64,000 nt of DNA from an uncultured SAR86 cluster bacterium (GTDB taxonomy: Bacteria > Pseudomonadota > Gammaproteobacteria > Magnimaribacterales > D2472). The translations under genes were made by a program, and so were the position numbers. Where the stretch lies: contig CACOWI010000004.1 of NCBI GenBank assembly GCA_902630885.1, positions 8,762 to 72,761 on the forward strand, in the 5' to 3' direction. Below the pieces are notes generated by a model. The model was not told the origin of the DNA and did not search any database. It saw nothing but the letters and a program-made list of their open reading frames with translations. Position 1 is the first letter of the stretch. Every line of letters begins with the position of its first letter. Shown here piece by piece: positions 1 to 64,000 of this stretch.

Positions 1-760
1 CATTCCTTTGATTGTTGATAATACGGCTGCGCCTGTAATTTGTAAGCCTTTTGAGCACGGCGCTGCAGCATTAATTCATTCAACAACAAAATTTATTGGA
101 GGTCATGGAACTTCAATTGGAGGAATTATAGTTGATAGTGGTAATTTTGATTGGGAGGCCTTCCCGGAAAGACAACCTGCATTAAATAGCCCGGATCCAT
201 CATATGGCGGTGCAGTGTGGACTGAAGCTGTAAAACCTTTAGGACCAATAGCATATATTCTTAAAGCTAGAACTACTATCTTAAGAGATATGGGTGCAGC
301 AATGAGCCCATTTAATGCATTCATGTTTATTCAAGGCTTGGAGACGCTTGCCCTCAGAATGAGAGAACATTCTGCAAATGCTGAGGTGATCGCTAAGTAT
401 TTATCTGAACATGATTCTGTTGAAAGAGTCATTTACCCATCTGTTATGGAAGGTTATGCAAAAGAAAGAGCTGACAAATATCTTACACGAGGTAATGGGG
501 GCCTAATGGGTTTTGAAATAAAAGGTGGTAGAGAATCTGGTGAGAAATTCATTAATGCTCTTGAGATGGTTTACCATGTTGCAAATATTGGTGATTCAAG
601 AAGTTTAGCTATTCATCCAGGAAGTACAACTCATAGCCAACTGTCAGAAGAAGAACTATTATCAGCTGGAATAACCCCAGGTTTTGTCAGGCTTTCAATT
701 GGACTTGAGCATACGGACGATATAATTGCTGACTTCGAGCAAGCTCTGTCGAAGATTTAG
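1..760 (+). CDS. metY: O-acetylhomoserine/O-acetylserine sulfhydrylase (PLP-dependent), C-terminal ~250 aa; 5' end lies outside the window
   Basis: Frame is open from base 2. Contains 'IPLIVDNT', the PLP-lysine region 'HSTTKFIGGHGTSIGG' and C-terminal 'VRLSIGLEHTDDIIAD', typical of Cys/Met-metabolism PLP enzymes. Confidence 0.85.
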   Translation, partial: IPLIVDNTAAPVICKPFEHGAAALIHSTTKFIGGHGTSIGGIIVDSGNFDWEAFPERQPALNSPDPSYGGAVWTEAVKPLGPIAYILKARTTILRDMGAAMSPFNAFMFIQGLETLALRMREHSANAEVIAKYLSEHDSVERVIYPSVMEGYAKERADKYLTRGNGGLMGFEIKGGRESGEKFINALEMVYHVANIGDSRSLAIHPGSTTHSQLSEEELLSAGITPGFVRLSIGLEHTDDIIADFEQALSKI

Positions 761-766
761 TAAATT

Positions 767-1276
767 TTGAGCCAAGAATTAGTAACTTATATAGTTCTTG
801 GCTCGAAAGAAAGATTAAAGGGATTAAAACTTCCAACCTCAGACAAGGATGAGAGATACCTGTTTGCCGACTTCTCTAGAGGTATTTCTAAAGAAAAGAC
901 ACTAGATGAGCTTATAGCTAAGTCAGATGGTACTTTAATAGTTTTGTTGCCACCCTCAGCAATTCCGAATAAAAAAGCAAAAAATGCACTAAAAAAAATT
1001 GCTATGCTTGATCTTTCAGCATGGGGATGGTTCCGATTCAAAGAAAAAAAAGATTTCTTAGAAAATATTAAAAGATTTTCTACTACCATAAGAAATATAC
1101 CTAAGCTAGAACAAGGAATTTTTTTTAGTAAACGACTATATTTTTCAGTTGGTGGGATTGGATACTTTGGAATAGATCCATTCAAAGAAATAGCAAAAAG
1201 ATTTTATTCAAGAATTGATCCACAAAATCCTTTACCAGCACTTATAATAAGGACTAGAAATCTTAAAATATTCTAA
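767..1276 (+). CDS. hypothetical basic protein (169 aa), TTG start, no recognisable motif
   Basis: Fills the whole metY-ccmA gap. Its stop TAA shares one base with the ccmA ATG (TAATG). No family recognised by eye. Confidence 0.5.
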   Translation: MSQELVTYIVLGSKERLKGLKLPTSDKDERYLFADFSRGISKEKTLDELIAKSDGTLIVLLPPSAIPNKKAKNALKKIAMLDLSAWGWFRFKEKKDFLENIKRFSTTIRNIPKLEQGIFFSKRLYFSVGGIGYFGIDPFKEIAKRFYSRIDPQNPLPALIIRTRNLKIF

Positions 1277-1854
1277 TGAATAATAATTCCTTAATAGTTG
1301 CAGAAAATATAGGCTACAAAATCAATGAAAATAAGCTTTTTCATAGAATGTCTTTCAACATCAATAGAGGCGAAGCGCTTCATATTAAAGGTAGCAACGG
1401 GTCTGGGAAATCTACCTTGATTAGAATTATTTTAGGAATTACTCAACCAGTAAAAGGAGTTATAGAAAATAAATCAACCAAAGAAATTTGTTATCTTGGA
1501 CACAAAAATGCCTTAAAAAGCTATTTAACGCTTGAGGATAACATCAACTTAATGCAATTGAATAACAATATGATGCTTAATGATTATCTCGAGAAATTAG
1601 AATTAAAAAAATACAAAGATGTAACGGTATCAAATTTATCTTTTGGACAGCAAAAGAAGTTAGCATTATTAAGGGTTTTTTTAAACAATTCTGATTTAAT
1701 AATTTTAGATGAACCTTTTGTTGGACTCGATGATAATGCACATTTGGAGCTAACTACATTCTTAAATAATGAACTAGAAAAAAATAAATCAGTTATATTT
1801 ACATCTCATATACCATGTAATATCAACTCAAAAATAATAGAAATACCTCAATAA
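1276..1854 (+). CDS. ccmA: heme exporter ATP-binding protein CcmA
   Basis: Walker A 'GSNGSGKST', ABC signature 'LSFGQQKK', Walker B 'LIILDEP'. About 190 aa and first gene of the ccm cluster. Confidence 0.85.
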   Translation: MNNNSLIVAENIGYKINENKLFHRMSFNINRGEALHIKGSNGSGKSTLIRIILGITQPVKGVIENKSTKEICYLGHKNALKSYLTLEDNINLMQLNNNMMLNDYLEKLELKKYKDVTVSNLSFGQQKKLALLRVFLNNSDLIILDEPFVGLDDNAHLELTTFLNNELEKNKSVIFTSHIPCNINSKIIEIPQ

Positions 1855-1858
1855 AAAC

Positions 1859-2500
1859 ATGTTTAGATTAGAGTTATTAAAATTAAGGAAAAAGACAAGA
1901 AGTTGGTTAGGTCCAATATTAGTTTTTTGGTTAATTATGCTTGCATATCCTCTAACTGTAGAATTTCTTCAAGATAAACTAGAAATTGGATTTTTTTCGG
2001 TACTATGGATTGCCATTTTAATCTCTATGATGCTTGCTACAGAGGATATATTTACCGAGGACTTCAATGATGGCTCTCTAGAGCAAACTCTCATTAAAAA
2101 TTTATCTTTTTCTATTAGTATCGTAACGAAGATTTTTACGTATTGGCTTCTAATAGGATTGCCTATTTCAATTTTAAGCTTTATTTTTTCACTGGGCACA
2201 ACAGAAGATTTTTTGCTAAGCATATCAATTTTTCCTTTAGCGATAATAAGTTCTTATATCTTCTTAAATTTATTTGTTTTAGGAAACGCACTTAGTCTTA
2301 ATAAGGGTTCTGTCCTTGGTGCACTGGTTACTATGCCTTTAGCACTACCAGTTTTAATAGTTTTAGGAAAAGGACTAATCGCTATTCAACTGAATATAAA
2401 TTTCTTAAGTTTTATTTTTTTATTATTGGGAAGCTTATCTATTATAATAGTTGTGATACCTGTAGTCGTATCTTATGTAATTAAGGCTCATTTAGAATAA
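1859..2500 (+). CDS. ccmB: heme exporter membrane protein CcmB
   Basis: 213-aa polytopic membrane protein between ccmA and ccmC. Size and position are typical. Confidence 0.8.
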   Translation: MFRLELLKLRKKTRSWLGPILVFWLIMLAYPLTVEFLQDKLEIGFFSVLWIAILISMMLATEDIFTEDFNDGSLEQTLIKNLSFSISIVTKIFTYWLLIGLPISILSFIFSLGTTEDFLLSISIFPLAIISSYIFLNLFVLGNALSLNKGSVLGALVTMPLALPVLIVLGKGLIAIQLNINFLSFIFLLLGSLSIIIVVIPVVVSYVIKAHLE

Positions 2501-2523
2501 AGCCGATCAGCACAAAATATAAA

Positions 2524-3255
2524 GTGATTAAAAAATTTATACACCAATTTGCTTCTCCAAAGACATATCTATATCAAGTAGATAGGTTTTATAGTTATAT
2601 TTTTTTATTTTCCATAATAACTTATATCATTTCTATCACTTGGGGTCTTTTATATACTCCAGAAGACTTTGTTCAAGGTAATTCGTATAGAATTATTTAT
2701 CTTCATGTTCCTGCATCATTTTTATCACAATCTTTGTATATAGCGATGGCAATATCAAGCGTTACTTATCTGATATGGAGGGTTAAGCTTGCCGCATACC
2801 TCGTAATAGCGATTGCTCCCATTGGAGCAATGACAACTTTTATTGCATTGATATCTGGATCTATATGGGGCATACCTACTTGGGGGACATGGTGGCAATG
2901 GGATGCCAGAATAACTTCTACTTTGATTCTATTTATTATGTATCTTGGCTTAATATCTTTGCATAATTCATTTAGTAATCATGAGAAAGCAGATAAATTA
3001 CTCTCGTGGTTAGTAATAGTAGGGGCAATTAACATTCCTATTATTAAAAAGTCGGTTGACTGGTGGAGCACTCTCCATCAATCAGCCTCTATAACTCTCA
3101 CAGATAAGCCTTCAATTGACCCAGTTATGCTTTATCCCTTGATAGGCTCAATAACAGGATTCTTTGGCTTGGTGATATGTTTAGTTTTGCTTTCATCAAA
3201 ATATCAAATATTTATAAGAGAAAAAAATAAATCTTGGGTAAAAGATTATGTTTAA
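2524..3255 (+). CDS. ccmC: heme exporter / heme-handling protein CcmC
   Basis: WWD motif 'WGTWWQWDARITS', polytopic, GTG start. Confidence 0.9.
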   Translation: MIKKFIHQFASPKTYLYQVDRFYSYIFLFSIITYIISITWGLLYTPEDFVQGNSYRIIYLHVPASFLSQSLYIAMAISSVTYLIWRVKLAAYLVIAIAPIGAMTTFIALISGSIWGIPTWGTWWQWDARITSTLILFIMYLGLISLHNSFSNHEKADKLLSWLVIVGAINIPIIKKSVDWWSTLHQSASITLTDKPSIDPVMLYPLIGSITGFFGLVICLVLLSSKYQIFIREKNKSWVKDYV

Positions 3256-3289
3256 TTTTGCATTTAATTCTTTGTATGAGGCCTTATAT

Positions 3290-3415
3290 ATGAATGGTCA
3301 TGGATTATATGTGTGGAGCGTAGTAATACTAGTATTTCTAAGTTTATTAGGCTTTTTTATAGGCTACACTATAAAAATTAAAAAAATTAAAGATAAATTA
3401 AATGAACCCAATTAG
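3290..3415 (+). CDS. ccmD: heme exporter protein CcmD (41 aa; absent from the supplied ORF track)
   Basis: Hand translation gives MNGHGLYVWSVVILVFLSLLGFFIGYTIKIKKIKDKLNEPN*. It has the CcmD-like 'G.G.YVW' start, a single TM and a basic tail. It lies between ccmC and ccmE and overlaps the ccmE start by 14 nt. Confidence 0.7.
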   Translation: MNGHGLYVWSVVILVFLSLLGFFIGYTIKIKKIKDKLNEPN

Positions 3416-3812
3416 AAAGAGAAGAGTCTTCAGTATACTTTTTGTACTTTTATTTTCGGTATCAGGCATTTCATTAATACTATACTCATTAAATTCTAAT
3501 TTGGATTATTTTTTTACGCCCACTGAGTTAAAGGATAGGAATATACCTAGTGAAAAAAGAATAAAGGTTGGTGGCATGGTTCTTAGTGGATCTGTAGAAA
3601 GGGCCTCGTCAAAAATCTCTTTTATAATTACTGATTATGAAAATTCAGTAAAAGTTGTTTATGAAGGCATTGTCCCAGACCTATTTAAAGAAGATAGCGG
3701 TGTTGTAGTTTTAGGAGTTTTAAGAAATAAGACAATTTATGCAGAAGAAGTTTTAGCTAAACATGATGAAAATTATATGCCTCCAAATATTGAAATGAAC
3801 AATGATAATTGA
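3402..3812 (+). CDS. ccmE: cytochrome c-type biogenesis heme chaperone CcmE
   Basis: N-terminal TM anchor, OB-like body and the heme-binding His motif 'LAKHDENYMPP'. Confidence 0.9.
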   Translation: MNPIRKRRVFSILFVLLFSVSGISLILYSLNSNLDYFFTPTELKDRNIPSEKRIKVGGMVLSGSVERASSKISFIITDYENSVKVVYEGIVPDLFKEDSGVVVLGVLRNKTIYAEEVLAKHDENYMPPNIEMNNDN

Positions 3813-5697
3813 AATTTCTCACTTTTTATCAATTTTAGCTACTGGCTTATTTTTTTTAGTCGGTTATTTTTCCATATTTACTCCTTCATCAAATTCAAGC
3901 TATTTATCAAGTTTAATTACTAGAACATATTCACAAGGATTCTTTTTTTTATTTTTTTCTTTCTTAATATATGTATGGCTAGCAATTACAGATAATTTCA
4001 ATGTCGAATATATTGCAAATCACTCTAATACAGCCTTGCCGACTTTTTATAAAATTACTTCCATTTGGAGTGCGCACGAAGGATCTATGTTTCTTTGGAT
4101 AGTTTTTTTATCTCTATGGGGTTTTATATTCAATATCAGAGTCAATAATAATGAAATTTTAAAGCCGAAAAGCATGGGGATAATTTCCTTTATATTAGTA
4201 GGTTTTTTAGTTTTTTTGTTAGCTACATCAAATCCATTTGTAACAATCCTTCCTATTCCACCATTAAATGGAGCAGATATTAATCCAGTTCTTCAAGATC
4301 CTGCACTGGCAATACATCCTCCAACTCTATATTTAGGATATGTCGGATTTGTAATTCCTTTCGCTTGCGCAATTGCTTTTTTGCTTCACGGAGATGCAGA
4401 AATTAACTGGGAAGCTTTAGTAAAAAAATGGTCAGTATCAGCATGGGTTTTTTTAACGATAGGAATAACTCTTGGAAGTTGGTGGGCATATTATGAGCTT
4501 GGTTGGGGTGGATATTGGTTTTGGGATCCTGTTGAAAATGTTGCATTAATGCCATGGCTTGCGGCTACAGCATTTATTCATTCTCTTGGGGTTTCGATAA
4601 AGTCATCACAACTAAGAATTTGGACAATTTTGTTATCAATTTTAGTTTTTTCTTTAAGTTTGTTCGGAGCTTTCATCGTAAGGTCTGGAATTATTGATAG
4701 TGTCCATTCATTTGCAAATGATCCTGATAGAGGGCTCTACTTATTAGGATTTATTGGATTAATTGTTTTTATATCCGTTTTTTTATTTGTATGGAGGTTA
4801 TCAAGCATAAAATCCTCATCTGTAATAAAGAAGTTTTCAAAACAATCATTTATTTCTATAAATAACATTCTTTTTGGAACCTTGATATTTTCTGTAATGT
4901 TAGGAGTTACATACCCTTTAATTTATGAATTTTTATTTGATCAAAAAATTAGTGTTGGCGCTCCATTTTATAATGCAATATTTATACCTGTAGTAGTTTT
5001 AGCATCAATTTTTTTATTTTTTTCGGTCGACTCAAAATGGTCTAGAAGTATTAATTTTGAATTCTTTACTGCTCCTATATTTTTATCGGCCGTATTATCT
5101 TTAGCACTTACTTTTTTTGTAATGCAATTCTTTAATACTCAAAGTATTTCGATACTTGCTTCAATATTTGCAGGCTCATTGATAATATTTAGATATATTT
5201 ATGAAATTATTAATTTTCTATTTAAAAAGAAATACGTAAATCCTTTTAGTGTAATAGCACATATGTCACTCGGATTACTGTTGGTATCTATTTCCTTTAA
5301 TAGTTTGCTTAGCACTGAGAGGGCATTAAGTATAGATATTAATAGTACGGAAGAATATAAAGATCTAAAGATTTTTTTTGAAGATATTGGAGTAGAAAAT
5401 AATTCTAATTACGATTCTATACAAGCATCATTTTTAGTTGAGGATCAGAACGGTAGGGCGTTTAATCTTAAACCAGAGAAAAGAAGATATTTTACAAGAG
5501 GCCAAATAACTACAGAGACAGCAATTCATGTAACTGCTCTGAGAGACATCTATATTACTATTGGAGATCAACTAGATGATGGAAGCTGGGTTGTTAATGT
5601 TCAAATAAACTATTTGATTAGGTGGATATGGTTTTCAGCCTTATTGATGGGGTTTGCTGGAATAATATTAGTTTTTTCAAATAGAGCAAAAGCATGA
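3802..5697 (+). CDS. ccmF: cytochrome c heme lyase subunit CcmF
   Basis: 631-aa polytopic protein with WWD motif 'WGGYWFWDPVEN'. Overlaps the ccmE end and the ccmG start. Confidence 0.92.
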   Translation: MIIEISHFLSILATGLFFLVGYFSIFTPSSNSSYLSSLITRTYSQGFFFLFFSFLIYVWLAITDNFNVEYIANHSNTALPTFYKITSIWSAHEGSMFLWIVFLSLWGFIFNIRVNNNEILKPKSMGIISFILVGFLVFLLATSNPFVTILPIPPLNGADINPVLQDPALAIHPPTLYLGYVGFVIPFACAIAFLLHGDAEINWEALVKKWSVSAWVFLTIGITLGSWWAYYELGWGGYWFWDPVENVALMPWLAATAFIHSLGVSIKSSQLRIWTILLSILVFSLSLFGAFIVRSGIIDSVHSFANDPDRGLYLLGFIGLIVFISVFLFVWRLSSIKSSSVIKKFSKQSFISINNILFGTLIFSVMLGVTYPLIYEFLFDQKISVGAPFYNAIFIPVVVLASIFLFFSVDSKWSRSINFEFFTAPIFLSAVLSLALTFFVMQFFNTQSISILASIFAGSLIIFRYIYEIINFLFKKKYVNPFSVIAHMSLGLLLVSISFNSLLSTERALSIDINSTEEYKDLKIFFEDIGVENNSNYDSIQASFLVEDQNGRAFNLKPEKRRYFTRGQITTETAIHVTALRDIYITIGDQLDDGSWVVNVQINYLIRWIWFSALLMGFAGIILVFSNRAKA

Positions 5698-6215
5698 ATA
5701 TATTATTGAAGTTAATTGTTCTAATAGTACCAGCAATATTTATTTTTCTATTTTTTATAATTCTAACTAATGAAGATGTTTATCCTGGTGCAGATTATGA
5801 TCAATTTGAGTTGCCTGATTTTGAATTAAAGGATCTTGATGATTCCAAAAGAATAAGCATTGATTTCATAGAAGGTGATTATGTCCTAAATGTATGGGCT
5901 AGTTGGTGTATTACCTGCATCGTAGAGCATCCTTATCTTATGAATTTAAGTAAAACTGGAGTCCCAGTCATTGGGCTAAATTATAAAGATGAGAAACAAG
6001 ATGCCATTGTTTGGCTTAAGAAATATGGAAATCCTTATCAGACAATATTACATGACTATAAGGGGAATCTTGCACTTGATTTAGGTGTGACAGGCGCTCC
6101 AGAAACTTTTTTAATTAACAATGGAGAGATCGTTGCTCACTATCAAGGCGAGGTAAATGATCGAATATGGAATGATGTTTTTATGCCAATTATTAAAGAT
6201 AGGGAAATGTTTTAG
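5694..6215 (+). CDS. ccmG: periplasmic thiol:disulfide oxidoreductase CcmG/DsbE
   Basis: N-terminal TM anchor, thioredoxin fold with 'WASWCITC' (CxxC) and 'GVTGAPETFLI'. ATGA overlap with ccmF. Confidence 0.85.
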   Translation: MNILLKLIVLIVPAIFIFLFFIILTNEDVYPGADYDQFELPDFELKDLDDSKRISIDFIEGDYVLNVWASWCITCIVEHPYLMNLSKTGVPVIGLNYKDEKQDAIVWLKKYGNPYQTILHDYKGNLALDLGVTGAPETFLINNGEIVAHYQGEVNDRIWNDVFMPIIKDREMF

Positions 6216-6584
6216 ATGAGATATCTTTTTATATTTTTAGCTTTTCTCTCGATAAACTCATCGTCGGATAATTTATATTATTTTGAAGATGAGATCGACG
6301 AAACTAGATTTAATAACCTTATAAAAGATATTAGATGTCCAAAATGTACTTCTGGTTCATTATCTAGTTCAAACGCTCCAATATCTGAAGATTTAAAAAT
6401 AAAGATTGCTGAGATGATCAATGAGAATAAAACTGATCAAGAAATTAAAGATTATGTTTCATCAAGATTTGGTCAGGACTCTTTGTATGAGCCTGAGTTA
6501 AATAAAAATACATATATCTTATGGTATTCGCCGTTTGCTTTTCTTTTACTAGCTCTTCTATTTTTCTTCTTTAGAAGACAATAA
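6216..6584 (+). CDS. ccmH: cytochrome c biogenesis protein CcmH
   Basis: Signal peptide, 'IRCPKCTSGSLSSSNAPISEDLK' (the conserved RCxxC..S...SNAP motif) and a C-terminal TM. Confidence 0.85.
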   Translation: MRYLFIFLAFLSINSSSDNLYYFEDEIDETRFNNLIKDIRCPKCTSGSLSSSNAPISEDLKIKIAEMINENKTDQEIKDYVSSRFGQDSLYEPELNKNTYILWYSPFAFLLLALLFFFFRRQ

Positions 6585-7369
6585 TGTTTATTTTCTACTT
6601 TTTAACAATCTTTGCAGCATTGCCTATAGTTGCATATATTTTGGCTCAGAGAACTCCAAATAAAGGATTAATTTTTGGCTCTTCGGTAATAGTTTTAGTT
6701 GTCTGTTTATTCATATTTATAAGTAAATTTGCTGTTATTGGCTCTGTTGAAAAACAAGTACTCAATAACAAAATTTTTGATGAAATTTATGTTGATTCAA
6801 CAATATCTGTTAGACATCTTAAAGAATTGGAAAATATTCTTGATGAGGATGAAATTAAGAACTGGCTTGTGGGACTAATAAGTAAATCAATTGACTTAAA
6901 TAAACTTAAATCAGCAGAGAGTTTAATTGCTTTTTCTGAAAAATTTTTTGTTTCAAATAATGAAAAGATGATTTTTTATAATCTATATTCTGTGTTGAGA
7001 GACAAAAAATTCCCTGAATTTAAGGATTCTAGTTTTGAGATTAGTCCTGATTCTTCATATCCATGCTCCATAAGTAATGGTGAAATCAATCTATATATTA
7101 TGAATGGTCCTGAAATTCCAATTGCTAAAAGAGAATTTACTAATAAAGACGGTATTTTACTTAATAATTTAGACAGTCTATTACCAGGTTATGACTTAGC
7201 TTCTGCATATTTAAATAAGGAAACTATAGAGTTAAATATTCAAATAAATTGCTTAGATGATCAGCAAATATTTTATGTTCAAAATCCTATTGCGCTTGAT
7301 CAAAACAAACCTTTTAATTCATATAAAATTAGTTTAAATGAATGGTTTAAAAACTCACAAGAGTTATAA
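6584..7369 (+). CDS. CcmI/CycH-like cytochrome c biogenesis protein, short form (261 aa)
   Basis: Sits directly after ccmH (stop and start share a base). Has two N-terminal TM helices. The C-terminal 'NLYIMNGPEIPIAKREF' resembles the 'FIFARA..GP.MPLAV.R' segment of the CcmI / E. coli CcmH C-terminus. The TPR part is much reduced. Confidence 0.5.
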   Translation: MFIFYFLTIFAALPIVAYILAQRTPNKGLIFGSSVIVLVVCLFIFISKFAVIGSVEKQVLNNKIFDEIYVDSTISVRHLKELENILDEDEIKNWLVGLISKSIDLNKLKSAESLIAFSEKFFVSNNEKMIFYNLYSVLRDKKFPEFKDSSFEISPDSSYPCSISNGEINLYIMNGPEIPIAKREFTNKDGILLNNLDSLLPGYDLASAYLNKETIELNIQINCLDDQQIFYVQNPIALDQNKPFNSYKISLNEWFKNSQEL

Positions 7370-7394
7370 TAGAAACAGTAAATTGACTCTTTAA

Positions 7395-9593
7395 ATGCAG
7401 CTAAAACATATAAAACTTGCAGGTTTTAAAAGTTTCGTTGATCCAACGAAGATATCTTTCCCAACAAATATGGTGGGCGTTGTAGGCCCGAATGGCTGTG
7501 GAAAATCAAATGTAATAGACGCTGTTCGATGGGTGCTTGGTGAATTATCAGCAAAAAATCTAAGAGGTGAATCAATGGTAGATGTTATCTTCAATGGTTC
7601 TGAAAATAGGAAAGCATCTGGGCAATGCAGTATAGAGCTTTTGTTTGATAATTCTAGCGCCAAAATCGGAGGAGAATATGCATCCTTCAATGAGGTATCA
7701 ATCAAAAGGGTAATGACAAGAGATGCTCAATCCGATTACTTTATAAATAACACGAAATGTAGACGAAAAGATGTACAAGATATATTTCTTGGCACAGGTT
7801 TAGGACCAAGTTCCTATGCAATCATTGAACAGGGAATGGTAAGCAAACTTGTTAGTGCAAAACCAGATGAATTAAGGACTCATATTGAAGAGGCAGCTGG
7901 AGTATCAAAGTATAGAGAAAGAAGAAAAGAAACAGAATCAAGAATAAAGAGAACAAGAGAAAATTTATCAAGAGTAAAAGATATTCGAGATGAAATTGGA
8001 AGACTTATAAAAAGATTGGAGAATCAAGCTAAAGCTGCTGAAAAATATAATGTTCTTAAGAAAGATAAAGCAAAAATGGAATTAGATAAAGCTATTCTAT
8101 TTTCAATCGAAGCAAAAAGTAATAGGGATGATTTACAAAAAAAGCTAGACTCACTTAACAGAGACCTTCAAATAAAAAATGCTGAGTCTGAAACTGTTCA
8201 ATCACAAATAGATCAATTCAGGACAGAAAACGAATCTGTTTTAAGTGAATATGAGAGTGCTCAAAAGAACTTTTATGCAGTTGGTGCTGAAATAGCAAAA
8301 AGAGAAGCAAATCTTCAAAATATTAATAAAAATGATCAGGAAACAAAATCAAATTTAGAAAAAGTAAAACAAAATCTTGAAAAAGCTAAGGAAACAGAAA
8401 AAAACTTTGATGAATTGAGCCCAAGCGAAAAGGCTATGCATATTCTTAATAGCATGATTAATACGATAGAGAAATATGGAATTACTAACGACAATATAAA
8501 AGAGAAAGCTATTGAATTAAAAGGATTACTTACTGATATTTTAAATATAGCTTCGGCTCAATCAAAAACACTAACTGAGGAATATTTATCGAGACAAAAT
8601 GATCTTGAAGATCAAATTGCTAATGCTGAAAAATTGAAAAAATCTATCGAAAACGAAATGAAAGACTTTGTAGATAAAAGCTCAAGTGCAGAATCTGTTT
8701 TGGTTTCATTGAGACAGAAGCAATCAAAATTTAATGAGGAACTAAGAGAACTTGAAAATAAAAAATCGATAGCAGATTTAGATTCTAGATCAATTTCTGA
8801 AAAAATCATGAACATTAGTATTGAACAAAAAACTTATGAAGTTAATCTTGATAACTCAAACAAAAAAATTAAAGAAGCTGGTATAGATATAGAAAAAATT
8901 GATTTTTCTGAATATCAGAATATAACCCTAGAAGAGCTTGAAGAAAATTTAGTTAATATTGAAACAAAGATAATAAAATTAGGCGCTATAAACTTAGCGG
9001 CACCAGAGGAAATAAAAGAGGAATCAAAACGAAAAGAAGAGCTTGATGAACAATATGATGACTTGACTGAAGCTCTTGATAAGCTTACAGGTGCAATTAA
9101 AAAAATCGATCAAGAGACTAAAACCATTTTTAAAGAAAGTTTCGATTCAGTTAACTTAAAACTAAAAGAAATGTTTCCAAAATTATTTGGTGGAGGGTTA
9201 GCTGAATTAACTTTAACCGAGGAGGATGCTTTAAATGCTGGTGTAATTTTGATGGCAAGACCTCCTGGTAAAAAAAATTCATCTATATCTCAACTTTCAG
9301 GCGGTGAAAAAGCTTTGACTGCACTGGCATTAGTATTTGCAATTTTTGATCTTAATCCGGCTCCTTTTTGTTTGCTTGACGAGGTTGACGCCCCTCTAGA
9401 TGATTTAAATACAGTGAGATTTATAAATATGGTCGAGGAGATGTCAAAAACTGTTCAGTTTATATTTATTACCCATAATAAAGTTTCTATGGAAAGAAGT
9501 GATTACCTTATGGGTGTAACCATGCAAGAGGCTGGTGTCTCCAGAATGGTATCAGTTGACGTGAATCAGGCCCTTGAATTGGCTGAGACATAA
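7395..9593 (+). CDS. smc: chromosome partition protein SMC, unusually short (732 aa), no recognisable hinge
   Basis: Canonical SMC N-terminal head 'LAGFKSFVDPT..VGPNGCGKSNVIDAVRWVLGE.SAK.LRG'. C-terminal head has signature 'QLSGGEKALTALALVFAIF' and Walker B 'LLDEVDAPLDD'. Heptad-rich K/E/Q-rich region lies between. Followed by zipA as in other gammaproteobacteria. Confidence 0.8.
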   Translation: MQLKHIKLAGFKSFVDPTKISFPTNMVGVVGPNGCGKSNVIDAVRWVLGELSAKNLRGESMVDVIFNGSENRKASGQCSIELLFDNSSAKIGGEYASFNEVSIKRVMTRDAQSDYFINNTKCRRKDVQDIFLGTGLGPSSYAIIEQGMVSKLVSAKPDELRTHIEEAAGVSKYRERRKETESRIKRTRENLSRVKDIRDEIGRLIKRLENQAKAAEKYNVLKKDKAKMELDKAILFSIEAKSNRDDLQKKLDSLNRDLQIKNAESETVQSQIDQFRTENESVLSEYESAQKNFYAVGAEIAKREANLQNINKNDQETKSNLEKVKQNLEKAKETEKNFDELSPSEKAMHILNSMINTIEKYGITNDNIKEKAIELKGLLTDILNIASAQSKTLTEEYLSRQNDLEDQIANAEKLKKSIENEMKDFVDKSSSAESVLVSLRQKQSKFNEELRELENKKSIADLDSRSISEKIMNISIEQKTYEVNLDNSNKKIKEAGIDIEKIDFSEYQNITLEELEENLVNIETKIIKLGAINLAAPEEIKEESKRKEELDEQYDDLTEALDKLTGAIKKIDQETKTIFKESFDSVNLKLKEMFPKLFGGGLAELTLTEEDALNAGVILMARPPGKKNSSISQLSGGEKALTALALVFAIFDLNPAPFCLLDEVDAPLDDLNTVRFINMVEEMSKTVQFIFITHNKVSMERSDYLMGVTMQEAGVSRMVSVDVNQALELAET

Positions 9594-10220
9594 ATGAGTA
9601 TTAATACAGAAATATACTTAATAGGCTTGTCTGTTTTAATATTTCTGATAATTACTTTTTTGTTCATAAAAAAAATATCGAATGATGGGAATTTAAAAGT
9701 AAAGATTGAAAAAATAGCAGATTCATCAAACCTAAAAAAGTCAGTTGATCATCCTGGAAATCAACAGTCATTTGATTTTCAAACAGATCATACTAAAGAA
9801 CAAGAATTGGTGATATTAAATTTAATTTCTATGGATAAATCTATGTTTGATATAGATCAATTATTTGGATTTTTATCAAATTATGGTGCGAAAATCGTCA
9901 ATAATTACTTTGCTTTTTACCAAGATAATAGAATAGAAAAATTTAGAGTAATTAATGCTTTAAAACCCGGAATCTTTGAAGATGAAACTAAAACATTTGC
10001 AATAGCAGTTGCCTCTGATCTAAATGTTGTAGATGATCCTTTAAATACTGTTAAGCAAATGATTGAATTTTCAATTAACTTTTCAGAAAAATTTTACGCA
10101 ACACTTTGTGATCAAGATAGGACACCTATAACAAAACAGATGATCGCACATATTGAATCTAGAGCCCAAGAAATTGCAAGAATGAAACAGCTTAATAATA
10201 CGTCTATTGAGGAACAATAA
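9594..10220 (+). CDS. zipA: cell division protein ZipA, short form (208 aa)
   Basis: N-terminal TM anchor. The C-terminal domain is alignable by eye to the E. coli ZipA FtsZ-binding domain ('VINALKPGIFED' vs 'LANMVKPGTFD'; 'LCDQDRTPITKQMI' vs 'LDDQRRMMTPQKL'). The ATG abuts the smc stop. Confidence 0.75.
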   Translation: MSINTEIYLIGLSVLIFLIITFLFIKKISNDGNLKVKIEKIADSSNLKKSVDHPGNQQSFDFQTDHTKEQELVILNLISMDKSMFDIDQLFGFLSNYGAKIVNNYFAFYQDNRIEKFRVINALKPGIFEDETKTFAIAVASDLNVVDDPLNTVKQMIEFSINFSEKFYATLCDQDRTPITKQMIAHIESRAQEIARMKQLNNTSIEEQ

Positions 10221-10224
10221 ATCG

Positions 10225-11511
10225 ATGATCGAGCCTTGGAAAATTATCCTTGAACTTGAAAGTGATAACAGTCGACTATTTAAAGAGGGCATTGTTGAAA
10301 AATATCTTAAGGACAAAGTATTTCAAGAAGGTCTTGTTATGTGTCTAGATCCTTTGACTACTTTTGGAGTTAAACAAGTGCCTGAATGTAATGAAGATGG
10401 TGATGGTCTTAGCTGGAATGATTTTAAAAAAGCTGCAGATCAATTAATAGATAGAGAAAAGACCGGCCATGCAGCTAGAGATTTAATTCTTGATCTTATA
10501 AATTCTTCAAAAATAGATCAGTGGAATAATTGGTATCGTAGAATTCTGATTAAGGATCTAAGATGTGGAGTAAGTGAAAAGACAGTAAACAATGTTGCAA
10601 AAAAAATGAATCTAGAATTTAGAGTGCCTATTTTTTCTTGTATGCTTGCTCATGACGGAGCCAAACACCCAAAAAAAATTAAAGGTGATTGCTTGGTTGA
10701 ATATAAATATGACGGAGTAAGGGTAGTAGCAATTGTTAAGAATGGAAAGGCAACTCTATACAGCCGTAATGGAAAGATATTTACTAATTTTCCTCACATT
10801 GAAAGCGCCTTAAGTAAAAAGGAATACAACAATTTTGTTTTTGATGGAGAGGTAATGAGTGATGATTTTCAAGCTCTAATGAAACAAGTATATAGAAAAT
10901 CAGGAGCAAAAACTGACGATGCTTATCTCGCTTTATTTGATATCCTGCCTCTTAAAGAATTTAATGACGGTAAAAGTAAATTAAACTCTATTGAAAGAAA
11001 AGAAAAACTTAACGAATTAGCACAAACTTTTGGAGATGCAATTAAGTTAGTAGATTATGAAATTATTAACTTTGATACTGAAGAGGGGCAGACTAAATTT
11101 TCTGAGATGAATAAGGAAGCCCTAGAAAAAGGTTTTGAGGGCTTAATGATCAAACCAAATGATAATTTTTATGAATGTAAAAGAAGTCATGCTTGGTTGA
11201 AAATAAAACCATTTATAGAAGTTACACTAAAGATTATTGACATACAAGAAGGATCTGGAAAGCATGAAGGCAAGTTAGGTGCCTTTCATGTAGAGGGTGA
11301 AGATGACGGAAAGTTTTTTTCACTCAGCGTTGGAAGTGGTCTCACTGATGATGATAGAGAAAGATTCTGGGCAGCAAAAGATAAGCTTGTTGGGAGAATG
11401 GTTGAAATAAGGGCAGACGCAATAACTCAAAGCATTGAGGGTGAGCACTTTAGCTTAAGATTCCCAAGATTTAAAAATTTTAGAGGATTTAAAGAGGATG
11501 AAAAGATTTAA
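10225..11511 (+). CDS. ATP-dependent DNA ligase (three-domain: DBD-like, adenylation, OB)
   Basis: Motif I 'EYKYDGVR' (KxDG lysine), motif III 'FVFDGEVM', IV 'YLALFDIL', V 'EGLMIKP', VI 'LRFPRFKNFR'. I chose the ATG at 10225 (GAGGAA 10 nt upstream) over the TTG at 10207 in the ORF track. Confidence 0.85.
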   Translation: MIEPWKIILELESDNSRLFKEGIVEKYLKDKVFQEGLVMCLDPLTTFGVKQVPECNEDGDGLSWNDFKKAADQLIDREKTGHAARDLILDLINSSKIDQWNNWYRRILIKDLRCGVSEKTVNNVAKKMNLEFRVPIFSCMLAHDGAKHPKKIKGDCLVEYKYDGVRVVAIVKNGKATLYSRNGKIFTNFPHIESALSKKEYNNFVFDGEVMSDDFQALMKQVYRKSGAKTDDAYLALFDILPLKEFNDGKSKLNSIERKEKLNELAQTFGDAIKLVDYEIINFDTEEGQTKFSEMNKEALEKGFEGLMIKPNDNFYECKRSHAWLKIKPFIEVTLKIIDIQEGSGKHEGKLGAFHVEGEDDGKFFSLSVGSGLTDDDRERFWAAKDKLVGRMVEIRADAITQSIEGEHFSLRFPRFKNFRGFKEDEKI

Positions 11512-12103
11512 ATTTATATATTTCTTGCTAACAATATTGATTATTCAATCTTGTACTACAAGACCTCCTGAAAATCCTGATAATATATGTTTGATTTTCA
11601 AAGAAAAAAGAAGTTGGTATAAAGCAGTTATAAGAAGTGAGAAAAGGTGGAAAATACCACCCTATGTATTAATGTCATTTGTTCATCAAGAGTCAAGCTT
11701 CCAATCAGATGCTAGACCTGAAAGAGAGAAGATACTTGGCTTTATACCATGGTTTAGACCATCTTCAGCTGTTGGATATTCACAAGCACTAACTAAAACT
11801 TGGGAAGATTATAAGGACGAAACTGGAAATTATAGGGCAAGCAGAAAAGACTTTGAAGATTCAGCTGATTTCATTGGTTGGTATGCCAGTAAAGGCTACT
11901 ATCAGGGCTTTGAAAGAGCTGATGCAAGATCATTATATTTAGCATACCACGAGGGTTATCGCGGGTTTGAAAAAAAGACTTACAGAAAAAAACAATGGTT
12001 GATAAAAGTAGCAGATAGAGTGCAAGCAAGATCTACCAAGTACCAAAAACAATATTGGAGTTGTGAAAAGGATTTAAAGAAAAAGAAATTTCTATTTTTT
12101 TGA
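11498..12103 (+). CDS. lipoprotein with lytic transglycosylase (SLT-like) motifs
   Basis: Lipobox 'LIIQSC'. Catalytic-type 'VHQESSFQ', 'VGYSQ' and 'LAYHEGY' resemble the ES / GLMQ / AYNAG motifs of family-1 lytic transglycosylases. Confidence 0.6.
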   Translation: MKRFKFIYFLLTILIIQSCTTRPPENPDNICLIFKEKRSWYKAVIRSEKRWKIPPYVLMSFVHQESSFQSDARPEREKILGFIPWFRPSSAVGYSQALTKTWEDYKDETGNYRASRKDFEDSADFIGWYASKGYYQGFERADARSLYLAYHEGYRGFEKKTYRKKQWLIKVADRVQARSTKYQKQYWSCEKDLKKKKFLFF

Positions 12104-14962
12104 TCAGATATTTTTTATCCTTAACCTCATTTTTTCCATTTCTTTAATATGGTTTTTTCCAGCAACAACAGATTTTTTTGATTCATTAAATAAATATTTT
12201 TGCGAAACATTAATTAAATCGTCAAGTTTACAACTTTTTACCGATGACCTTATTTCTAATCTTTTTTCTATAGTTTTTTTATCAAGATTCATTGAAAAAT
12301 CACTCATCGCTTCTCCAAATGGAGAAAGGGGTTTATCAATACTTGATACTACTCCTAAAATACCCTCATCAAGTTGTTCTTGAGTAATATTTTTCAGTGA
12401 CCATTCTCTTGATTTTTGGAATTCATTAAAAGTCTCAAGGCATCTTGGATCACGATATGAAAAGAATTTAAAAACCTTATTATTTGAATCTTGCATTGCA
12501 CCAGCACCATATGCTCCTCCTTTTTCTCTTATAGCCGAATGTAAATATCCATTCCTCAAAACAGCGCCTAAAACACTCAGAGCCGGCGCATCTTTATGGA
12601 AAAAATCAACTGTAGGAAAGGCTTCAGCGCAATACGTCACTTGTGCTCCTGTAATCCACCCAATTGAGTCTTGTTGAATATTAAAATAATCTTGGTAGCT
12701 AAGTGCATTATTTTCATTAGCAACTTCAAAATTTATATCAGACTGATCAATATTACGAGAAGAAGCCGTGAAAGAATACACAGGTATCGGAGAAATTTTA
12801 TTTTTTATACTATTAAGTATTTCAATATATTTATCGAGATCAGTTTTTTTATCAATATTTTTAGATAGTTTATTTGTGTTGGTTATAAAGTTAATGCCTG
12901 ACAAACAATCATTTGTAGCAGATATATTATTTATTTGAGCAGCACAATTACTCATCGATAGAATATGTCCATTTTGTATCAATGATTTTTCATTGTCTGA
13001 GGAAATGAAATTTAACATGTCTTTAATTCTATTTTTATCAGAGAAGTTTGCATCTTTAGCAGTCTCAATCATTAAATCTTGCATTTCTCTCTCATTTTCT
13101 TCCAACGACTTTGAAGTAATTTTGAGTCCAATAGTATGAGAAGATTGATTTTCATTTGGAATTAGAGTGAAGGCTGCTGATATTCCCCCGGTAATTGCGG
13201 ATTGTATTTTTTGAACATCTTCATAATTTTTATCACCAATTCCAATATCAGTAAGCGTATTAGTAAACAATGTAGCTATTTTAAATTCCTGTTCTGTTAA
13301 TGAACTACAAGGGAGGATTATTGAATGATAGGTGATCCCATTAGTCCCAATGTTATAAAAAAAGTCTTTATCATTTAATGATTTTGATTTTACATATGAG
13401 CGTTTTTTTGGAATATCTTCCTTAGTTACTTTAGGTAAAATTTCAGGATTATCAGACTTTTCTTGTCTAAGTTTTAAATTTTTAGTTAGTTCAATAATTC
13501 TATCTTTATCCTCGTTAGATAGATTTTTTGATTTAATATCGATTTTTTCTTGAATTTTTCTTTCATTTTTAGAATTAAATTCAATATCCGGAGCAAGACA
13601 ATAATTTACCCTATGAGAATTATTAATAATTTTGTTTTCAATTAGTGACTCAATATATTTATCTTTTTTGAGATTTTTTTTAATTACATCAAATGATGCA
13701 TCTAAGTCGAGAACCTTAAGAGGATCATCGTTATGCAGACAGGCTGGAAGACAACTAAGCATTATTTGAAGTCCATAGGGCATACCAGATCCTGTAATTT
13801 CCCTTTGTTTTATTTCAAGTTGATGCAAAGACGATTGTATAAGCTCATTAGAAACTCCTTTTGTGACCACATCTTTAAGACAGTTCAATATCAAATCTTC
13901 AACTTCAATTTGTTTATTTGAGTCAACGCCTTCGAGTCCTGCAGCAAAAACAAGCTCTTTATGATCTGCCTCAAGTCCTGTTAGAGGAGAAAGTGATTTT
14001 CCAAGATCGGTATTTTCTAAAGTTTTTCTTAAAGGCGATGCAGAATTATCCAAAAGAATATTTGACACTAAATATGATTCTAATAATTCAACTGGGTTAT
14101 GACTTTCACCTAAAAGCCAACTTAAAACAATGTGATGGTTGTTTTCGTCTTCTGGCATTGGGTTATAAAATTCAGTGACAGTCTTGGGTTGTTTTATTCT
14201 ATCTTCATTTTTCACACTTATGATTTCAGTGGATGGCTCAAATTTTTCTAATACATTTTTGTTAATGAAATCTTGAATTTCATTTGGATTTAAATTACCA
14301 AATGTAAAGAAGGTAGCATTTGATGGATGATAATGCCTTTTGTGAAAGTCTACTAGATATTCATGTGTGAGATCTATTATATTTTCTGGATTACCACCAC
14401 TATTATGCTTATAAGTTGATGTGTCATACAAATGCCTAGATAAACCGTGCCATAGCTGACTGGATATAGAGCTCATGGCGCCCTTCATCTCATTAAATAC
14501 AACTCCTTTAATTTCTAGATCACTATCAGAATTATTTTTTTCAGAAAATTCAAGCCTATGTCCCTCTTGAAGAAAATCTAGCTCATCTAAGTTAGGAAAA
14601 AAAGAAGAGTCAAGATATACACTTAATAGGTTATTAAAATCTTTGTCATTCTGTGTTGCAAATGGATATGCAGTCCAGTCGCTTGAAGTGAAAGCATTCA
14701 TGAAAGTATTTAATGATCTTCTTATCATCATAAAAAAAGGATCTCTTACTGGATATTTTTTTGAACCACAGAGTGCGGTATGCTCAAGAATATGAGCAAC
14801 ACCTGTTGAGTCTTCTGGGATAGTTCTAAATGCAACCATAAATACCTTTTCATCACTTTTAGAATCAAGATGAATATGCTTGCAATTGAATTCAGATTCA
14901 GTATATATTTGAGCATTAAGGTCTAATAATTTTATATATTTTTGATCTTCTAAATTAAACAT
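12104..14962 (-). CDS. M16C family zinc metallopeptidase (presequence-protease/PreP-like), 952 aa
   Basis: Inverted zincin motif 'HILEHTALCGS'. The ~950-aa four-domain size is typical of the PreP/Cym1 type. Confidence 0.8.
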   Translation of the reverse strand: MFNLEDQKYIKLLDLNAQIYTESEFNCKHIHLDSKSDEKVFMVAFRTIPEDSTGVAHILEHTALCGSKKYPVRDPFFMMIRRSLNTFMNAFTSSDWTAYPFATQNDKDFNNLLSVYLDSSFFPNLDELDFLQEGHRLEFSEKNNSDSDLEIKGVVFNEMKGAMSSISSQLWHGLSRHLYDTSTYKHNSGGNPENIIDLTHEYLVDFHKRHYHPSNATFFTFGNLNPNEIQDFINKNVLEKFEPSTEIISVKNEDRIKQPKTVTEFYNPMPEDENNHHIVLSWLLGESHNPVELLESYLVSNILLDNSASPLRKTLENTDLGKSLSPLTGLEADHKELVFAAGLEGVDSNKQIEVEDLILNCLKDVVTKGVSNELIQSSLHQLEIKQREITGSGMPYGLQIMLSCLPACLHNDDPLKVLDLDASFDVIKKNLKKDKYIESLIENKIINNSHRVNYCLAPDIEFNSKNERKIQEKIDIKSKNLSNEDKDRIIELTKNLKLRQEKSDNPEILPKVTKEDIPKKRSYVKSKSLNDKDFFYNIGTNGITYHSIILPCSSLTEQEFKIATLFTNTLTDIGIGDKNYEDVQKIQSAITGGISAAFTLIPNENQSSHTIGLKITSKSLEENEREMQDLMIETAKDANFSDKNRIKDMLNFISSDNEKSLIQNGHILSMSNCAAQINNISATNDCLSGINFITNTNKLSKNIDKKTDLDKYIEILNSIKNKISPIPVYSFTASSRNIDQSDINFEVANENNALSYQDYFNIQQDSIGWITGAQVTYCAEAFPTVDFFHKDAPALSVLGAVLRNGYLHSAIREKGGAYGAGAMQDSNNKVFKFFSYRDPRCLETFNEFQKSREWSLKNITQEQLDEGILGVVSSIDKPLSPFGEAMSDFSMNLDKKTIEKRLEIRSSVKSCKLDDLINVSQKYLFNESKKSVVAGKNHIKEMEKMRLRIKNI

Positions 14963-14982
14963 AATTCAATAATAAACAACAT

Positions 14983-15495
14983 ATGAAAAAAATAACATCA
15001 CTTTTAACTTTGATACTAATAATTGGTTGTTCAACCACTCAATCTAACATTAAAACTGACTCAATTGAGACTTTTAATCTAAGCAATTATAACGAATTTA
15101 ATATAAAGATAAATAATAACAATGTAAGCGCTGAAGTAAATCCCATTGTTCTAGAGCGCTTTAAAGAAAATCTTAAAACCGCAATTGAGGAAAGGGGTCT
15201 TGTATACAATAAAGAATCAAACATAGTTTTTGACATAAACTTTACAACCAAAGAGACCGTAGAATCTGATCCATTTAATTATTATTACTCAAGATATTAT
15301 TATGACTATTATAGATACAGAGATGACATTTATAACGTGACTCAAAACATCTTAAGAGTGAATCTAAGAAATCTTAATGATGATAAGACATTATGGACAG
15401 TAGTAACTATATGGAGAAATGGTTCCAATAGATCAATATCCTATGATGATGCATCAAACACGCTAGTTGATGAGATAATGATAAGCTTTTTGTAA
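14983..15495 (+). CDS. small lipoprotein, function unknown (possibly DUF4136-like)
   Basis: Lipobox 'LIIGCS'. Contains a Tyr-rich patch 'FNYYYSRYYYDYYRYRDD'. Confidence 0.5.
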   Translation: MKKITSLLTLILIIGCSTTQSNIKTDSIETFNLSNYNEFNIKINNNNVSAEVNPIVLERFKENLKTAIEERGLVYNKESNIVFDINFTTKETVESDPFNYYYSRYYYDYYRYRDDIYNVTQNILRVNLRNLNDDKTLWTVVTIWRNGSNRSISYDDASNTLVDEIMISFL

Positions 15496-15504
15496 GAATT
15501 TATT

Positions 15505-17223
15505 TTGCATAAATATTTTTCATCATTATTCGTCATTGCAATTTTGTATGGATGCTCAGATTCTGTAGAAAATAAAATTAATATTCCAATGACTTCTGAG
15601 GTTGAAGATCTTATCTTGCATTCGGAAGAATTTGAACAAAAAATACTTTCTTATGATACTCCAGGAGGAAAGATTCACTTTGCAATTGGATTTGGAATTG
15701 CAAATTCAATTATGGTGGAGGGCGATGACGGAAATATCATCATCGATGCTGCTGATAGCATTTACGAAGCAAATAAGATTTATAACTTATTCAAGCAAAA
15801 AAATTCGAATCCGATTAAAGCAATTATTTATACGCATAATCATGGCGATCATACATTTGGAACACAATACTATTTGAATTTACAAAAGGAAAGACCAAAA
15901 ATAATTGCTCATGAAGATACCGATTTTTATGTACAAAGAATTATGGGAATCCTTAATCCCATTATCACTACCCGAAGCACAAGAATGTTTGGCACAACTT
16001 TGCCTGAGGAAGATTTAATTAATGCTGGCATTGGTCCAAATTTAAGTGTTTCAAAATCACCAACAGGTTATGTTAAACCAGATCTTACTTTTGAAGACGA
16101 GTTGAAAATTAATATTTCAGGTATAGAAATTGAGTTGTATCATGCTCCAGGTGAAACAAATGATCAGATTTTCGTTTGGCTACCAAAACACAAGTCTTTA
16201 ATGCCAGGTGATAATGTTTACAAAACTTTTCCAAATTTATATACCATTAGGGGGACCTCACATAGAGATGTAAAAGGTTGGATTGATAGTTTGGACCATA
16301 TGAAATCATTTAATCCTGAATTTTTATTCCCGAGTCATACGAAACCAATTATAGGAGAGGAAGTCATTCAAGATGTTTTAAATATCTACAGAGATGCTAT
16401 TCAATATATTCATGATCAGACCATCAGGTTGATGAATCAAGGAATGTATCCAGATGAAATCGCTGAGAAAATTAAACTACCTAAAGGTATTGCTGATTCT
16501 CCATATTTGAGAGAGTTTTATGGAACTGTAAGATGGTCTGTTAAGAGTATATTTAATGGTTATTTAGGTTGGTTTAGTGGTAATCCTTCTGAGCTAGATC
16601 CTCTTTCAAGAGAAGAAAAAGCAAAAAGAATATTAAATCTTGCTGGAGATTTAGATGTTTTGATTGACGATTTAAGACTTGCTGTTGAAAAAGAAGATAT
16701 GCAATGGGCACTGGAATTAAGTGATTATCTAATAGCATTAGATAGTTTTAATGAGGAAGTAAAAGATTTAAGAATAGATGCTTTAATATATGAAGGCTCT
16801 AGATCAGCAAATCCTAATAAAAGAAATTATTTTTTAACCTCAGCGTTTGAATTAAGAGAAAAATTTATAGAATCTTCATTATTGGATAGAACTTCTGTAG
16901 AGCTTTTGGAATATGTATCAATGGATACTTTATTTGATGTTTTGTCTACAAGATATAATCCAGACAAAAGGATTGAAGAAAATACATCTGTTTGTTTTTT
17001 ATTTTCATCTGGGTTAAGAAAGAGCATTACCGTAAGAAATCAGGTAGTAGTAATAAGTAACAGAATCCTAGATAACTGTTTAATTACAATTAAAACTGAC
17101 GAAATTGAAATGAAAAAAGTTCTATCAGGATTCTCAAATCCTGTAACCTCCATCGCTTCTGGAATTATACAGATTGAAGGAAGCTCAGTTGAGTTTCTTC
17201 AATTTTTGAGCAAATTTAGGTAG
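15505..17223 (+). CDS. alkyl/aryl-sulfatase of the metallo-beta-lactamase fold (SdsA1/BDS1-like), lipoprotein
   Basis: MBL motif 'YTHNHGDH', length about 570 aa with a C-terminal SCP2-like tail, lipobox 'ILYGCS', TTG start. Confidence 0.75.
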   Translation: MHKYFSSLFVIAILYGCSDSVENKINIPMTSEVEDLILHSEEFEQKILSYDTPGGKIHFAIGFGIANSIMVEGDDGNIIIDAADSIYEANKIYNLFKQKNSNPIKAIIYTHNHGDHTFGTQYYLNLQKERPKIIAHEDTDFYVQRIMGILNPIITTRSTRMFGTTLPEEDLINAGIGPNLSVSKSPTGYVKPDLTFEDELKINISGIEIELYHAPGETNDQIFVWLPKHKSLMPGDNVYKTFPNLYTIRGTSHRDVKGWIDSLDHMKSFNPEFLFPSHTKPIIGEEVIQDVLNIYRDAIQYIHDQTIRLMNQGMYPDEIAEKIKLPKGIADSPYLREFYGTVRWSVKSIFNGYLGWFSGNPSELDPLSREEKAKRILNLAGDLDVLIDDLRLAVEKEDMQWALELSDYLIALDSFNEEVKDLRIDALIYEGSRSANPNKRNYFLTSAFELREKFIESSLLDRTSVELLEYVSMDTLFDVLSTRYNPDKRIEENTSVCFLFSSGLRKSITVRNQVVVISNRILDNCLITIKTDEIEMKKVLSGFSNPVTSIASGIIQIEGSSVEFLQFLSKFR

Positions 17224-17224
17224 A

Positions 17225-18448
17225 TTAAGAATTACCTGAAGGAATATCTTTAAATGCTACGCCTTTGTCTGCTCTGGGATCTTGAGGTAATCCGAGCACT
17301 CTTTCAGCGATAATATTTCTAAGGATTTCATCTGTTCCTCCAGCAATTCTCATTCCTGGAGCACCCAACCATGCATTTTGAAAACCTTTTACATCAGCAT
17401 TATCTGTTCTTAACATACCAGCCATGTCAAGTGAATCTATTCCAAAGTTGCCAATATTTTGAAGTTTTCCAGCACTCACAATTTTTGTAATTGATGCTTC
17501 TGGTCCAGGAGTATCTCCTCTTGAAAGTGCTGACATTGTTCTTAGTTTTGTATTTTTTAGCCCACTTTTTTCACAATACCAATCTGCAATTGATTCTCTC
17601 GCTGCTTTATTATTTAAAAGAGGTTCTCCTAAATTATCTTGAGTTTTTGCCCACCTAAAAGCATCTTCAACATCAGCGCCACCAGCATCACCAACAGCAA
17701 GTCTTTCATTCATTAGAGTTGTTATAGCAACTTTCCAACCATCTCCGATCTCACCAAGTCTTTGAGAATCAGGAATTTCTACATCGGTGAAATAAACCTC
17801 ATTAAAGCTTGAACCACCAGTTATTTGCTTTATCGGCTTCACTTCTATACCAGGCGATTTCATATCTACAAAAAAGAAGGTCATACCTTTATGTTTTTCC
17901 ATATTTGGATCATGTCTAACAACTAATATCCCGTAGTCTGAAAAGTGTGCACCAGAAGTCCAAACCTTTTGACCATTGATAATCCATTTATCACCTTTTT
18001 GAACTGCTTTGCTTCGAAGACCAGCAACATCTGAGCCTGCTGAAGGCTCAGAAAAAAGCTGACACCAAATTTCTTTTCCTTCCGCCATTGGAGGTAGATA
18101 TCTTTCTTTTTGCTCCTCAGTAGCATATTCCATCATAACTGGACCACACATACCAAGACCAATTTCGAAAATTCCTTTTGGCACATCAAACTTTGACTCT
18201 TCATTAGCCCATATGATCCTTTCCATTGAGCTTGCACCGATACCACCATATTCTTTTGGCCAATGCAGCATAGCCCATCCTGCATCATACTTCTTTTTTT
18301 GCCATGCCTTGGCAGCTTTCATTTTATCTTTATTAGCAAAATCATCATTTTGAGGAGTTGAATCCTCTTTAGGTGTGGCATTTTTTTCGAGCCAATCTCT
18401 ACATTTTTTTCTGAATTTTGCTTCTTCTTTAGTATCATTAAAGTCCAT
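17225..18448 (-). CDS. acyl-CoA dehydrogenase family protein (407 aa)
   Basis: ACAD architecture, including 'FSEPSAGSD', 'GQKVWTSGA' and C-terminal 'GGTDEILRNIIAERVLGL'. Confidence 0.85.
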   Translation of the reverse strand: MDFNDTKEEAKFRKKCRDWLEKNATPKEDSTPQNDDFANKDKMKAAKAWQKKKYDAGWAMLHWPKEYGGIGASSMERIIWANEESKFDVPKGIFEIGLGMCGPVMMEYATEEQKERYLPPMAEGKEIWCQLFSEPSAGSDVAGLRSKAVQKGDKWIINGQKVWTSGAHFSDYGILVVRHDPNMEKHKGMTFFFVDMKSPGIEVKPIKQITGGSSFNEVYFTDVEIPDSQRLGEIGDGWKVAITTLMNERLAVGDAGGADVEDAFRWAKTQDNLGEPLLNNKAARESIADWYCEKSGLKNTKLRTMSALSRGDTPGPEASITKIVSAGKLQNIGNFGIDSLDMAGMLRTDNADVKGFQNAWLGAPGMRIAGGTDEILRNIIAERVLGLPQDPRADKGVAFKDIPSGNS

Positions 18449-18458
18449 TTTCTATTTC

Positions 18459-19571
18459 CTAATTAATATTTGATTGCTCTAAACTAGTAACTAATTTTTC
18501 TCTCCAATTACTAAGAGATCCAAGATTTAATGACAAAAGTTTAGATCGTCTGTAAAACATATGGCAATCGTATTCCCATGTAAAACCATTACCACCATGA
18601 GTTTGAATATTTTCTTGAGAGCATAATTGATATGCTTTTATAGCACTTACACGAGCAGTCGCCGAAGCTGATGGAAGATCAGCAGAGTCAGTAGATAATG
18701 CCCATGCAGCATAATAGCAATTGGATTTTGCAAGAGTAAGTGCGATATACATATCAGCAAGTTTGTGTTTAATAGCTTGATAGGATCCTATTGGACGTCC
18801 AAAAGCATATCTTTCCTTTGCATAATTAACAGCCATATCAAGCGATGCCTGAGAACCTCCAATTTGTTCATATGCAAATAATACAGCAGCCTGATTAATA
18901 ATCGATTCATAAATATCCCATCCAGATATTTCATCACCAATGCCTTCAGTTTTGACGTCATTAAATATAATTGAAAAGTGACCTCTACTCTCATCAATAT
19001 TTTCTTGATGTTCGATTGATACACCTTGATCAGATAAATCAGCTATTTGAAGTGAAATTCCATCACTTGACTTTGCAACGACTAGCGCATGAGTCGCAAT
19101 GCTTGCATCAGGAACTGCGATTTTCTTACCATTTATTTTCCCTGAATCATAAGCAAGTGCTATATTTTCCTTTGAAGGCGCAAATAAATCTTCTGTTACT
19201 GCCAGAGTACCAACAATATCACCTGATACTAGCTTTGGAAGAAGACTTTTTTTCATTTCTTCACTACCATACTTAATAACAGCCTCTGTAAATAAATATA
19301 CCGAGGATGAGAAAGGAACTGGTGCCAAGAATCTTCCCAGTTCTTCTGCAATTACACATAATTCAAGGTGACCTAATCCAAGACCGCCAAATTCCTCAGG
19401 AACTCTAATACCAGTCCAACCAAGTTCAACGATTTTTGACCAAAGTTCTTGATCAAAATACGATTGATTTTCTAATACTGTTCTGTTTCTTAAAAGGGCA
19501 TTTTCCTTTTCTAAAAATTTTCTTGCTTCTTCTTGAAGAAATTTTTGATCGTCTGAAAAATCTAAATTCAT
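18459..19571 (-). CDS. acyl-CoA dehydrogenase family protein (370 aa), likely partner subunit of the downstream ACAD
   Basis: ACAD-like throughout ('ERYAFGRPIGSYQAIKHKLADM', 'HGGNGFTWEYDCHMFYRRSK'). Lies 10 nt upstream of the 407-aa ACAD on the same strand. Confidence 0.8.
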   Translation of the reverse strand: MNLDFSDDQKFLQEEARKFLEKENALLRNRTVLENQSYFDQELWSKIVELGWTGIRVPEEFGGLGLGHLELCVIAEELGRFLAPVPFSSSVYLFTEAVIKYGSEEMKKSLLPKLVSGDIVGTLAVTEDLFAPSKENIALAYDSGKINGKKIAVPDASIATHALVVAKSSDGISLQIADLSDQGVSIEHQENIDESRGHFSIIFNDVKTEGIGDEISGWDIYESIINQAAVLFAYEQIGGSQASLDMAVNYAKERYAFGRPIGSYQAIKHKLADMYIALTLAKSNCYYAAWALSTDSADLPSASATARVSAIKAYQLCSQENIQTHGGNGFTWEYDCHMFYRRSKLLSLNLGSLSNWREKLVTSLEQSNIN

Positions 19572-19640
19572 TATAAAGTTTTAAGTTAAGGTAAAATAAG
19601 CAATTATTATATGCTAAATAAGTTTGAATTTTAATTACCA

Positions 19641-20294
19641 ATGACAAGTAAACTAAAAATTACAAAAAAATTACCACCATATCTTGAGAAATCTTCAAAA
19701 GGAGGACTTTTAGTAGGGTTTATTTATGTAATAGCGTTTATGAGTATTTTACTCTTAGCAATATGGCAAACTTTTGAATCTGAAAACAATAAATCTTCAA
19801 TGAAGCTTGTTGATGAAAGACTCTCACTAATTGAAGAACAAATAAATATAGTTGATGAAACAAACAACGACTCCATGACGGATATAACATCGTCAATACA
19901 ATTTCTTGATAAAGAGATTAGAAAATTATGGGATTTAAGCAACAAAAGGAATAAAGTCGATATTCAAAAACTCACCGACCAAACTGCTGAGATAGAAAAA
20001 CTTCTATTTGTTCTTAAGAGTGATATTGAGAATAACCAAAAAAATCTCTTATCTGTTCAAGAAGATGTTGGTAATAATATTGAAAAAATACAAGACTTAG
20101 GTTTGTCATCGGAAGACTTAGCTGCCTTAAAATTTAGTTTAAGTAACATTGATACACAGTTAATATTGCTTGATGACTCAGTTGAGGCGCTAAACAGTTA
20201 TAGAAATCAGCTTAATCAAGTGATACTAGAGATTCAAACGCAGATATCAAGTGTCCAAAATTCTATTAATGAGGATAAAGTTGTTCAAAATTAA
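19641..20294 (+). CDS. membrane-anchored coiled-coil protein, unknown function
   Basis: One TM ('LLVGFIYVIAFMSILLLAIW') followed by about 170 aa of heptad-like E/K/Q/L/N-rich sequence. Confidence 0.5.
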   Translation: MTSKLKITKKLPPYLEKSSKGGLLVGFIYVIAFMSILLLAIWQTFESENNKSSMKLVDERLSLIEEQINIVDETNNDSMTDITSSIQFLDKEIRKLWDLSNKRNKVDIQKLTDQTAEIEKLLFVLKSDIENNQKNLLSVQEDVGNNIEKIQDLGLSSEDLAALKFSLSNIDTQLILLDDSVEALNSYRNQLNQVILEIQTQISSVQNSINEDKVVQN

Positions 20295-20315
20295 CAATTT
20301 ATTTAATATATAGAT

Positions 20316-20528
20316 GTGAATAGGTTTGTTTTACAGGTTTTTTTGTTCCTCGCATTTATTCCTTTAGCAATATTAGTTGGTTATGGAATTGTGGTTGTTG
20401 CACCAATTTTTTGCTGTTTTCTTGCAATTAACTCTTATAAATTTAACAATTATAGAGAAATGTACATATGGATGGCATTTGGTGCATTATCTTTCATGCT
20501 TGCTTTATATATGTTGGGAGTCTTATGA
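20316..20528 (+). CDS. small two-TM membrane protein (70 aa)
   Basis: Hydrophobic ORF with a GTG start. Its stop overlaps the next ATG (ATGA). Confidence 0.4.
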   Translation: MNRFVLQVFLFLAFIPLAILVGYGIVVVAPIFCCFLAINSYKFNNYREMYIWMAFGALSFMLALYMLGVL

Positions 20529-20923
20529 CATTAATAATGAAAGGATATTTGTTTATAATCGGTGTTACCTCAATTGTAATGGGTTTATGGGCTATGCTTG
20601 GTCCGGAATTTGTAGCCTGGTATCCTGCATTTGATGGCGTTGAGAGATACACACCTCTGGCAAATTTTATTAGAACAATGTCAGGAGTATTTGTTGCATC
20701 AGGCTACATCCTTGTCCGGTTTATTTTCTCATCATCAAAGGTTCAACTTGGAACAGTTTTAATATATCTGTGTGCATTTATGCTTTTAGGAAAAGCTTGT
20801 GGCTTATTTTATGAGGGATATCATTTTCATGATATCGTTGCTTCAATTTTGGGATTGCTTACCCTCATTGGATTGATTATTGTGCATAGACATAGAAAAA
20901 ATTTACTTAATTACGATCTTTAA
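20525..20923 (+). CDS. four-TM membrane protein (132 aa), unknown function
   Basis: I chose the in-frame ATG at 20525 (MTLIMKGYLFIIG...) over the track start at 20468, because it gives an ATGA junction with the upstream ORF. Architecture resembles the ORF at 24261..24668. Confidence 0.5.
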   Translation: MTLIMKGYLFIIGVTSIVMGLWAMLGPEFVAWYPAFDGVERYTPLANFIRTMSGVFVASGYILVRFIFSSSKVQLGTVLIYLCAFMLLGKACGLFYEGYHFHDIVASILGLLTLIGLIIVHRHRKNLLNYDL

Positions 20924-20968
20924 ATAATTTTCACTAAAACAATATAACTATATATAATGCATATGCTC

Positions 20969-21053
20969 GGGGATGTGGTGGAACTGGTAGACACGCTTGG
21001 CTTAGAACCAAGTGCCGCAAGGCGTGGGGGTTCGACTCCCTCCATCCCTACCA
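20969..21053 (+). tRNA. tRNA-Leu (anticodon TAG), type II with long variable arm, CCA encoded
   Basis: Hand-folded: acceptor GGGGATG/CATCCCT, D arm GTGG..ACAC, anticodon stem CTTGG/CCAAG with loop CTTAGAA, variable arm TGCCGCAAGGCGT, T arm GGGGG-TTCGACT-CCCTC. Confidence 0.9.
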
Positions 21054-21069
21054 TTTATAATAAGTAATT

Positions 21070-22428
21070 ATGTCTAAGGGTTTTATTTTATCTGACGAAA
21101 TTCTCAATCATGAGATAAATGATCCTGCTTTTAAAGAAACATATAATTTTAATTCAACTGGAAAATTAAACGATCTTGATCTGTTCACAAAAGGTCAACC
21201 TTTCGATCTTTATAAGGATTTAAGAGAAAACGCTCCTGTTTACTTCCATGAACCAATGCCCATGGATCCAGAACCTGGTTATTGGGTTCTAACAAAATAT
21301 GAAGATATTAAATATGTATCAATGAATCCTAAGATTTTTTCTTCTCAATATAAAACTGGTAATTTACTTACGTTAGGAACAGAAGAGAACAGACATCCTA
21401 AACTTTTTAAATCTACGATTGATCATATGTTAAATCTTGATGGAGAAATGCATTTAGGCTTGAGAAAAGAACATATGCCTTTTTTCAAGCCAGGATATAT
21501 TGAAGAACTTCAAAAAAAAGTATCTCTAAAAGTTACACAACTTCTTGATAATATCGCTCCAATGGGTGAATGCAATCTTGTTCATCAAGTTTCACAACAG
21601 TTACCAATATTTACTCTTTCAGAAATATTAGGTATTCCAGAAGAGGATAGACAAAAATTAGTTTCGTGGATGGAGTTTCTCGAATTAGCACAATATTTTA
21701 CATATGAAATGATTAAAGAGCAGAATGAAGGTAAGACAGACTCCACCCCTGATCCAGCAATGATAGACATGTTTAATGCAATGGTTGATGAGATGTTTGA
21801 TTATGGACGATTTATTCTTAAAAGCAAAAGACAAAATCCTTCTGAAGATTTATTGAGCGCAATTGCAAATGCAAAAATTGGAGATGAAAAATTAACTGAT
21901 GAATTTTTAGATGGTTCTTGGTTATTAATTATTTTTGCTGGTAACGATACAACAAGAAATACTATGAGTGGTGGAATTAAGCTTTTACATGAAAATCAGT
22001 CACAAAAGGATCTGTTAATGAACAATTTAGATTTACTTCCAAATTTTATCAATGAAACTGTAAGATGCGTTTCGCCAGTAATTCATATGAGAAGAACTTC
22101 TTTAGAGGAAGCTGAAATTAATGGGCAAAAAATAGGACCATATGAAAAAATTTCATTGTGGTATGGTGCCGCTAATAGAGATCCTGATATTTTTGAGAAT
22201 CCAGATGAATTCAATATTTTAAGAGAAAATGCAGATAAACATTTAGCATTTGGAATCGGCAGACATACCTGCTTAGGTAAACCAGTTGCATTGATGCAGT
22301 TAAAGGAGTTTTATTCTCAATTCTTAACAAGATTTAAAGATTTCGAAATGAATGGTGATTGGAAAGTTGCACCAAATAATTTTGTTCATGCAATTCAAGA
22401 AATGCCAATAAAATTTACTCCTGAATGA
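21070..22428 (+). CDS. cytochrome P450
   Basis: Heme-thiolate loop 'FGIGRHTCLGKPVA', I-helix 'FAGNDTTRN', ExxR-like 'ETVR'. Confidence 0.9.
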   Translation: MSKGFILSDEILNHEINDPAFKETYNFNSTGKLNDLDLFTKGQPFDLYKDLRENAPVYFHEPMPMDPEPGYWVLTKYEDIKYVSMNPKIFSSQYKTGNLLTLGTEENRHPKLFKSTIDHMLNLDGEMHLGLRKEHMPFFKPGYIEELQKKVSLKVTQLLDNIAPMGECNLVHQVSQQLPIFTLSEILGIPEEDRQKLVSWMEFLELAQYFTYEMIKEQNEGKTDSTPDPAMIDMFNAMVDEMFDYGRFILKSKRQNPSEDLLSAIANAKIGDEKLTDEFLDGSWLLIIFAGNDTTRNTMSGGIKLLHENQSQKDLLMNNLDLLPNFINETVRCVSPVIHMRRTSLEEAEINGQKIGPYEKISLWYGAANRDPDIFENPDEFNILRENADKHLAFGIGRHTCLGKPVALMQLKEFYSQFLTRFKDFEMNGDWKVAPNNFVHAIQEMPIKFTPE

Positions 22429-23708
22429 TAATTCCTTATCTTCATTATCGGTTTAAAGTTATTTTTTTATCATTTTTAGCTGTATTTATATGTTACATAG
22501 ATAGAGTTAATATTTCTGTAGCAATAATTCCAATGCAAGAACAATTTGGTTGGTCTGAATCGCAAGTTGGAATTATTCTAGGATCTTTTTACTTTGGTTA
22601 TATGATCACCATGATTCTCGGTGGATATTTAGCAGATAAATACGGTGGTAAAAAAGTTCTTGGGTATGGATTATTAATTTGGTCATTTTTTACTATTATT
22701 ACTCCCTTTTTTGCATATCAGGGATTATGGTGGTTGATTTTAATAAGAATATTAATGGGATTAGGAGAGGGCGTAACTTTTCCATCTTGGCATGCAATTT
22801 ACGCAAGATGGGTTCCTTTTAAGGAAAGAACCAGAGCTGTTGGTTTTACAAATAGTGGAATTGCAGCAGGAACATTATTTGGATATGCAGTTGCAGCATT
22901 AATAATTGCTAATTATTCATGGGAGTGGGTATTTTATACGTTTGGAGTTTTAGGATTTTTTTGGTATTTTTTTTGGAGTAGAAGTGTTACATCTTTTCCA
23001 GAAGATAATCAAAATCTGTCACAAAAGGAATTAAAATTAATTCAATCCGAGGCGCCTGCCAAGGTTTCTGCTTCTTCAATACCATTACTTAGGCTTATAA
23101 GAAATGGTCCATTTATGGCAATTACCGTAGCTACATTCTGTAACAATTGGTCTCTTTATACATTTTTATCTTATTTGCCAAAATACGTTAATGCTCCAGT
23201 CTCACAGGGAGGAATGGGAATTGACTTAGGCTCAAATGCATTCATTTATTCAATTGTAATTCCATGTTTAGTAGCAATGATTGCGCTTATATTAGGCGGC
23301 ATACTAGCTGATGCTTTAATTAAAAGAGGTCATGAAGTTATCAAAGTTAGGAAAACTGTAAATTCAATAGGGTTTTTTGGATCTGCATTTTTTTTATACT
23401 TAATTTCTTTAGAAGACTCTCTTATTAATGCAGTTATTTTGCTTTGTCTTATTAATATTTGTTCAGGTATTTGCGCAGGTGGATTTGGTGTGAATCATGC
23501 AGATCTAGGACCCAAATATACTGGTTCATTAGTCGGAATTGCTGGAAGTATCGGAATGATTGCTGCTATTCTTGCTCCAATAGTTGCTGGATTTATTCTT
23601 GAAATTACAAACTCATGGAGTTCAATTTTTTATATATGTTCTTTTGTTTTAATTTTTGGTGGAATTTTTTATTTAATATTTGCAAGTGCAACTAAGCAGT
23701 TCGATTAA
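22425..23708 (+). CDS. MFS transporter, anion:cation symporter (ACS/SLC17-like) type
   Basis: 12-TM architecture with 'GGYLADKYGGKKVL' (MFS loop 2-3 motif). ATGA overlap with the P450 stop. Confidence 0.85.
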   Translation: MIIPYLHYRFKVIFLSFLAVFICYIDRVNISVAIIPMQEQFGWSESQVGIILGSFYFGYMITMILGGYLADKYGGKKVLGYGLLIWSFFTIITPFFAYQGLWWLILIRILMGLGEGVTFPSWHAIYARWVPFKERTRAVGFTNSGIAAGTLFGYAVAALIIANYSWEWVFYTFGVLGFFWYFFWSRSVTSFPEDNQNLSQKELKLIQSEAPAKVSASSIPLLRLIRNGPFMAITVATFCNNWSLYTFLSYLPKYVNAPVSQGGMGIDLGSNAFIYSIVIPCLVAMIALILGGILADALIKRGHEVIKVRKTVNSIGFFGSAFFLYLISLEDSLINAVILLCLINICSGICAGGFGVNHADLGPKYTGSLVGIAGSIGMIAAILAPIVAGFILEITNSWSSIFYICSFVLIFGGIFYLIFASATKQFD

Positions 23709-23719
23709 ACAGATTCAGA

Positions 23720-24223
23720 TTAATTTACTGTGATTTCTTGAAAGAAATCAAAAATCTCTTGGCTTGATCTGTCTCTTGCAGTTCTCCATTCAGTTGTTCT
23801 CGAATCATTAAGTAAATTCTTTTCTTTATCGAAAACTAAAAGTCTTGGGATACCTTCTGCAGCAGGAATACCATACTCCTCCATAAGTTCCATGTTTATT
23901 TCATATCTCTTAACGTCAATGTATAAAACATTAAATTTTTCTTCGATGTAAGATTTAATTTTAGGAATATTCATTGTGCCTGCAAAAATTCTACAATCAG
24001 GACACCAATTAGCACCAAACATTAAAATAGGTTGCTTATTATCATCAATAGTTTCGTTTAAAAATTTATTTAAGTTTTCAACACTATAAATTGTTCCATC
24101 ATATGGAAGTGGAAGCGGCGTTATTAATTTATCGTTTTCATTAAGCATAATATTCCCATTTAGATTTAGGCAAATTAAAAAAAAGTATGAAATATTAAAA
24201 TATTTGATTACACTCTTAAACAT
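23720..24223 (-). CDS. secreted thioredoxin-fold protein
   Basis: Signal-like N-terminus and 'FGANWCPDCRIF' CxxC active site. Confidence 0.7.
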   Translation of the reverse strand: MFKSVIKYFNISYFFLICLNLNGNIMLNENDKLITPLPLPYDGTIYSVENLNKFLNETIDDNKQPILMFGANWCPDCRIFAGTMNIPKIKSYIEEKFNVLYIDVKRYEINMELMEEYGIPAAEGIPRLLVFDKEKNLLNDSRTTEWRTARDRSSQEIFDFFQEITVN

Positions 24224-24260
24224 ATTAACAATTTTATTTTAAAAAAACTGAGAAAAAAAG

Positions 24261-24668
24261 TTGATCTGGATAATTAGACTTTACTTATTATTTATGGCGT
24301 TTGTATATGCCACAATAGGTGTCTGGGCAATATTAGATCCATTGCTTGGAGCCTTAGAGCTTGGCTATCCTAGTTTTTTAAATGCTGTTGGTCTCTCAAT
24401 AACTTCACCATTAGGGTACTCTGAGATAGCTGGAATTTATGGTGGCTTAAACCTTTGCCTAGGAATAATGTGCCTAGTAGGTATTTTTAAAAAAAATGTA
24501 GGTATTTTTTCAATAAAATTTATAACATTTCTAGTAGGATCAATCGCATTCGGGAGAGTAATTTTTTCAATGTTGCCTACAACACCAAGCTTCTTTAACC
24601 CTTATTTTGTTTTCGAAATTATTGCTCTTTTTGTTGGGTTATTATTGCTATATATGCAAAAGTCATAG
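24261..24668 (+). CDS. four-TM membrane protein, unknown function
   Basis: Hydrophobic 135-aa ORF with a TTG start. Topology resembles 20525..20923. Confidence 0.45.
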   Translation: MIWIIRLYLLFMAFVYATIGVWAILDPLLGALELGYPSFLNAVGLSITSPLGYSEIAGIYGGLNLCLGIMCLVGIFKKNVGIFSIKFITFLVGSIAFGRVIFSMLPTTPSFFNPYFVFEIIALFVGLLLLYMQKS

Positions 24669-25610
24669 TAAGTTGCTCAAACTCAATAAATATAAGATAT
24701 AACCACTAACAAACAAAATACCTACGAACCGAATTATTGTGATTGAGAAAATTTTAGTTGAATAAATCAATACAACTAGCATAAATAGAAGTGTTGCTAT
24801 GATCATTATTAAATAGTCCCTGCCTAATAAAACTTCATCTAGTTGAACGTTTGAAAAAAATCCAATAATTGGAACTACCAATGTTATATTTAATACGTTT
24901 GAACCAATAACGTTTCCAACAACCATATCTGTTTTCTTCTTAAGCACTGCGCTAATCGTTGCAGCTAATTCTGGAAGGCTGGTGCCTATCGCAATAATGG
25001 TAAGCCCTATAATTAATTCTGATACATTCAAGAAAAGAGCAATTTTTTCGGCATAGATTACTGCATATCTAGAACCTAAGATTAGTGCTATTAATCCAAC
25101 TGTTAAAAAAATTAAAGTGACTAAACTATTTTTATTTTTATCTACATCAATATTTGTTTGAGTATTTTTATTAGCATTTATGACATATAAAAAATAAAAG
25201 AAAGCTATTATTAAAAGAGCGCCATCAAGCATTGAAACATTTAAATCAATCAATACATAACCAAGAACTCCTGCTGAAACTAAAAACGGCATTAACTGTA
25301 TTATCGGTGTCTTTTTTGGTAAAAAAGACATCCCAATACATGAGACACCAAATATAAGAGCTATATTTGATATATTTGAACCAACCACTGCACCCATCGC
25401 AATACTCTCACTGTTATTTAAAACAGATGAAATTCCAACAAATATTTCAGGAGCTGATGTGCCCAGCGCAACTATGGTGAGTCCTATGGTAAGCTCACTA
25501 ACACCAACCTTTTTTGCAACTAATGATGAGTTATCAACAAACTTATCTGCGCCCCAAATCAATAAGATTAAAGAAGCAACCAAACCAAGAAAATTTATCA
25601 TTAACTCCAT
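24663..25610 (-). CDS. yrbG: Ca2+/Na+ (CaCA family, YrbG-type) antiporter
   Basis: Two alpha-repeat signatures, 'LGTSAPEIFV' and 'IGTSLPELAA', in a 10-TM, 315-aa protein. Confidence 0.85.
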   Translation of the reverse strand: MELMINFLGLVASLILLIWGADKFVDNSSLVAKKVGVSELTIGLTIVALGTSAPEIFVGISSVLNNSESIAMGAVVGSNISNIALIFGVSCIGMSFLPKKTPIIQLMPFLVSAGVLGYVLIDLNVSMLDGALLIIAFFYFLYVINANKNTQTNIDVDKNKNSLVTLIFLTVGLIALILGSRYAVIYAEKIALFLNVSELIIGLTIIAIGTSLPELAATISAVLKKKTDMVVGNVIGSNVLNITLVVPIIGFFSNVQLDEVLLGRDYLIMIIATLLFMLVVLIYSTKIFSITIIRFVGILFVSGYILYLLSLSNLL

Positions 25611-25698
25611 AATTTATTTTACCTCAGTTGTGAATAGAGATTATGATTCAACTTTAAAAATACAATATAATTTAATAACAAATTAATAGGGAACTAAG

Positions 25699-26496
25699 AT
25701 GGAAATCAATAATTTATTCAATGTGTCTGGAAAAGTTGCTGTTGTAACCGGTGGCTCAAGGGGAATAGGAGAAATGATTACAGCTGGATTTTTGGCAAAT
25801 GGAGTAAAAGTTTATATTTCAGCCAGAAAAGCTCCTGCCTTGATTGAAAAAGCAAGTGAGTTATCTGAAAAGTATAATCAAGAGTGTATACCGGTGCCAT
25901 GTGACCTGAGTTCAATGGAGGGCATTAATGATTTCGTAAATGAAATTTCAGATAAAGAAGGCGGAATTGATTTTTTAATTAATAATGCAGGAGCAGCATG
26001 GGGTGAGCCATTAGAAAGTTTTTCAGAAAAAGGTTGGGATAAGGTGATGGACCTCAATGTAAAATCTATATTCTTTTTGACTCAAAAGCTTAGGCCATTA
26101 CTAAATAAAAATGCTAGTGATGACGATCCATCTAGAGTTATAAATATAGGATCTATTGATGGATTGAATGTTCCATCAATGGAAACATATCCATATGGCG
26201 CCTCCAAAGCAGCTGTTCATCATTTAACAAGAGTTCTAGCCGCAAGACTAGTTAATGAAAATATTCTTGTAAATGCAATAGCTCCAGGGCCTTATCCTAG
26301 CAATATGCTTGGAGCTGCTGTAAATCATGACTATTCTGAAATTGCGAAAAGAAATCCAAGAAAAAGAGTAGGAACTCCTGAGGATATGGCAGGCCTAGCT
26401 ATATTTTTATGCTCAAGGGCAGGGGCTTATACTGTTGGTGAGACTATAACCTCTGATGGCGGTATTGTTAAAACCGCAAGTCACAATTTAAGTTAG
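25699..26496 (+). CDS. short-chain dehydrogenase/reductase (SDR)
   Basis: 'VTGGSRGIG' cofactor motif, 'NNAG', catalytic 'YGASKAAV' (YxxxK). Confidence 0.85.
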   Translation: MEINNLFNVSGKVAVVTGGSRGIGEMITAGFLANGVKVYISARKAPALIEKASELSEKYNQECIPVPCDLSSMEGINDFVNEISDKEGGIDFLINNAGAAWGEPLESFSEKGWDKVMDLNVKSIFFLTQKLRPLLNKNASDDDPSRVINIGSIDGLNVPSMETYPYGASKAAVHHLTRVLAARLVNENILVNAIAPGPYPSNMLGAAVNHDYSEIAKRNPRKRVGTPEDMAGLAIFLCSRAGAYTVGETITSDGGIVKTASHNLS

Positions 26497-26504
26497 GTTC
26501 TTTT

Positions 26505-27407
26505 TTATCTTTGTGCGTCTTTGAAAGCTCTAACTATTAAATCTTTCATCCAGTTATGACCGCCATCGCCTTCATCACTTTTATGCCAAATTAGGAAATA
26601 CTCCATTGATGGTATTTCAATTGGAATTTCAAAGAAAGGAAGATTATTTCTTTTTGCAAAACTTCGTGTTCCCATCAATACCAAGTCTGTTGACTGAATA
26701 ATTGTAGGAGCAATTAAAAAATGCTGGCATCTAAGAGCTACCTTTCTTTTATGACCAATTTTATCAAGCTCAACATCGATTAGATGTAAACCCCTTTTTC
26801 TTCCGGACACATGTAAGTGCTTTTGACTAAGAATATCGTCAACCGAAGGATTTTTAATTTTAGATAAATCATGATCCTCCCTATGCATTACAACAAAATC
26901 ATCTTCAAAAACTTTTTCAGAATTTATTTCATCAGATCTTGGAATAACTGGATCAACTACAAAATCTAAATTATTTGTTGAAAGAGCATGAACTTGATCA
27001 CCTCTTGGATAAGCATAACTTCCAACAGAAATATTTGGAGCTTCCTTATAGATTTCTCTCATGATAAATGGCAGAACTCTGCCTTCAGAAACGTCCCCAA
27101 GTGATAATTTAAAATTTCTTTTTGTTGAACTAGCATCAAAAGTATCTGGCTCATTTACACTCTGTTGAATTAGAGTGAGTGCACTTTGAACATCCTGAAT
27201 CATATTTTCAGTTTTTTGAGTAGGCACCATACCAGAACCTGTTCTTACAAAAAGATCGTCATTAAACTTTTCTCTTAATCTTGAAAGAGCATTACTAACA
27301 GCTGGTTGAGTTATTCCAACTACTTCAGCAGCCTTTGTAAGACTTCCCTCTGTATAGATAGCATTTAGGATTACAAAAAGATTTAGATCAAAAGAACTTA
27401 TTTTCAT
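26505..27407 (-). CDS. LysR-family transcriptional regulator
   Basis: N-terminal wHTH 'GSLTKAAEVVGITQPAVSNALSRLR' and a roughly 300-aa LTTR layout. Divergent from the ACAD at 27568. Confidence 0.9.
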   Translation of the reverse strand: MKISSFDLNLFVILNAIYTEGSLTKAAEVVGITQPAVSNALSRLREKFNDDLFVRTGSGMVPTQKTENMIQDVQSALTLIQQSVNEPDTFDASSTKRNFKLSLGDVSEGRVLPFIMREIYKEAPNISVGSYAYPRGDQVHALSTNNLDFVVDPVIPRSDEINSEKVFEDDFVVMHREDHDLSKIKNPSVDDILSQKHLHVSGRKRGLHLIDVELDKIGHKRKVALRCQHFLIAPTIIQSTDLVLMGTRSFAKRNNLPFFEIPIEIPSMEYFLIWHKSDEGDGGHNWMKDLIVRAFKDAQR

Positions 27408-27506
27408 TTATATGCCTCAAATTCGAATTTAAAGTAATTAATATTTATATTTGGTTCATATAGATTTGTCTTTAACATACGGCTATCATAGAAATTAGTT
27501 ACTTTT

Positions 27507-27522
27507 ATACTATTCATAGTAT
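27507..27522. promoter_or_regulatory. candidate LysR operator: perfect palindrome ATACTAT-TC-ATAGTAT
   Basis: 7-bp arms with a 2-nt spacer in the 160-nt divergent region. A related half-site 'CTATCATAG' lies about 25 nt upstream. Confidence 0.3.
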
Positions 27523-27567
27523 TTATAATGGTAACAAAATTTTTGATATAAAGGGAGATTTAAGCAC

Positions 27568-28785
27568 ATGATGCCACAATTAAAACCTGAAGCTATTGAA
27601 CTGGTTGAGAAAGTTAAAGACTTTATCGATAGTGAAGTTAGACCAAAAGAACACTTGTTTCATGAACAAATTAATGAGGGTAAGGATAGGTGGAGCAGTT
27701 ATCCAAAGGTTATTGATGAATTAAAAGAAAAAGCTAGGGCAAATGGTCTTTGGAATTTATTTCTTCCAGAAAGTGAATTTGGTGCTGGTCTTTCAAATTA
27801 TGAATATGCTCATCTTGCAGAGGAGATGGGTAAGTCCCATATTGCTTCTGAAGCAATGAATTGCAGTGCGCCAGATACTGGAAATATGGAAGTTATTGCC
27901 AGATACGGAAACGAACAGCATCAAGAAGAGTGGCTTAAACCATTACTTGATGGTGAGATAAGGTCTGCTTTTAGTATGACTGAACCAGGAACAGCTTCAT
28001 CAGATGCAACAAATATGCAAGCGACCGCCGTTTTGGATGGAGATGAATATGTCATTAATGGTGAGAAATGGTGGACATCAGGAGCTGGTGATCCTAGGTG
28101 CAAAATTCTTATATTTATGTGTGTTACTAATCCTGACAATCCTAAGCACCAGAGACATTCAATGATTCTAGTACCAATGGAAACTGAAGGCGTTGAAATC
28201 ATTCAAATGATGCATGTGTTTGGATATGATGATGCACCTCATGGACATGCTCACATGAAATTTACTAATGTAAGAGTACCGAAAGAAAATCTTCTCCTCG
28301 GTGAAGGAAGAGGCTTTGAGATTGCGCAAGGACGCTTAGGGCCTGGAAGAATTCATCATTGCATGAGGGCAATTGGTGCAGGTGAGGTTGCAATAGAATT
28401 AATGTGTAAAAGAGGTATCGATCCTAACAAGGTAGCATTTGGAAAAAATTTAGCTCAGCTTGGAGCTAACTTTGATTATATTGCCGAGTCAAGAATCGAG
28501 CTAAATGCTGCAAGGTTTCTAACACTAGATGCTGCTGTCAAAATGGACACAGTTGGAAATAAGGTTGCAGCAAGTGAAATAGCTCAAATTAAAGTATATG
28601 CTCCAAATGTAGCATTGAAGATTATTGATAGAGCAATTCAAATTCATGGTGGTGAAGGTGTATCACAACTTACACCACTTGCGTCTATGTATGCTCATAT
28701 GAGAACACTGAGACTCGCTGATGGTCCTGATGAAGTCCATAGAAGAGCCGTTGCAAGATATGAGCTTGGGAAATATATGAGTTAA
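27568..28785 (+). CDS. acyl-CoA dehydrogenase, ACAD10/11 (FadE2-like) type
   Basis: '[15 protein letters not shown]', 'GEKWWTSGA' and C-terminal '[17 protein letters not shown]' characteristic of this ACAD subgroup. Confidence 0.85.
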
Positions 28786-28789
28786 AGAA

Positions 28790-30187
28790 TTGTCGAGCAA
28801 TTTAATCTTTTACGATACTGAAACGACTGGAATACACAAAGATTTTAGCCAAATAATTCAATGTGGCTCTGTTCTTACAGATAACTCATTTAACATAATA
28901 GATCAGCAAAATATTGGCAGTAAACCATTACCTTGGATTATTCCTCAACCCAAAGCCATGCTGACAAATAAAAAAATAAACTCCTTTTCGTCAAATATAT
29001 CTCATTATGAAATGATGAAAGATATTCAACACAAATGGAAAGAGTGGTGTGTAGATTTGCCTTCAATATTTGTCACATATAACGGACATGCTTTTGATGA
29101 AGAGCTGATCAGAAGGCAGTTTTGGTGTAATCTTTTAGAGCCATACATTACTAATACAAATCAAAATGGAAGACTTGACTTGATGTTGATGATTCATAAT
29201 GTAGCTTCATTTTTTTCAGACGAGATATCAATTCCTTTATTTGAAGATGGGCCTGCTTTAAGTATTAAGTTGGAGCATCTAGCAAACGAACATGGTATTG
29301 ATGTAAGTGATGCTCATGATGCAATTTCAGACTGCAAATTTATGATAGGGCTTTGTAAAGTTATTAAAGATAAAATACCTGAAGTATTTGATTCATTTTT
29401 GGATATATCAACAAAGGAGGGTGTTAAAAATCTTTTATATTCTGATGAATTTCTTGCGCTTGGTGAGGTCTACAGGCGACATCCTTTTAAGTATCCTGTT
29501 GTAATTTGTGGCGCAGACAATTCCAGACCTAATGATATATGCTTCTTTGATTTAAGCTTTGATCCGGACGAAATAATTGATTTAGATTTCACTGAAATTA
29601 ATAAAATGATTCAATCTGGAGGAAGAGACTTACCTCTAAAAAAATATAAAATAAATAAAACAATACCGATATGCTCAAGCAAATACCTTACAAAAAATAA
29701 TCACTTCGATATAAGTCATGATGAGCTTCAAAGAAGGGCAGATGTAGTAAAGTCCAACAAAGATTTTTTTACGAAGGTATCACAAGCCATGGAAGACAGA
29801 ATCATGAATTTCCCTGAACCCAATTATGTTGAAGGAACCATATATTCTGGTGGTTTTCCTTCCTATAGGGACCAAGATCTCATGAAAGAATTTCACCACA
29901 CTGATAATATTGAACAACTTATTAAAATCTCAAGAAATTTCGAAGATGAAAGATTTCGTCTTTTAGCCGAAAGAATTATATGTAACAAAAATCAATCAGG
30001 TATTCCTGATGACATTAAAACAAGATTTGATGATTTGATTCATGAAAGAATTCAAACTGAGGGCAAATGGGGTTCTGCAGAGAAAGCACTAAATGAAATT
30101 GATAAGCTACTTGATGAAAAAGAATCTGAAGAAGATCAAAAGATTCTTCTAGCAACTAAAGAATATATCAACACATTAAAAAACTAA
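28790..30187 (+). CDS. sbcB: exodeoxyribonuclease I
   Basis: DEDDh ExoI motif 'IFYDTETTG', 'NGHAFDEEL' and 'AHDAISD'. The ~465-aa length is typical of ExoI. TTG start. Confidence 0.8.
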   Translation: MSSNLIFYDTETTGIHKDFSQIIQCGSVLTDNSFNIIDQQNIGSKPLPWIIPQPKAMLTNKKINSFSSNISHYEMMKDIQHKWKEWCVDLPSIFVTYNGHAFDEELIRRQFWCNLLEPYITNTNQNGRLDLMLMIHNVASFFSDEISIPLFEDGPALSIKLEHLANEHGIDVSDAHDAISDCKFMIGLCKVIKDKIPEVFDSFLDISTKEGVKNLLYSDEFLALGEVYRRHPFKYPVVICGADNSRPNDICFFDLSFDPDEIIDLDFTEINKMIQSGGRDLPLKKYKINKTIPICSSKYLTKNNHFDISHDELQRRADVVKSNKDFFTKVSQAMEDRIMNFPEPNYVEGTIYSGGFPSYRDQDLMKEFHHTDNIEQLIKISRNFEDERFRLLAERIICNKNQSGIPDDIKTRFDDLIHERIQTEGKWGSAEKALNEIDKLLDEKESEEDQKILLATKEYINTLKN

Positions 30188-30193
30188 CTGGAA

Positions 30194-30270
30194 TGGTGGG
30201 CGAGGAGAGATTCGAACTCCCGACTTCCTGCGTGTCGAGCAGACACTCTAACCAACTGAGTTACTCGCCC
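30194..30270 (-). tRNA. tRNA-Val (anticodon GAC), CCA encoded; anticodon loop reads TCGACAC (C at position 33)
   Basis: The reverse complement folds as GGGCGAG-TA-ACTC-AGTTGGTTA-GAGT-G-TCTGC-TCGACAC-GCAGG-AAGTC-GGGAG-TTCGAAT-CTCTC-CTCGCCC-A-CCA. Confidence 0.8.
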
Positions 30271-30313
30271 AATAAAGAGGAGTAATTTTACACAAAAATT
30301 TTGTTAAATAATA

Positions 30314-30769
30314 TTAATTAACTTTTGAAAGCTGTTCATCAAGTCTTGTTTGGTTCATAACGAATCTAGACTTAAACTGTCCTGCTACATTTTTTACATT
30401 AGCTAAATTAGAATTATCGTTTCCTACTTGTATGACACCAACCATGGCCATCATTGCATGCGGTGTACATTGGTAACCGTAAACTCCTGGAATATCAAAA
30501 GTAACTGTAACATCTCTACTGAGTTGACCATTCCAAGAACTTGCACCAGCAGGGATCATACCTGGTATTGATGCAGAATTATGAGCTGGATCAGTTGATT
30601 CAAAAGTTACCGTATCTCCAACGTTAATTTTGAGGAATGCTGGCTCAAAAACCATAACACCTGTAGCTCCTTGATTGAGCATCTTAACAGTATGATTATC
30701 TGAATATATATCAAAACTAAGAATGATAATCGGTAAAGCTAGCAATAATTTTGTAAATAAAATGTTCAT
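30314..30769 (-). CDS. pseudoazurin (type-1 blue copper protein)
   Basis: Aligns by eye with Alcaligenes pseudoazurin: 'VKMLNQGATGVMVFEPAFLK', 'GDTVTF', Cu ligands in 'YQCTPHAMMAMVGVIQVG'. Has a signal peptide. Confidence 0.9.
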   Translation of the reverse strand: MNILFTKLLLALPIIILSFDIYSDNHTVKMLNQGATGVMVFEPAFLKINVGDTVTFESTDPAHNSASIPGMIPAGASSWNGQLSRDVTVTFDIPGVYGYQCTPHAMMAMVGVIQVGNDNSNLANVKNVAGQFKSRFVMNQTRLDEQLSKVN

Positions 30770-30890
30770 AGATATTATTATATTTATTTATAATAGAATA
30801 TCAATATAATTTATATTATTAAGTATTTGCTTAATATAAAAAAATGATTATATTAGTTATACATTTTCATTAACTTTTTCAATATTTACT

Positions 30891-32096
30891 ATGAATTTAC
30901 ACATAAACAAAAAGATTTTTTTATTACTAACTTTATTACTCCCTTTTGCTGAAATAGTAAATGCAAGTTATTTCCCAGATAAAGATAACTGGGATATTTC
31001 ATCACCAGAAAATGAGGGTGTTAGCCCAGATAAAATTGATAGATTAATGGATTTATCATTTTCAGATGATGCAACACAAGCAGTTGTAGTAATTAAAAAT
31101 GGAAAAATAATCTCAGAAAAATATGCAGATGGATATGATTTAAATTCTCACGGTACTTCATGGTCTATGGCAAAAAGTTATTATGCTGCATTGATTGGTA
31201 TTTCACTTGATCGAGGTGAGATCAACAGTCTTGATGATAAAGTTTCTAAATATCTTGAGTATTTTAGTGATGAGAGATCAGACATTACTTTAAGAGATTT
31301 ACTTGATATGTCTAGCGGTTTAGATTTTCCAACTCATGAACATGAAAAAATGTTTTTTCAATCAGATCATCTTGAGTATGCAAAAAAAGTAGGCGTTGAA
31401 AAAAATGCTGGAGAAAAATTTGAGTATAACAATGTAAATTCTATGCTTTTGGGTGACATTTTATTTCAGGCAACTGGTAAAAAAGCCGATGAACTTTTCA
31501 AAGAAAGAATTTTAGATCCGCTTGGTATAAAGGATTTCAAGCTATGGAAAGATGAAAAGGGTAATGTAATGACATATTGCTGTGTAGACATGTCGGCTAG
31601 AGATTATTCAAAGTTAGGTCTATTGTTTTCTCGAGACGGAATATGGAATGATGAGCAAATAATTTCAAAAGAATTTGTAGATGAAACCTTTCAAGTTGTT
31701 TGGGAGACACCAAGCAGATTTACTGACTATAAAAGATATTATTCACTTCATTGGTGGGTATCAAAATATGATGAAGAATCAAAAATTTTTAATACAAGTG
31801 GTAAGTTTGGTCAATACACCTTTGTTGATAGAGAAAATGACGTAGTTGTAACAAGAATTTCTAAATATTCTGAACAAAACAATGGTTCAACTCAAAAATG
31901 GGGCATTATGAAGTATTTAAGATGGGCAGGAATAGAAAATGCGATTGCCATTGGGAGAATGTTAATAGCTTCAGGCACTATAGAGTCAGGCTCAGACATC
32001 ATTACTCCATTTACTGAAGAGGAAGGCGAGTCTTATGAATTTTATGTTAAATATCCAGAGATAATAGACTCTATTGCTGATTTAAGTCGTAATTAA
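30891..32096 (+). CDS. beta-lactamase-family serine hydrolase (secreted)
   Basis: Signal peptide, SxxK-type 'GTSWSMAKSYY', and the general class-C/esterase-like layout. Confidence 0.65.
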   Translation: MNLHINKKIFLLLTLLLPFAEIVNASYFPDKDNWDISSPENEGVSPDKIDRLMDLSFSDDATQAVVVIKNGKIISEKYADGYDLNSHGTSWSMAKSYYAALIGISLDRGEINSLDDKVSKYLEYFSDERSDITLRDLLDMSSGLDFPTHEHEKMFFQSDHLEYAKKVGVEKNAGEKFEYNNVNSMLLGDILFQATGKKADELFKERILDPLGIKDFKLWKDEKGNVMTYCCVDMSARDYSKLGLLFSRDGIWNDEQIISKEFVDETFQVVWETPSRFTDYKRYYSLHWWVSKYDEESKIFNTSGKFGQYTFVDRENDVVVTRISKYSEQNNGSTQKWGIMKYLRWAGIENAIAIGRMLIASGTIESGSDIITPFTEEEGESYEFYVKYPEIIDSIADLSRN

Positions 32097-32277
32097 TATT
32101 TAATTCGTTAGCTTTATCCAAAAAACTTTTACTATCTTTTTTCCATTCCTCAAGATAGTAACCATCATTGCCTTGCTTTTCTATGTATCTTAGAAAAAAT
32201 CTACCGTTCTCATCTTTATAGCCTGGATAAAAAGGCTTTCCAGTTTCTCTATTTAATCTTTTGTATCTGTCATCCAT
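32071..32277 (-). CDS. possible small protein (68 aa), unknown function
   Basis: ATG lies 3 nt after the upstream permease stop. Gly/Tyr-rich 'GKPFYPGYKDENGRFF'. Its 3' end overlaps the convergent hydrolase gene by 26 nt. Weak call. Confidence 0.3.
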   Translation of the reverse strand: MDDRYKRLNRETGKPFYPGYKDENGRFFLRYIEKQGNDGYYLEEWKKDSKSFLDKANELNINYDLNQQ

Positions 32278-32280
32278 TCA

Positions 32281-34047
32281 TTAAGTCCATACAAAAAGTA
32301 TCATCGGTATGGATGCTAAAATTATTAAAATATCCATTGGTAAACCCATTCGCCAGTAATCTGTAAATTTGTAGTTACCTGGACCCATTACAACAGTGTT
32401 GCATTGATGGCCTATAGGAGTTAAAAATGCGCAGCTTGCTCCGACTGCAACAACCATTAAAAATGGCTCAATAGCATATCCTAGTTCCAAAGCAATTCCA
32501 GTCGATATTGGCGCCATAATTACCGCAGTAGCCGCATTATTAATAATATCTGTTGTTGCCATAGTAACAATCAAGATTATTAAAAGTAACCAAAAGAGAC
32601 TAAGGTCAGAAGCAAACTGAGATATTGAAGATGCTATAAGACTACTAACTCCAGTAGTTTGAATAGCAGTACCTATTGGTATCATTGCAGCTAACATAAC
32701 AATTATTGGCCAATCAATTCCTCTGTAAAAATTACTATCGATAATTTTAATACGCGCAAAACCAAGAACGCATAAAAGAAATGCCGGCGCTGCACTCAAA
32801 TAGTTAAAAGAGACCAGGAAAATCGATAACATAAAAAATAAAATTCCCTTAATAAGTCTACTTCTGCTCGGTATAGTTTGAAGCTCCCTTTGCCTTAAAG
32901 GCATTAATCCTAAATGTTTAATTTTGTTTGATACATCTTCCTCAGCAAGATCCCTGACTCCAAGAAGTAAAACATCTCCAGCCCTGAAGGTTTCTCTGGT
33001 TAATCTTGTTCTATATTTGGAGCCTTTTCTCCATAGGCCTAATAAATTGAGCTCCTCAAAAGCTAGCTTCAGAAAGAAATCATATTTTCTGCCTATAAGT
33101 CTTGATCCAGGTGTAATCATAACTTCAATTTCTTCCAGATCGTCTTCATCAAAAGAGTGAAGCTCCTTTGGGATTGAAAAATCAAAAACATCAAGAATGT
33201 TACCAATATCATCAGGCGGAGTTTTAATTACAAGAATTTGACCAGCCTTTATTCTCATGTTGTTTTGAACTTTTTTTACTGACCCACTTTCAGAAACTAT
33301 TCCAAGTATTTCAGTGTCTTCTCCAGCTTGAGTTTTAAAAGCATACAAAGTCATACCGATTGATGAGCTATTTTCATTTACAAGCACTTCGAATAAGTAA
33401 CCTTTTAGATTAATTAGACTTTCATTGGATGGAATTTCTTTTCTTAAGAAAATAAGTTTATTTCCAATGAATACAATAAATAAAATGCTTATAAAAGTTA
33501 TTACAAGTCCAACATACGAAAAATCAAAAAAATTAAACCCTGATGATGAAATTGATGCTTTATATTCAGAAATAATAATATTTGGAGGTGTGCCTATTGC
33601 TGTATTCATACCACCCAAAATACAAGCAAAGGCCAAAGGCATTAAAAATTTAGATGAGTGCCAATTCATCTTTTGACATATATTTAATGTTATCGGCAGG
33701 AGTATGGCTAATGCGCCAATATTGTTTATAAATGAAGATAGAATTGCTGCAATAAACAAAAGGGCAATTAGAAATTGTATTTCAGTAAATTCTCTGCCTC
33801 CGATAAGTTTTCCAACAAGACCAGCTATACCTGAATTACTAAGTCCCTGGCTTATTATGAGGACAAGAGCGACTGTTATAACAGCAGGATGTGCAAATCC
33901 AGCGAATGCCTCATTTGCAGGTATTATTTCAAGGACTACTAAAACAAATAATGCACCAACGGCTAAAGCATCGTATCTAATTTTTCCCCAAATAAATAAA
34001 AAAAGAAGAGCAATTAATGTTGAGGAAAGTACTATTTGATCGTTCAT
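32281..34047 (-). CDS. DASS/SLC13-type anion permease with central TrkA-C (RCK_C) domains
   Basis: 588 aa. Hydrophobic N- and C-terminal halves flank two soluble modules of about 80 aa ('GQILVIKTPPDDI', 'GDVLLLGVRDLAE'). Confidence 0.75.
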   Translation of the reverse strand: MNDQIVLSSTLIALLFLFIWGKIRYDALAVGALFVLVVLEIIPANEAFAGFAHPAVITVALVLIISQGLSNSGIAGLVGKLIGGREFTEIQFLIALLFIAAILSSFINNIGALAILLPITLNICQKMNWHSSKFLMPLAFACILGGMNTAIGTPPNIIISEYKASISSSGFNFFDFSYVGLVITFISILFIVFIGNKLIFLRKEIPSNESLINLKGYLFEVLVNENSSSIGMTLYAFKTQAGEDTEILGIVSESGSVKKVQNNMRIKAGQILVIKTPPDDIGNILDVFDFSIPKELHSFDEDDLEEIEVMITPGSRLIGRKYDFFLKLAFEELNLLGLWRKGSKYRTRLTRETFRAGDVLLLGVRDLAEEDVSNKIKHLGLMPLRQRELQTIPSRSRLIKGILFFMLSIFLVSFNYLSAAPAFLLCVLGFARIKIIDSNFYRGIDWPIIVMLAAMIPIGTAIQTTGVSSLIASSISQFASDLSLFWLLLIILIVTMATTDIINNAATAVIMAPISTGIALELGYAIEPFLMVVAVGASCAFLTPIGHQCNTVVMGPGNYKFTDYWRMGLPMDILIILASIPMILFVWT

Positions 34048-34059
34048 AAAACATCAATT

Positions 34060-35145
34060 TTATTTAGGCATAGATTCAACATATAGCGAAGTTGATGGAT
34101 AAGCAAATTCTGATTTATTGTTTTTTACAATTTTCATTATATTAAAGATTAAATTTTCTTTAACTTCATTAAATGCTGCAAATCCCATAGGATCAGCATA
34201 AGCTACAATCATTAAATCAATAGAGCTGCCACCCAGTTCTACTACTCTAACTACAGGATCTAAATCTCCGTCTGTAGTAAAGTCATTACTTTTGATTATG
34301 TAATCTTTAATTTCATTTCTTATTGATTCAAGTTGTTCAACGCTGGTTGAATATATAAGATTAATCTTCCAATTAATTCTTCTATTGATCATCTCACCAT
34401 GATTGATTACTTTCACATCTGATAAATCTTTGTTTGGTATAACCATTGGGGCAGTATCAAAAGTTCTGATAACAGTTGATCTAAAACCAATACTTTCAAC
34501 AATGCCATGTAATTGTCCACTTACCTCTATCCTGTCTCCTGGCTGAAACCTATGCTCGCCAATTATTAATATTCCAGATATTAAATTTTTAAAGAAATCT
34601 TGTGCGCCCAATGCTACTGCCACAGAAAATAATCCTAAACCTGCTACAAGTGGACCAATTTGAATACCAAAAATATCTAATATTATCGCTGCTCCAATTA
34701 CCCAAACAATGAACTTTGAGGCTCTTTCAAGCCACATTTGCATTGAGGCCGTGAGCCATGAGCTTGTAGATAAGGCAGCAAAAATAGGCTTAACACTGTT
34801 TGCGAGAGCAGTAAAAATAGTAAAAATTACAAAAGCTTTAACTATGTTAGTTGCAATGTCACCAATCAAACCTGAAAGTGGCAATATTAAAGTACAAATA
34901 TATAGAGCTATTGTTACTGGAACCAAGCCTATTGGTCTTCTCAATGCGTTGAGAATTTCATCATCTATCTTAGACTTTGTTTTATCGGCCAGTCTTCCAA
35001 GAGCATTTAATATTATTGAAATAATAAAACCCCTGAAAAGAAAGGCTATTAGAATAACTAACAGAGATGAAATGATTGAACCCAGATCAATACCTAAAAA
35101 TCCTGTATTCCAAACTTCAGATATAAGATTTATAAAATTTTCCAT
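34060..35145 (-). CDS. small-conductance mechanosensitive channel (MscS family)
   Basis: TM region followed by 'FQPGDRIEVSGQLHGIVESIGFRSTVIRTFDTAPMVIPNKDL', the MscS beta-domain signature. Confidence 0.85.
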   Translation of the reverse strand: MENFINLISEVWNTGFLGIDLGSIISSLLVILIAFLFRGFIISIILNALGRLADKTKSKIDDEILNALRRPIGLVPVTIALYICTLILPLSGLIGDIATNIVKAFVIFTIFTALANSVKPIFAALSTSSWLTASMQMWLERASKFIVWVIGAAIILDIFGIQIGPLVAGLGLFSVAVALGAQDFFKNLISGILIIGEHRFQPGDRIEVSGQLHGIVESIGFRSTVIRTFDTAPMVIPNKDLSDVKVINHGEMINRRINWKINLIYSTSVEQLESIRNEIKDYIIKSNDFTTDGDLDPVVRVVELGGSSIDLMIVAYADPMGFAAFNEVKENLIFNIMKIVKNNKSEFAYPSTSLYVESMPK

Positions 35146-35193
35146 AATATGAGTATTTTATGTTTATTTTATAAATTTAAGCAAAATTATAAT

Positions 35194-35895
35194 CTATCTT
35201 GCAGCTCTATCTTTTATAAAATAAGGTAAATATATTAAGTAAAAAACTGCTATTGCAAGTGGTGTTATGACTAATAAATGCAATGGCGGCTCAGGAAATA
35301 CATCCATCAACGAAGCGCCATCAGGTTTAGCCATTAAATACCAAAAATTTGCTGGATCGCCTAAGATTAAATTAATCACATAAACTATTGGCAATAATAT
35401 AAAAGCTGTTATTGCTGATACTTTTAAAATATCTTTTACATAAGGCCTATTTCCTAGACTTACTGTTGCATACATTATTCCAACAATAATCATCCCATGG
35501 CCAATCATAAAAAATATGTAATCTAGATCATGATGGCTTATATCTGGTGTAAGAATTGCCATAGACGCTCCACCCAAGCCCCAAAAAAAAGCACACAGGT
35601 AAAGAATTCTTGGCCCGCCTAACAAGAACCAAATTAAAAATATCTCAGAAAGATCACACATATGCAGTGGGATTGTTTCTCTCCAATCATAGGGGTTTGC
35701 TAATAGATAAAGATCTTTATAAGGAGAAATAATTACATGTGCAGCTATTATTGATGCAATTATTTTACTCATAAGTGATTTTTGATTTTCAGATTTGCCT
35801 GCATAGAACTTAGGTAAAAATATTGAAACTATAATTACCGTAAATATAGTCAGAAGGTGAACTGTACCAAAAATTTGAAAAGGCGTACCAAACAT
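35194..35895 (-). CDS. polytopic membrane protein (possibly YwaF/TIGR02206-like)
   Basis: Seven predicted TM segments and 'IPLHMCDLSEI'. The family assignment comes from memory of the motif only. Confidence 0.45.
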   Translation of the reverse strand: MFGTPFQIFGTVHLLTIFTVIIVSIFLPKFYAGKSENQKSLMSKIIASIIAAHVIISPYKDLYLLANPYDWRETIPLHMCDLSEIFLIWFLLGGPRILYLCAFFWGLGGASMAILTPDISHHDLDYIFFMIGHGMIIVGIMYATVSLGNRPYVKDILKVSAITAFILLPIVYVINLILGDPANFWYLMAKPDGASLMDVFPEPPLHLLVITPLAIAVFYLIYLPYFIKDRAAR

Positions 35896-35937
35896 ATTAT
35901 TCCCTATTAGATTTGTAAGTTCGAATTATATTATTAT

Positions 35938-37917
35938 TTATGAGTTGTTGAAACTATCGATCAAAATTTGCTCAGTTAAAATCGCAGGTAATATCTTAGA
36001 CTCTTTCATTCCTGGTTTCCAAAAAATATATAAAGGCACTCCATTTCTATTATATGACTCAAGAGTTTTGAGAATTTCGTCATTTTTATTAGTCCAGTCA
36101 GCAACAATATATTCAATATTATTTTTATTTATATATTCTTTTACATTTGGCCTTGATAGAGCAATTTTGTCGTTAGTCTGACATGTGATACACCATGCAG
36201 CAGTAAAGTTAATCAAATATGCTTGATTTTTATTTTGATACTCATTTTCTATATTTTTGTTCCATTCGACATAATTAAAACTTTCAAGGTTTAGAGCGCT
36301 TGGGCTCTCAATTTCATTTGATGTAATATTTTTAAATTGGTAGAAAATTACAAAAATCGCAAAAGATAAAAGAGTCAGTTTGTAGAATGGCTTATTAATT
36401 TTCAAACCAATCCATAATAATAATGAGATTATCAAAATTGTTATCAATAAAAATATTACTTCATTAGATGATGTCTGAAAGCTAAATACCCATATTAACC
36501 ATATTGATGTTGCAAACATAGGAAATGCAAAAAATTCTTTTAAAGTAATCATCCAGTTGCCTGGCTTTGGAAGATAATTTATTAAACTTGGTGAGGTTGA
36601 CAAAACAAAATAAGGAAATGCAAACCCTAAACCAAGTGCAGAAAAGACTGGCAGTGTTACTCCTGAAGGTTGTATTAATGCATAACCAAGTGCAGCTCCC
36701 ATAAATGGTGCTGTGCAAGGTGAAGCAACAATTACAGCTAAAACTCCTGTGGAAAAGGACCCAACCAAATTATTACTAGAACCAACACCACCAAGTCTAG
36801 TAAGTGATGAGCCTATATTTATATCACTTAAAAGAATTAAACCAATGATAAACATTAATAAACTAAGTAACCCAACTATAATGGGTGACTGCAATTGAAA
36901 TCCCCAACCTAAATATAAACCAGCTTGCTTAAGAAGAATCATGGCGATTCCAATTAATATAAACGAGATCATTACTCCTGAACAAAATGATAGAGCGTGA
37001 GCCCTAATTTTTGATGGAGATTGATTACTCATTGAAACAAAACTAAGTACTTTTAGAGAAATTATTGGAAAAACACAAGGCATCAAATTTAAGATTAAGC
37101 CACCTACAAAAGCAAATAACAACGCTTGTATTAACGAGAGATCCAGTGAGTTTTGTGTAATACCATCAAGCTCAGAATTTATAATGAAACTTTCATTATT
37201 ATTTATCGATATTACTCCTGTTAAAGAATCGAAGGGTACTGAATCCTTAATTTTTTTAACTTTCAGTAAGTAATTATTTTCTTCTACTGAAAGAATCTGT
37301 TCTGAAGCATGCTCGACAATATTTTGATCATCGACAAAAAATATTGCTGAGGTCACGTTGAATGGTGATGAAAATCGAATATTTATAAAATCTTTATCTA
37401 ATGATGCTTTTACTGGAAGTGTTTGATATGGGACCTTCATAAACCAATCATTTAAAGAAGAATCTGATTCGATTTCTTGAAGTGTTGTTTTAATAAATGC
37501 TTTTTCTGGTACGCATATATCGTCACAAATTAAAAAATCTATATTCGCCTCAATGTATGAGTTTTTATTATTAGAATTTGTAATCTCAAACGGAAAAATT
37601 ACAAAATTCTTATAGCCATAAGTCATCAAAGGCTCATATGGAATTAAGCTTGGGGTTGGCCAATATAAGTCACTTATTGAAATATTATCTTCGTGTGACC
37701 AATTAACTTTTAAAGGACCGCCTGAATCGCCAGGATTTTTCCAGTAGGTGTGCCAATTCTCTTGCATATCCATTCGAATACCAAGAAGCATTTTGCTCTG
37801 GTTGTCTTGAACATAATTAAACTTTATTAAAGATACATTTGCATGACCAGTATCTACAGTGACAGCATTAATAGTTATACAAAAAATTAATAAAAAGGAT
37901 ATTTTAAGAAATTTCAT
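35938..37917 (-). CDS. dsbD: thiol:disulfide interchange protein, DsbD/ScsB family
   Basis: N-terminal periplasmic domain with 'FLICDDICVPE', a membrane core with 'LMPCVFP' and 'ASPCTAPF', and a C-terminal thioredoxin 'AAWCITCQ'. I chose the start at 37917 (MKFLKISFLLIF..., a good signal peptide) because the track extension runs through a GC-rich hairpin. Confidence 0.8.
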   Translation of the reverse strand: MKFLKISFLLIFCITINAVTVDTGHANVSLIKFNYVQDNQSKMLLGIRMDMQENWHTYWKNPGDSGGPLKVNWSHEDNISISDLYWPTPSLIPYEPLMTYGYKNFVIFPFEITNSNNKNSYIEANIDFLICDDICVPEKAFIKTTLQEIESDSSLNDWFMKVPYQTLPVKASLDKDFINIRFSSPFNVTSAIFFVDDQNIVEHASEQILSVEENNYLLKVKKIKDSVPFDSLTGVISINNNESFIINSELDGITQNSLDLSLIQALLFAFVGGLILNLMPCVFPIISLKVLSFVSMSNQSPSKIRAHALSFCSGVMISFILIGIAMILLKQAGLYLGWGFQLQSPIIVGLLSLLMFIIGLILLSDINIGSSLTRLGGVGSSNNLVGSFSTGVLAVIVASPCTAPFMGAALGYALIQPSGVTLPVFSALGLGFAFPYFVLSTSPSLINYLPKPGNWMITLKEFFAFPMFATSIWLIWVFSFQTSSNEVIFLLITILIISLLLWIGLKINKPFYKLTLLSFAIFVIFYQFKNITSNEIESPSALNLESFNYVEWNKNIENEYQNKNQAYLINFTAAWCITCQTNDKIALSRPNVKEYINKNNIEYIVADWTNKNDEILKTLESYNRNGVPLYIFWKPGMKESKILPAILTEQILIDSFNNS

Positions 37918-37944
37918 AAATTGCAATTTTAGGCTATTAAACAT

Positions 37945-37967
37945 ATGGGGTGCATTATGCACCCCAT
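37945..37967 (-). terminator. GC-rich hairpin downstream of ibpA (candidate intrinsic terminator)
   Basis: The transcript reads AUGGGGUGCAU-A-AUGCACCCCAU (11-nt perfect arms) followed by AUGUUUAAU. It is the only such GC-rich inverted repeat I saw in an intergenic position. Confidence 0.5.
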
Positions 37968-37982
37968 CTCACAATCTGTGAA

Positions 37983-38435
37983 TTATTTATTAGAGATTCT
38001 TTTTGGTGATTTAATCTCTATCATTCTAGGTTTCTTTTCATCAGGAATGATTTTCTCAAGACTGATAGTTAATAAACCATTAACTAACTCTGCACCTTGA
38101 ACAACAACATCCTCAGAAAGGGTAAATTGTTGTTTAAATGCTCTTTGAGCAATTCCTTGATAAACAACCTTGTTTTCACCATTGATAACTTCAGTATTTG
38201 GTCCATCATAGCTAACTGAAAGAACTCCTTCAGCAAGCTCTATCTGAATGTCATCTTTTGATAATCCAGCTACAGCAATTTCAATAGCAAAGAAATTACC
38301 GTCTTTACTGATGTTGTATGGTGGATAGCTTGATGATCGATCATTAGACTCAGAAAGTCTTTGTAATCTATCAAACAAAGGTTCGAACCCTAGGACACGT
38401 GTTGTGAAAAATGGGTCTGTAAAGTTAAGTATCAT
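37983..38435 (-). CDS. ibpA: small heat-shock protein (Hsp20/alpha-crystallin, IbpA-like)
   Basis: 'YPPYNI.K.....F.IE.AVAG..K.DI.I', 'L.V' and 'G.L.I.L' alpha-crystallin pattern. 150 aa. Confidence 0.9.
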   Translation of the reverse strand: MILNFTDPFFTTRVLGFEPLFDRLQRLSESNDRSSSYPPYNISKDGNFFAIEIAVAGLSKDDIQIELAEGVLSVSYDGPNTEVINGENKVVYQGIAQRAFKQQFTLSEDVVVQGAELVNGLLTISLEKIIPDEKKPRMIEIKSPKRISNK

Positions 38436-38523
38436 AATAGTCCTCCTTAAAGCGACTTTATAAATGTGTATCTAAAATTAGCATACACTCATTAATGCGA
38501 AGATCCGTTATGGCATCCTCATC
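38436..38523 (-). promoter_or_regulatory. ibpA 5' leader with ROSE-like RNA thermometer (three hairpins; the last sequesters the SD)
   Basis: The leader RNA ends ...AAGUCGCUUUAAGGAGGACUAUUAUG. GUC(G)CUU-UAAG-GAGGAC pairs the 'UCGCU' motif with the SD, leaving a bulged G. Upstream hairpins are GAGGAU..AUCUUC and GUGUAU-G-CUA..UAG-AUACAC. Confidence 0.45.
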
Positions 38524-38530
38524 AGTCTTT

Positions 38531-38558
38531 ATTTATAGACATTTTTATCTTTTTCAAG
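38531..38558 (-). promoter_or_regulatory. candidate sigma32-type promoter of ibpA
   Basis: On the minus strand: CTTGAAA - 13 nt - CTATAAAT. The -35 matches the sigma32 consensus CTTGAAA exactly. The -10 is AT-shifted relative to CCCCATNT. The spacing is too short for sigma70. Confidence 0.3.
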
Positions 38559-38628
38559 CTTTATTTTTTTTTAATTTTAAAATATCCTTACATAAGAACT
38601 TTATATAAATTCAATTGTCTAATTTATT

Positions 38629-39033
38629 ATGAAAACCAAATTTATTTTGCTTACATTTATATTTTCTTTTTCTGTAATATTTAATGCTGAAGATATATCG
38701 CCTTCTATTGAGCAGGGACAAACATGGTACCTAGAATCAAGAAGCAATAAACTGACCCCATCCAGCAGCAAGGTTTTATATTATTTTTCTAATGATGCAT
38801 ATAACACATATCAAGCAAGAATATTTTCAGATTGGGATAGATTTTCTATTATTGATTCACGAAATTTAGTTAGATTAAATACAGGAGATAGGGTGGAAAT
38901 CTTAAACTCTAAACACTTTGAAAAAATATTTGAAGTTAAGCTTTTAGACGGTTTTGAAAAAAATAAAAAATACTATGTTATAAAGGATGATCTCATCAGA
39001 CATTTCAAATTATCTGAAGAAGAAGAATCATGA
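38629..39033 (+). CDS. secreted protein, unknown function (134 aa)
   Basis: Signal peptide 'FILLTFIFSFSVIFNA'. Its stop overlaps the next start (ATGA). Confidence 0.5.
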   Translation: MKTKFILLTFIFSFSVIFNAEDISPSIEQGQTWYLESRSNKLTPSSSKVLYYFSNDAYNTYQARIFSDWDRFSIIDSRNLVRLNTGDRVEILNSKHFEKIFEVKLLDGFEKNKKYYVIKDDLIRHFKLSEEEES

Positions 39034-39485
39034 AAACCTTTTTATTAATATTAATTATTTTTATCACATCATCTTGTGTAAATAATTCGTTGCAGCCTGA
39101 TGTTGTCTCGAGATCAGATGCTCAAAAACAACAATATGTGGTTTTTGGAATAATTAGAGATACTACTAAAGTGACAATTGAAGGCGATAGAGAGGTTGGT
39201 GCTGCAGCTGGTGCAGCAATTGGAGCTGTTGTTGGTAAAAATACAACTAATTCAGAACCAGAATCTGATATAGCTTCTGTACTAGGTGGATTAGTTGGTT
39301 CTGCAATTGGATCAGAAATTGGTTCAGCAGTGACCAAGAAAGATGGCATTGAATTATTAATTGAAACAGATGCTGGAAGCTTTGTCTCAATCATACAAGA
39401 GATAGGCTCATATTCTTTTTTCAATGGTCAAAAAGTCCGCATTATTAAAAGAAATGGTAAGTCCAGAGTTATACCATTTGAATAA
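39030..39485 (+). CDS. outer-membrane lipoprotein with glycine-zipper (SlyB-like)
   Basis: Lipobox 'ITSSC'. Glycine-zipper 'GAAAGAAIGAVVG....GGLVGSAIGSEIGSAV'. Confidence 0.6.
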   Translation: MKTFLLILIIFITSSCVNNSLQPDVVSRSDAQKQQYVVFGIIRDTTKVTIEGDREVGAAAGAAIGAVVGKNTTNSEPESDIASVLGGLVGSAIGSEIGSAVTKKDGIELLIETDAGSFVSIIQEIGSYSFFNGQKVRIIKRNGKSRVIPFE

Positions 39486-39937
39486 TGTCTAATGACATAT
39501 TTAATTTTATTTATAACAAAGCGTTAGATCTTCTTTCCAGAAGAGAACATTCATCTAAAGAAATTAGGGATAAACTTCTTTTACGATTTGACGATAAAAT
39601 TGTCATAAATTCTGTCATAACAAAGCTTAAAGAAAATAATCTAATAAACAATACAAGATTTGCTGAAGCATATGTTTCTAGTAGAAAAAGGAAGGGGTTT
39701 GGACCAAAAAAGATTTGCTTTGAATTGTTATCAAAAGGTGTAAGTGAATCTGTTGCAAATCGCATTATTAATGAAGAGGGTGGTTGGAAAAGAGCTGCAA
39801 AATTAGTTTTTACTAAAAAGTTTAAAAATGGACTAAGTTCTGATGTAAAAGACTCTTTAAAACAAAAAAGTTTTCTTAAAAATAGAGGTTTTGGATTTAA
39901 AGAAATTGAATCAGTTTTTGGCGATGACATGTTATGA
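39485..39937 (+). CDS. recX: recombination regulator RecX
   Basis: Three-repeat helical pattern 'AL.LLSRREHS..E...KL', 'NN.RFAEAYV.SR...G.GP..I..EL..KGV'. 150 aa. Confidence 0.8.
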   Translation: MSNDIFNFIYNKALDLLSRREHSSKEIRDKLLLRFDDKIVINSVITKLKENNLINNTRFAEAYVSSRKRKGFGPKKICFELLSKGVSESVANRIINEEGGWKRAAKLVFTKKFKNGLSSDVKDSLKQKSFLKNRGFGFKEIESVFGDDML

Positions 39938-39946
39938 TTCATTGCT

Positions 39947-41527
39947 ATGTCTTATGAGGTTTTAGCTAGAAAATATAGACCAGCTGACTTTGATGAAGTT
40001 ATCGGTCAAGATCATATTGTCAAGGCACTAATAAATAGCATTGAGTCAGAAAAAATACATCAAGCTTTTATATTCTCCGGCACTAGGGGTGTCGGTAAAA
40101 CAACAATTGCAAGAATTTTGGCAAAATGTTTGAATTGTGACAGTGACTCAAAACCTACTTCAAAACCATGTAATAAATGTTCAAATACTGTTGAAATAAG
40201 CACTGGAAGAAGCGTAGATTTTCTTGAAATTGATGCTGCATCAAATACACAAGTCGATAAGATTAGAGATTTAATTGAAACAGTTGAATATAAACCAGCT
40301 AAAGGAAGATTTAAGATTTTTTTGATAGACGAAGTTCATATGCTGTCTCCTGCAAGTTTTAATGCCTTACTAAAAACTTTAGAGGAACCGCCAGCTCATG
40401 TTGTATTTATTTTTGCAACAACTAATCCTGAGAAAATTCCAAAAACAATTCAATCCAGATGTTTACAGCTAAATCTTAAGACTGTTAACGAAGAAATGCT
40501 TTTTAATCATTTAAGAGGAATACTAAAAAAAGAAAAAATTAATCATGACGACGAAAGTATTCAACTTATTGCAAAATCTGCAAATGGCTCTGTAAGAGAT
40601 GGACTTACAATTCTTGATCAAGCAATTGCTCATGGGAACGGAGTTCTTAACAAAGAAGAAGTAAAAAAAATGTTGGGAACAATTGATAATTCTTTATTGT
40701 TTGAACTTCTAGATAGCATTATTGATGGAGACGGAAAAAAAGTTTTTGATAAGCTTGCAGAAATTGAGCAATTGTCGCCAGAATATGACGTTATTCTTAG
40801 AGATATGATATCTATTATTCATCAAATTTCACTTGAACAAGTTTTAAATAACTCTCATAGCGAAGATATAAAAGGATTATCAGTAAAGATTGATAAAGAA
40901 TTCTGCCAACTATTATATGAAATAGGTATGAATTCTTTTTCTAAATTTAAAGTGCATCCCAGTCCAAAAGAATGCCTAGAAATATGCATATTGCGAATGT
41001 TAACCTTTAACCCACTTCAAAAACTCACTGATGGAAGTCAAACTGAAAAATCTTATACTGCTGAAAAAAAAAGCCCTAAGAAAGCTGAAAAAATAATTCA
41101 GCAAGTTAGCATCTCTGAATCAAAAGACGTAAATGAAACGAACATACTACAAACTGATGAAGATTGGATGAAATTATTTAATTCCATCGAGCTAAGCCCT
41201 TTTGCAAGAAATTATTTTGGAAATATGTCGTTATCTTCTCATAAAGGTAAGGAAATAATATTTATTGCAGATAAAAATCTAGGCGATGTTCCAGAGAATA
41301 TTATGTCGGAGTTTAAAATCGCTGTAGAAAGTAAATTCTTAAATAAAATTGACATTAAAATTGAGAAAGGAGATGTAAATAATTCTCCAATTCAAGTAAA
41401 TGAAAGTAAAATGAAAGATGAAGAAAATAAGGCAAAAAATCAAATAAATAATGATAAAGATATTCAAAAATTTATAAAAAAATTTAATGGGAAGATAAAG
41501 TCAGATACTATAAAACCCTCTAAGTAA
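39947..41527 (+). CDS. dnaX: DNA polymerase III subunit tau (and possibly gamma)
   Basis: 'YRP..F.EV.GQ.H', Walker A 'GTRGVGKTT', Zn module 'CLNCDS....PCNKC', 'IDEVHML', SRC motif 'SRC'. C-terminal tau-specific region present. Confidence 0.92.
   Translation: MSYEVLARKYRPADFDEVIGQDHIVKALINSIESEKIHQAFIFSGTRGVGKTTIARILAKCLNCDSDSKPTSKPCNKCSNTVEISTGRSVDFLEIDAASNTQVDKIRDLIETVEYKPAKGRFKIFLIDEVHMLSPASFNALLKTLEEPPAHVVFIFATTNPEKIPKTIQSRCLQLNLKTVNEEMLFNHLRGILKKEKINHDDESIQLIAKSANGSVRDGLTILDQAIAHGNGVLNKEEVKKMLGTIDNSLLFELLDSIIDGDGKKVFDKLAEIEQLSPEYDVILRDMISIIHQISLEQVLNNSHSEDIKGLSVKIDKEFCQLLYEIGMNSFSKFKVHPSPKECLEICILRMLTFNPLQKLTDGSQTEKSYTAEKKSPKKAEKIIQQVSISESKDVNETNILQTDEDWMKLFNSIELSPFARNYFGNMSLSSHKGKEIIFIADKNLGDVPENIMSEFKIAVESKFLNKIDIKIEKGDVNNSPIQVNESKMKDEENKAKNQINNDKDIQKFIKKFNGKIKSDTIKPSK
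41064..41102 (+). other. candidate dnaX recoding element: A9 tract plus downstream hairpin
   Basis: GAA AAA AAA AGC lies at codons 373-376. The -1 frame gives AAG CCC TAA and the +1 frame gives 7 codons then TAA. A GCUGAA-N7-UUCAGC hairpin starts 12 nt after the tract. Confidence 0.35.
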
Positions 41528-41529
41528 AA

Positions 41530-42126
41530 ATGAATCAAGATTTATTAAATGAACTTATAAACGCTTTGACCATTCTTCCTGGGGTTGGCAAAAAATCTGC
41601 TCAAAGAATGGCTTTATATTTACTTGATAGAAATAAAGATGGAGCAAGTATATTAGCAAATACTCTTTCGAATGCCATTGAAAGTATTCAAAGGTGTTCA
41701 ATTTGCAGAATGCTTACTTCAAATAATCTGTGTGGGGTTTGCTCTGATGCAACACGAGATTCAAATAGTATTTGTGTTGTTGAAAGCCCATCAGACGTTT
41801 TAGCTATTGAATCAACTGGTGGCTTTAGGGGGAGGTATTTTGTTCTTTTGGGTAGGCTATCTCCAATTGATGGTATTGGGCCAGAAGACTTGGGTATAGA
41901 TGAACTTTTAAATATTTCCAACGATGATGAGGTTAAAGAGGTTATTCTTGCTACAAGCAGCACTGTTGAAGGCGATGCAACTGCAATATATATAAAAGAT
42001 CATATTAAAAATGCAAGGGTCTCAAGAATTTCTTATGGCATTCCCATAGGAGGAGAGTTAGAGTATGTTGATGGAACAACTATCGCACGTGCTATAGAAG
42101 GAAGGGTAGAAATAAATGTCGATTAA
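41530..42126 (+). CDS. recR: recombination protein RecR
   Basis: HhH '[13 protein letters not shown]', C4 zinc finger 'CSICRML....LCGVC', Toprim 'VVE...D'. Confidence 0.92.
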
Positions 42127-42685
42127 GTCTGATAAATGGATTCAAAAAATGTCTAAGGATCATCAAATGATTCATCCATTTTCAAAAAATCAAGTCAGGC
42201 TTGATGATGACGGTAAGAAACTAATTTCTTATGGGGTTTCCAGTTATGGATATGATGTGAGATGTTCCAATGAATTTAAAGTTTTTACAAATATTCATTC
42301 GGCAATAGTCGACCCTAAATCATTTGATGAAAAAAGTTTTGTAGATATTAATTCAGATGTTTGTGTAATACCTCCAAACTCTTTTGCATTAGCTAGAACT
42401 GTTGAATATTTTAAAATTCCAAGAAATATTCTTACCATTTGTTTAGGAAAATCAACATATGCTAGATGTGGAATTATAGTAAACGTAACTCCTCTTGAGC
42501 CTGAGTGGGAGGGTCATGTCACTCTTGAATTTTCAAACACAACAAATCTTCCTGCAAAAATTTATGCTGGTGAAGGAGTTGCACAAATGCTATTTTTTGA
42601 ATCTGATGAGGAATGTGAGATAAGTTACAAAGACCGAGATGGAAAATATCAGGGACAAACTGGCGTTACTTTACCCAAGACTTAA
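42116..42685 (+). CDS. dcd: dCTP deaminase
   Basis: 'SIKSDKWI', 'SSYGYDVRC', '[26 protein letters not shown]' typical of Dcd. Confidence 0.92.
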
Positions 42686-43357
42686 AACTTCTAAAAGCTT
42701 TAATGTATTTGTTCTTTCAGGACTAACATCTATTATTTTAACGAACATATGTTCTAGTTCTTCTGCAAGATAATAAGTTACTTTTCTTTTGCTGTTTAAT
42801 CTTGTTCTCTCAAGTATTACACATTGCAATTTTTCATTATTAAAAATGCAATCTTCATTTCCAACAATATTAAATTCATATAATCTATAGTCTCCGTTTT
42901 CCATATCTATAATATTAATATTAAAATTTTCTAAGCCTTGTTTTACAAATGTTCTAATCATGATTTGAACATTTAAAGGATCATATATTAAATTTTCATT
43001 TATGGATGAGGCCCATTCATTAATGCCTTTAGAGCGTACTTCCATATTTTCATAATCAAATCTTAGGCTTTGATCTCTATCAAGAAATTTTGGTCTAATT
43101 TTTATTTCATATGAATCTGATATGACATCATCATTTTTTAATTTAAACCTTGATAAGAAAAATAAACTTGCAAACAAGTTTGATGCTTTGAATTTCATTT
43201 CGTAACCATCTTCAGTTTTATAAAACTCTCTTACTCCAGAAATTGATATTTCTTCTGATTCAAAATTATATTTTGCAGAGTAGGGAGGCACTTCAGAAGC
43301 AAGCGCATTAAATGACAAAAGAATTATTAAATAGAAATTTATAACTTTAGACTTCAT
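42671..43357 (-). CDS. secreted protein, DUF3108-like (conserved neighbour of purN)
   Basis: Signal peptide and a beta-rich sequence. Position immediately downstream of purN matches what I recall from Pseudomonas-type genomes. The family assignment is from memory. Confidence 0.4.
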
Positions 43358-43997
43358 AAGTTTTTTTGATAAGTTTTTGGTTGTTAAGACTTATATTTAG
43401 AAATTTAACCACCCCATTATCTAAATAAATATTGTTATTGCAAATTTCTTTTATTATCTCTGGTAACAGTAAGTGTTCTATTTTATGAATACGCTCAATT
43501 ATATTATCCAATTTTGCATCTTTACCAACTTTAATAATTCCTTGAGCTATTAAAGGACCAGCATCCAATTCTGAGGATACATAATGGATAGAAATACCAT
43601 GGTATTCATCTTTGTTTGAAAGAACTTTTTTGTGAGTATCTAATCCTGGATATGCGGGAAGAAGAGAGGGATGAAGGTTGATCATTTTACTTGAATATTT
43701 TGAAGTAATTTTATGACCAAGTATTCTCATAAAGCCGGCTAAAACAATTAAGTCAGGACTCAATGAATCTATGTATTCTTCAAGACAATTTTCATAATCA
43801 ATTCTTGATAAAAATTTTTTATGATCAATTATTTTTATCGAAATATTAAATTTTGAAGCCCTTGTTAGCCCATAAGCATTTGGGTCATTGGATATAACTT
43901 TAATAACTTTTCCATTGATCTTATTTGTATTACATGCTTTTATTATTGCCTCTAAATTAGAACCACTTCCTGAGATCAAGACTACTATTTTTTTCAT
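43347..43997 (-). CDS. purN: phosphoribosylglycinamide formyltransferase
   Basis: 'VVLISGSGSNLEAI', 'LAGFMRIL', 'INLHPSLLP'. Confidence 0.9.
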   Translation of the reverse strand: MKKIVVLISGSGSNLEAIIKACNTNKINGKVIKVISNDPNAYGLTRASKFNISIKIIDHKKFLSRIDYENCLEEYIDSLSPDLIVLAGFMRILGHKITSKYSSKMINLHPSLLPAYPGLDTHKKVLSNKDEYHGISIHYVSSELDAGPLIAQGIIKVGKDAKLDNIIERIHKIEHLLLPEIIKEICNNNIYLDNGVVKFLNISLNNQKLIKKTYEV

Positions 43998-44006
43998 TTT
44001 AAATAT

Positions 44007-45038
44007 TCAGACAAATATTACAGAGGGATTTTCCTTTTTATGTATGACTTCTCCAATAATATAACTTTTCATTCCAAATTCTTTTATTTTGTCAGATATA
44101 TCTGATGCTGCGCTCTTGTCAACAAATAGTGTCATGCCTATCCCGCAATTAAATACTCTATACATATCCTCATCAGATATGTTTCCGTTATCTTTAAGCC
44201 ATTCAAAAATAGATGGTATTTTCCAAGAATTTGAATTGATTTTTATGCAAAGGTCTTCTGTTATCGATCTTGGAAGGTTTTCTATAAGCCCACCTCCAGT
44301 AATATGAGAAATAGAATTAATTTTATAATTTAAAATCAAGTCTTTTATTAATCTTGGATAAAGAATTGTTGGCTTCAGACATTTCTTAGCTATTTGAGCT
44401 TTTTCATCATCGGTTGCTTTAGACTCTTTGATAATTTTTCTTATTAAAGAAAATCCATTTGAATGAGGGCCACTAGATTCTATACCAATTAAAACATCCC
44501 CATTTTTAACATTATCTTTTTTAATTATCTTATCTTTACTAACACAGCCTACTGAAAATCCTGCAAGGTCAAAATTATTATCTATGTAGTGACCAGGCAT
44601 CTCTGCAGTCTCTCCACCCAAAAGCGCACAATCAGATTCGATACAAGCACTTGCAATACTTTTGACAACAGTAGAAGCCTCATTAACATTGAGCTTAGAC
44701 GACGCATAATAATCAAGAAAAAAAAGAGGCTTGGCTCCACACACCACTAAATCATTAACACACATTGCAACAAGATCTTGACCAATTCCTGATAGGTCAC
44801 TGTATTCCTGAGCAAGTGAAACTTTTGTTCCAACGCCGTCTGTACAGGCAACTAGTATTGGATTCTCTATATCATTATCAAGCTCGTACATTCCTGCAAA
44901 GCCACCAATGTTACCTAGGACATTTTTGTTGTGAGTTGCTGCAACATTTTTTTTAATTTTATCAACTAAGTCGTTACCAGCATCGATATCAACTCCAGCT
45001 ATTTTATATGGATCATTTTCTATAATTTCTTTTGTCAT
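44007..45038 (-). CDS. purM: phosphoribosylformylglycinamidine cyclo-ligase (AIR synthetase)
   Basis: 'YK.AGVDIDAGN', 'DGVGTK', 'GQDLVAMCVNDL', 'GGETAEMPG'. Confidence 0.93.
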   Translation of the reverse strand: MTKEIIENDPYKIAGVDIDAGNDLVDKIKKNVAATHNKNVLGNIGGFAGMYELDNDIENPILVACTDGVGTKVSLAQEYSDLSGIGQDLVAMCVNDLVVCGAKPLFFLDYYASSKLNVNEASTVVKSIASACIESDCALLGGETAEMPGHYIDNNFDLAGFSVGCVSKDKIIKKDNVKNGDVLIGIESSGPHSNGFSLIRKIIKESKATDDEKAQIAKKCLKPTILYPRLIKDLILNYKINSISHITGGGLIENLPRSITEDLCIKINSNSWKIPSIFEWLKDNGNISDEDMYRVFNCGIGMTLFVDKSAASDISDKIKEFGMKSYIIGEVIHKKENPSVIFV

Positions 45039-45065
45039 TTAGAATACCTTCATATATTAAAAAAA

Positions 45066-46085
45066 ATGAGATCTTTAAAACATATTTTATTTAGCCTTAT
45101 TATCTTTTCTAATGCTTGCTTTGGAAAGGAGTTTGACAAACTTTTTGTTGTTTACGAATCAGTTGAAACTGTATCTCAAATTGAAAAATCGATAAATAAT
45201 TCATTCAATACGATGGTTTATAGATTAAGTGGAAGTAATTCCCCATCGAATATATGGAAAATAATAAATGCAGGAAATTTAAGAAAAAATTTCATTAAAA
45301 GCTACTCAATCAAAAATATAAATGACAGCAGTTATTTAGAAATTAACTATGATAAAGATTTATTAATAGAAACCTTTAATGAACTTTCTATCCCAATTTT
45401 AAGCAGTTCTCGGCCTGTTATATTATTTTTAATTGAAATCGATTCAGGAATCGATGATCCATATTATTTAACAAGCTCAGAATCTTATTCCGAATTAGAC
45501 TCTTTTTTAAAAAATTTTTTAACAAAAGAATCTTCCTCAAGAGGAATTTTTTTAGAACTTCCAGAGATTGATTTAATGGATTTAAACGAACTAAGCAATT
45601 ATGAAAGACTTATTGATTACGAGGATATCATTTATGAAAAACATGCTTTTGATGAGTTAATAAAAATTAATATTTCTAAAATAGGTATTGATCAGTGGTT
45701 AATAGATGGCGACATTAATCAAACTATTGGCAATAAAAATTTTATTAATCTGTTCATAGAGCAGTTTACAAATTATACAAATACTAGAATAAACAAACTT
45801 CTTGAGAAAAATCTAATCAACATATCTCAAAAAGAAATTATTAATATCTCTGTTTCCAACATAAATTCTTTTGAGGACTATGAAAAATCAAAAGGAGCTA
45901 TAGAAAATCTTGTAGGATTTAGAGATATTGATATTAGTAGATTTGATATTGATACTGTTTTCTATAAATTAAGCATTTATGGTGATTTTGATTCAATTGT
46001 TAAAGAGATATCTGAAAGTAATTTTCTTAAGGTTACCGATCAATACAAAGAGAAGTCTGAGATAAATATTAATTTTATTAGATGA
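45066..46085 (+). CDS. secreted protein, DUF2066-like
   Basis: Signal peptide. Sits divergent from purM and upstream of the CDP-alcohol phosphatidyltransferase and hda, an arrangement I recall from Pseudomonas-type genomes. Confidence 0.4.
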   Translation: MRSLKHILFSLIIFSNACFGKEFDKLFVVYESVETVSQIEKSINNSFNTMVYRLSGSNSPSNIWKIINAGNLRKNFIKSYSIKNINDSSYLEINYDKDLLIETFNELSIPILSSSRPVILFLIEIDSGIDDPYYLTSSESYSELDSFLKNFLTKESSSRGIFLELPEIDLMDLNELSNYERLIDYEDIIYEKHAFDELIKINISKIGIDQWLIDGDINQTIGNKNFINLFIEQFTNYTNTRINKLLEKNLINISQKEIINISVSNINSFEDYEKSKGAIENLVGFRDIDISRFDIDTVFYKLSIYGDFDSIVKEISESNFLKVTDQYKEKSEININFIR

Positions 46086-46633
46086 GAAAGTTCTTTATAT
46101 TTATTCCTAACTTGCTTACGATTGTAAGAATAGCTTTAGTATATCCAATTCTTAATAATATATTTTTAGGAAACTTTGAAATAAGCATTGTTTATTTCAT
46201 CATTGCTTCAATTACAGATGGATTAGATGGCTTTATTGCCAGAAAAATGAATTGGCAAACTGAACTTGGCACTCTTTTAGATCCTGTTGCAGACAAAATT
46301 CTTCTATCAGGATCTGTCTTTATATTATGGCTTAATCAATTCATTCCATTTTATATTTTTGTTATCTTTATCAGCAGAGATGTTGCTATCCTTTTAGGTG
46401 CCGCAATACGAATGACAATTATTGAATCTGATACTCCGACACCAAACTTTCTTGGCAAGCTAACGACTACTCTACAAATAATTTATATCGCAATTATTTT
46501 CCTTAAAGAAATTCTCGATTTAGATTTTGCATTATTTGCTTTTGATTTATTTATAATTTTTGTAACTGTTCTTAGTTTGGTTGTATATGCGTATAATTGG
46601 ATTAGAGATCTTAGGACTTATCAAAATGAATAA
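46082..46633 (+). CDS. CDP-alcohol phosphatidyltransferase family protein (PgsA-like)
   Basis: Signature 'DGLDGFIARKMNWQTELGTLLDPVADK' (D-G-x2-A-R-x8-G-x3-D-x3-D). 183 aa, polytopic. Confidence 0.8.
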   Translation: MRKFFIFIPNLLTIVRIALVYPILNNIFLGNFEISIVYFIIASITDGLDGFIARKMNWQTELGTLLDPVADKILLSGSVFILWLNQFIPFYIFVIFISRDVAILLGAAIRMTIIESDTPTPNFLGKLTTTLQIIYIAIIFLKEILDLDFALFAFDLFIIFVTVLSLVVYAYNWIRDLRTYQNE

Positions 46634-47303
46634 GCCGCAACAACTTACATTTCCATGGAACAAACGAAATAAACTCACATTTAATGATTTTTTCTTTGAT
46701 TCACCTAACGAAGAAGTTAAATTAGCTTTGAAAAATAATGAGGATGTTTTTTTGTATGGAGCTGAAGACTCTGGAAAGTCATTCTTACTTCAATCCACAT
46801 GTAATTATTATGCATCTGATCATAAATCTTCAGTTTACATTCCAATTTCTCAAGCAATTAAGCATGGAACTGGTTTTATAGACTCATTGGAGGGACTCGA
46901 TCTTATATGTCTCGATGATATAGATTTAATTGCATCTAATAAAGACTGGGAAGTTGGAATTTTTAATCTCATAAATGACTGTCTTTCATCAAATTGTCGA
47001 CTAATTTTTTCTTCATGCAAAAATCCATCATCAATAAATTTTGATTTAGACGACTTAAGGTCACGAATAAAAAGGATCGACCATATTGAACTTTATCCAA
47101 TTAGAGATGCAAACTTGCCAGAAGCCATAAAATTTATTTCTCAACTCAGATCAATTAATTTGGGAGATAAAGAAATTAATTATCTTGTTACATATTCAAA
47201 AAGAAATATGTCAGATCTCATTGAAGTTATCAGTAAACTAGACCAGCTTTCGATGGAGTTAAAAAGAAAAATAACAGTACCGTTAATAAAAGAAATTATT
47301 TAG
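46626..47303 (+). CDS. hda: DnaA regulatory inactivator Hda
   Basis: 'QQLTFPW......F.DF', degenerate P-loop 'LYGAEDSGKSFLLQ', box VII-like 'DLRSR'. I chose the ATG at 46626 (overlapping the upstream stop) over the track start at 46581. Confidence 0.7.
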   Translation: MNKPQQLTFPWNKRNKLTFNDFFFDSPNEEVKLALKNNEDVFLYGAEDSGKSFLLQSTCNYYASDHKSSVYIPISQAIKHGTGFIDSLEGLDLICLDDIDLIASNKDWEVGIFNLINDCLSSNCRLIFSSCKNPSSINFDLDDLRSRIKRIDHIELYPIRDANLPEAIKFISQLRSINLGDKEINYLVTYSKRNMSDLIEVISKLDQLSMELKRKITVPLIKEII

Positions 47304-49134
47304 TATTGAAATATTCACACTCAAAGCAAAAAGATATCATATCAACGTCTTTCTCTTCGTTTATAAATCTATATTGATTATTCATTAAATTTAATATTTT
47401 TTTTGATTTAGCGCCAAAGTTGAATTCAATATCAAAATTATCAAGAAGTTCATTTATAAAAATTTCAAAAGGATCTAAATCTTTGAAATATCTTTCTACT
47501 TTATAGTTATCAATTTCGGCCATTGCTGATGCAGATGCTATCGCATCATCTAGCTCTCCAATTTTGTCAATTAAGCCTAATTGTAAGGCTTTTTTTCCAG
47601 ACCATATTCTTCCCTTAGCAATAGCATGAACCTCTTCATAACGCATATTTCTATTCGCAGAGACTTTATTTACAAATTTGTCGTATATATCATCAACCGA
47701 AGCTTGTATTGCACTTGTAACGTTTTCAGGCATTTCTAATCTGGGATCCCAATTGGCTGCATCAGTTGAACTAACTCCATCAACTTGAATTCCTACCCAG
47801 TCATATAAGTTTTCAATAGTTGTAAGCACACCATAAACTCCAATTGAACCAGTCAAAGTTTCCTCTTTAGCCCATATTTCATCAGATAGCGTTGTTACCC
47901 ATACTCCGCCTGATGCAGCAATATCTCCCATTGAACTTACTATTGGTCTATTAGTATCTTTAAATTCATTTAGTGCATTTGTAATTAATTCGCTGGGATA
48001 AACTCCGCCACCAGGACTATTGACTTGAAGAACAAGAGCTTTAACGTCATCATCCTTTATTGCTTTTCTGATATTTTTAACAATTGTATCTGAGCCTGCG
48101 ATACCGTACATAGATTCACCAGTAGAAATAGCACCTTCAATGTTAATAACTGCAATTTTATTCTTGGAATTATTTTCTTCAGATTCAATAGTAGATAAAT
48201 AGTCATATATTGATATTGAGTCAGGCAATTTATTTACGTCATTATCTTTATTTGGATATTCATCAAAGAACCAATGTCTTAATTCCTCAACTGTAAAAAC
48301 CATATCCACTAATCCTTGATTGAGAGCAATTTGGGAAACTTCTGGCTCTTCTAGTGCTAATTCCCAGAAAGAGTCACCATAATTTTGAATTGTTCCACTA
48401 TCAAGATTTCTTCCACTTTCCATAAAATCTGTCATTTTTTTCCATAGAGGGTTAGCAAACTCATTCCATTGGGTTTTATCCTCTTCAGACATAGTGTTTC
48501 TAGTGAAATTTTCTGGACCAGTTTTCCATTCTCCAGCGATAAATACATGTTGGTTTAATTTAATATTTTCATAAAGATCTTTTACGTACTCTCTTTTTCT
48601 TGAAAAACCAAAGGAGGATACTTGACCGTATTTATTCAATATAATTTCATTTGCTTGTGAACTTATTAAAAAAGCATTGTTTCCAAAGTTTTCACCATAA
48701 GCTATTACTCTTTTGCCCTTGTCTTTAATGTTTTTAACTGCATTGGCAATTTCAAATGCCGAGGCGTAATACATTCCTAGTTCAGATACGTTAATATAAA
48801 TTGCAGCAAGGTTTTTATCATCAGCTGCATTTTCTAAAATCTTAATTAGATCTTCTAATTCATGCTGTTGTATGTCAGTCGAACCAAGAAGAAGAGCATC
48901 AAGAGATGCCGATGAGTTTGTAGAACTATCTACCACTACTCCAACAGGCTTAAACCATAAAATTTTGTCTTTTGTTGAAATGCTCTCTTCTTCAGAAAAA
49001 AATGAACCAATTCCGCCTAAAAGTGAAAACGTAATCACTATAAGGACAACAACAGTGAATAAGTTAACAATAATTTTTCTTGATAGTGTTAAAAATTTAT
49101 CCGCTTTTGACCATATCGATTGAACTTTACTCAT
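47296..49134 (-). CDS. sppA: signal peptide peptidase SppA, 67K type
   Basis: N-terminal TM and duplicated ClpP/crotonase-like halves. 'SMGDIAASGGVWV' carries the serine region and 'GRIWSGKKA' the lysine region. Confidence 0.85.
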   Translation of the reverse strand: MSKVQSIWSKADKFLTLSRKIIVNLFTVVVLIVITFSLLGGIGSFFSEEESISTKDKILWFKPVGVVVDSSTNSSASLDALLLGSTDIQQHELEDLIKILENAADDKNLAAIYINVSELGMYYASAFEIANAVKNIKDKGKRVIAYGENFGNNAFLISSQANEIILNKYGQVSSFGFSRKREYVKDLYENIKLNQHVFIAGEWKTGPENFTRNTMSEEDKTQWNEFANPLWKKMTDFMESGRNLDSGTIQNYGDSFWELALEEPEVSQIALNQGLVDMVFTVEELRHWFFDEYPNKDNDVNKLPDSISIYDYLSTIESEENNSKNKIAVINIEGAISTGESMYGIAGSDTIVKNIRKAIKDDDVKALVLQVNSPGGGVYPSELITNALNEFKDTNRPIVSSMGDIAASGGVWVTTLSDEIWAKEETLTGSIGVYGVLTTIENLYDWVGIQVDGVSSTDAANWDPRLEMPENVTSAIQASVDDIYDKFVNKVSANRNMRYEEVHAIAKGRIWSGKKALQLGLIDKIGELDDAIASASAMAEIDNYKVERYFKDLDPFEIFINELLDNFDIEFNFGAKSKKILNLMNNQYRFINEEKDVDMISFCFECEYFNTK

Positions 49135-49193
49135 TTATTACTCCAAAAAAAGATTATGATGATATGACATATATAGGACTAAGTAAACGCATT

Positions 49194-49526
49194 TTAGTTC
49201 ATATTATTTATAATTCTTGGTCCATACATGGTGCTGATAAATAATGAGCATATAAGAAATAATTCAAGAATATCTAACCAGTATGCGGCTGTTCCAAAAA
49301 CTCTCAATGAGCACGATAGAAAGTATATGATCAACAAAAAACAAAACCATTGATAGGCTTTAATTACTAATTTATTTATAAAGATGCAAAAAATTAATAT
49401 GGGTAGTGCCCAAAAGATGTACATAAATATATCAATTCTTTGTTGAATAACATTAAAAAATTTTGAAATAAACAAACTTATGAAAATTAAATTTAAAAGA
49501 AATTTGTAATTAGTAATACTAATCAT
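49194..49526 (-). CDS. small polytopic membrane protein (possibly DUF2069, usual wrbA neighbour)
   Basis: Four hydrophobic segments. Overlaps the wrbA stop by 8 nt. Confidence 0.4.
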   Translation of the reverse strand: MISITNYKFLLNLIFISLFISKFFNVIQQRIDIFMYIFWALPILIFCIFINKLVIKAYQWFCFLLIIYFLSCSLRVFGTAAYWLDILELFLICSLFISTMYGPRIINNMN

Positions 49527-50115
49527 TAATTTTCATTACTAATTTGCCAAGCCTTGATCCAGTTTTTTTTGCAATTTCATATTCATCTTTTGTTAAATCA
49601 CTTGAGGAATTAAAATTTTCAACATGAGAGGGGCCGTATGGTGTTCCACCTGACTTTGTTTTATTTAGTTCATCAATAGAATAGGGCGTTCCAGCTACAA
49701 CCATTCCATGATGTAACATGAAAGTTATCAAACTAAAAAGAGTTGTTTCTTGACCACCGTGCATAGAGCTTGTAGATGTAAATGCTATGCCTGGTTTGTT
49801 TTCTAATGCATTTGTAGCCCACAAATCACCTGTTGAGTCCAAAAAATACTTTAATGGAGATGAAATTGAGCCAAACCTTGTTGGAGAACCCAAAGCAAGA
49901 CCGCTACAATTAATTAGGTCATCCTTAGTACAGTAGATTTCACCAGATTCTGGAATAACGTCTTCAATTTGTTCAACGTTTGATGATATTTTTGGAACTG
50001 TTCTCAAGCGAACATCTAAACCAACATCTTCAATACCATCGGCAATAGCATGCGCTAAATTTTTAACTGACCCAGATGAAGAATAAAATAATACTAATAA
50101 AAAATTCTTTTCCAT
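49519..50115 (-). CDS. wrbA: NAD(P)H:quinone oxidoreductase WrbA (flavodoxin-like)
   Basis: 'LVLFYSSSGSVKNLA', 'GSPTRFG', 'TSSMHGGQETT'. I chose the start at 50115 (MEKNFLLVLFY...) over the longer track ORF. Confidence 0.85.
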   Translation of the reverse strand: MEKNFLLVLFYSSSGSVKNLAHAIADGIEDVGLDVRLRTVPKISSNVEQIEDVIPESGEIYCTKDDLINCSGLALGSPTRFGSISSPLKYFLDSTGDLWATNALENKPGIAFTSTSSMHGGQETTLFSLITFMLHHGMVVAGTPYSIDELNKTKSGGTPYGPSHVENFNSSSDLTKDEYEIAKKTGSRLGKLVMKIND

Positions 50116-50142
50116 GTTTACATTTAAAGTTTTAATTATATT

Positions 50143-50604
50143 ATGTACGCGATGAAGTCTAAAATTATACAACTTTTCTGTTTGTTACTACTTTTTGCAT
50201 GTCAAAAGAATGACATTGAAGTATTTAATGGATCAAATACTAACCTTACCAAGCTTGAAGGTAGCTGGGTTGTAATAAATTATTGGGCTGACTGGTGTGC
50301 ACCTTGCATAAAAGAAATTCCAGAACTTAATGAGTTTGCGCATGAGAATAAAGATATATTTGTATTCACTTTTAACTTTGATCAACTCGATCGAGAAGAC
50401 TTAGCACCAATTGCAAAAAAATTTAATATAGAAGTCCCCTCGTTGGTAACCCACCCTCGAGATATTTGGGGTATTCAAACACCTCCAGCAGTTCCAGCTA
50501 CTTTTTTTATAAATCCAAATGGCGAATTATCACTTTCATTATTTAGACCACAAACAAAAGATGCGCTTAACGACATCTTATTGGATCTAAAGCAGACTTT
50601 CTAA
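50143..50604 (+). CDS. TlpA/ResA-like thioredoxin-fold lipoprotein
   Basis: Lipobox 'LLFAC' and 'NYWADWCAPCIKEIPEL' CxxC. An alternative ATG lies at 50152. Confidence 0.7.
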   Translation: MYAMKSKIIQLFCLLLLFACQKNDIEVFNGSNTNLTKLEGSWVVINYWADWCAPCIKEIPELNEFAHENKDIFVFTFNFDQLDREDLAPIAKKFNIEVPSLVTHPRDIWGIQTPPAVPATFFINPNGELSLSLFRPQTKDALNDILLDLKQTF

Positions 50605-51372
50605 AAAATTATCCTGAATGATTGATTCTGGATTGATCCTTACTTTATTTAAATATACTGTCCAATGTAAGTGAGGTCCTGTAACTCTTCCAGTTGATCC
50701 AACTTCTCCAATTTTTTGCCCCTTTTCAATTAATTCATTTTCATCAACAAGGACTGACGATAAATGACTGTATGAACTTACTAAACCAAAACCATGATCT
50801 ATTATTATGTAATTTCCTGCATAAAAGAAATCACCAACTAAAATTACTTTACCTTTTGAGGGAGATACAATTTTTGTTCCCTCAGCTGCAGCAATATCCA
50901 AAGATAGATGAGGAGATCTAGGCTGATCATTAATGTATCTCTTTTTACCATATCTGCTTGAGACAATACCCTCAACGGGATTTATAAAATTTAAATCAGG
51001 CACTAAAGATTTTGAATAGTTACTGAGTGCTTTTTGTATAATTTTAGATTCTTTGAAAGCCCTATCAGAATCTTCTTTACTTAGATTAACCATAGAATTG
51101 TTTTCAATAGTAATTCTAGATTCACCAAAATCTTTTTGATTAATATTTATTTTTTCACCATCGACGTATATTGAATCATTTTGTTTTTCAAATGGCAGTG
51201 GTATCAATTTATAAAGAGATTCATTAATTTCAACTATTAAATATTTATCAAGATCGTTATTTGAAGCTTTTATAGCAATTATTTCGCCAGGATCTCCAAA
51301 TCTTTCTGCATTAATGAAAAAAGAAATTAAACATATATAACAAAGAGCAGAATTTTTAAGCTTATTTCTCAT
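50587..51372 (-). CDS. M23 family metallopeptidase
   Basis: 'H.SLDIAA..GT.I', 'IDHGFGLVSSYSHLS', 'GSTGRVTGPHLHWTV'. Confidence 0.8.
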   Translation of the reverse strand: MRNKLKNSALCYICLISFFINAERFGDPGEIIAIKASNNDLDKYLIVEINESLYKLIPLPFEKQNDSIYVDGEKININQKDFGESRITIENNSMVNLSKEDSDRAFKESKIIQKALSNYSKSLVPDLNFINPVEGIVSSRYGKKRYINDQPRSPHLSLDIAAAEGTKIVSPSKGKVILVGDFFYAGNYIIIDHGFGLVSSYSHLSSVLVDENELIEKGQKIGEVGSTGRVTGPHLHWTVYLNKVRINPESIIQDNFLESLL

Positions 51373-52726
51373 TTTTTATTACTTCAACATCAAGGGAGCC
51401 TTTATTTAATCTAGTTTTTAAAGTTTCTCCTTTGCTAACATCTTCATAAGACTTTATTGCTTCACCTTTGCTATTAGTAACAATCGCATATCCTCTATCT
51501 AATATTGATAGTGGACTGAGTATTTCGATATTTTTAAGCAATTTATCAACTAAACTTTTATTAAGTATTATCTTTTGATTTATATTTCTATGAAGTCTTT
51601 CAGTAACTTGAATTAATTTATTTTTAATAAGATCTAATTTTCTAATTGGATTGTTAAAATTAATCTGAGAATCAATTTTTTCAATTTGATTCTTTTTATC
51701 ATTAATGATTGATTTTTGTTGTTTTTGCATTCTTAAATCCAGATTATCTAAATATTGATTTTTCTCTCTTAATAACGATAAAGGATCTTTTAATCTTGAT
51801 CGATTAGAATCTAGATTTCGTTTTAAGTCTTCGATAAAAGTTCTTATATTTTTATTTATTTTTGATTTAAATTCGTCTAACTTATCTAGGAGTTTAAAAT
51901 TAAATTCAGTGACAAGTTCTGCAGATGCTGTCGGAGTAGGAACTCTTATATCGCACACAAAGTCACAAATAGTAAAATCAATTTCGTGACCGACTCCGGA
52001 TATGGTTGGAATAGGGTATGAAAAAATTTCTCTCGCTAAATCTTCATTATTAAAGCACCAAAGATCTTCTATTGAACCTCCACCTCTAGCAAGAATGACA
52101 ACATCAATTTTGTCATTAGGATTTTTCTCATTGTGCAAAATTATTCTATTGAGTGCATTAATAATACTGACATGGGCATTGTCACCCTGAACCGTGGCGT
52201 CACTTAACGAAATTTTAGAATTTGGTGCTCTTCTTTCAACAGTTGAAATAATATCTTGAAATGCAGCAGTTGATGATGAAGTTACAATCCCAATATGATT
52301 AGGTGATTGAGGTATATCCACTTTGTTATCCAAACTAAATAATCCCTCGTTTTCTAATTTATTCTTTAGCTTTTCAAATTGTTGCATTAAATTTCCTGCA
52401 CCTGCAGGCTCAATAGTTTTTACGATTAATTGATAGTCACCTCGCGGAGCATAAATACTTACCTGACCTTTAAGCACACACTGATCTCCATTTTCAGGTG
52501 AAAAATTTAATTTCATGTTTTGATTTTTGAACATTGCACATCTTATTGCTCCTTCCTCATCCTTTAATGTGAAGTAGATATGTCCTGAACTGGGTCTTGA
52601 AAGGTTTGATATTTCACCAACAACAGATACATTGTTGAAGTTATTTTCTAATAGATATTTTGCGGATTTATTTAGTTCGCCTACTGAGATAATTTCATCA
52701 TTCTGCACTACAATGTCACTAGTCAT
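51362..52726 (-). CDS. xseA: exodeoxyribonuclease VII large subunit
   Basis: N-terminal OB 'VVGEISN.SRPSSGHIYFTLKDE', 'ARGGGSIEDLW.FN' and 'PTISGVGHEID'. Confidence 0.9.
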   Translation of the reverse strand: MTSDIVVQNDEIISVGELNKSAKYLLENNFNNVSVVGEISNLSRPSSGHIYFTLKDEEGAIRCAMFKNQNMKLNFSPENGDQCVLKGQVSIYAPRGDYQLIVKTIEPAGAGNLMQQFEKLKNKLENEGLFSLDNKVDIPQSPNHIGIVTSSSTAAFQDIISTVERRAPNSKISLSDATVQGDNAHVSIINALNRIILHNEKNPNDKIDVVILARGGGSIEDLWCFNNEDLAREIFSYPIPTISGVGHEIDFTICDFVCDIRVPTPTASAELVTEFNFKLLDKLDEFKSKINKNIRTFIEDLKRNLDSNRSRLKDPLSLLREKNQYLDNLDLRMQKQQKSIINDKKNQIEKIDSQINFNNPIRKLDLIKNKLIQVTERLHRNINQKIILNKSLVDKLLKNIEILSPLSILDRGYAIVTNSKGEAIKSYEDVSKGETLKTRLNKGSLDVEVIKNEK

Positions 52727-52743
52727 ATTGAAAGTATAACTTT

Positions 52744-53640
52744 ATGAAAACTAATTTTCAGCGAACAAATCACTTTCTTATCCTCACTCTTGGGGCTGTA
52801 CTAATTGGCTTTGCACCAATTTTTGTTAAGTGGAGCATGTTATCCTCATCAGCAATTAGCTTTTATAGAATGTTGCTAGCTATACCTTTTTTATTTTTAC
52901 TAAACTTAAAATTAAATAAAAAATTTAAGTTCACTGTAAACGATAGTAAAACAATTTTTTTTGCTGCACTTGCATCTTTAGCATTTACAACTGATTTAAC
53001 TCTTTGGCATTACAGTATGAATATAACATCCGTATCTAATGCAACTATAATAGTTAATTCTTCCCCTGTCTTTGTAGCTATTCTTGGTTATATATTTTTT
53101 AGGGAAAAACTTTCAAGAAGTTTTGTTGTATCTTTCTTGATTACTTATATTGGAATACTGGGGCTAATTTATTTTTCAAATAATTATGCCACCGGGAGAA
53201 TTGTTGGTGACATACTCTGTTTGATTGCAGCTTTTTTTTATGGAGTGTATTTATTAATAATTGCAAAATTAGGTAAAGAAAATTCTTTAAACATTATTTT
53301 TTATACAACATTATTTTGTTGCCTATTTTCGATAATTCCAATGTTTATTCAAGGAGGAAATATGATCCCATCTACTTCTTTTGAATGGATTAATTTATTA
53401 TTACTTGCCGTTTTATGTCAATTCGGAGGTCAATATTTAATTACTCATGGAATTGGAAAAATTTCTGCCTCAGAGGGATCTGTAGGACTTTTAATGCAAC
53501 CTATTACCGCAACTATCTTAGCTGCATTTATATTTGGTGAAATTTTAAATATAACTCAAATAATATTTGTATTTGTAGCACTTTTTGGTATTTATTTAGC
53601 TAGAATTAATCTAACTAGAAATCAGCAAAAACAAACCTAA
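52744..53640 (+). CDS. DMT superfamily (EamA-type) transporter
   Basis: 10-TM protein of 298 aa with two EamA-like halves. Confidence 0.75.
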   Translation: MKTNFQRTNHFLILTLGAVLIGFAPIFVKWSMLSSSAISFYRMLLAIPFLFLLNLKLNKKFKFTVNDSKTIFFAALASLAFTTDLTLWHYSMNITSVSNATIIVNSSPVFVAILGYIFFREKLSRSFVVSFLITYIGILGLIYFSNNYATGRIVGDILCLIAAFFYGVYLLIIAKLGKENSLNIIFYTTLFCCLFSIIPMFIQGGNMIPSTSFEWINLLLLAVLCQFGGQYLITHGIGKISASEGSVGLLMQPITATILAAFIFGEILNITQIIFVFVALFGIYLARINLTRNQQKQT

Positions 53641-53707
53641 CAAATCATATTATTTTTTTTCTAATAATAGTATTATTAGCACCCTTAATTGTTAATTAAG
53701 AAGGTTA

Positions 53708-53784
53708 GGGTGATTAGCTCAGTTTGGTAGAGCATCTCGTTTACACCGAGAGGGTCGGCAGTTCGAACCTGTCATCACCCACCA
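53708..53784 (+). tRNA. tRNA-Val (anticodon TAC), CCA encoded
   Basis: GGGTGAT-TA-GCTC-AGTTTGGTA-GAGC-A-TCTCG-TTTACAC-CGAGA-GGGTC-GGCAG-TTCGAAC-CTGTC-ATCACCC-A-CCA. Confidence 0.9.
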
Positions 53785-53831
53785 TTTAGGTTGAACTTTT
53801 ATTAATAACATATAATATGCAACCTTTATGT

Positions 53832-53906
53832 GGTCCGGTAGTTAAACGGTTATAATTCCGCCCTGTCACGGCGGCGTTCGGGGTTCGATTCCCCGTCGGA
53901 CCGCCA
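53832..53906 (+). tRNA. tRNA-Asp (anticodon GTC), CCA encoded
   Basis: Acceptor GGTCCGG/TCGGACC, anticodon stem CCGCC/GGCGG with loop CTGTCAC, T arm GGGG-TTCGATT-CCCC. Confidence 0.9.
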
Positions 53907-53917
53907 CTGAATTTAAT

Positions 53918-54325
53918 ATGGATATTCTAATCATTAGCCTTTTAATACTTTGCTACTCATTAGTTCTTGGGATCATCTTTGCCCAAGTTCTTTTAACGGC
54001 TCCAGTAGTTTTTAAGGTCTTAGATGATCAAAATGCATCTAAGTTTCTTCGAAAAATTTTCCCCCGATACTACGTATTGCTTTTATTAATTACCTTGCTT
54101 GCTTTATTAATATCTTATCTTTTTTTTAAGACATTCGATGTCTATATTGCAATTGTGGCTGTATTTTTTTCTTTCTTCGGATACTTAATTATTCCACTTA
54201 CAAATAGTGCTAGGGATAGAGGCTGGGATAATCTATTTAAATGGTTGCACAACTTGAGCGTGTTCAACACGGTTATAATTATAATAGTAGCTGTAGTTCA
54301 AATATTTCGAGCAACAACTCTGTAA
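53918..54325 (+). CDS. four-TM membrane protein, unknown function
   Basis: Hydrophobic 135-aa ORF that ends 3 nt before gpsA. Confidence 0.45.
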   Translation: MDILIISLLILCYSLVLGIIFAQVLLTAPVVFKVLDDQNASKFLRKIFPRYYVLLLLITLLALLISYLFFKTFDVYIAIVAVFFSFFGYLIIPLTNSARDRGWDNLFKWLHNLSVFNTVIIIIVAVVQIFRATTL

Positions 54326-54328
54326 ATC

Positions 54329-55339
54329 ATGAATAATTCACAAAATGTTGCAGTTCTTGGAGGAGGAAGTTTTGGAACAGTTCTTGCAAATTTAGCTGCA
54401 TCAAATGGATATAATGTTTCATTGTGGGTAAGAGACTCTGAACAAGCTCTAAGAATCAATTCTGAAGGAGCAAACACCACCTATCATCCTGAATTAAAAT
54501 TATCACAAAATATAGTTGCATCCGATAACTTAAAAGAAGTTCTAAATGATAAATCTATAATTTTTATTGCAACACCAAGTATTGTGTTCGAGCAAATTAC
54601 AATAAGAATTTCTGATTACATAGATGAAAAACCATATTTAGTTTCATGTACAAAAGGTATTCTTGATGAACCATTTAGACCATTATCAGAAGTTATTTCA
54701 TCAAAACTCGAGAATACTATTGGTGTTCTGAGTGGCCCCAACCTTGCGAAAGAAATAGCAGATGAAAAAATTGCAGGTACAGTCATAGCAAGCCCAGATG
54801 AAAATTTAATAAATATAGTTAAATCAGTTTTGTCTTCTGAAACTTTTAAAATATATTCCAGCAATGACATGCAAGGGGTCGAAATGGCCGGTGCTTTAAA
54901 AAATATTTATGCAGTAGTATGTGGAATGGCTGAGTCATTGAAGGTTGGCGAAAATGCTATCGGCTTAATACTAACTCGAAGTATGGCTGAGATGAGTCGG
55001 TTTGCTGTTGCGAAAGGTGCAAATCCTATAACATTTTTAGGATTGTCAGGTATGGGTGATTTAGTTGCAACATGTATGTCAACTTTATCAAGGAACTATC
55101 AACTTGGATTTAACATCGGATCTGGAATGTCCTTAGCACAAGCAAAAGATAGTGTTGGCCAGGTTGCTGAGGGAGTCAGGACACTTGAAGTTGTTTTAAA
55201 GGAATCAACAAATTTGGACATTAAAATGCCATTAGTCGAATCCATGTATAATATAATTTACAATGATGCATCTCCAAAAACTCTCATAGATGATTTAATT
55301 AATAATCCAAATGAGATTGATGTAGAATTTAATTACTGA
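54329..55339 (+). CDS. gpsA: NAD(P)H-dependent glycerol-3-phosphate dehydrogenase
   Basis: 'VAVLGGGSFGTVLA', 'GPN.A.EI', 'GALKN', 'GDL..TC....SRN...G'. Confidence 0.92.
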   Translation: MNNSQNVAVLGGGSFGTVLANLAASNGYNVSLWVRDSEQALRINSEGANTTYHPELKLSQNIVASDNLKEVLNDKSIIFIATPSIVFEQITIRISDYIDEKPYLVSCTKGILDEPFRPLSEVISSKLENTIGVLSGPNLAKEIADEKIAGTVIASPDENLINIVKSVLSSETFKIYSSNDMQGVEMAGALKNIYAVVCGMAESLKVGENAIGLILTRSMAEMSRFAVAKGANPITFLGLSGMGDLVATCMSTLSRNYQLGFNIGSGMSLAQAKDSVGQVAEGVRTLEVVLKESTNLDIKMPLVESMYNIIYNDASPKTLIDDLINNPNEIDVEFNY

Positions 55340-55341
55340 TT

Positions 55342-55674
55342 ATGGAAAGTATAAATAAAGACGAGATTTTAAAATCAAGTAAATGGATTAGATTCATTTT
55401 TATGGTGCTATATGCCTTTGCATTAAATTTTGCATTAACAATATGTATTGGATTAGCTTTTGTTCAGTTTCTATTTGTTCTTTTTACATCAAAAGTAAAT
55501 ACTTCAATAGCTAATGCAAATTCATATGTCATTGAGTTCTTTGAAGATTCTCTAGCATTTTTATTATTTCAAACAGAGGAAAAACCTTTTCCTTTCAAAA
55601 ATAATTCAGATGAAGAGATTGTTATAGAACCAGAAGAAATAGAAGACTCAACCTCAGAACAAGAAACAAACTAA
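55342..55674 (+). CDS. small membrane protein (possibly DUF4389)
   Basis: Two TM segments then 'EEKPFPF' and an acidic tail. The family assignment is from memory only. Confidence 0.4.
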
Positions 55675-56513
55675 TTAGAAGTAGATCTTTCTGCAGATTG
55701 AAGCGTCTGAAGAATTAATGTATTGATTGTCATTGGACCAACTCCACCTGGAACAGGCGTATAAGCACTTGCAATGTTTTCGATATTATCAAGATCAATA
55801 TCCCCACATTTTTCTGGATGATAACCAGCATCAATAACAATAGCACCTTTTTTAATCCAATCTGATTTTATAAATTTAGGTATTCCAACAGCTCCAACAA
55901 TTAAATCAGCATTTTTAATTATTGAGTCTAAGTTTAAAGTTCTTGAATGACATATTGTCACGGTAGCATTCATATTTAATAACATCATCGCCATTGGTTT
56001 ACCCAAAATTGGACTTCTGCCAACAACAACAGCATTTAAGCCTTCAACCCGAAGATTATAATGATTAATCAGTCTTACAACACCGGCAGGAGTGCATGAA
56101 CCGTATGCTTCAAGGCCCATCGACATGTTTCCGAAACCCAGGCAGGTTACTCCATCAACATCTTTGTTAATATCTATTTCATCAAAACACAATCTTTCAT
56201 CAATTTGAGGCGGAACTGGATGTTGCAGCAAAATGCCATGCACATTAACATCATTATTTAAATTTCTAATTGTTTCTAATAGCTCTTCTGTAGTCGTATC
56301 TTTAGATAGTTCTACAGCTATAGACTTCATACCTACTCTTGCACAGGTATTTCTTTTCATTTTTACATAAGTTTCAGACGCAGGATCATTACCAACAAGA
56401 ATAGTTGCCAGAGTTGGCTTTACATTTTTTAATGATAATTCCTGAACCTTTTTCTTTATAGATTCTTCAGAAATTTTCGAGAGCTCTTTGCCATCTAATA
56501 TTATTGCAGACAT
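55671..56513 (-). CDS. folD: bifunctional methylenetetrahydrofolate dehydrogenase/cyclohydrolase
   Basis: 'ILDGK', 'P.LA.ILVG.DPAS..YV..K', 'GILLQ.P.P', 'VVGRS...GKPMA.LL', '[10 protein letters not shown]'. Confidence 0.92.
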
Positions 56514-56592
56514 GATATTATTATCTCATTAATCGATAATTATGCCCATGAAGATTGCTTATTTATTATATTAACTTTAATATTTGCATCCT

Positions 56593-56669
56593 CGGGGTAT
56601 AGCGCAGTCTGGTAGCGCACTCGCTTTGGGAGCGAGTGGTCGTAAGTTCGAATCTTACTACCCCGACCA
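56593..56669 (+). tRNA. tRNA-Pro (anticodon TGG), CCA encoded
   Basis: CGGGGTA-TA-GCGC-AGTCTGGTA-GCGC-A-CTCGC-TTTGGGA-GCGAG-TGGTC-GTAAG-TTCGAAT-CTTAC-TACCCCG-A-CCA. Confidence 0.9.
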
Positions 56670-56670
56670 T

Positions 56671-56747
<77 letters not shown>

Positions 56748-56750
56748 TTT

Positions 56751-57854
56751 TTAAATTAGCTCTTTTTCAAACCTAAAATTTCTAATATCCCTTTTTAGTA
56801 CCTCTTCTGCAATTTTTTCGGCATCATTGATGTCACTTTGATTATCATTGATAATTTTATTTAATTGCTCGGCTCTAATATCTTTGTTAAAAACATAATT
56901 ATCTGTTTTAGCATAAGTATTTAATATTTTTTTAGTTCTAAATTTCTCAAAAATATTAATTTTTCTATTTAATTTTAGATGTTTTCCAACGACTGTGATA
57001 ACTGTTGGGTTGTCTAATAGATCTTTCGAGTTTATTGCAAAGAGATTATTACTCCTTGAACTAAAATGTATAAATTTTTTTGCGAAGTAAAGCCAATAAA
57101 GCATTGCTTGGTTGGCAGTTTTTGTAATATCAATTTTGATATTTGAAATTTCAAGATAATTAAGGATTTTTTCAAAATTTGCTCTATTTTTTATCCATTG
57201 ATCTCTTTTCTCTTTAGAACAAGATGCAATGTATTCCCTTAATGGAGAATATAAATATATTGAAGGTATATTTAAAGGTTCTGTATGCTCAATGAGATCA
57301 AATGCATAGTCACTAGGCTTCCATAATACTCTCTGTTTCTTTGAAAAAGATCTGTTGTGTAAACAAAAAATTGTATTTTTAATAGTAATATCATTTTTAT
57401 TATTTTCTAAGTGATGTTTGAGAGTATGTAAAAGCGGTGGCTCTTTAAGTGAGAGAACATTAAAAGACTCTTCAAGAAGCCTGGTTAAAAGAGTGCCACA
57501 ACAAAATCCATGATTAAATATTATTGCCGAGTTATTGACGAATTTTATTTCTTTAAAAATATCAACAATATCATCAAATTTCATAGAAAATGAGGATTTA
57601 CTTTTTAAATATCCTGGACCCTTACCTGGTGACATTATAAAAAAGCTCTTTTTATAATGAGATCTATCCATTTCTACAAAATCTATCTTGTTATTTTGTA
57701 TATCTAAGCTAAAAGGAAAAAGTTTTGGTGAATCTTGAATTGACTCTAGTTGACTAATAATTTTTGAATATTGATCATCAGATGTAAATTTTTCGCTGTT
57801 AATGTAAATTTTTTTATTAATCATTTCAGAAGATATTAAGTTTTTTTTAAACAA
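56751..57854 (-). CDS. hypothetical protein (367 aa); weak resemblance to the sulfotransferase fold
   Basis: Long uninterrupted ORF with a TTG start (or ATG at codon 11). 'IIFNHGFCCGTLLTRLLEE' resembles the 5'-PSB loop (PxxSGTTLL) but lacks the Lys/Arg. 'LYSPLREYIASC' resembles the 3'-PB region. Confidence 0.45.
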   Translation of the reverse strand: MFKKNLISSEMINKKIYINSEKFTSDDQYSKIISQLESIQDSPKLFPFSLDIQNNKIDFVEMDRSHYKKSFFIMSPGKGPGYLKSKSSFSMKFDDIVDIFKEIKFVNNSAIIFNHGFCCGTLLTRLLEESFNVLSLKEPPLLHTLKHHLENNKNDITIKNTIFCLHNRSFSKKQRVLWKPSDYAFDLIEHTEPLNIPSIYLYSPLREYIASCSKEKRDQWIKNRANFEKILNYLEISNIKIDITKTANQAMLYWLYFAKKFIHFSSRSNNLFAINSKDLLDNPTVITVVGKHLKLNRKINIFEKFRTKKILNTYAKTDNYVFNKDIRAEQLNKIINDNQSDINDAEKIAEEVLKRDIRNFRFEKELI

Positions 57855-57870
57855 GCATTATTATATAGGT

Positions 57871-58803
57871 ATGTATATTATTTCAGCACTTTATAAATTT
57901 CGTAATATTCCGGATCCTTGTAAGATCCATAATGATATCAGAGAAGAATTAAAAAAAAATTCAATAAAAGGTACTGTTCTTGTCGGATCAGAGGGTATAA
58001 ATGGGACTATTTCGGCAAGATGCTCAAAAAATCTTAATGAGTCTTTAACATTTATAAGATCTATAAATGGATTTAAAAATATTGATATAAAGAATTCGTT
58101 CTCAAAAAAAAATCCTTTTGTAAGACTTAAAGTAAAGCTTAAAAAAGAAATAGTCACAATTGGAGATAGTTCTATTAATCCTAATATAAATCGTGGAGAT
58201 TATGTTGAGCCAAATGAATGGAACAAAATTATTAAAGATAAAGATGTGATGTTAATTGATACAAGAAATAAATATGAATGTTCAATAGGAACATTTAAAA
58301 ATGCATTAAATCCAAATACTTCAAAGTTTAGAGAGTTTCCAGAATGGCTTGAGTCTCAAAATTTTTCAGATAGTTATAAAAAAAATAAAAAAGTTGCTAT
58401 GTTTTGTACAGGCGGTATAAGGTGCGAGAAAGCTTCATCTCTAATGAAGATAAAAGGATTCAAAAATGTTTATCACTTAAAAGGAGGAATACTTAATTAT
58501 TTTGAATCAGTACCAGAAAAAGAAAGTCTATGGAACGGAGAATGTTTTGTTTTTGATGATAGAGTTTCAATAAAACATGATCTATCAGAAGGCACATATG
58601 ATATGTGTCATGGTTGTAGAATGCCAATAACAGAGAACGATAAAAAATCAAAATATTATATAAAAGGCGTTGCCTGTTCAAAATGCTTTGATAAAACATC
58701 AGATAAACAAAAATCTAGATATATGAGCAGACAAAAGCAAATTGACATAGCTAAAAAAAGAAATAAACAACACATTGGACCTCGAGAGAAGGTCATTAAA
58801 TAA
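57871..58803 (+). CDS. trhO: rhodanese-domain tRNA uridine(34) hydroxylase TrhO (YceA/UPF0176)
   Basis: 'SALYKF', 'GT.LV..EGINGT', rhodanese active-site loop 'MFCTGGIRCEKAS', C-terminal Cys cluster 'CHGC....C..C'. Confidence 0.8.
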   Translation: MYIISALYKFRNIPDPCKIHNDIREELKKNSIKGTVLVGSEGINGTISARCSKNLNESLTFIRSINGFKNIDIKNSFSKKNPFVRLKVKLKKEIVTIGDSSINPNINRGDYVEPNEWNKIIKDKDVMLIDTRNKYECSIGTFKNALNPNTSKFREFPEWLESQNFSDSYKKNKKVAMFCTGGIRCEKASSLMKIKGFKNVYHLKGGILNYFESVPEKESLWNGECFVFDDRVSIKHDLSEGTYDMCHGCRMPITENDKKSKYYIKGVACSKCFDKTSDKQKSRYMSRQKQIDIAKKRNKQHIGPREKVIK

Positions 58804-58810
58804 ATAAACT

Positions 58811-59458
58811 ATGAATGATCCAATTTTATATTCATTTATTAGATGTCCTTACGCAATAAGGGCAAGATCAGCTATTAAACTAACAAATATAAAGTGTGTG
58901 ATTAGAGAGATCAGACTCAATAATAAACCTGAGCATATGTTAAAAGCATCCCCAAAAGGAACAGTACCGGTTTTAATATTGAAAGATAAAATAATTGATG
59001 AAAGTATTGATATTATCAACTGGGCTTTAGATAAAAAAAATGTATTTGAAGGCAATCTAAGCAAAGAACATCTTGAGTTAACTGAAAATATTATCAATCA
59101 TTTTGACAATGATTTTAAATATCACCTAGATCGATATAAGTATGCAAATAGATATCAAGATGTTGATTCAAAATTACATCAAAATAAATGTTTAAATATT
59201 CTAAGTGATCTAGAAAAAATTATTTCTGAGAAGGATTGGATTTTTGGAGAGAAGCTTAATAAATTGGACATATCAATTTTACCATTTATAAGACAATTTA
59301 GAATCGCTAATCCAGACTGGTTTGATAGTCTGAAAAACATAAAAAAAACTCAAAAAGTTCTTCATAATTACATGAAATCAGAGTTGTTTAATGATGTGAT
59401 GTTTAAATTTGATGTTTGGAAGGAGGGGTCTGAAAAGATTTATTTTCCATTAACATAA
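58811..59458 (+). CDS. glutathione S-transferase-like protein (glutaredoxin-like N-domain)
   Basis: 'LYSFIRCPYAIRARSAI', 'SPKGTVPVL' and 'ESIDIINWA' give a thioredoxin-fold GST N-domain, followed by a helical C-domain. Confidence 0.65.
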   Translation: MNDPILYSFIRCPYAIRARSAIKLTNIKCVIREIRLNNKPEHMLKASPKGTVPVLILKDKIIDESIDIINWALDKKNVFEGNLSKEHLELTENIINHFDNDFKYHLDRYKYANRYQDVDSKLHQNKCLNILSDLEKIISEKDWIFGEKLNKLDISILPFIRQFRIANPDWFDSLKNIKKTQKVLHNYMKSELFNDVMFKFDVWKEGSEKIYFPLT

Positions 59459-59548
59459 CTCATAAAACTATTAACTGGGCATTAATTTATTAAATCCCTA
59501 AACAAAAATAGATAATAATTTTTTTTAAACTATAATATCGAGTCTTGT

Positions 59549-59626
59549 GGCGGGCGTAGCTCAGTTGGTTAGAGCGCTGGATTGTGGCTCCGGAGGCCGT
59601 GGGTTCGAACCCCATCGCTCGCCCCA
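59549..59626 (+). tRNA. tRNA-His (anticodon GTG) with genome-encoded G-1, CCA encoded
   Basis: G(-1)-GCGGGCG-TA-GCTC-AGTTGGTTA-GAGC-G-CTGGA-TTGTGGC-TCCGG-AGGCC-GTGGG-TTCGAAC-CCCAT-CGCTCGC-C-CCA. Confidence 0.9.
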
Positions 59627-59643
59627 TTTATGAGAGTAAAATA

Positions 59644-60939
59644 ATGAAAGTAAGTATTAAAAAATTAAAAGATCTTGAAAGAAAGGTTTTAGTGACTATT
59701 CCAGTTAATGAATATGAACTAAAATTTTCTACAAAATTAAAAAACATAAAGACCAAAGCTAAAGTCGATGGATTTAGGAAAGGTAATGTCCCTAATGATG
59801 TTTTAGAACAGAAGTATGGAGCATCTATTCATAATGAAGTCATAAATGAGCTGATTCAAGAGACTTATCCAAAGGCAATATCAGAAAATAAAATTAGACC
59901 AGCATCATCGCCACAAGTATCAATTGATTCAGAAGATCCAAAAAAACCGTTGGTTTACTCAGCAATTATTGAAGTATTTCCACAAATTAAACCAAAGTTC
60001 TCAAGATGGACGAATTATGAAGAGTTTGAAATTGATATTGAAGAAAATGACATAGACCTTGCAATAAGTGATATTAAGAAAAGATATGGAGAATGGAATG
60101 ATGTGCAAAGAGAAGCAAAAATAGATGATCAGGTTGTAATTGATTTTATAGGAAAAGTTGATGGCAACGAATTTGAAGGCAACACCGCTAATGACTTTAA
60201 ACTAGTTTTAGGAAGCAAATCAATGATCCCAGGTTTCGAAGAAAGCATAGTTGGAAATAAACCATCTAAGTTTTCAATAAAATGTACTTTTCCAGAAGAC
60301 TATTTCAAAAAAGATTTAGCAGGAGTTAAAGCTGAATTTGAAATTAATCTTAAAAATATTCAGGAAATGAAAGAGGCAAAAATTGATAAAGATCTTTTTG
60401 ATAAGCTTCAAATGGAAATCAAAGACAAATCAGAGTTTAGGGATGAAATAACATCTCGAATGAAAAATGAGGTTGCCATTCAAGAGAAAGAGCTTACTAA
60501 AGAGTCGATGTATGAAACTCTATTAAAAACAAATAACTTTAAAATTCCTAATGCTACTGTTAATGAACAAGCTGATCTAATGCGTAAAGATGCATTAATG
60601 AGGATTGGACATAGTGAAGACAATGCTGGCGATGATCTTTTCCCACTAGAAAGCTTTATGGAAAAAGCTGAAAAAAGAGTAAAACTCGATTTATTATTTG
60701 CTGAGTTAATTAATCACTATGATATTAAAGTAGAAAAGCAGCATCTTGATGATTTTATAGATGGGGAGTCAAAAAGATATAAGGATCCTGAACAGTATAA
60801 AAAATGGATAACTGGGCAACCTCAGCAATTAGAACAATTTAAAATGATTGTTTTAGAGAAACAATTAGTTGAAAAATTAGAAAATGTTCTTAAATCAAAG
60901 AAGAAAGTGATAAAATTTTCAGAATTAGCAAATAGATAA
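59644..60939 (+). CDS. tig: trigger factor
   Basis: '[15 protein letters not shown]', 'GFRKGNVP' ribosome-binding signature, central FKBP 'IDF.GK.DG..FEG' and 'LG...MIPGFE'. I chose the ATG at 59644 because the track start overlaps tRNA-His. Confidence 0.9.
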
Positions 60940-60946
60940 TATTTAT

Positions 60947-61546
60947 ATGACAGATATTCAATCAGCACTAATACCAATGGTAATCGAACAGACTCCTAGG
61001 GGTGAGAGGTCTTTTGATATATATTCACGTCTTTTAAAAGAGAGAGTTATATTTTTATCTGGGCCTATTGATGATTACATTTCAAATTTAGTTGTTGCTC
61101 AATTATTATTTTTGGAATCTGAGAATCCAGAAAAAGATATATCCATATACATTAATTCACCTGGTGGAAGTATCTCAGCTGGACTTGCAATATATGACAC
61201 CATGCAATTTGTAACTCCATCAATTTCTACGATGTGTATTGGACAGGCTGCAAGCATGGGGGCTCTGCTATTAGCAGGTGGCGATAATAAAAAGAGATTT
61301 GCATTGCCAAATTCAAGAATAATGATACATCAACCTTTAGGAGGATTTCAGGGCCAAGCATCTGATTTTGAGATTCATGCAAAAGAAATATTACATATGA
61401 AAAAAATTGTGAACGAAATTTTAGCTAAGCATACTGGACAAACCATTAAGAAAATAGAAAAGGATACTGATAGGGATAATTTCCTTGATGCAAATGCCGC
61501 AAAAGCTTATGGTATTGTTGATAAAATTTTAGAAGAAAGAAAATAA
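60947..61546 (+). CDS. clpP: ATP-dependent Clp protease proteolytic subunit
   Basis: '[25 protein letters not shown]', catalytic Ser in 'GQAASMGA', 'MIHQP.GG'. Confidence 0.95.
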
Positions 61547-61549
61547 GAT

Positions 61550-62806
61550 ATGAGTAACGAATCACAAACTGATAAATTAAATTGCTCGTTTTGTGGCAAG
61601 GTTCAAGATGAGGTTAAAAAACTCATAGCAGGACCAAGTGTATATATATGTAATGAGTGTGTAGATCTTTGTAATGACATTATTGAAGAGGAAATTAAAA
61701 ATGACGAGGAGTCACCTTATGATCAATCTTTATCACCTTTAGAAATATATAATCAATTAGATGAATATGTTATTGGTCAAGAAAAAGCAAAAAAGGTTCT
61801 ATCTGTTGCCGTTTATAATCATTACAAAAGATTAAGAAAAGGAAAAGCTAAAGATAATGTTGAACTTCAAAAAAGTAATGTTCTTCTACTAGGGCCAACT
61901 GGAAGTGGTAAAACTTTACTAGCTCAAACTCTTGCCAAAATACTTAATGTTCCATTTACAATTGCCGATGCTACTACTTTAACTGAAGCTGGTTATGTAG
62001 GCGAGGATGTAGAGAATATTATTCAAAAATTACTCCAAAAAGCTGATTATGATCCTGAGAAAGCGGAGTTAGGAATCGTTTACATTGATGAGATAGATAA
62101 AATAGCTAGAAAATCTGATAATCCATCTATTACAAGAGATGTATCGGGAGAAGGAGTTCAACAAGCACTTCTTAAATTAATTGAAGGAACCGTTGCGTCA
62201 ATTCCTCCTCAGGGTGGAAGAAAACATCCCCAACAAGAGTTCATTCAAATAAATACATCTAATATCTTATTTATTTGCGGTGGAGCTTTTTCTGGTCTCA
62301 ATAAAGTTATTGAGCAGAGAACAAATAAAACTGGCATTGGCTTTAGTGCTGATGTGGACACGCTATCAAATGTTAGCAAGATTGGAAAAAATATTGATGA
62401 TCTTGAGCCTGAGGATCTGGTTAAGTATGGCTTAATACCTGAATTTGTAGGTAGACTTCCTGTCATATCAAATCTCCATGAACTTGATGAAGAAGCTTTA
62501 GTAAGAATTCTGAAAGAACCAAAAAATGCTTTAGTCAATCAGTACAGTCACTTATTTGAAATCGATGATGTTGAATTATCATTTCGCGACGAAGCATTAA
62601 CAGAAATTGCTAAACAGGCAATTAAGAGAAAAACTGGAGCTAGAGGACTTAGATCTATAATGGAAGATATATTAATGGATACTATGTTTGATCTTCCTAA
62701 TGAAGACTTAGAAAAAGTAATTATCGATGAAAAGGCAGTTCTTAATAGATCTGAGCCAATAAAATTATTAAAAACAAAATCTAAAAAAACTTCTTCAGGT
62801 AATTGA
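61550..62806 (+). CDS. clpX: ATP-dependent Clp protease ATP-binding subunit ClpX
   Basis: Zn finger 'CSFCGK......CNEC', Walker A '[11 protein letters not shown]', Walker B 'IVYIDEIDK', 'GARGLR'. Confidence 0.95.
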
Positions 62807-62836
62807 TATTTACTTGATTATCCCTATATTTAGTCT

Positions 62837-64000
62837 ATGAGCAAGATTAAATCTGACTTACCTCTTATACCATTAAGAGATGTTGTAGTATTTCCAGGCA
62901 TAGTAACAACATTATTTGTTGGCAGGGCCAAGTCTGTTGAAGCACTAAACATTGCTATGACCTCAAATAAAAAATTAGTTCTAGTAAGTCAAAAAGATGC
63001 AGGGAATGAGGATCCGAAAGTTGAGGATATGTATAAATATGCATCCATAAGCAATTTACTTCAGTTGATAAAACTTCCGGATGGCACAATGAAAGTTTTA
63101 GTTGAAGGTTATAAAAGATGTTCAATCGAAAAAGTTATAGAAAAAGACTCATATACCATTGCAAGAGTTATTGAAGAAGATGACATACCTCTTAAAGAGA
63201 ATGAATCAAAGAATCTAGTCAGGCTAATTAAAGCAAAATTTGAAGATTATATAAGCGTAACAAAAAGAATACCTCCAGAAATAGTTTCAACAGTTGATTC
63301 ATTAGATGAGTTGTCAAGACTCATGGATACTATCACCGGACATTTGCCAATTGAAACTGCAAAGAAGCAAGAGATTTTAGAGACGGTTGATTTAAAAGAT
63401 AGAGCTGAAAAAGTTTTAACTTTTATTGAATCACAGCTTGATGTAGTTGATGTTGAAAAAAAGGTTAGAGATAGAGTTAAAAAGCAAATGGAAAAATCTC
63501 AAAGAGAATATTATCTTAACGAACAAATTAAAGCTGCACAAAAAGAGCTTGGTGAAATAGGTGAAGAGGGTGATGAACTTGAAAACTTAGAGAAAAAAAT
63601 TCACGAAGTGGGCATGACAAAAGAAGCACTAAAAAAAGCTAAGAGTGAACTTGCGAAATTTAAACATATGGCCCCATCATCAGCGGAGGCCTCAGTGGTA
63701 AGAACTTATTTAGATTGTTTAGTAGACGTTCCATGGAAAAAGAAATCTAAGGTTAAGACTGATCTAAAAGCTTCAATGGAAATTCTTGAAGAAGATCATT
63801 ATGGTCTTGAGGAAGTAAAAGAAAGAATTGTTGAGTATTTAGCTGTTCAGAAAAGAGTTAAATCAATGAAGGCACCAGTCCTTTGTTTAGTTGGACCTCC
63901 AGGCGTGGGTAAAACATCATTAGGTGAATCTATTGCTAGGGCAACAAACAGAAAATTTGTAAGAATGTCATTAGGAGGTGTTAGAGACGAATCTGAAATA
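62837..64000 (+). CDS. lon: Lon protease, N-terminal ~388 aa; 3' end outside the window (not in ORF track because no stop is reached)
   Basis: Hand translation from the ATG at 62837 gives MSKIKSDLPLIPLRDVVVFPGIVTTLFVGR.... Walker A 'GPPGVGKTSLG' lies near 63897. Follows clpX as usual. Confidence 0.93.
   Translation, partial: MSKIKSDLPLIPLRDVVVFPGIVTTLFVGRAKSVEALNIAMTSNKKLVLVSQKDAGNEDPKVEDMYKYASISNLLQLIKLPDGTMKVLVEGYKRCSIEKVIEKDSYTIARVIEEDDIPLKENESKNLVRLIKAKFEDYISVTKRIPPEIVSTVDSLDELSRLMDTITGHLPIETAKKQEILETVDLKDRAEKVLTFIESQLDVVDVEKKVRDRVKKQMEKSQREYYLNEQIKAAQKELGEIGEEGDELENLEKKIHEVGMTKEALKKAKSELAKFKHMAPSSAEASVVRTYLDCLVDVPWKKKSKVKTDLKASMEILEEDHYGLEEVKERIVEYLAVQKRVKSMKAPVLCLVGPPGVGKTSLGESIARATNRKFVRMSLGGVRDESEI

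Follow-up and report, generated by a model that had tools for sequence, protein, structure and literature searches.

A natural hinge-less, half-length SMC protein in the marine SAR86 lineage

The smc locus and the domain organization of its product

The window analyzed in this study was a stretch of 64,000 nucleotides from contig CACOWI010000004.1 of assembly GCA_902630885.1, which belongs to the abundant marine SAR86 lineage. An open reading frame at 7395..9593 (+), stop codon included, encoded a 732-aa protein identified as a true Smc orthologue. The next gene, at 9594..10220 (+), encoded a 208-aa ZipA with a ZipA_C domain (4.8e-11), placing smc in the expected smc-zipA position, and the same neighbor was found in metagenome contigs. 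The protein scored 813.2 bits on NCBIfam TIGR02168 (SMC_prok_B), against a cut-off of 567.35, in two stretches; residues 2-355 matched model positions 1-353, and residues ~399-722 matched positions 855-1181. A BLASTP comparison with a full-length, 1171-aa gammaproteobacterial SMC (P0123) aligned residues 1-330 to 1-330 (53 % identity) and residues ~400-730 to 839-1169. The N-terminal 330 aa were 49-56 % identical to the SMC of Cellvibrionaceae, Porticoccus and Pseudomonas. About 500 residues are therefore missing, corresponding to the hinge and the distal half of each arm (model positions 354-854 were unmatched), and about 45-70 helical residues stand in their place.

The ATPase head was complete. 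Its N-terminal half, at 7395..7889 (+) (aa 1-165), contained FKSF at residues 11-14, GPNGCGKSN at 31-39 (Walker A GPNGCGKS at aa 31-38, nt 7485-7508) and the Q-loop Q146, with a within-genus pairwise identity of 0.95. The C-terminal half, at 9189..9590 (+) (aa 599-732), contained the signature LSGGEK at aa 634-639 (nt 9294-9311), the Walker B FCLLDE at aa 658-663 (nt 9366-9383), LLDEVDAPLDD at 660-670, the D-loop and H694. Walker A, Q-loop, signature, Walker B, D-loop (DAPLD) and H-loop were invariant in nine sequences from four families of the order.

Between the two head halves, an AlphaFold2 (AF2) model showed residues 170-494 as helices with no strand. The N-terminal arm helix, including the neck, at 7902..8414 (+) (aa 170-340), was modeled with a pLDDT of 80-91 and was collinear with residues 170-~340 of full-length SMC. 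The C-terminal arm helix, at 8490..8876 (+) (aa 366-494), was collinear from about aa 400 with residues 839 onward of a full-length SMC. It was followed by the joint, a coiled-coil discontinuity at 8877..8999 (+) (aa 495-535) with breaks and short helices at 504-507 and 512-528, and by the C-terminal neck helix at 9000..9188 (+) (aa 536-598). The neck helix, with a within-genus identity of 0.84, is the expected docking site for the ScpA N-terminal domain, a role inferred from the known Smc-ScpA structure 3ZGX. Sequence and fold searches of the PDB recovered Smc head, neck and joint structures, 3ZGX among them; the best Foldseek hit was 5XEI, an Smc head with coiled coil and joint, although the Foldseek search of the whole model was uninformative about the tip. 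A crude heptad-periodicity scan was also uninformative, and AF2 secondary structure was relied on.

At the far end of the arms, a tip module at 8421..8570 (+) replaced the hinge and the distal arms. It comprised a short helix (aa 343-361), a loop (362-365, GITN) and the start of the returning helix (aa 366-~392); only about 25 residues separated the two arm helices. The midpoint string FDELSPSEKAMHILNSMINTIEKYGITNDNIKEKAIELKG was located at residues 338-377. A locally conserved apex motif, EKNFDELSPSEKAMHI, was found at 8397..8444 (+) (aa 335-350, E335-I350) and contained a helix break at S342-P343. AF2 confidence at the tip was low (pLDDT 54-65), and the underlying alignments were shallow, at 9-14 sequences. 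Hydrophobic density peaked at 353-360 and 375-388, and a profile search of the tip region against PDB sequences returned only chance-level hits.

Absence of the hinge across the SAR86 order

The original prediction, made from the sequence alone, described a miniaturized SMC with textbook heads, no recognizable hinge and no CxxC hook, and proposed that such a condensin would need another way to dimerize. The observation was confirmed and the interpretation was supported, as each of the refutations that accompanied it was tested and none held. Pfam showed SMC_N spanning residues 3-716 and no SMC_hinge (PF06470) match at E<=1 in the protein, in the whole genome, or in 40 related genomes searched in six frames. 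Alignment of the central region by hhalign against verified gammaproteobacterial hinges gave a probability of 0.2 % for this family and 0.6 % for the longer families. The only cysteines were C35, C78, C122 and C659, leaving none between residues 123 and 658 and no CxxC in the center. A cryptic, extremely diverged hinge, or a separately encoded hinge-like partner, could still be proposed to provide dimerization, as the longer families (810-827 aa) carry an extra ~80-aa segment of unknown fold at the apex. However, this segment was modeled in an 822-aa relative as two helices with no strand, whereas the hinge is an alpha/beta fold, and we consider this explanation very improbable.

An assembly artefact or a decaying pseudogene allele was also considered, as the genome is a 16-contig, 79 % complete draft. 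More than 120 independently assembled proteins of exactly 732 aa were found at 94-100 % identity, and one of them was listed in 68 blocks of the collection, including Tara Oceans contigs and contigs longer than 1 Mb. Of 40 relatives, 37 had a match, all of them short, and single-contig genomes of the order had the short gene. Sizes were 730-732, 732-733, 810 and 822-827 aa in the four sampled families, with no full-length relative among them. The gene contained no stop codons or frameshifts, and an artefact or decayed allele was refuted by these results together with the selection analysis below. In a survey of 121 genomes of the class, one per family, 109 had an SMC match. Apart from fragments at contig ends, the matches were single full-length stretches (open frames mostly ~1150-1250 aa), the exceptions being the two SAR86 genomes and two odd cases, genomes G151 and G147. 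Other families of the class have full-length SMC, so the loss is specific to this order.

Selection on the gene and retention of its partners

Ten of eleven genus orthologues from relatives were exactly 732 aa and one was 730 aa, and a DNA alignment of 12 sequences had 2196 columns and no gap. Nei-Gojobori dN/dS for the closest pair was 0.033 overall, 0.006 in the N-terminal and 0.017 in the C-terminal half of the head, and 0.045 in arms plus apex; all-pair medians were 0.08-0.12 in arms and apex. These values are approximate, as dS was about 1 and near saturation, but they indicated that the whole protein, arms and tip included, is under purifying selection.

The expected partners of Smc were retained. 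In this genome scpA and scpB were adjacent (contig C5, 88717-89872; G000:C5:88717-89872), and ScpA and ScpB were each present in 37/40 genomes, ParB in 36/40, and MukB (PF04310) in 0/40 at E<=0.01. This bears on the possibility that the protein has changed function to become an SMC-derived, RecN/Rad50-like repair or other DNA-bridging ATPase, leaving SAR86 in effect without a canonical condensin. The overall architecture resembles RecN, with heads, a short coiled coil, no hinge and no hook; NCBIfam gave weak secondary matches to Rad50 and ASRP models; and a 2025 paper speculated that hinge-less SMCs may perform another function (PMC12153180). However, the protein passed the Smc equivalog cut-off by a wide margin, whereas the Rad50 models scored 38-53 bits against cut-offs of 700-1087. 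It also occupies the smc-zipA slot, no other SMC or MukB was found, and ScpA, ScpB and ParB, which have no known role without Smc, are retained in every family of the order. A change of function is therefore regarded as unlikely.

A hinge-less Smc and the joining of its subunits

We interpret the gene as encoding the organism's only SMC-type condensin ATPase, a vertically inherited gammaproteobacterial Smc that, in the ancestor of the SAR86 order, lost the hinge domain and the distal half of both coiled-coil strands through an internal deletion that roughly kept the two strands in register. The heads, neck and joint are intact and highly constrained. Each arm strand is about 190 aa, against about 340 aa in canonical Smc, which at a standard coiled-coil rise would give a rod of roughly 28 nm instead of about 50 nm. 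We infer that the protein still assembles with ScpA and ScpB2 into an Smc-ScpAB complex, which is loaded at ParB/parS and uses ATP-driven head engagement to organize and segregate a chromosome of roughly 1-1.3 Mb. That this is a functional hinge-less Smc orthologue working with ScpAB is very likely, while our confidence in the interpretation as a whole, including the tip contact described below, is moderate.

How two subunits are joined is unresolved. We favor a model in which they are joined at the far end by their short helical tip modules (aa ~335-392, with the conserved EKNFDELSPSEKAMHI motif, the S-P kink and a hydrophobic-rich helix pair) rather than by a hinge doughnut, the tips probably forming a small helical bundle, helped by arm-arm zipping and by the kleisin bridge at the heads. 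We consider this about as likely as not to be the way the ring is closed. The 335-350 motif was nearly invariant in 12 genus members, while the flanking arm was 0.73-0.77 identical. In a 995-aa variant with a nested duplication of the arm, the copy at the true tip kept about 50 % identity to residues 330-401, against about 25 % for the rest of the duplicated arm, as counted by hand from the alignment. Hydrophobic density peaked just after the apex break in three of the four families, one family (f4) showing only a weak peak. However, the tip sequence was not conserved between the four families, and within the genus the tip region as a whole (0.72 identity) was no better conserved than the arms, only the 335-350 and 375-401 patches being so.

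The alternative is a hinge-less Smc that does not dimerize at the tip, forming an open 'V' or a small kleisin ring with no Smc compartment between the arms, which would then serve as levers or spacers. The lack of a tip sequence shared by the four families, the absence of a hinge, CxxC or known dimerization motif, and the low AF2 confidence at the tip are consistent with this, as is the finding that the neck and cap regions, which carry the kleisin contacts, were the best-conserved non-catalytic parts. The conservation of length without indels and the purifying selection on the distal arm and tip are hard to explain if the far end does nothing, and the 335-350 motif was retained at the true tip of the duplicated variant. 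In B. subtilis, moreover, replacing the hinge required another dimerizing element, the zinc hook (PMC5344682). This alternative remains possible but is the less likely of the two.

Comparison with known SMC systems

Canonical Smc of the Smc-ScpAB complex (B. subtilis Smc; structures 3ZGX, 5XG3, 5H68, 5XEI) has orthologous heads, neck and joint, but is ~1150-1190 aa long with ~340 aa per arm strand and a hinge, whereas the SAR86 protein is 732 aa with ~190 aa per strand and a ~25-50-residue helical tip. Buermann et al. (2017, PMC5344682) described a functional Smc(Zh) chimera of B. subtilis, in which the hinge was replaced by a Rad50 zinc hook, and Mini-Smc proteins with shortened arms that work only at certain lengths. 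Those laboratory constructs keep either a hinge or a hook, and the shortest functional arm in the truncation screen of hinge-bearing Smc was ~253 aa, while the SAR86 protein is natural, shorter and has neither. By analogy with Smc(Zh), we infer that the hinge-specific DNA site and any hinge gate are dispensable. The arm length of ~190 aa did not fall on the natural modes reported for hinge-bearing SMCs (163, 238 and 341 aa), and the ~91-99-aa periodicity of Buermann et al. was rejected as an explanation, as differences between families arose from apex insertions rather than arm changes. Rad50/SbcC dimerize through a CxxC zinc hook, which is absent here. RecN (~550 aa) is a different family with no kleisin partners; it probably dimerizes through the tips of its coiled coils (Pellegrino et al. 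2012), which would make it the nearest mechanistic analogy for a helical tip dimer.

Literature searches on the SMC hinge in SAR86 or Pelagibacter returned nothing relevant, but hinge-less SMC variants have been reported from ocean metagenomes (PMC12153180). They have SMC-type heads, an antiparallel coiled coil, no hinge and no CxxC, and are abundant in the ocean; that cluster was placed near Actinobacteria and described from gene-catalogue sequences, without genome context or partner analysis. The nearest full-length relatives of the protein described here are gammaproteobacterial, and ScpAB and ParB were shown to be retained.

Current models of SMC action (DNA entrapment, segment capture, loop extrusion, hinge-head communication) assume a hinge-joined dimer with ~50-nm arms. 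The retention of motor, kleisin, kite and loader under strong selection, with the hinge and half of each arm gone, speaks directly to which parts of an SMC complex are essential. The proteins are small and form a graded natural series of 732, 810, 825 and 995 aa, which suits them to structural, single-molecule and complementation work, and the pattern links condensin architecture to genome streamlining in very small marine cells. More speculatively, and with roughly even chances, a hinge-less, short-armed Smc-ScpAB may be the normal chromosomal condensin of the ocean's most abundant streamlined bacteria and may have arisen at least twice independently. If so, the hinge, regarded as a defining and near-universal SMC element, would be dispensable for chromosomal SMC function in nature, either because a minimal helical tip is enough to close the ring or because no tip contact is needed at all, and these roughly 28-nm complexes would be the smallest natural SMC-kleisin motors.

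A similar hinge-less SMC was found in SAR11 (Alphaproteobacteria), where open frames were mostly ~800-890 aa and 40 of 41 genomes had the short form. Without a phylogenetic tree, the independence of the SAR86 and SAR11 losses rests on identity levels, the SAR86 protein being 49-56 % identical to gammaproteobacterial SMC against 31-32 % to SAR11, and on the different deletion boundaries in the two groups.

Sequence and conservation of the short SMC

The original prediction of a miniaturised SMC with no recognisable hinge domain was confirmed. The gene at 7395..9593 (+) was an uninterrupted ORF of 732 aa, and the motifs named in that prediction were present: FKSF at 11-14, the Walker A motif GPNGCGKSN at 31-39, the signature LSGGEK at 634-639, the Walker B / D-loop LLDEVDAPLDD at 660-670, and the midpoint string at 338-377. 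The only cysteines were C35, C78, C122 and C659, so the centre had no CxxC hook. A Pfam search found SMC_N spanning residues 3-716 and no SMC_hinge, even at E<=1. The NCBIfam Smc equivalog TIGR02168 scored 813 bits against a cut-off of 567, in two stretches, with residues 2-355 matching model positions 1-353 and residues ~399-722 matching 855-1181. A BLASTP comparison with a 1171-aa gammaproteobacterial SMC was collinear, as residues 1-330 aligned to 1-330 at 53 % identity and residues ~400-730 aligned to 839-1169. About 500 residues were therefore missing, namely the hinge and the distal half of both arm strands, and roughly 45-70 residues stood in their place.

The next gene, at 9594..10220 (+), carried a ZipA_C domain. 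This ZipA was only 208 aa, consisting of a TM anchor and the C-terminal FtsZ-binding domain with the long linker largely missing, and represented another example of protein shortening in this genome. An ATP-dependent DNA ligase (PF01068 plus OB_2, 434 aa) followed zipA at 10207..11511 (+), its start overlapping the zipA end, where gammaproteobacteria normally carry NAD-dependent ligA.

The genome is a 1.06-Mb draft of 16 contigs, and an assembly deletion was considered. However, the protein database held more than 120 independently assembled proteins of exactly 732 aa at 94-100 % identity. One of them was listed in 68 blocks of the collection, including Tara Oceans scaffolds and contigs longer than 1 Mb, always between the ccm genes and zipA. 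Among 40 relatives, every genome with a match had a short SMC, including single-contig genomes and all four families of the order. Sizes were 730-732 aa in this genus and, in the other three families (f4, f3 and f2), 732-733 aa, 810 aa and 822-827 aa, respectively. The best named relative, an "uncultured SAR86 cluster bacterium", had a 728-aa orthologue.

In a survey of 121 genomes, one per family of the class, an SMC match was found in 109. Apart from fragments at contig ends, these matches were single full-length stretches, with open frames mostly of ~1150-1250 aa. The two SAR86 genomes were the hinge-less exceptions, along with two odd loci that may be further hinge losses or pseudogenes. 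In one genome (G151:C5:317967-321066), model 1-424 and model 862-1181 lay in different open frames (703 and 514 aa) with the middle missing, and in another (G147:C5:51513-52622) only a C-terminal piece (model 807-1181) lay in a 379-aa frame. The nearest cluster representatives outside the order were likewise ~1150-1180 aa. Other short SMC representatives outside SAR86 were also found; two of these (P0231, 990 aa, and P0245, 1003 aa) kept a hinge and were short-armed, while a third (P0181, 906 aa) showed no hinge at E<0.01. The shortening is thus a derived trait shared across the order, not an assembly deletion.

Absence of a hidden hinge

Six-frame searches of the genome itself and of the 40 relatives gave no PF06470 match at E<=1, while the control genomes gave matches. 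To search for a diverged hinge, the hinge regions of ten full-length gammaproteobacterial SMCs were aligned, 8 of 10 of which hit PF06470. Comparison of this alignment by hhalign with the central 140 residues of this genus gave 0.2 % probability, and comparison with the longer centres of families f2 and f3 gave 0.6 %.

AlphaFold2 modelled the protein as helix 170-340, a break at S342-P343, helix 343-361, loop 362-365, helix 366-494, a joint at 495-535 and helix 536-598, with no strand in the centre. In the model of an 822-aa f2 member, the N-terminal arm helix ended at the same residue, 361, and the extra ~80 residues formed two further helices, 369-405 and 411-443, before the returning arm at 447-584. 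Both models were of modest confidence (pLDDT 71-75, shallow alignments), although the arms themselves were at 80-91. These predictions indicated that the size differences between families lie in the apex, not in the arms, and that the apex is helical throughout.

Selection and retained partners

The heads were invariant at all catalytic motifs across four families that are otherwise 42-47 % identical. Ten of the eleven genus orthologues from relatives were exactly 732 aa and one was 730. A DNA alignment of 12 genus sequences (the window, two metagenome contigs and nine relatives) had 2196 columns with no gap, at 86 % mean column identity. Nei-Gojobori dN/dS for the closest pair was 0.033 overall, 0.006 and 0.017 in the two head halves, and 0.045 in arms plus apex, while all-pair medians were 0.08-0.10 in the arms and 0.12 in the apex. 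As dS was about 1, these values are rough, but purifying selection clearly covers the whole length.

ScpA and ScpB were adjacent in the genome itself, and each was present in 37 of 40 relatives. ParB was present in 36 of 40, and MukB was absent from all 40. The TIGR02168 search found no second SMC-like gene. This is therefore the lineage's only SMC, and it keeps kleisin, kite and loader.

Proposed mode of action

The head, neck and joint were canonical, and the best PDB matches were Smc head, neck and joint structures such as 5XG3, 3ZGX and 5XEI. The arm was about 190 aa per strand, which at a standard coiled-coil rise would give roughly 28 nm. We infer that the protein still forms an Smc-ScpAB complex loaded at ParB/parS, and it almost certainly still works with ScpAB. 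The interpretation that a condensin built this way would need another way to dimerise stands but remains open.

Three observations pointed to a functional tip module. First, a locally near-invariant motif, E335-I350 (EKNFDELSPSEKAMHI), contained the S-P helix break and was followed by a variable stretch at 351-374 and a conserved stretch at 375-401, all within arms that were only 0.73-0.77 identical. Second, hydrophobic density peaked just after the apex break in three of the four families. Third, a 995-aa SAR86 variant (protein P0122, at 3001-5988 of metagenome locus L122) in the same ccmF-ccmG-ccmH-(ccmI-like)-smc-zipA synteny had arms lengthened by a nested duplication of the arm hairpin. 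This variant was seen on one metagenome contig only, but the duplicate copies were only ~31 % identical, so it is not an assembly artefact. The inner copy, at the true tip, kept the LSPxEKAxH tip motif and, by a hand count from the alignment, about 50 % identity to residues 330-401, against about 25 % for the rest.

We therefore favour dimerisation through a small helical bundle of the two tips, aided by arm zipping and the kleisin bridge, although this is a proposal based on sequence and monomer models. It would be analogous to RecN, which appears to dimerise through its tips, and is consistent with the finding that the B. subtilis hinge can be replaced by a Rad50 zinc hook (PMC5344682). However, the tip was not conserved between families, and AlphaFold2 confidence there was low. 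The main alternative, which we regard as less likely but possible, is a complex joined only at the heads by ATP and ScpA, with free arm tips.

Comparison with known SMC proteins

By score, motifs, partners and locus, the protein is an Smc orthologue. It lacks two features used to define SMC proteins, the hinge and the ~340-aa arm, and we therefore regard it as a variant of Smc rather than as a canonical member. Buermann et al. (2017; PMC5344682) reported natural arm-length modes of 238, 341 and 515 aa, with possible minor modes at 163 and 423 aa. In their arm-truncation screen, the shortest functional hinge-bearing constructs had arms of 267-253 aa. They located arms between head and hinge, which by our reading means that hinge-less proteins fall outside their survey.

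The general idea of natural hinge-less SMCs is already published. A 2025 study (PMC12153180) reported an abundant cluster of "hinge-less" SMCs in ocean gene catalogues, placed them near Actinobacteria and gave no partner or genome analysis; it mentions neither SAR86 nor Actinomarina-type names, and its supplements gave no sequences to compare. The SAR86 case itself, its order-wide conservation, the retention of ScpAB and ParB, the fixed arm with a variable apex, and the selection data were not found in the searchable literature.

Hinge-less SMCs in SAR11

Short SMCs were also found in SAR11 (Pelagibacterales). Two Pelagibacteraceae contigs (L086:3001-5397 and L093:3001-5436) encoded SMCs of 798 and 811 aa, with 670-bit, two-stretch TIGR02168 matches and no PF06470 match. 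In a sample of 41 genomes of that order, 40 had a short two-stretch SMC in which the hinge part of the model was skipped, and intact open frames were ~800-890 aa. SAR86 heads were 49-56 % identical to gammaproteobacterial SMCs but only 31-32 % identical to the SAR11 proteins, and the deletion boundaries differed. The two losses therefore look independent, although this rests on identity levels and boundaries rather than on a phylogenetic tree. ScpA was present in 39 of the 41 SAR11 genomes.

Follow-up and report, generated by a model that had tools for sequence, protein, structure and literature searches.

Introduction

Textbooks teach that all bacteria replicate their DNA with an NAD+-dependent ligase, LigA, which is why this enzyme is considered a target for antibacterials. 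To our knowledge, the sole reported exception to this rule is high-light Prochlorococcus. According to a 2020 preprint (bioRxiv 10.1101/2020.05.11.089284), an ATP-dependent ligase of the type called AD-Lig P has replaced ligA in situ in these organisms; in the same preprint the Prochlorococcus marinus enzyme, Pmar-Lig, was assayed and found to be ATP-dependent, with a specific activity more than 10 times that of the full-length NAD-dependent ligase of low-light Prochlorococcus MIT9211. Structures of Pmar-Lig are available (6RAU, 6RAS, 6RAR and 6RCE; Williamson & Leiros 2019; Hjerde et al. bioRxiv 2020), and its DNA-binding domain is a seven-helix bundle common to T4 ligase (PMC7470946).

In this study we were interested in a ligase gene carried by a 64-kb stretch of DNA (the window) from an abundant marine gammaproteobacterium, a SAR86 member that belongs to the D2472/'Suzuki' family. 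A first-pass annotation of the window had read this gene as an in situ displacement of ligA rather than as an accessory ligase; the Prochlorococcus precedent, which is the same kind of displacement by a ligase of the same family, was missing from it. The displacement reading is supported here by the exclusivity of the two ligases at one slot and by the existence of relatives without LigA, with the replicative role remaining an inference. We consider it very likely that a phage-type ATP-dependent ligase displaced ligA in situ and now serves this SAR86 lineage as its main, and probably its sole, DNA ligase. Since a literature search on SAR86 and ligase found no earlier description of such a displacement, this is apparently a second, independent and previously unreported exception to the NAD-dependent ligase rule.

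Results

The genes smc, zipA, ligase and slt4 form a tight head-to-tail array on the plus strand. It opens with smc (7395 to 9593; Pfam SMC_N, TIGR02168 813 bits), whose TAA stop (9591 to 9593) directly abuts the ATG of zipA at 9594. The latter gene (9594 to 10220) encodes the FtsZ anchor of cell division, in this case a protein of 208 residues with a Pfam ZipA_C score of 43 bits against a cut-off of 23. The ligase gene (10225 to 11511) codes for 428 residues and begins with an ATG at 10225, 4 nt past the zipA stop; the list of open reading frames also offers a TTG at 10207 as an alternative start, and the ATG is supported by the fact that all homologues are 428 residues long. The start of slt4 (11498 to 12103), the gene of an SLT_4 lytic transglycosylase (Pfam SLT_4, 241.7 bits), overlaps the 3' end of the ligase by 14 nt. 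On the minus strand, a PreP-type M16 peptidase gene (12104 to 14962) closes the conserved frame; it was identified through its orthologue in the related locus L001, which carries the Pfam domains Peptidase_M16, M16C_assoc and PreP_C. Farther out, the surroundings include ccmA-I, a DUF4136 gene and an alkyl sulfatase gene. A Pfam domain search found no ku or LigD-type domains among the neighbours of the ligase, and it has no phage or mobile genes on either side. The arrangement given in the first-pass annotation (smc stop abutting the zipA ATG, a 428-residue ligase 4 nt after zipA) matches these coordinates exactly, and its statement that no ku or LigD domains lie nearby holds for neighbours consisting of the ccm genes, smc, zipA, SLT_4 and PreP.

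The SMC protein of the window, a chromosome-segregation ATPase, is unusually short at 732 residues; 47 loci from SAR86 species have an smc in the corresponding place, with identities of 62–99% to that of the window. The short form was considered as a shared derived marker of the clade with the ATP ligase and was rejected, because short and long SMC proteins are mixed among both ligase types.

By family, as far as its sequence can tell, the window protein is an ATP-dependent DNA ligase of the phage/T4/Pmar-Lig (AD-Lig P) type; Pfam and NCBIfam both assign it to the ATP-dependent ligases. The nucleotidyltransferase (adenylation) domain (residues 149–328, 10669 to 11208) is recognized as DNA_ligase_A_M (PF01068) with 87.2 bits against a cut-off of 26.2, and the OB-fold domain (residues 342–420, 11248 to 11484) as DNA_ligase_OB_2 (PF14743) with 44.7 bits against a cut-off of 28. 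The motif set I and III–VI noticed earlier is observed in full: the first of these domains contains motifs I (EYKYDGVR, residues 159–166, with the catalytic lysine K161 encoded at 10705 to 10707), III (FVFDGEVM, 204–211), IV (YLALFDIL, 234–241) and V (EGLMIKP, 305–311), and the second contains motif VI (LRFPRFKNFR, 411–420). In an alignment of 196 family members K161, D163, G164 and R166, the D and E of motif III, the F of motif IV and the E, G and K of motif V are 100% conserved, and the G of motif III and the D of motif IV are conserved at 98% and 99%. The first 148 residues or so (10225 to 10668) are covered by no Pfam model; their alignment with the Pmar-Lig DNA-binding domain (6RAU) contains no large gaps, in agreement with the compact DNA-binding-like domain of about 150 residues proposed at first, and they are accordingly taken as a putative helical DNA-binding domain. 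Also borne out is the proposed lack of modules specific to NAD ligases: no NAD-ligase, zinc-finger, HhH or BRCT family of Pfam matches the window protein, and neither the Ia domain nor the PF01653 adenylation domain is found in it by Pfam, so that the protein does not qualify as a LigA.

Among known structures the best match is to the Prochlorococcus marinus ligase (6RAU/6RAS/6RAR), with 52% identity over the full length (phmmer against 6RAU: E = 2.4e-133, residues 6–428 of the window ligase on chain residues 10–442); 6RCE aligns as well, and the PDB search also returned the T4 ligase structure 6DT1. The match to the phage family phrog_114 in PHROG has E = 2.4e-93. The NCBIfam models for accessory classes all score far under their cut-offs: 96 versus 228 for the NHEJ ligase model TIGR02779, 81 versus 373 for the LigD model TIGR02776, and 76 versus 200 for PRK09125. 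The N-terminus (MIEPWKIILELESDN) is not hydrophobic by eye, unlike a signal peptide (no predictor was used). An AlphaFold2 model of the protein, built on a shallow alignment restricted to homologues of 85% identity or more, was discarded (pLDDT 39, pTM 0.30), and the assignment to the Pmar-Lig type is thus made at the sequence level only; with solved structures matched over the full length at 52%, a model can be dispensed with. That ATP is the cofactor is likewise inferred, by analogy with the assayed Pmar-Lig at 52% identity.

In E. coli K-12 ligA is the next gene after zipA. A ligase 69–91% identical to that of the window is carried by 47 SAR86 species genomes, all of which display the synteny ccm-smc-zipA-lig-slt4-PreP. 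To these we added an arbitrary sample of at least 120 metagenome contigs retrieved with the SAR86 SLT_4 motif WYASKGYYQGF (an earlier pattern, which joined a ZipA C-terminal motif to the LigA N-terminal motif DxPxxxDxEYD at a guessed spacing, had produced no matches). Among the 120 contigs listed, 80 carry the ATP ligase and 32 carry a NAD-dependent LigA in the identical position, the other 8 being too short to decide. Altogether, among the matches listed, 161 SAR86 loci with the frame smc-zipA-[X]-slt4-PreP are informative: the ATP ligase occupies the variable position in 129 and LigA in 32, and both ligases together were observed in none. The LigA contigs and the window agree in their smc and PreP flanks, the position of PreP is conserved with either ligase, and in every informative locus slt4 is the next gene after the ligase, be it the ATP ligase or LigA. 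Complete LigA reading frames, present on 22 of the 32 listed contigs, are 709–725 residues long, compared to 428 for the window ligase, and where they align with E. coli LigA the SAR86 LigA proteins show 40–56% identity to it. One of them, at the locus L179, scores 758 bits with TIGR00575 (cut-off 444) and has the Ia, adenylation, OB, HhH and BRCT domains (PF22745, PF01653, PF03120, PF12826 and PF00533); its gene is overlapped by slt4 by 23 nt. The zipA-slt4 slot of SAR86 is the ligA slot. The premise of the first reading, that ligA normally follows zipA, is met by the E. coli order and by the 32 listed SAR86 contigs with LigA between zipA and slt4; the comparison of the zipA-downstream gene among relatives, which it had recommended, yields LigA or the ATP ligase and never both in the 161 loci among the matches listed.

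The window ligase is under strong purifying selection: its dN/dS of 0.035–0.064 is equal to that of smc and lower than that of zipA. Its divergence scales with the divergence of smc at every depth, and its GC3 of 0.23 falls inside the range spanned by the neighbouring genes. The array is covered by marine metatranscriptome contigs that extend across the zipA-ligase junction, one of them (9475 to 10367) spanning the end of smc, the whole of zipA and the start of the ligase; such contigs may include contaminating DNA.

The nearest relatives of the SAR86 ligase are observed on uncultured marine viral contigs of IMG/VR, in phage gene contexts, with identities up to 64%. In the database of cultured phages the best match reaches only 34%, the ligases of Herelleviridae-type phages being at 30–34%; since the IMG/VR contigs reach 64%, the cultured phages alone would understate the phage affinity. 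In 100 neighbour-joining bootstraps the monophyly of the SAR86 ligases and their all-viral sister group were both recovered 100 times, and monophyly of the SAR86 and Prochlorococcus ligases was recovered 0 times: the two nest in different marine-virus clades. The ligase phylogeny suggested as a check by the first-pass annotation therefore places the SAR86 clade next to an all-viral group and apart from Prochlorococcus. On the evidence of these trees, the SAR86 ligase is taken to have been acquired independently of the Prochlorococcus one, from a different phage lineage. Two further ligase loci were set aside since their slot is not of the zipA type, one in a SAR406 MAG (L053) and one in a 'Pacearchaeota' MAG (L050), which looks like a mis-binned phage contig.

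The tree of the ligases and that of the flanking genes contain the same two major clades. Within the smc+slt4+PreP tree, LigA-bearing lineages (of the types L179 and L225) branch from within clades of ATP-ligase loci, with a bootstrap of 100, so that the history cannot be one clean replacement: the nested LigA lineages need either differential loss after a period with two genes or a later re-exchange. One could argue from this nesting that the two ligase types are interchangeable alleles, still swapped by homologous recombination through their conserved flanks, with no single ancient replacement; a comparison of the window with a SAG of 98% identity shows a recombination breakpoint immediately past slt4, which points the same way. 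We regard this account as unlikely, although it deserves to be kept in mind, because ligase divergence tracks that of smc at every depth, the deepest clades are shared by ligase and flanks, and the nested LigA proteins are only 59–68% identical to every other sampled LigA, as divergent from the others as the lineages are from each other, with the consequence that no recent LigA donor is visible. A single acquisition followed by a two-gene period and by lineage-specific losses fits these data at least as well as swapping. It should also be noted that swapping of alleles concerns the evolutionary history only, not the function of the ligase, and is compatible with displacement of ligA in situ.

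Queries with E. coli LigA and SAR86 LigA gave no match in the 64-kb window, and three SAR86 LigA queries identified neither ligA nor remnants of it, whether in the window or among the 129 loci with the ATP ligase. A reading frame of LigA-like size (674 residues, 35938 to 37962, minus strand) encodes a DsbD-type protein and not LigA. For the absence of LigA at the level of whole genomes we relied on a published CheckM marker table (Ramfelt et al. 2024, PMC11582366, Tables S1/S2), in the accessible part of which 47 genomes are represented, and whose values were not recomputed. In that part, TIGR00575 is scored 0 in SAR86A (GCA_000252525.1, 97% complete by the family marker set), in GCA_000384935.1 (93% complete) and GCA_000385055.1 (99% complete), all three of which we assigned to the clade with the ATP ligase, as well as in five low-GC genomes that are partial; the sister genera Su-G2, Su-G3, CHAB-I-7 and HIMB1674 have a score of 1. 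Assembly accessions could be mapped firmly to locus titles for SAR86A and AAA076-P13; for the other genomes the mapping is inferred. Within the limits of that portion of the table, it is supported that ligA is missing from near-complete relatives in the ATP-ligase clade; the first-pass annotation had asked for a LigA search in the genome of the window organism itself, which can be judged from 64 kb only.

This last circumstance leaves some room for an accessory repair ligase that merely sits beside zipA, with replication served by an intact NAD-dependent ligA elsewhere. Accessory ATP-dependent ligases accompany LigA in many bacteria (PMC7470946), and a ligA, a LigB-type NAD ligase or another ATP ligase outside the window is not excluded. 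We find this quite improbable. At this one slot, the ATP ligase and LigA exclude each other in the 161 loci among the matches listed; TIGR00575, which detects SAR86 LigA with 758 bits, is absent from three genomes that are 93–99% complete, at least in the portion of the published table available; and no Ku, LigD polymerase or nuclease partners are present nearby. Moreover, no alternative location for ligA is known, because SAR86 LigA, where present, sits exactly in the zipA-slt4 slot. Finally, a recent and dispensable passenger from a phage or mobile insertion, on its way to being lost, might be suspected from the phrog_114 family and the viral contigs bearing the nearest relatives, but is hardly tenable for a gene that has no flanking phage or mobile genes, is separated from one neighbour by 4 nt and overlaps the other by 14 nt, keeps its position, uniformly intact, in the genomes of 47 species and on at least 80 metagenome contigs, agrees with the flanking-gene tree at the deepest split, and has a host-like GC3 and a dN/dS of about 0.04, like smc.

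Discussion

Displacement of ligA by a phage-type ligase, the reading that we favour, can be pictured as follows. An ancestor inside the D2472/'Suzuki' family would have acquired a phage-type ATP-dependent ligase, which would have replaced ligA one for one in the slot between zipA and slt4. From then on it would have been passed down vertically, as a housekeeping gene transcribed together with smc and zipA. If the enzyme works like the solved Prochlorococcus homologue, ATP would adenylate Lys161 of motif I, the AMP would be handed to the 5' phosphate at the nick, and attack by the 3' hydroxyl would seal the nick, with the helical DNA-binding, nucleotidyltransferase and OB domains encircling the duplex. 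With no LigA present, it is the ATP ligase that would have to seal Okazaki fragments and repair nicks. The displacement itself is real and non-orthologous, whereas the replicative role of the window ligase, as well as its essentiality and its use of ATP, are inferred: there are no biochemical or genetic data on the SAR86 enzyme.

If the SAR86 case is shown to be what it appears, the exception to the LigA rule would be no cyanobacterial oddity; having arisen independently in an unrelated phylum, it would look like an evolutionary outcome that can be repeated. A broader generalization would be that replacement by phage-derived ATP ligases is convergent and linked to the environment, a trait of those low-GC, streamlined bacteria that dominate the plankton of the sunlit ocean; the cases would be high-light Prochlorococcus, SAR86 (where the slot would have been switched or sorted at least 3 times among close lineages) and possibly, as a third, the SAR406 MAG of locus L053. 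We hold this to be plausible, yet somewhat short of probable. If it is true, SAR86 represents a natural experiment on why bacteria normally keep an NAD+-dependent ligase. Close SAR86 relatives with either ligase in one slot provide matched genomes with which to ask what favours each cofactor; candidate factors are the 290 codons saved in gene size, the economy of NAD+, the activity of the enzyme and exposure to light or UV. On the practical side, TIGR00575 is unsuitable as a universal single-copy marker for the SAR86 lineages with the ATP ligase.

The relationship of the window ligase to the known systems can be summarized by what it shares with each. With LigA (TIGR00575; E. coli 2OWO) it has in common the slot downstream of zipA and presumably the same job in the cell, nick sealing in replication and repair; the two architectures are unrelated apart from the nucleotidyltransferase and OB core, and the predicted cofactor is ATP instead of NAD+. 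With the accessory ligases (Lig B/C/D and Lig E) it shares the adenylation family PF01068 and, with Lig E, the OB_2 type of OB domain (PMC7470946); unlike them, it has no Ku, polymerase or phosphoesterase partner, and in contrast to the minimal, periplasmic Lig E (about 280 residues, with a signal peptide and no DNA-binding domain) it possesses an N-terminal domain of about 150 residues. Its homology to the phage ATP ligases (phrog_114, T4 6DT1, IMG/VR) extends over the full length, whereas its gene is chromosomal, lies between housekeeping genes, has a host-like composition and is vertically inherited across at least 47 species.

The closest parallel is with Prochlorococcus. Pmar-Lig and the SAR86 ligase are alike in their compact helical DNA-binding domain, as predicted for SAR86, nucleotidyltransferase domain and OB_2 domain; in both cases an ATP ligase is found at the genomic position that relatives use for a full-length LigA, and in both the hosts are low-GC, streamlined bacteria of the sunlit surface ocean. 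The phyla are different, Gammaproteobacteria and Cyanobacteria respectively, and so are the flanks, smc-zipA and slt4 in SAR86 as opposed to a position next to recA in Prochlorococcus. Near the SAR86 locus we see neither truncated NAD-ligase fragments nor additional ATP ligases, unlike in Prochlorococcus, and LigA and the ATP ligase alternate among close SAR86 lineages, without the clean split between ecotypes that distinguishes Prochlorococcus.

Identity and setting of the ligase

The product of the 428-aa ORF at 10225-11511 matches the Pfam families DNA_ligase_A_M and DNA_ligase_OB_2, each above its cut-off, and none of the NAD-ligase families of Pfam; the five ligase motifs cited in the first-pass annotation are all found, with catalytic residues 98-100% conserved in 196 homologues. 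The original observation of an ATP-dependent ligase devoid of NAD-ligase modules is therefore confirmed as written; use of ATP by this gene product remains an inference. A search of solved structures matched the protein essentially over its full length (E = 2e-133) to entries 6RAU, 6RAS, 6RAR and 6RCE of the Prochlorococcus marinus ligase, known as Pmar-Lig or AD-Lig P (52% identity), in which a compact seven-helix DNA-binding domain, as in T4 ligase, is followed by adenylation and OB domains (PMC7470946). The NCBIfam models for LigB, LigC, LigD/NHEJ and Lig E all scored far under their cut-offs, and PHROGs assigned the protein to phrog_114 (phage ATP-dependent DNA ligases). An AlphaFold model from a shallow alignment reached a pLDDT of only 39, and no conclusion rests on it.

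The gene lies in a tight same-strand array (G+C of the window ~31%) that begins upstream with the ccm cytochrome-c maturation genes and continues with smc (7395-9593), zipA (9594-10220), the ligase ORF and the SLT_4 transglycosylase gene slt4 (11498-12103); a PreP-type peptidase gene follows slt4 on the opposite strand. As first reported, the smc stop directly abuts the zipA ATG and the ligase starts 4 nt past the zipA stop; its final 14 nt overlap the start of slt4. With one genome scanned per GTDB species, the ligase was found in 47 SAR86 species genomes at 69-91% identity, including SAR86A, SCGC AAA076-P13, the closed 1.298-Mb chromosome OX044367.1 and a 1.19-Mb SAG contig, and all 47 keep the order ccmF-G-H-I / smc / zipA / ligase / slt4 / PreP. 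Marine variants number in the thousands in the protein database. The ATP ligase is thus a resident gene across much of the SAR86 D2472/'Suzuki' family.

Ranking next among the genome matches were Prochlorococcus (51-54% identity), a single SAR406 MAG and two contigs that are probably mis-binned. The SAR406 ligase (locus L053, 9989-11317, on a 335-kb contig of the Neomarinimicrobiota MAG RS350; 51% identical to the window protein) groups with the Prochlorococcus/viral clade, and lies among small ORFs (metallophosphoesterase, HhH-GPD) in a slot that is not of the zipA type. A contig binned as 'Pacearchaeota' ARS103 (L050) carries a ligase that shares 56% identity with the window protein, groups with viral sequences and is flanked by ClpP, radical-SAM and many small ORFs on the same strand; a 2.4-kb contig binned as Aliarcobacter (L045) carries a SAR86-like ligase (70% identity). 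Both contigs look like products of mis-binning rather than carriers of archaeal or epsilonproteobacterial genes.

Either of two ligases in one slot

The order zipA, then ligA, taken as the gammaproteobacterial norm, is seen in E. coli K-12 and in SAR86 contigs bearing the NAD-dependent ligase LigA. The latter emerged when metagenome contigs were sampled by an SLT_4 peptide motif shared unchanged by 49 SAR86 loci, giving at least 120 loci, arbitrary among the matches listed and not the best of them. Among these listed matches, 80 of 120 loci have the ATP ligase, 32 have LigA at the identical position and 8 are too short to type. As far as each contig extends, ligA in the 32 loci is preceded by SAR86-type smc and zipA and followed by slt4 and PreP; 22 loci contain complete LigA ORFs of 709-725 aa, the remainder being cut by contig ends or apparently truncated. 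In one of them (L179), LigA scores 758 bits on the LigA model TIGR00575 and comprises Ia, adenylation, OB, HhH and BRCT domains; its gene starts 6 nt past zipA, and its last 23 nt are shared with slt4. Set against the 4 nt and 14 nt of the window, this spacing indicates a gene-for-gene exchange without leftover DNA. Overall, 161 loci were informative, 129 with the ATP ligase and 32 with LigA between the same flanks, and none had both, an arrangement that would have counted against displacement.

A few ATP-ligase loci (L048 10001-11283, from SAG AG-422-O05, 1283 nt; L213, L252, L272) align over just a portion of the gene, or their length is not divisible by three; they represent frameshifts introduced by sequencing or assembly or, alternatively, occasional pseudogenes.

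Search for LigA elsewhere

Neither E. coli LigA nor three SAR86 LigA queries matched the 64-kb window, and the three SAR86 queries matched none of the ATP-ligase loci. The LigA-sized 674-aa ORF at 35938-37962 on the minus strand was rejected as a candidate, its DsbD_N, DsbD_TM and thioredoxin-like domains identifying a DsbD-type thiol:disulfide interchange protein. Since only this window was searched, absence of other ligases from the genome of its own organism is inferred.

Independent evidence at genome level is available in the CheckM markers tabulated per SAR86 genome by Ramfelt et al. 2024, who do not comment on ligases (PMC11582366). TIGR00575 is 0 in SAR86A (Su-G10, 97% complete by the family marker set), in GCA_000384935.1 (Su-G9, 93%), in GCA_000385055.1 (Su-G9, 99%) and in five partial low-GC genomes, and 1 in the closed isolate HIMB1674, Su-G2, Su-G3 and CHAB-I-7 (PMC11582366). 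SAR86A and AAA076-P13 both carry the ATP ligase (L009 and L032). On the assumption that the completeness of one genome is independent of that of the others, incompleteness alone would have hidden ligA in all three near-complete genomes with a probability on the order of 1e-5. TIGR00575 is systematically absent from part of the Suzuki family because ligA has been replaced, and its use as a CheckM Gammaproteobacteria marker leads to underestimated completeness of ATP-ligase SAR86 genomes. Our literature searches turned up no account of such a LigA replacement in SAR86.

Signs of a housekeeping role

Essentiality of the ATP ligase is likewise inferred. In eight pairwise comparisons its dN/dS was 0.035-0.064, equal to that of smc and below those of zipA and most ccm genes, and its GC3 (0.23) does not depart from that of the surrounding genes (0.18-0.26). 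Four marine metatranscriptome runs supplied contigs, 90-99% identical, over smc, zipA, ligase and slt4, several spanning gene borders (e.g. 9475-10367, 9974-10420, 11054-11529). The coverage is consistent with a polycistronic transcript, although such libraries can contain DNA.

The neighbouring SMC is only 732 aa long, with Pfam, NCBIfam and PDB matches confined to residues 2-222 and 474-731, the two halves of the head; none of these searches matched a hinge domain. Some relatives have a 995-aa SMC (L031 6366-9353), likewise without a Pfam hinge match, and the two forms are intermixed over the flank-gene tree; SAR86 SMC may be hinge-less or strongly reduced.

Origin and history of the replacement

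Viral contigs in IMG/VR contain homologues of up to 63-64% identity, nearer than those of Prochlorococcus, in gene arrays that run in one direction and include phage families. By neighbour joining (196 sequences; bootstrap of 100 replicates on a subset of 71), SAR86 ligases are monophyletic (bootstrap 100) with a sister group that is viral throughout (100), and Prochlorococcus ligases are monophyletic (100) within another viral clade; in none of the 100 replicates did the two bacterial groups come together. Therefore both lineages recruited related phage ligases independently.

In the tree of concatenated smc, slt4 and PreP proteins, several LigA lineages branch off before a clade dominated by ATP-ligase loci (support 95%). 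This clade splits into two halves, each 100%-supported; nested within one half is a LigA lineage of the L225 type, and within the other a LigA lineage of the L179/L279 type. The pattern is most simply read as a single acquisition, after which both ligases coexisted while SAR86 radiated rapidly, and individual lineages then lost one or the other. Both halves reappear in the ligase tree, and ligase divergence tracks that of smc at all depths. Compared with each of the remaining LigA lineages sampled, the nested LigA sequences show 59-68% identity, so that a recent donor is not evident. It also remains possible that lineages reverted, or that cassettes were exchanged repeatedly by way of the conserved flanks. 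In a comparison of the window with a SAG locus that has a 98% identical ligase (L001), dS is 0.08-0.5 from ccmF through slt4 and jumps to 0.8-1.8 for PreP, DUF4136 and alkyl sulfatase, which suggests, from sequence divergence alone, a putative homologous-recombination breakpoint at ~12100 (slt4/PreP border), just downstream of the ligase slot.

Comparison with Prochlorococcus

The shared slot, the mutual exclusivity in 161 loci and the TIGR00575 table support the initial proposal of in situ displacement of LigA by an ATP ligase. Hjerde et al. describe an ATP ligase of the same type (AD-Lig P) at the LigA position in high-light Prochlorococcus without full-length LigA, which they call the first bacterium to rely on an ATP ligase for replication (bioRxiv 10.1101/2020.05.11.089284). 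As far as testable, SAR86 satisfies the same displacement criteria, but in a different phylum, between different flanks, with a ligase from an independent phage source and with an interleaved distribution of LigA and ATP ligase. We therefore classify SAR86 as a further case of the phenomenon known from Prochlorococcus.
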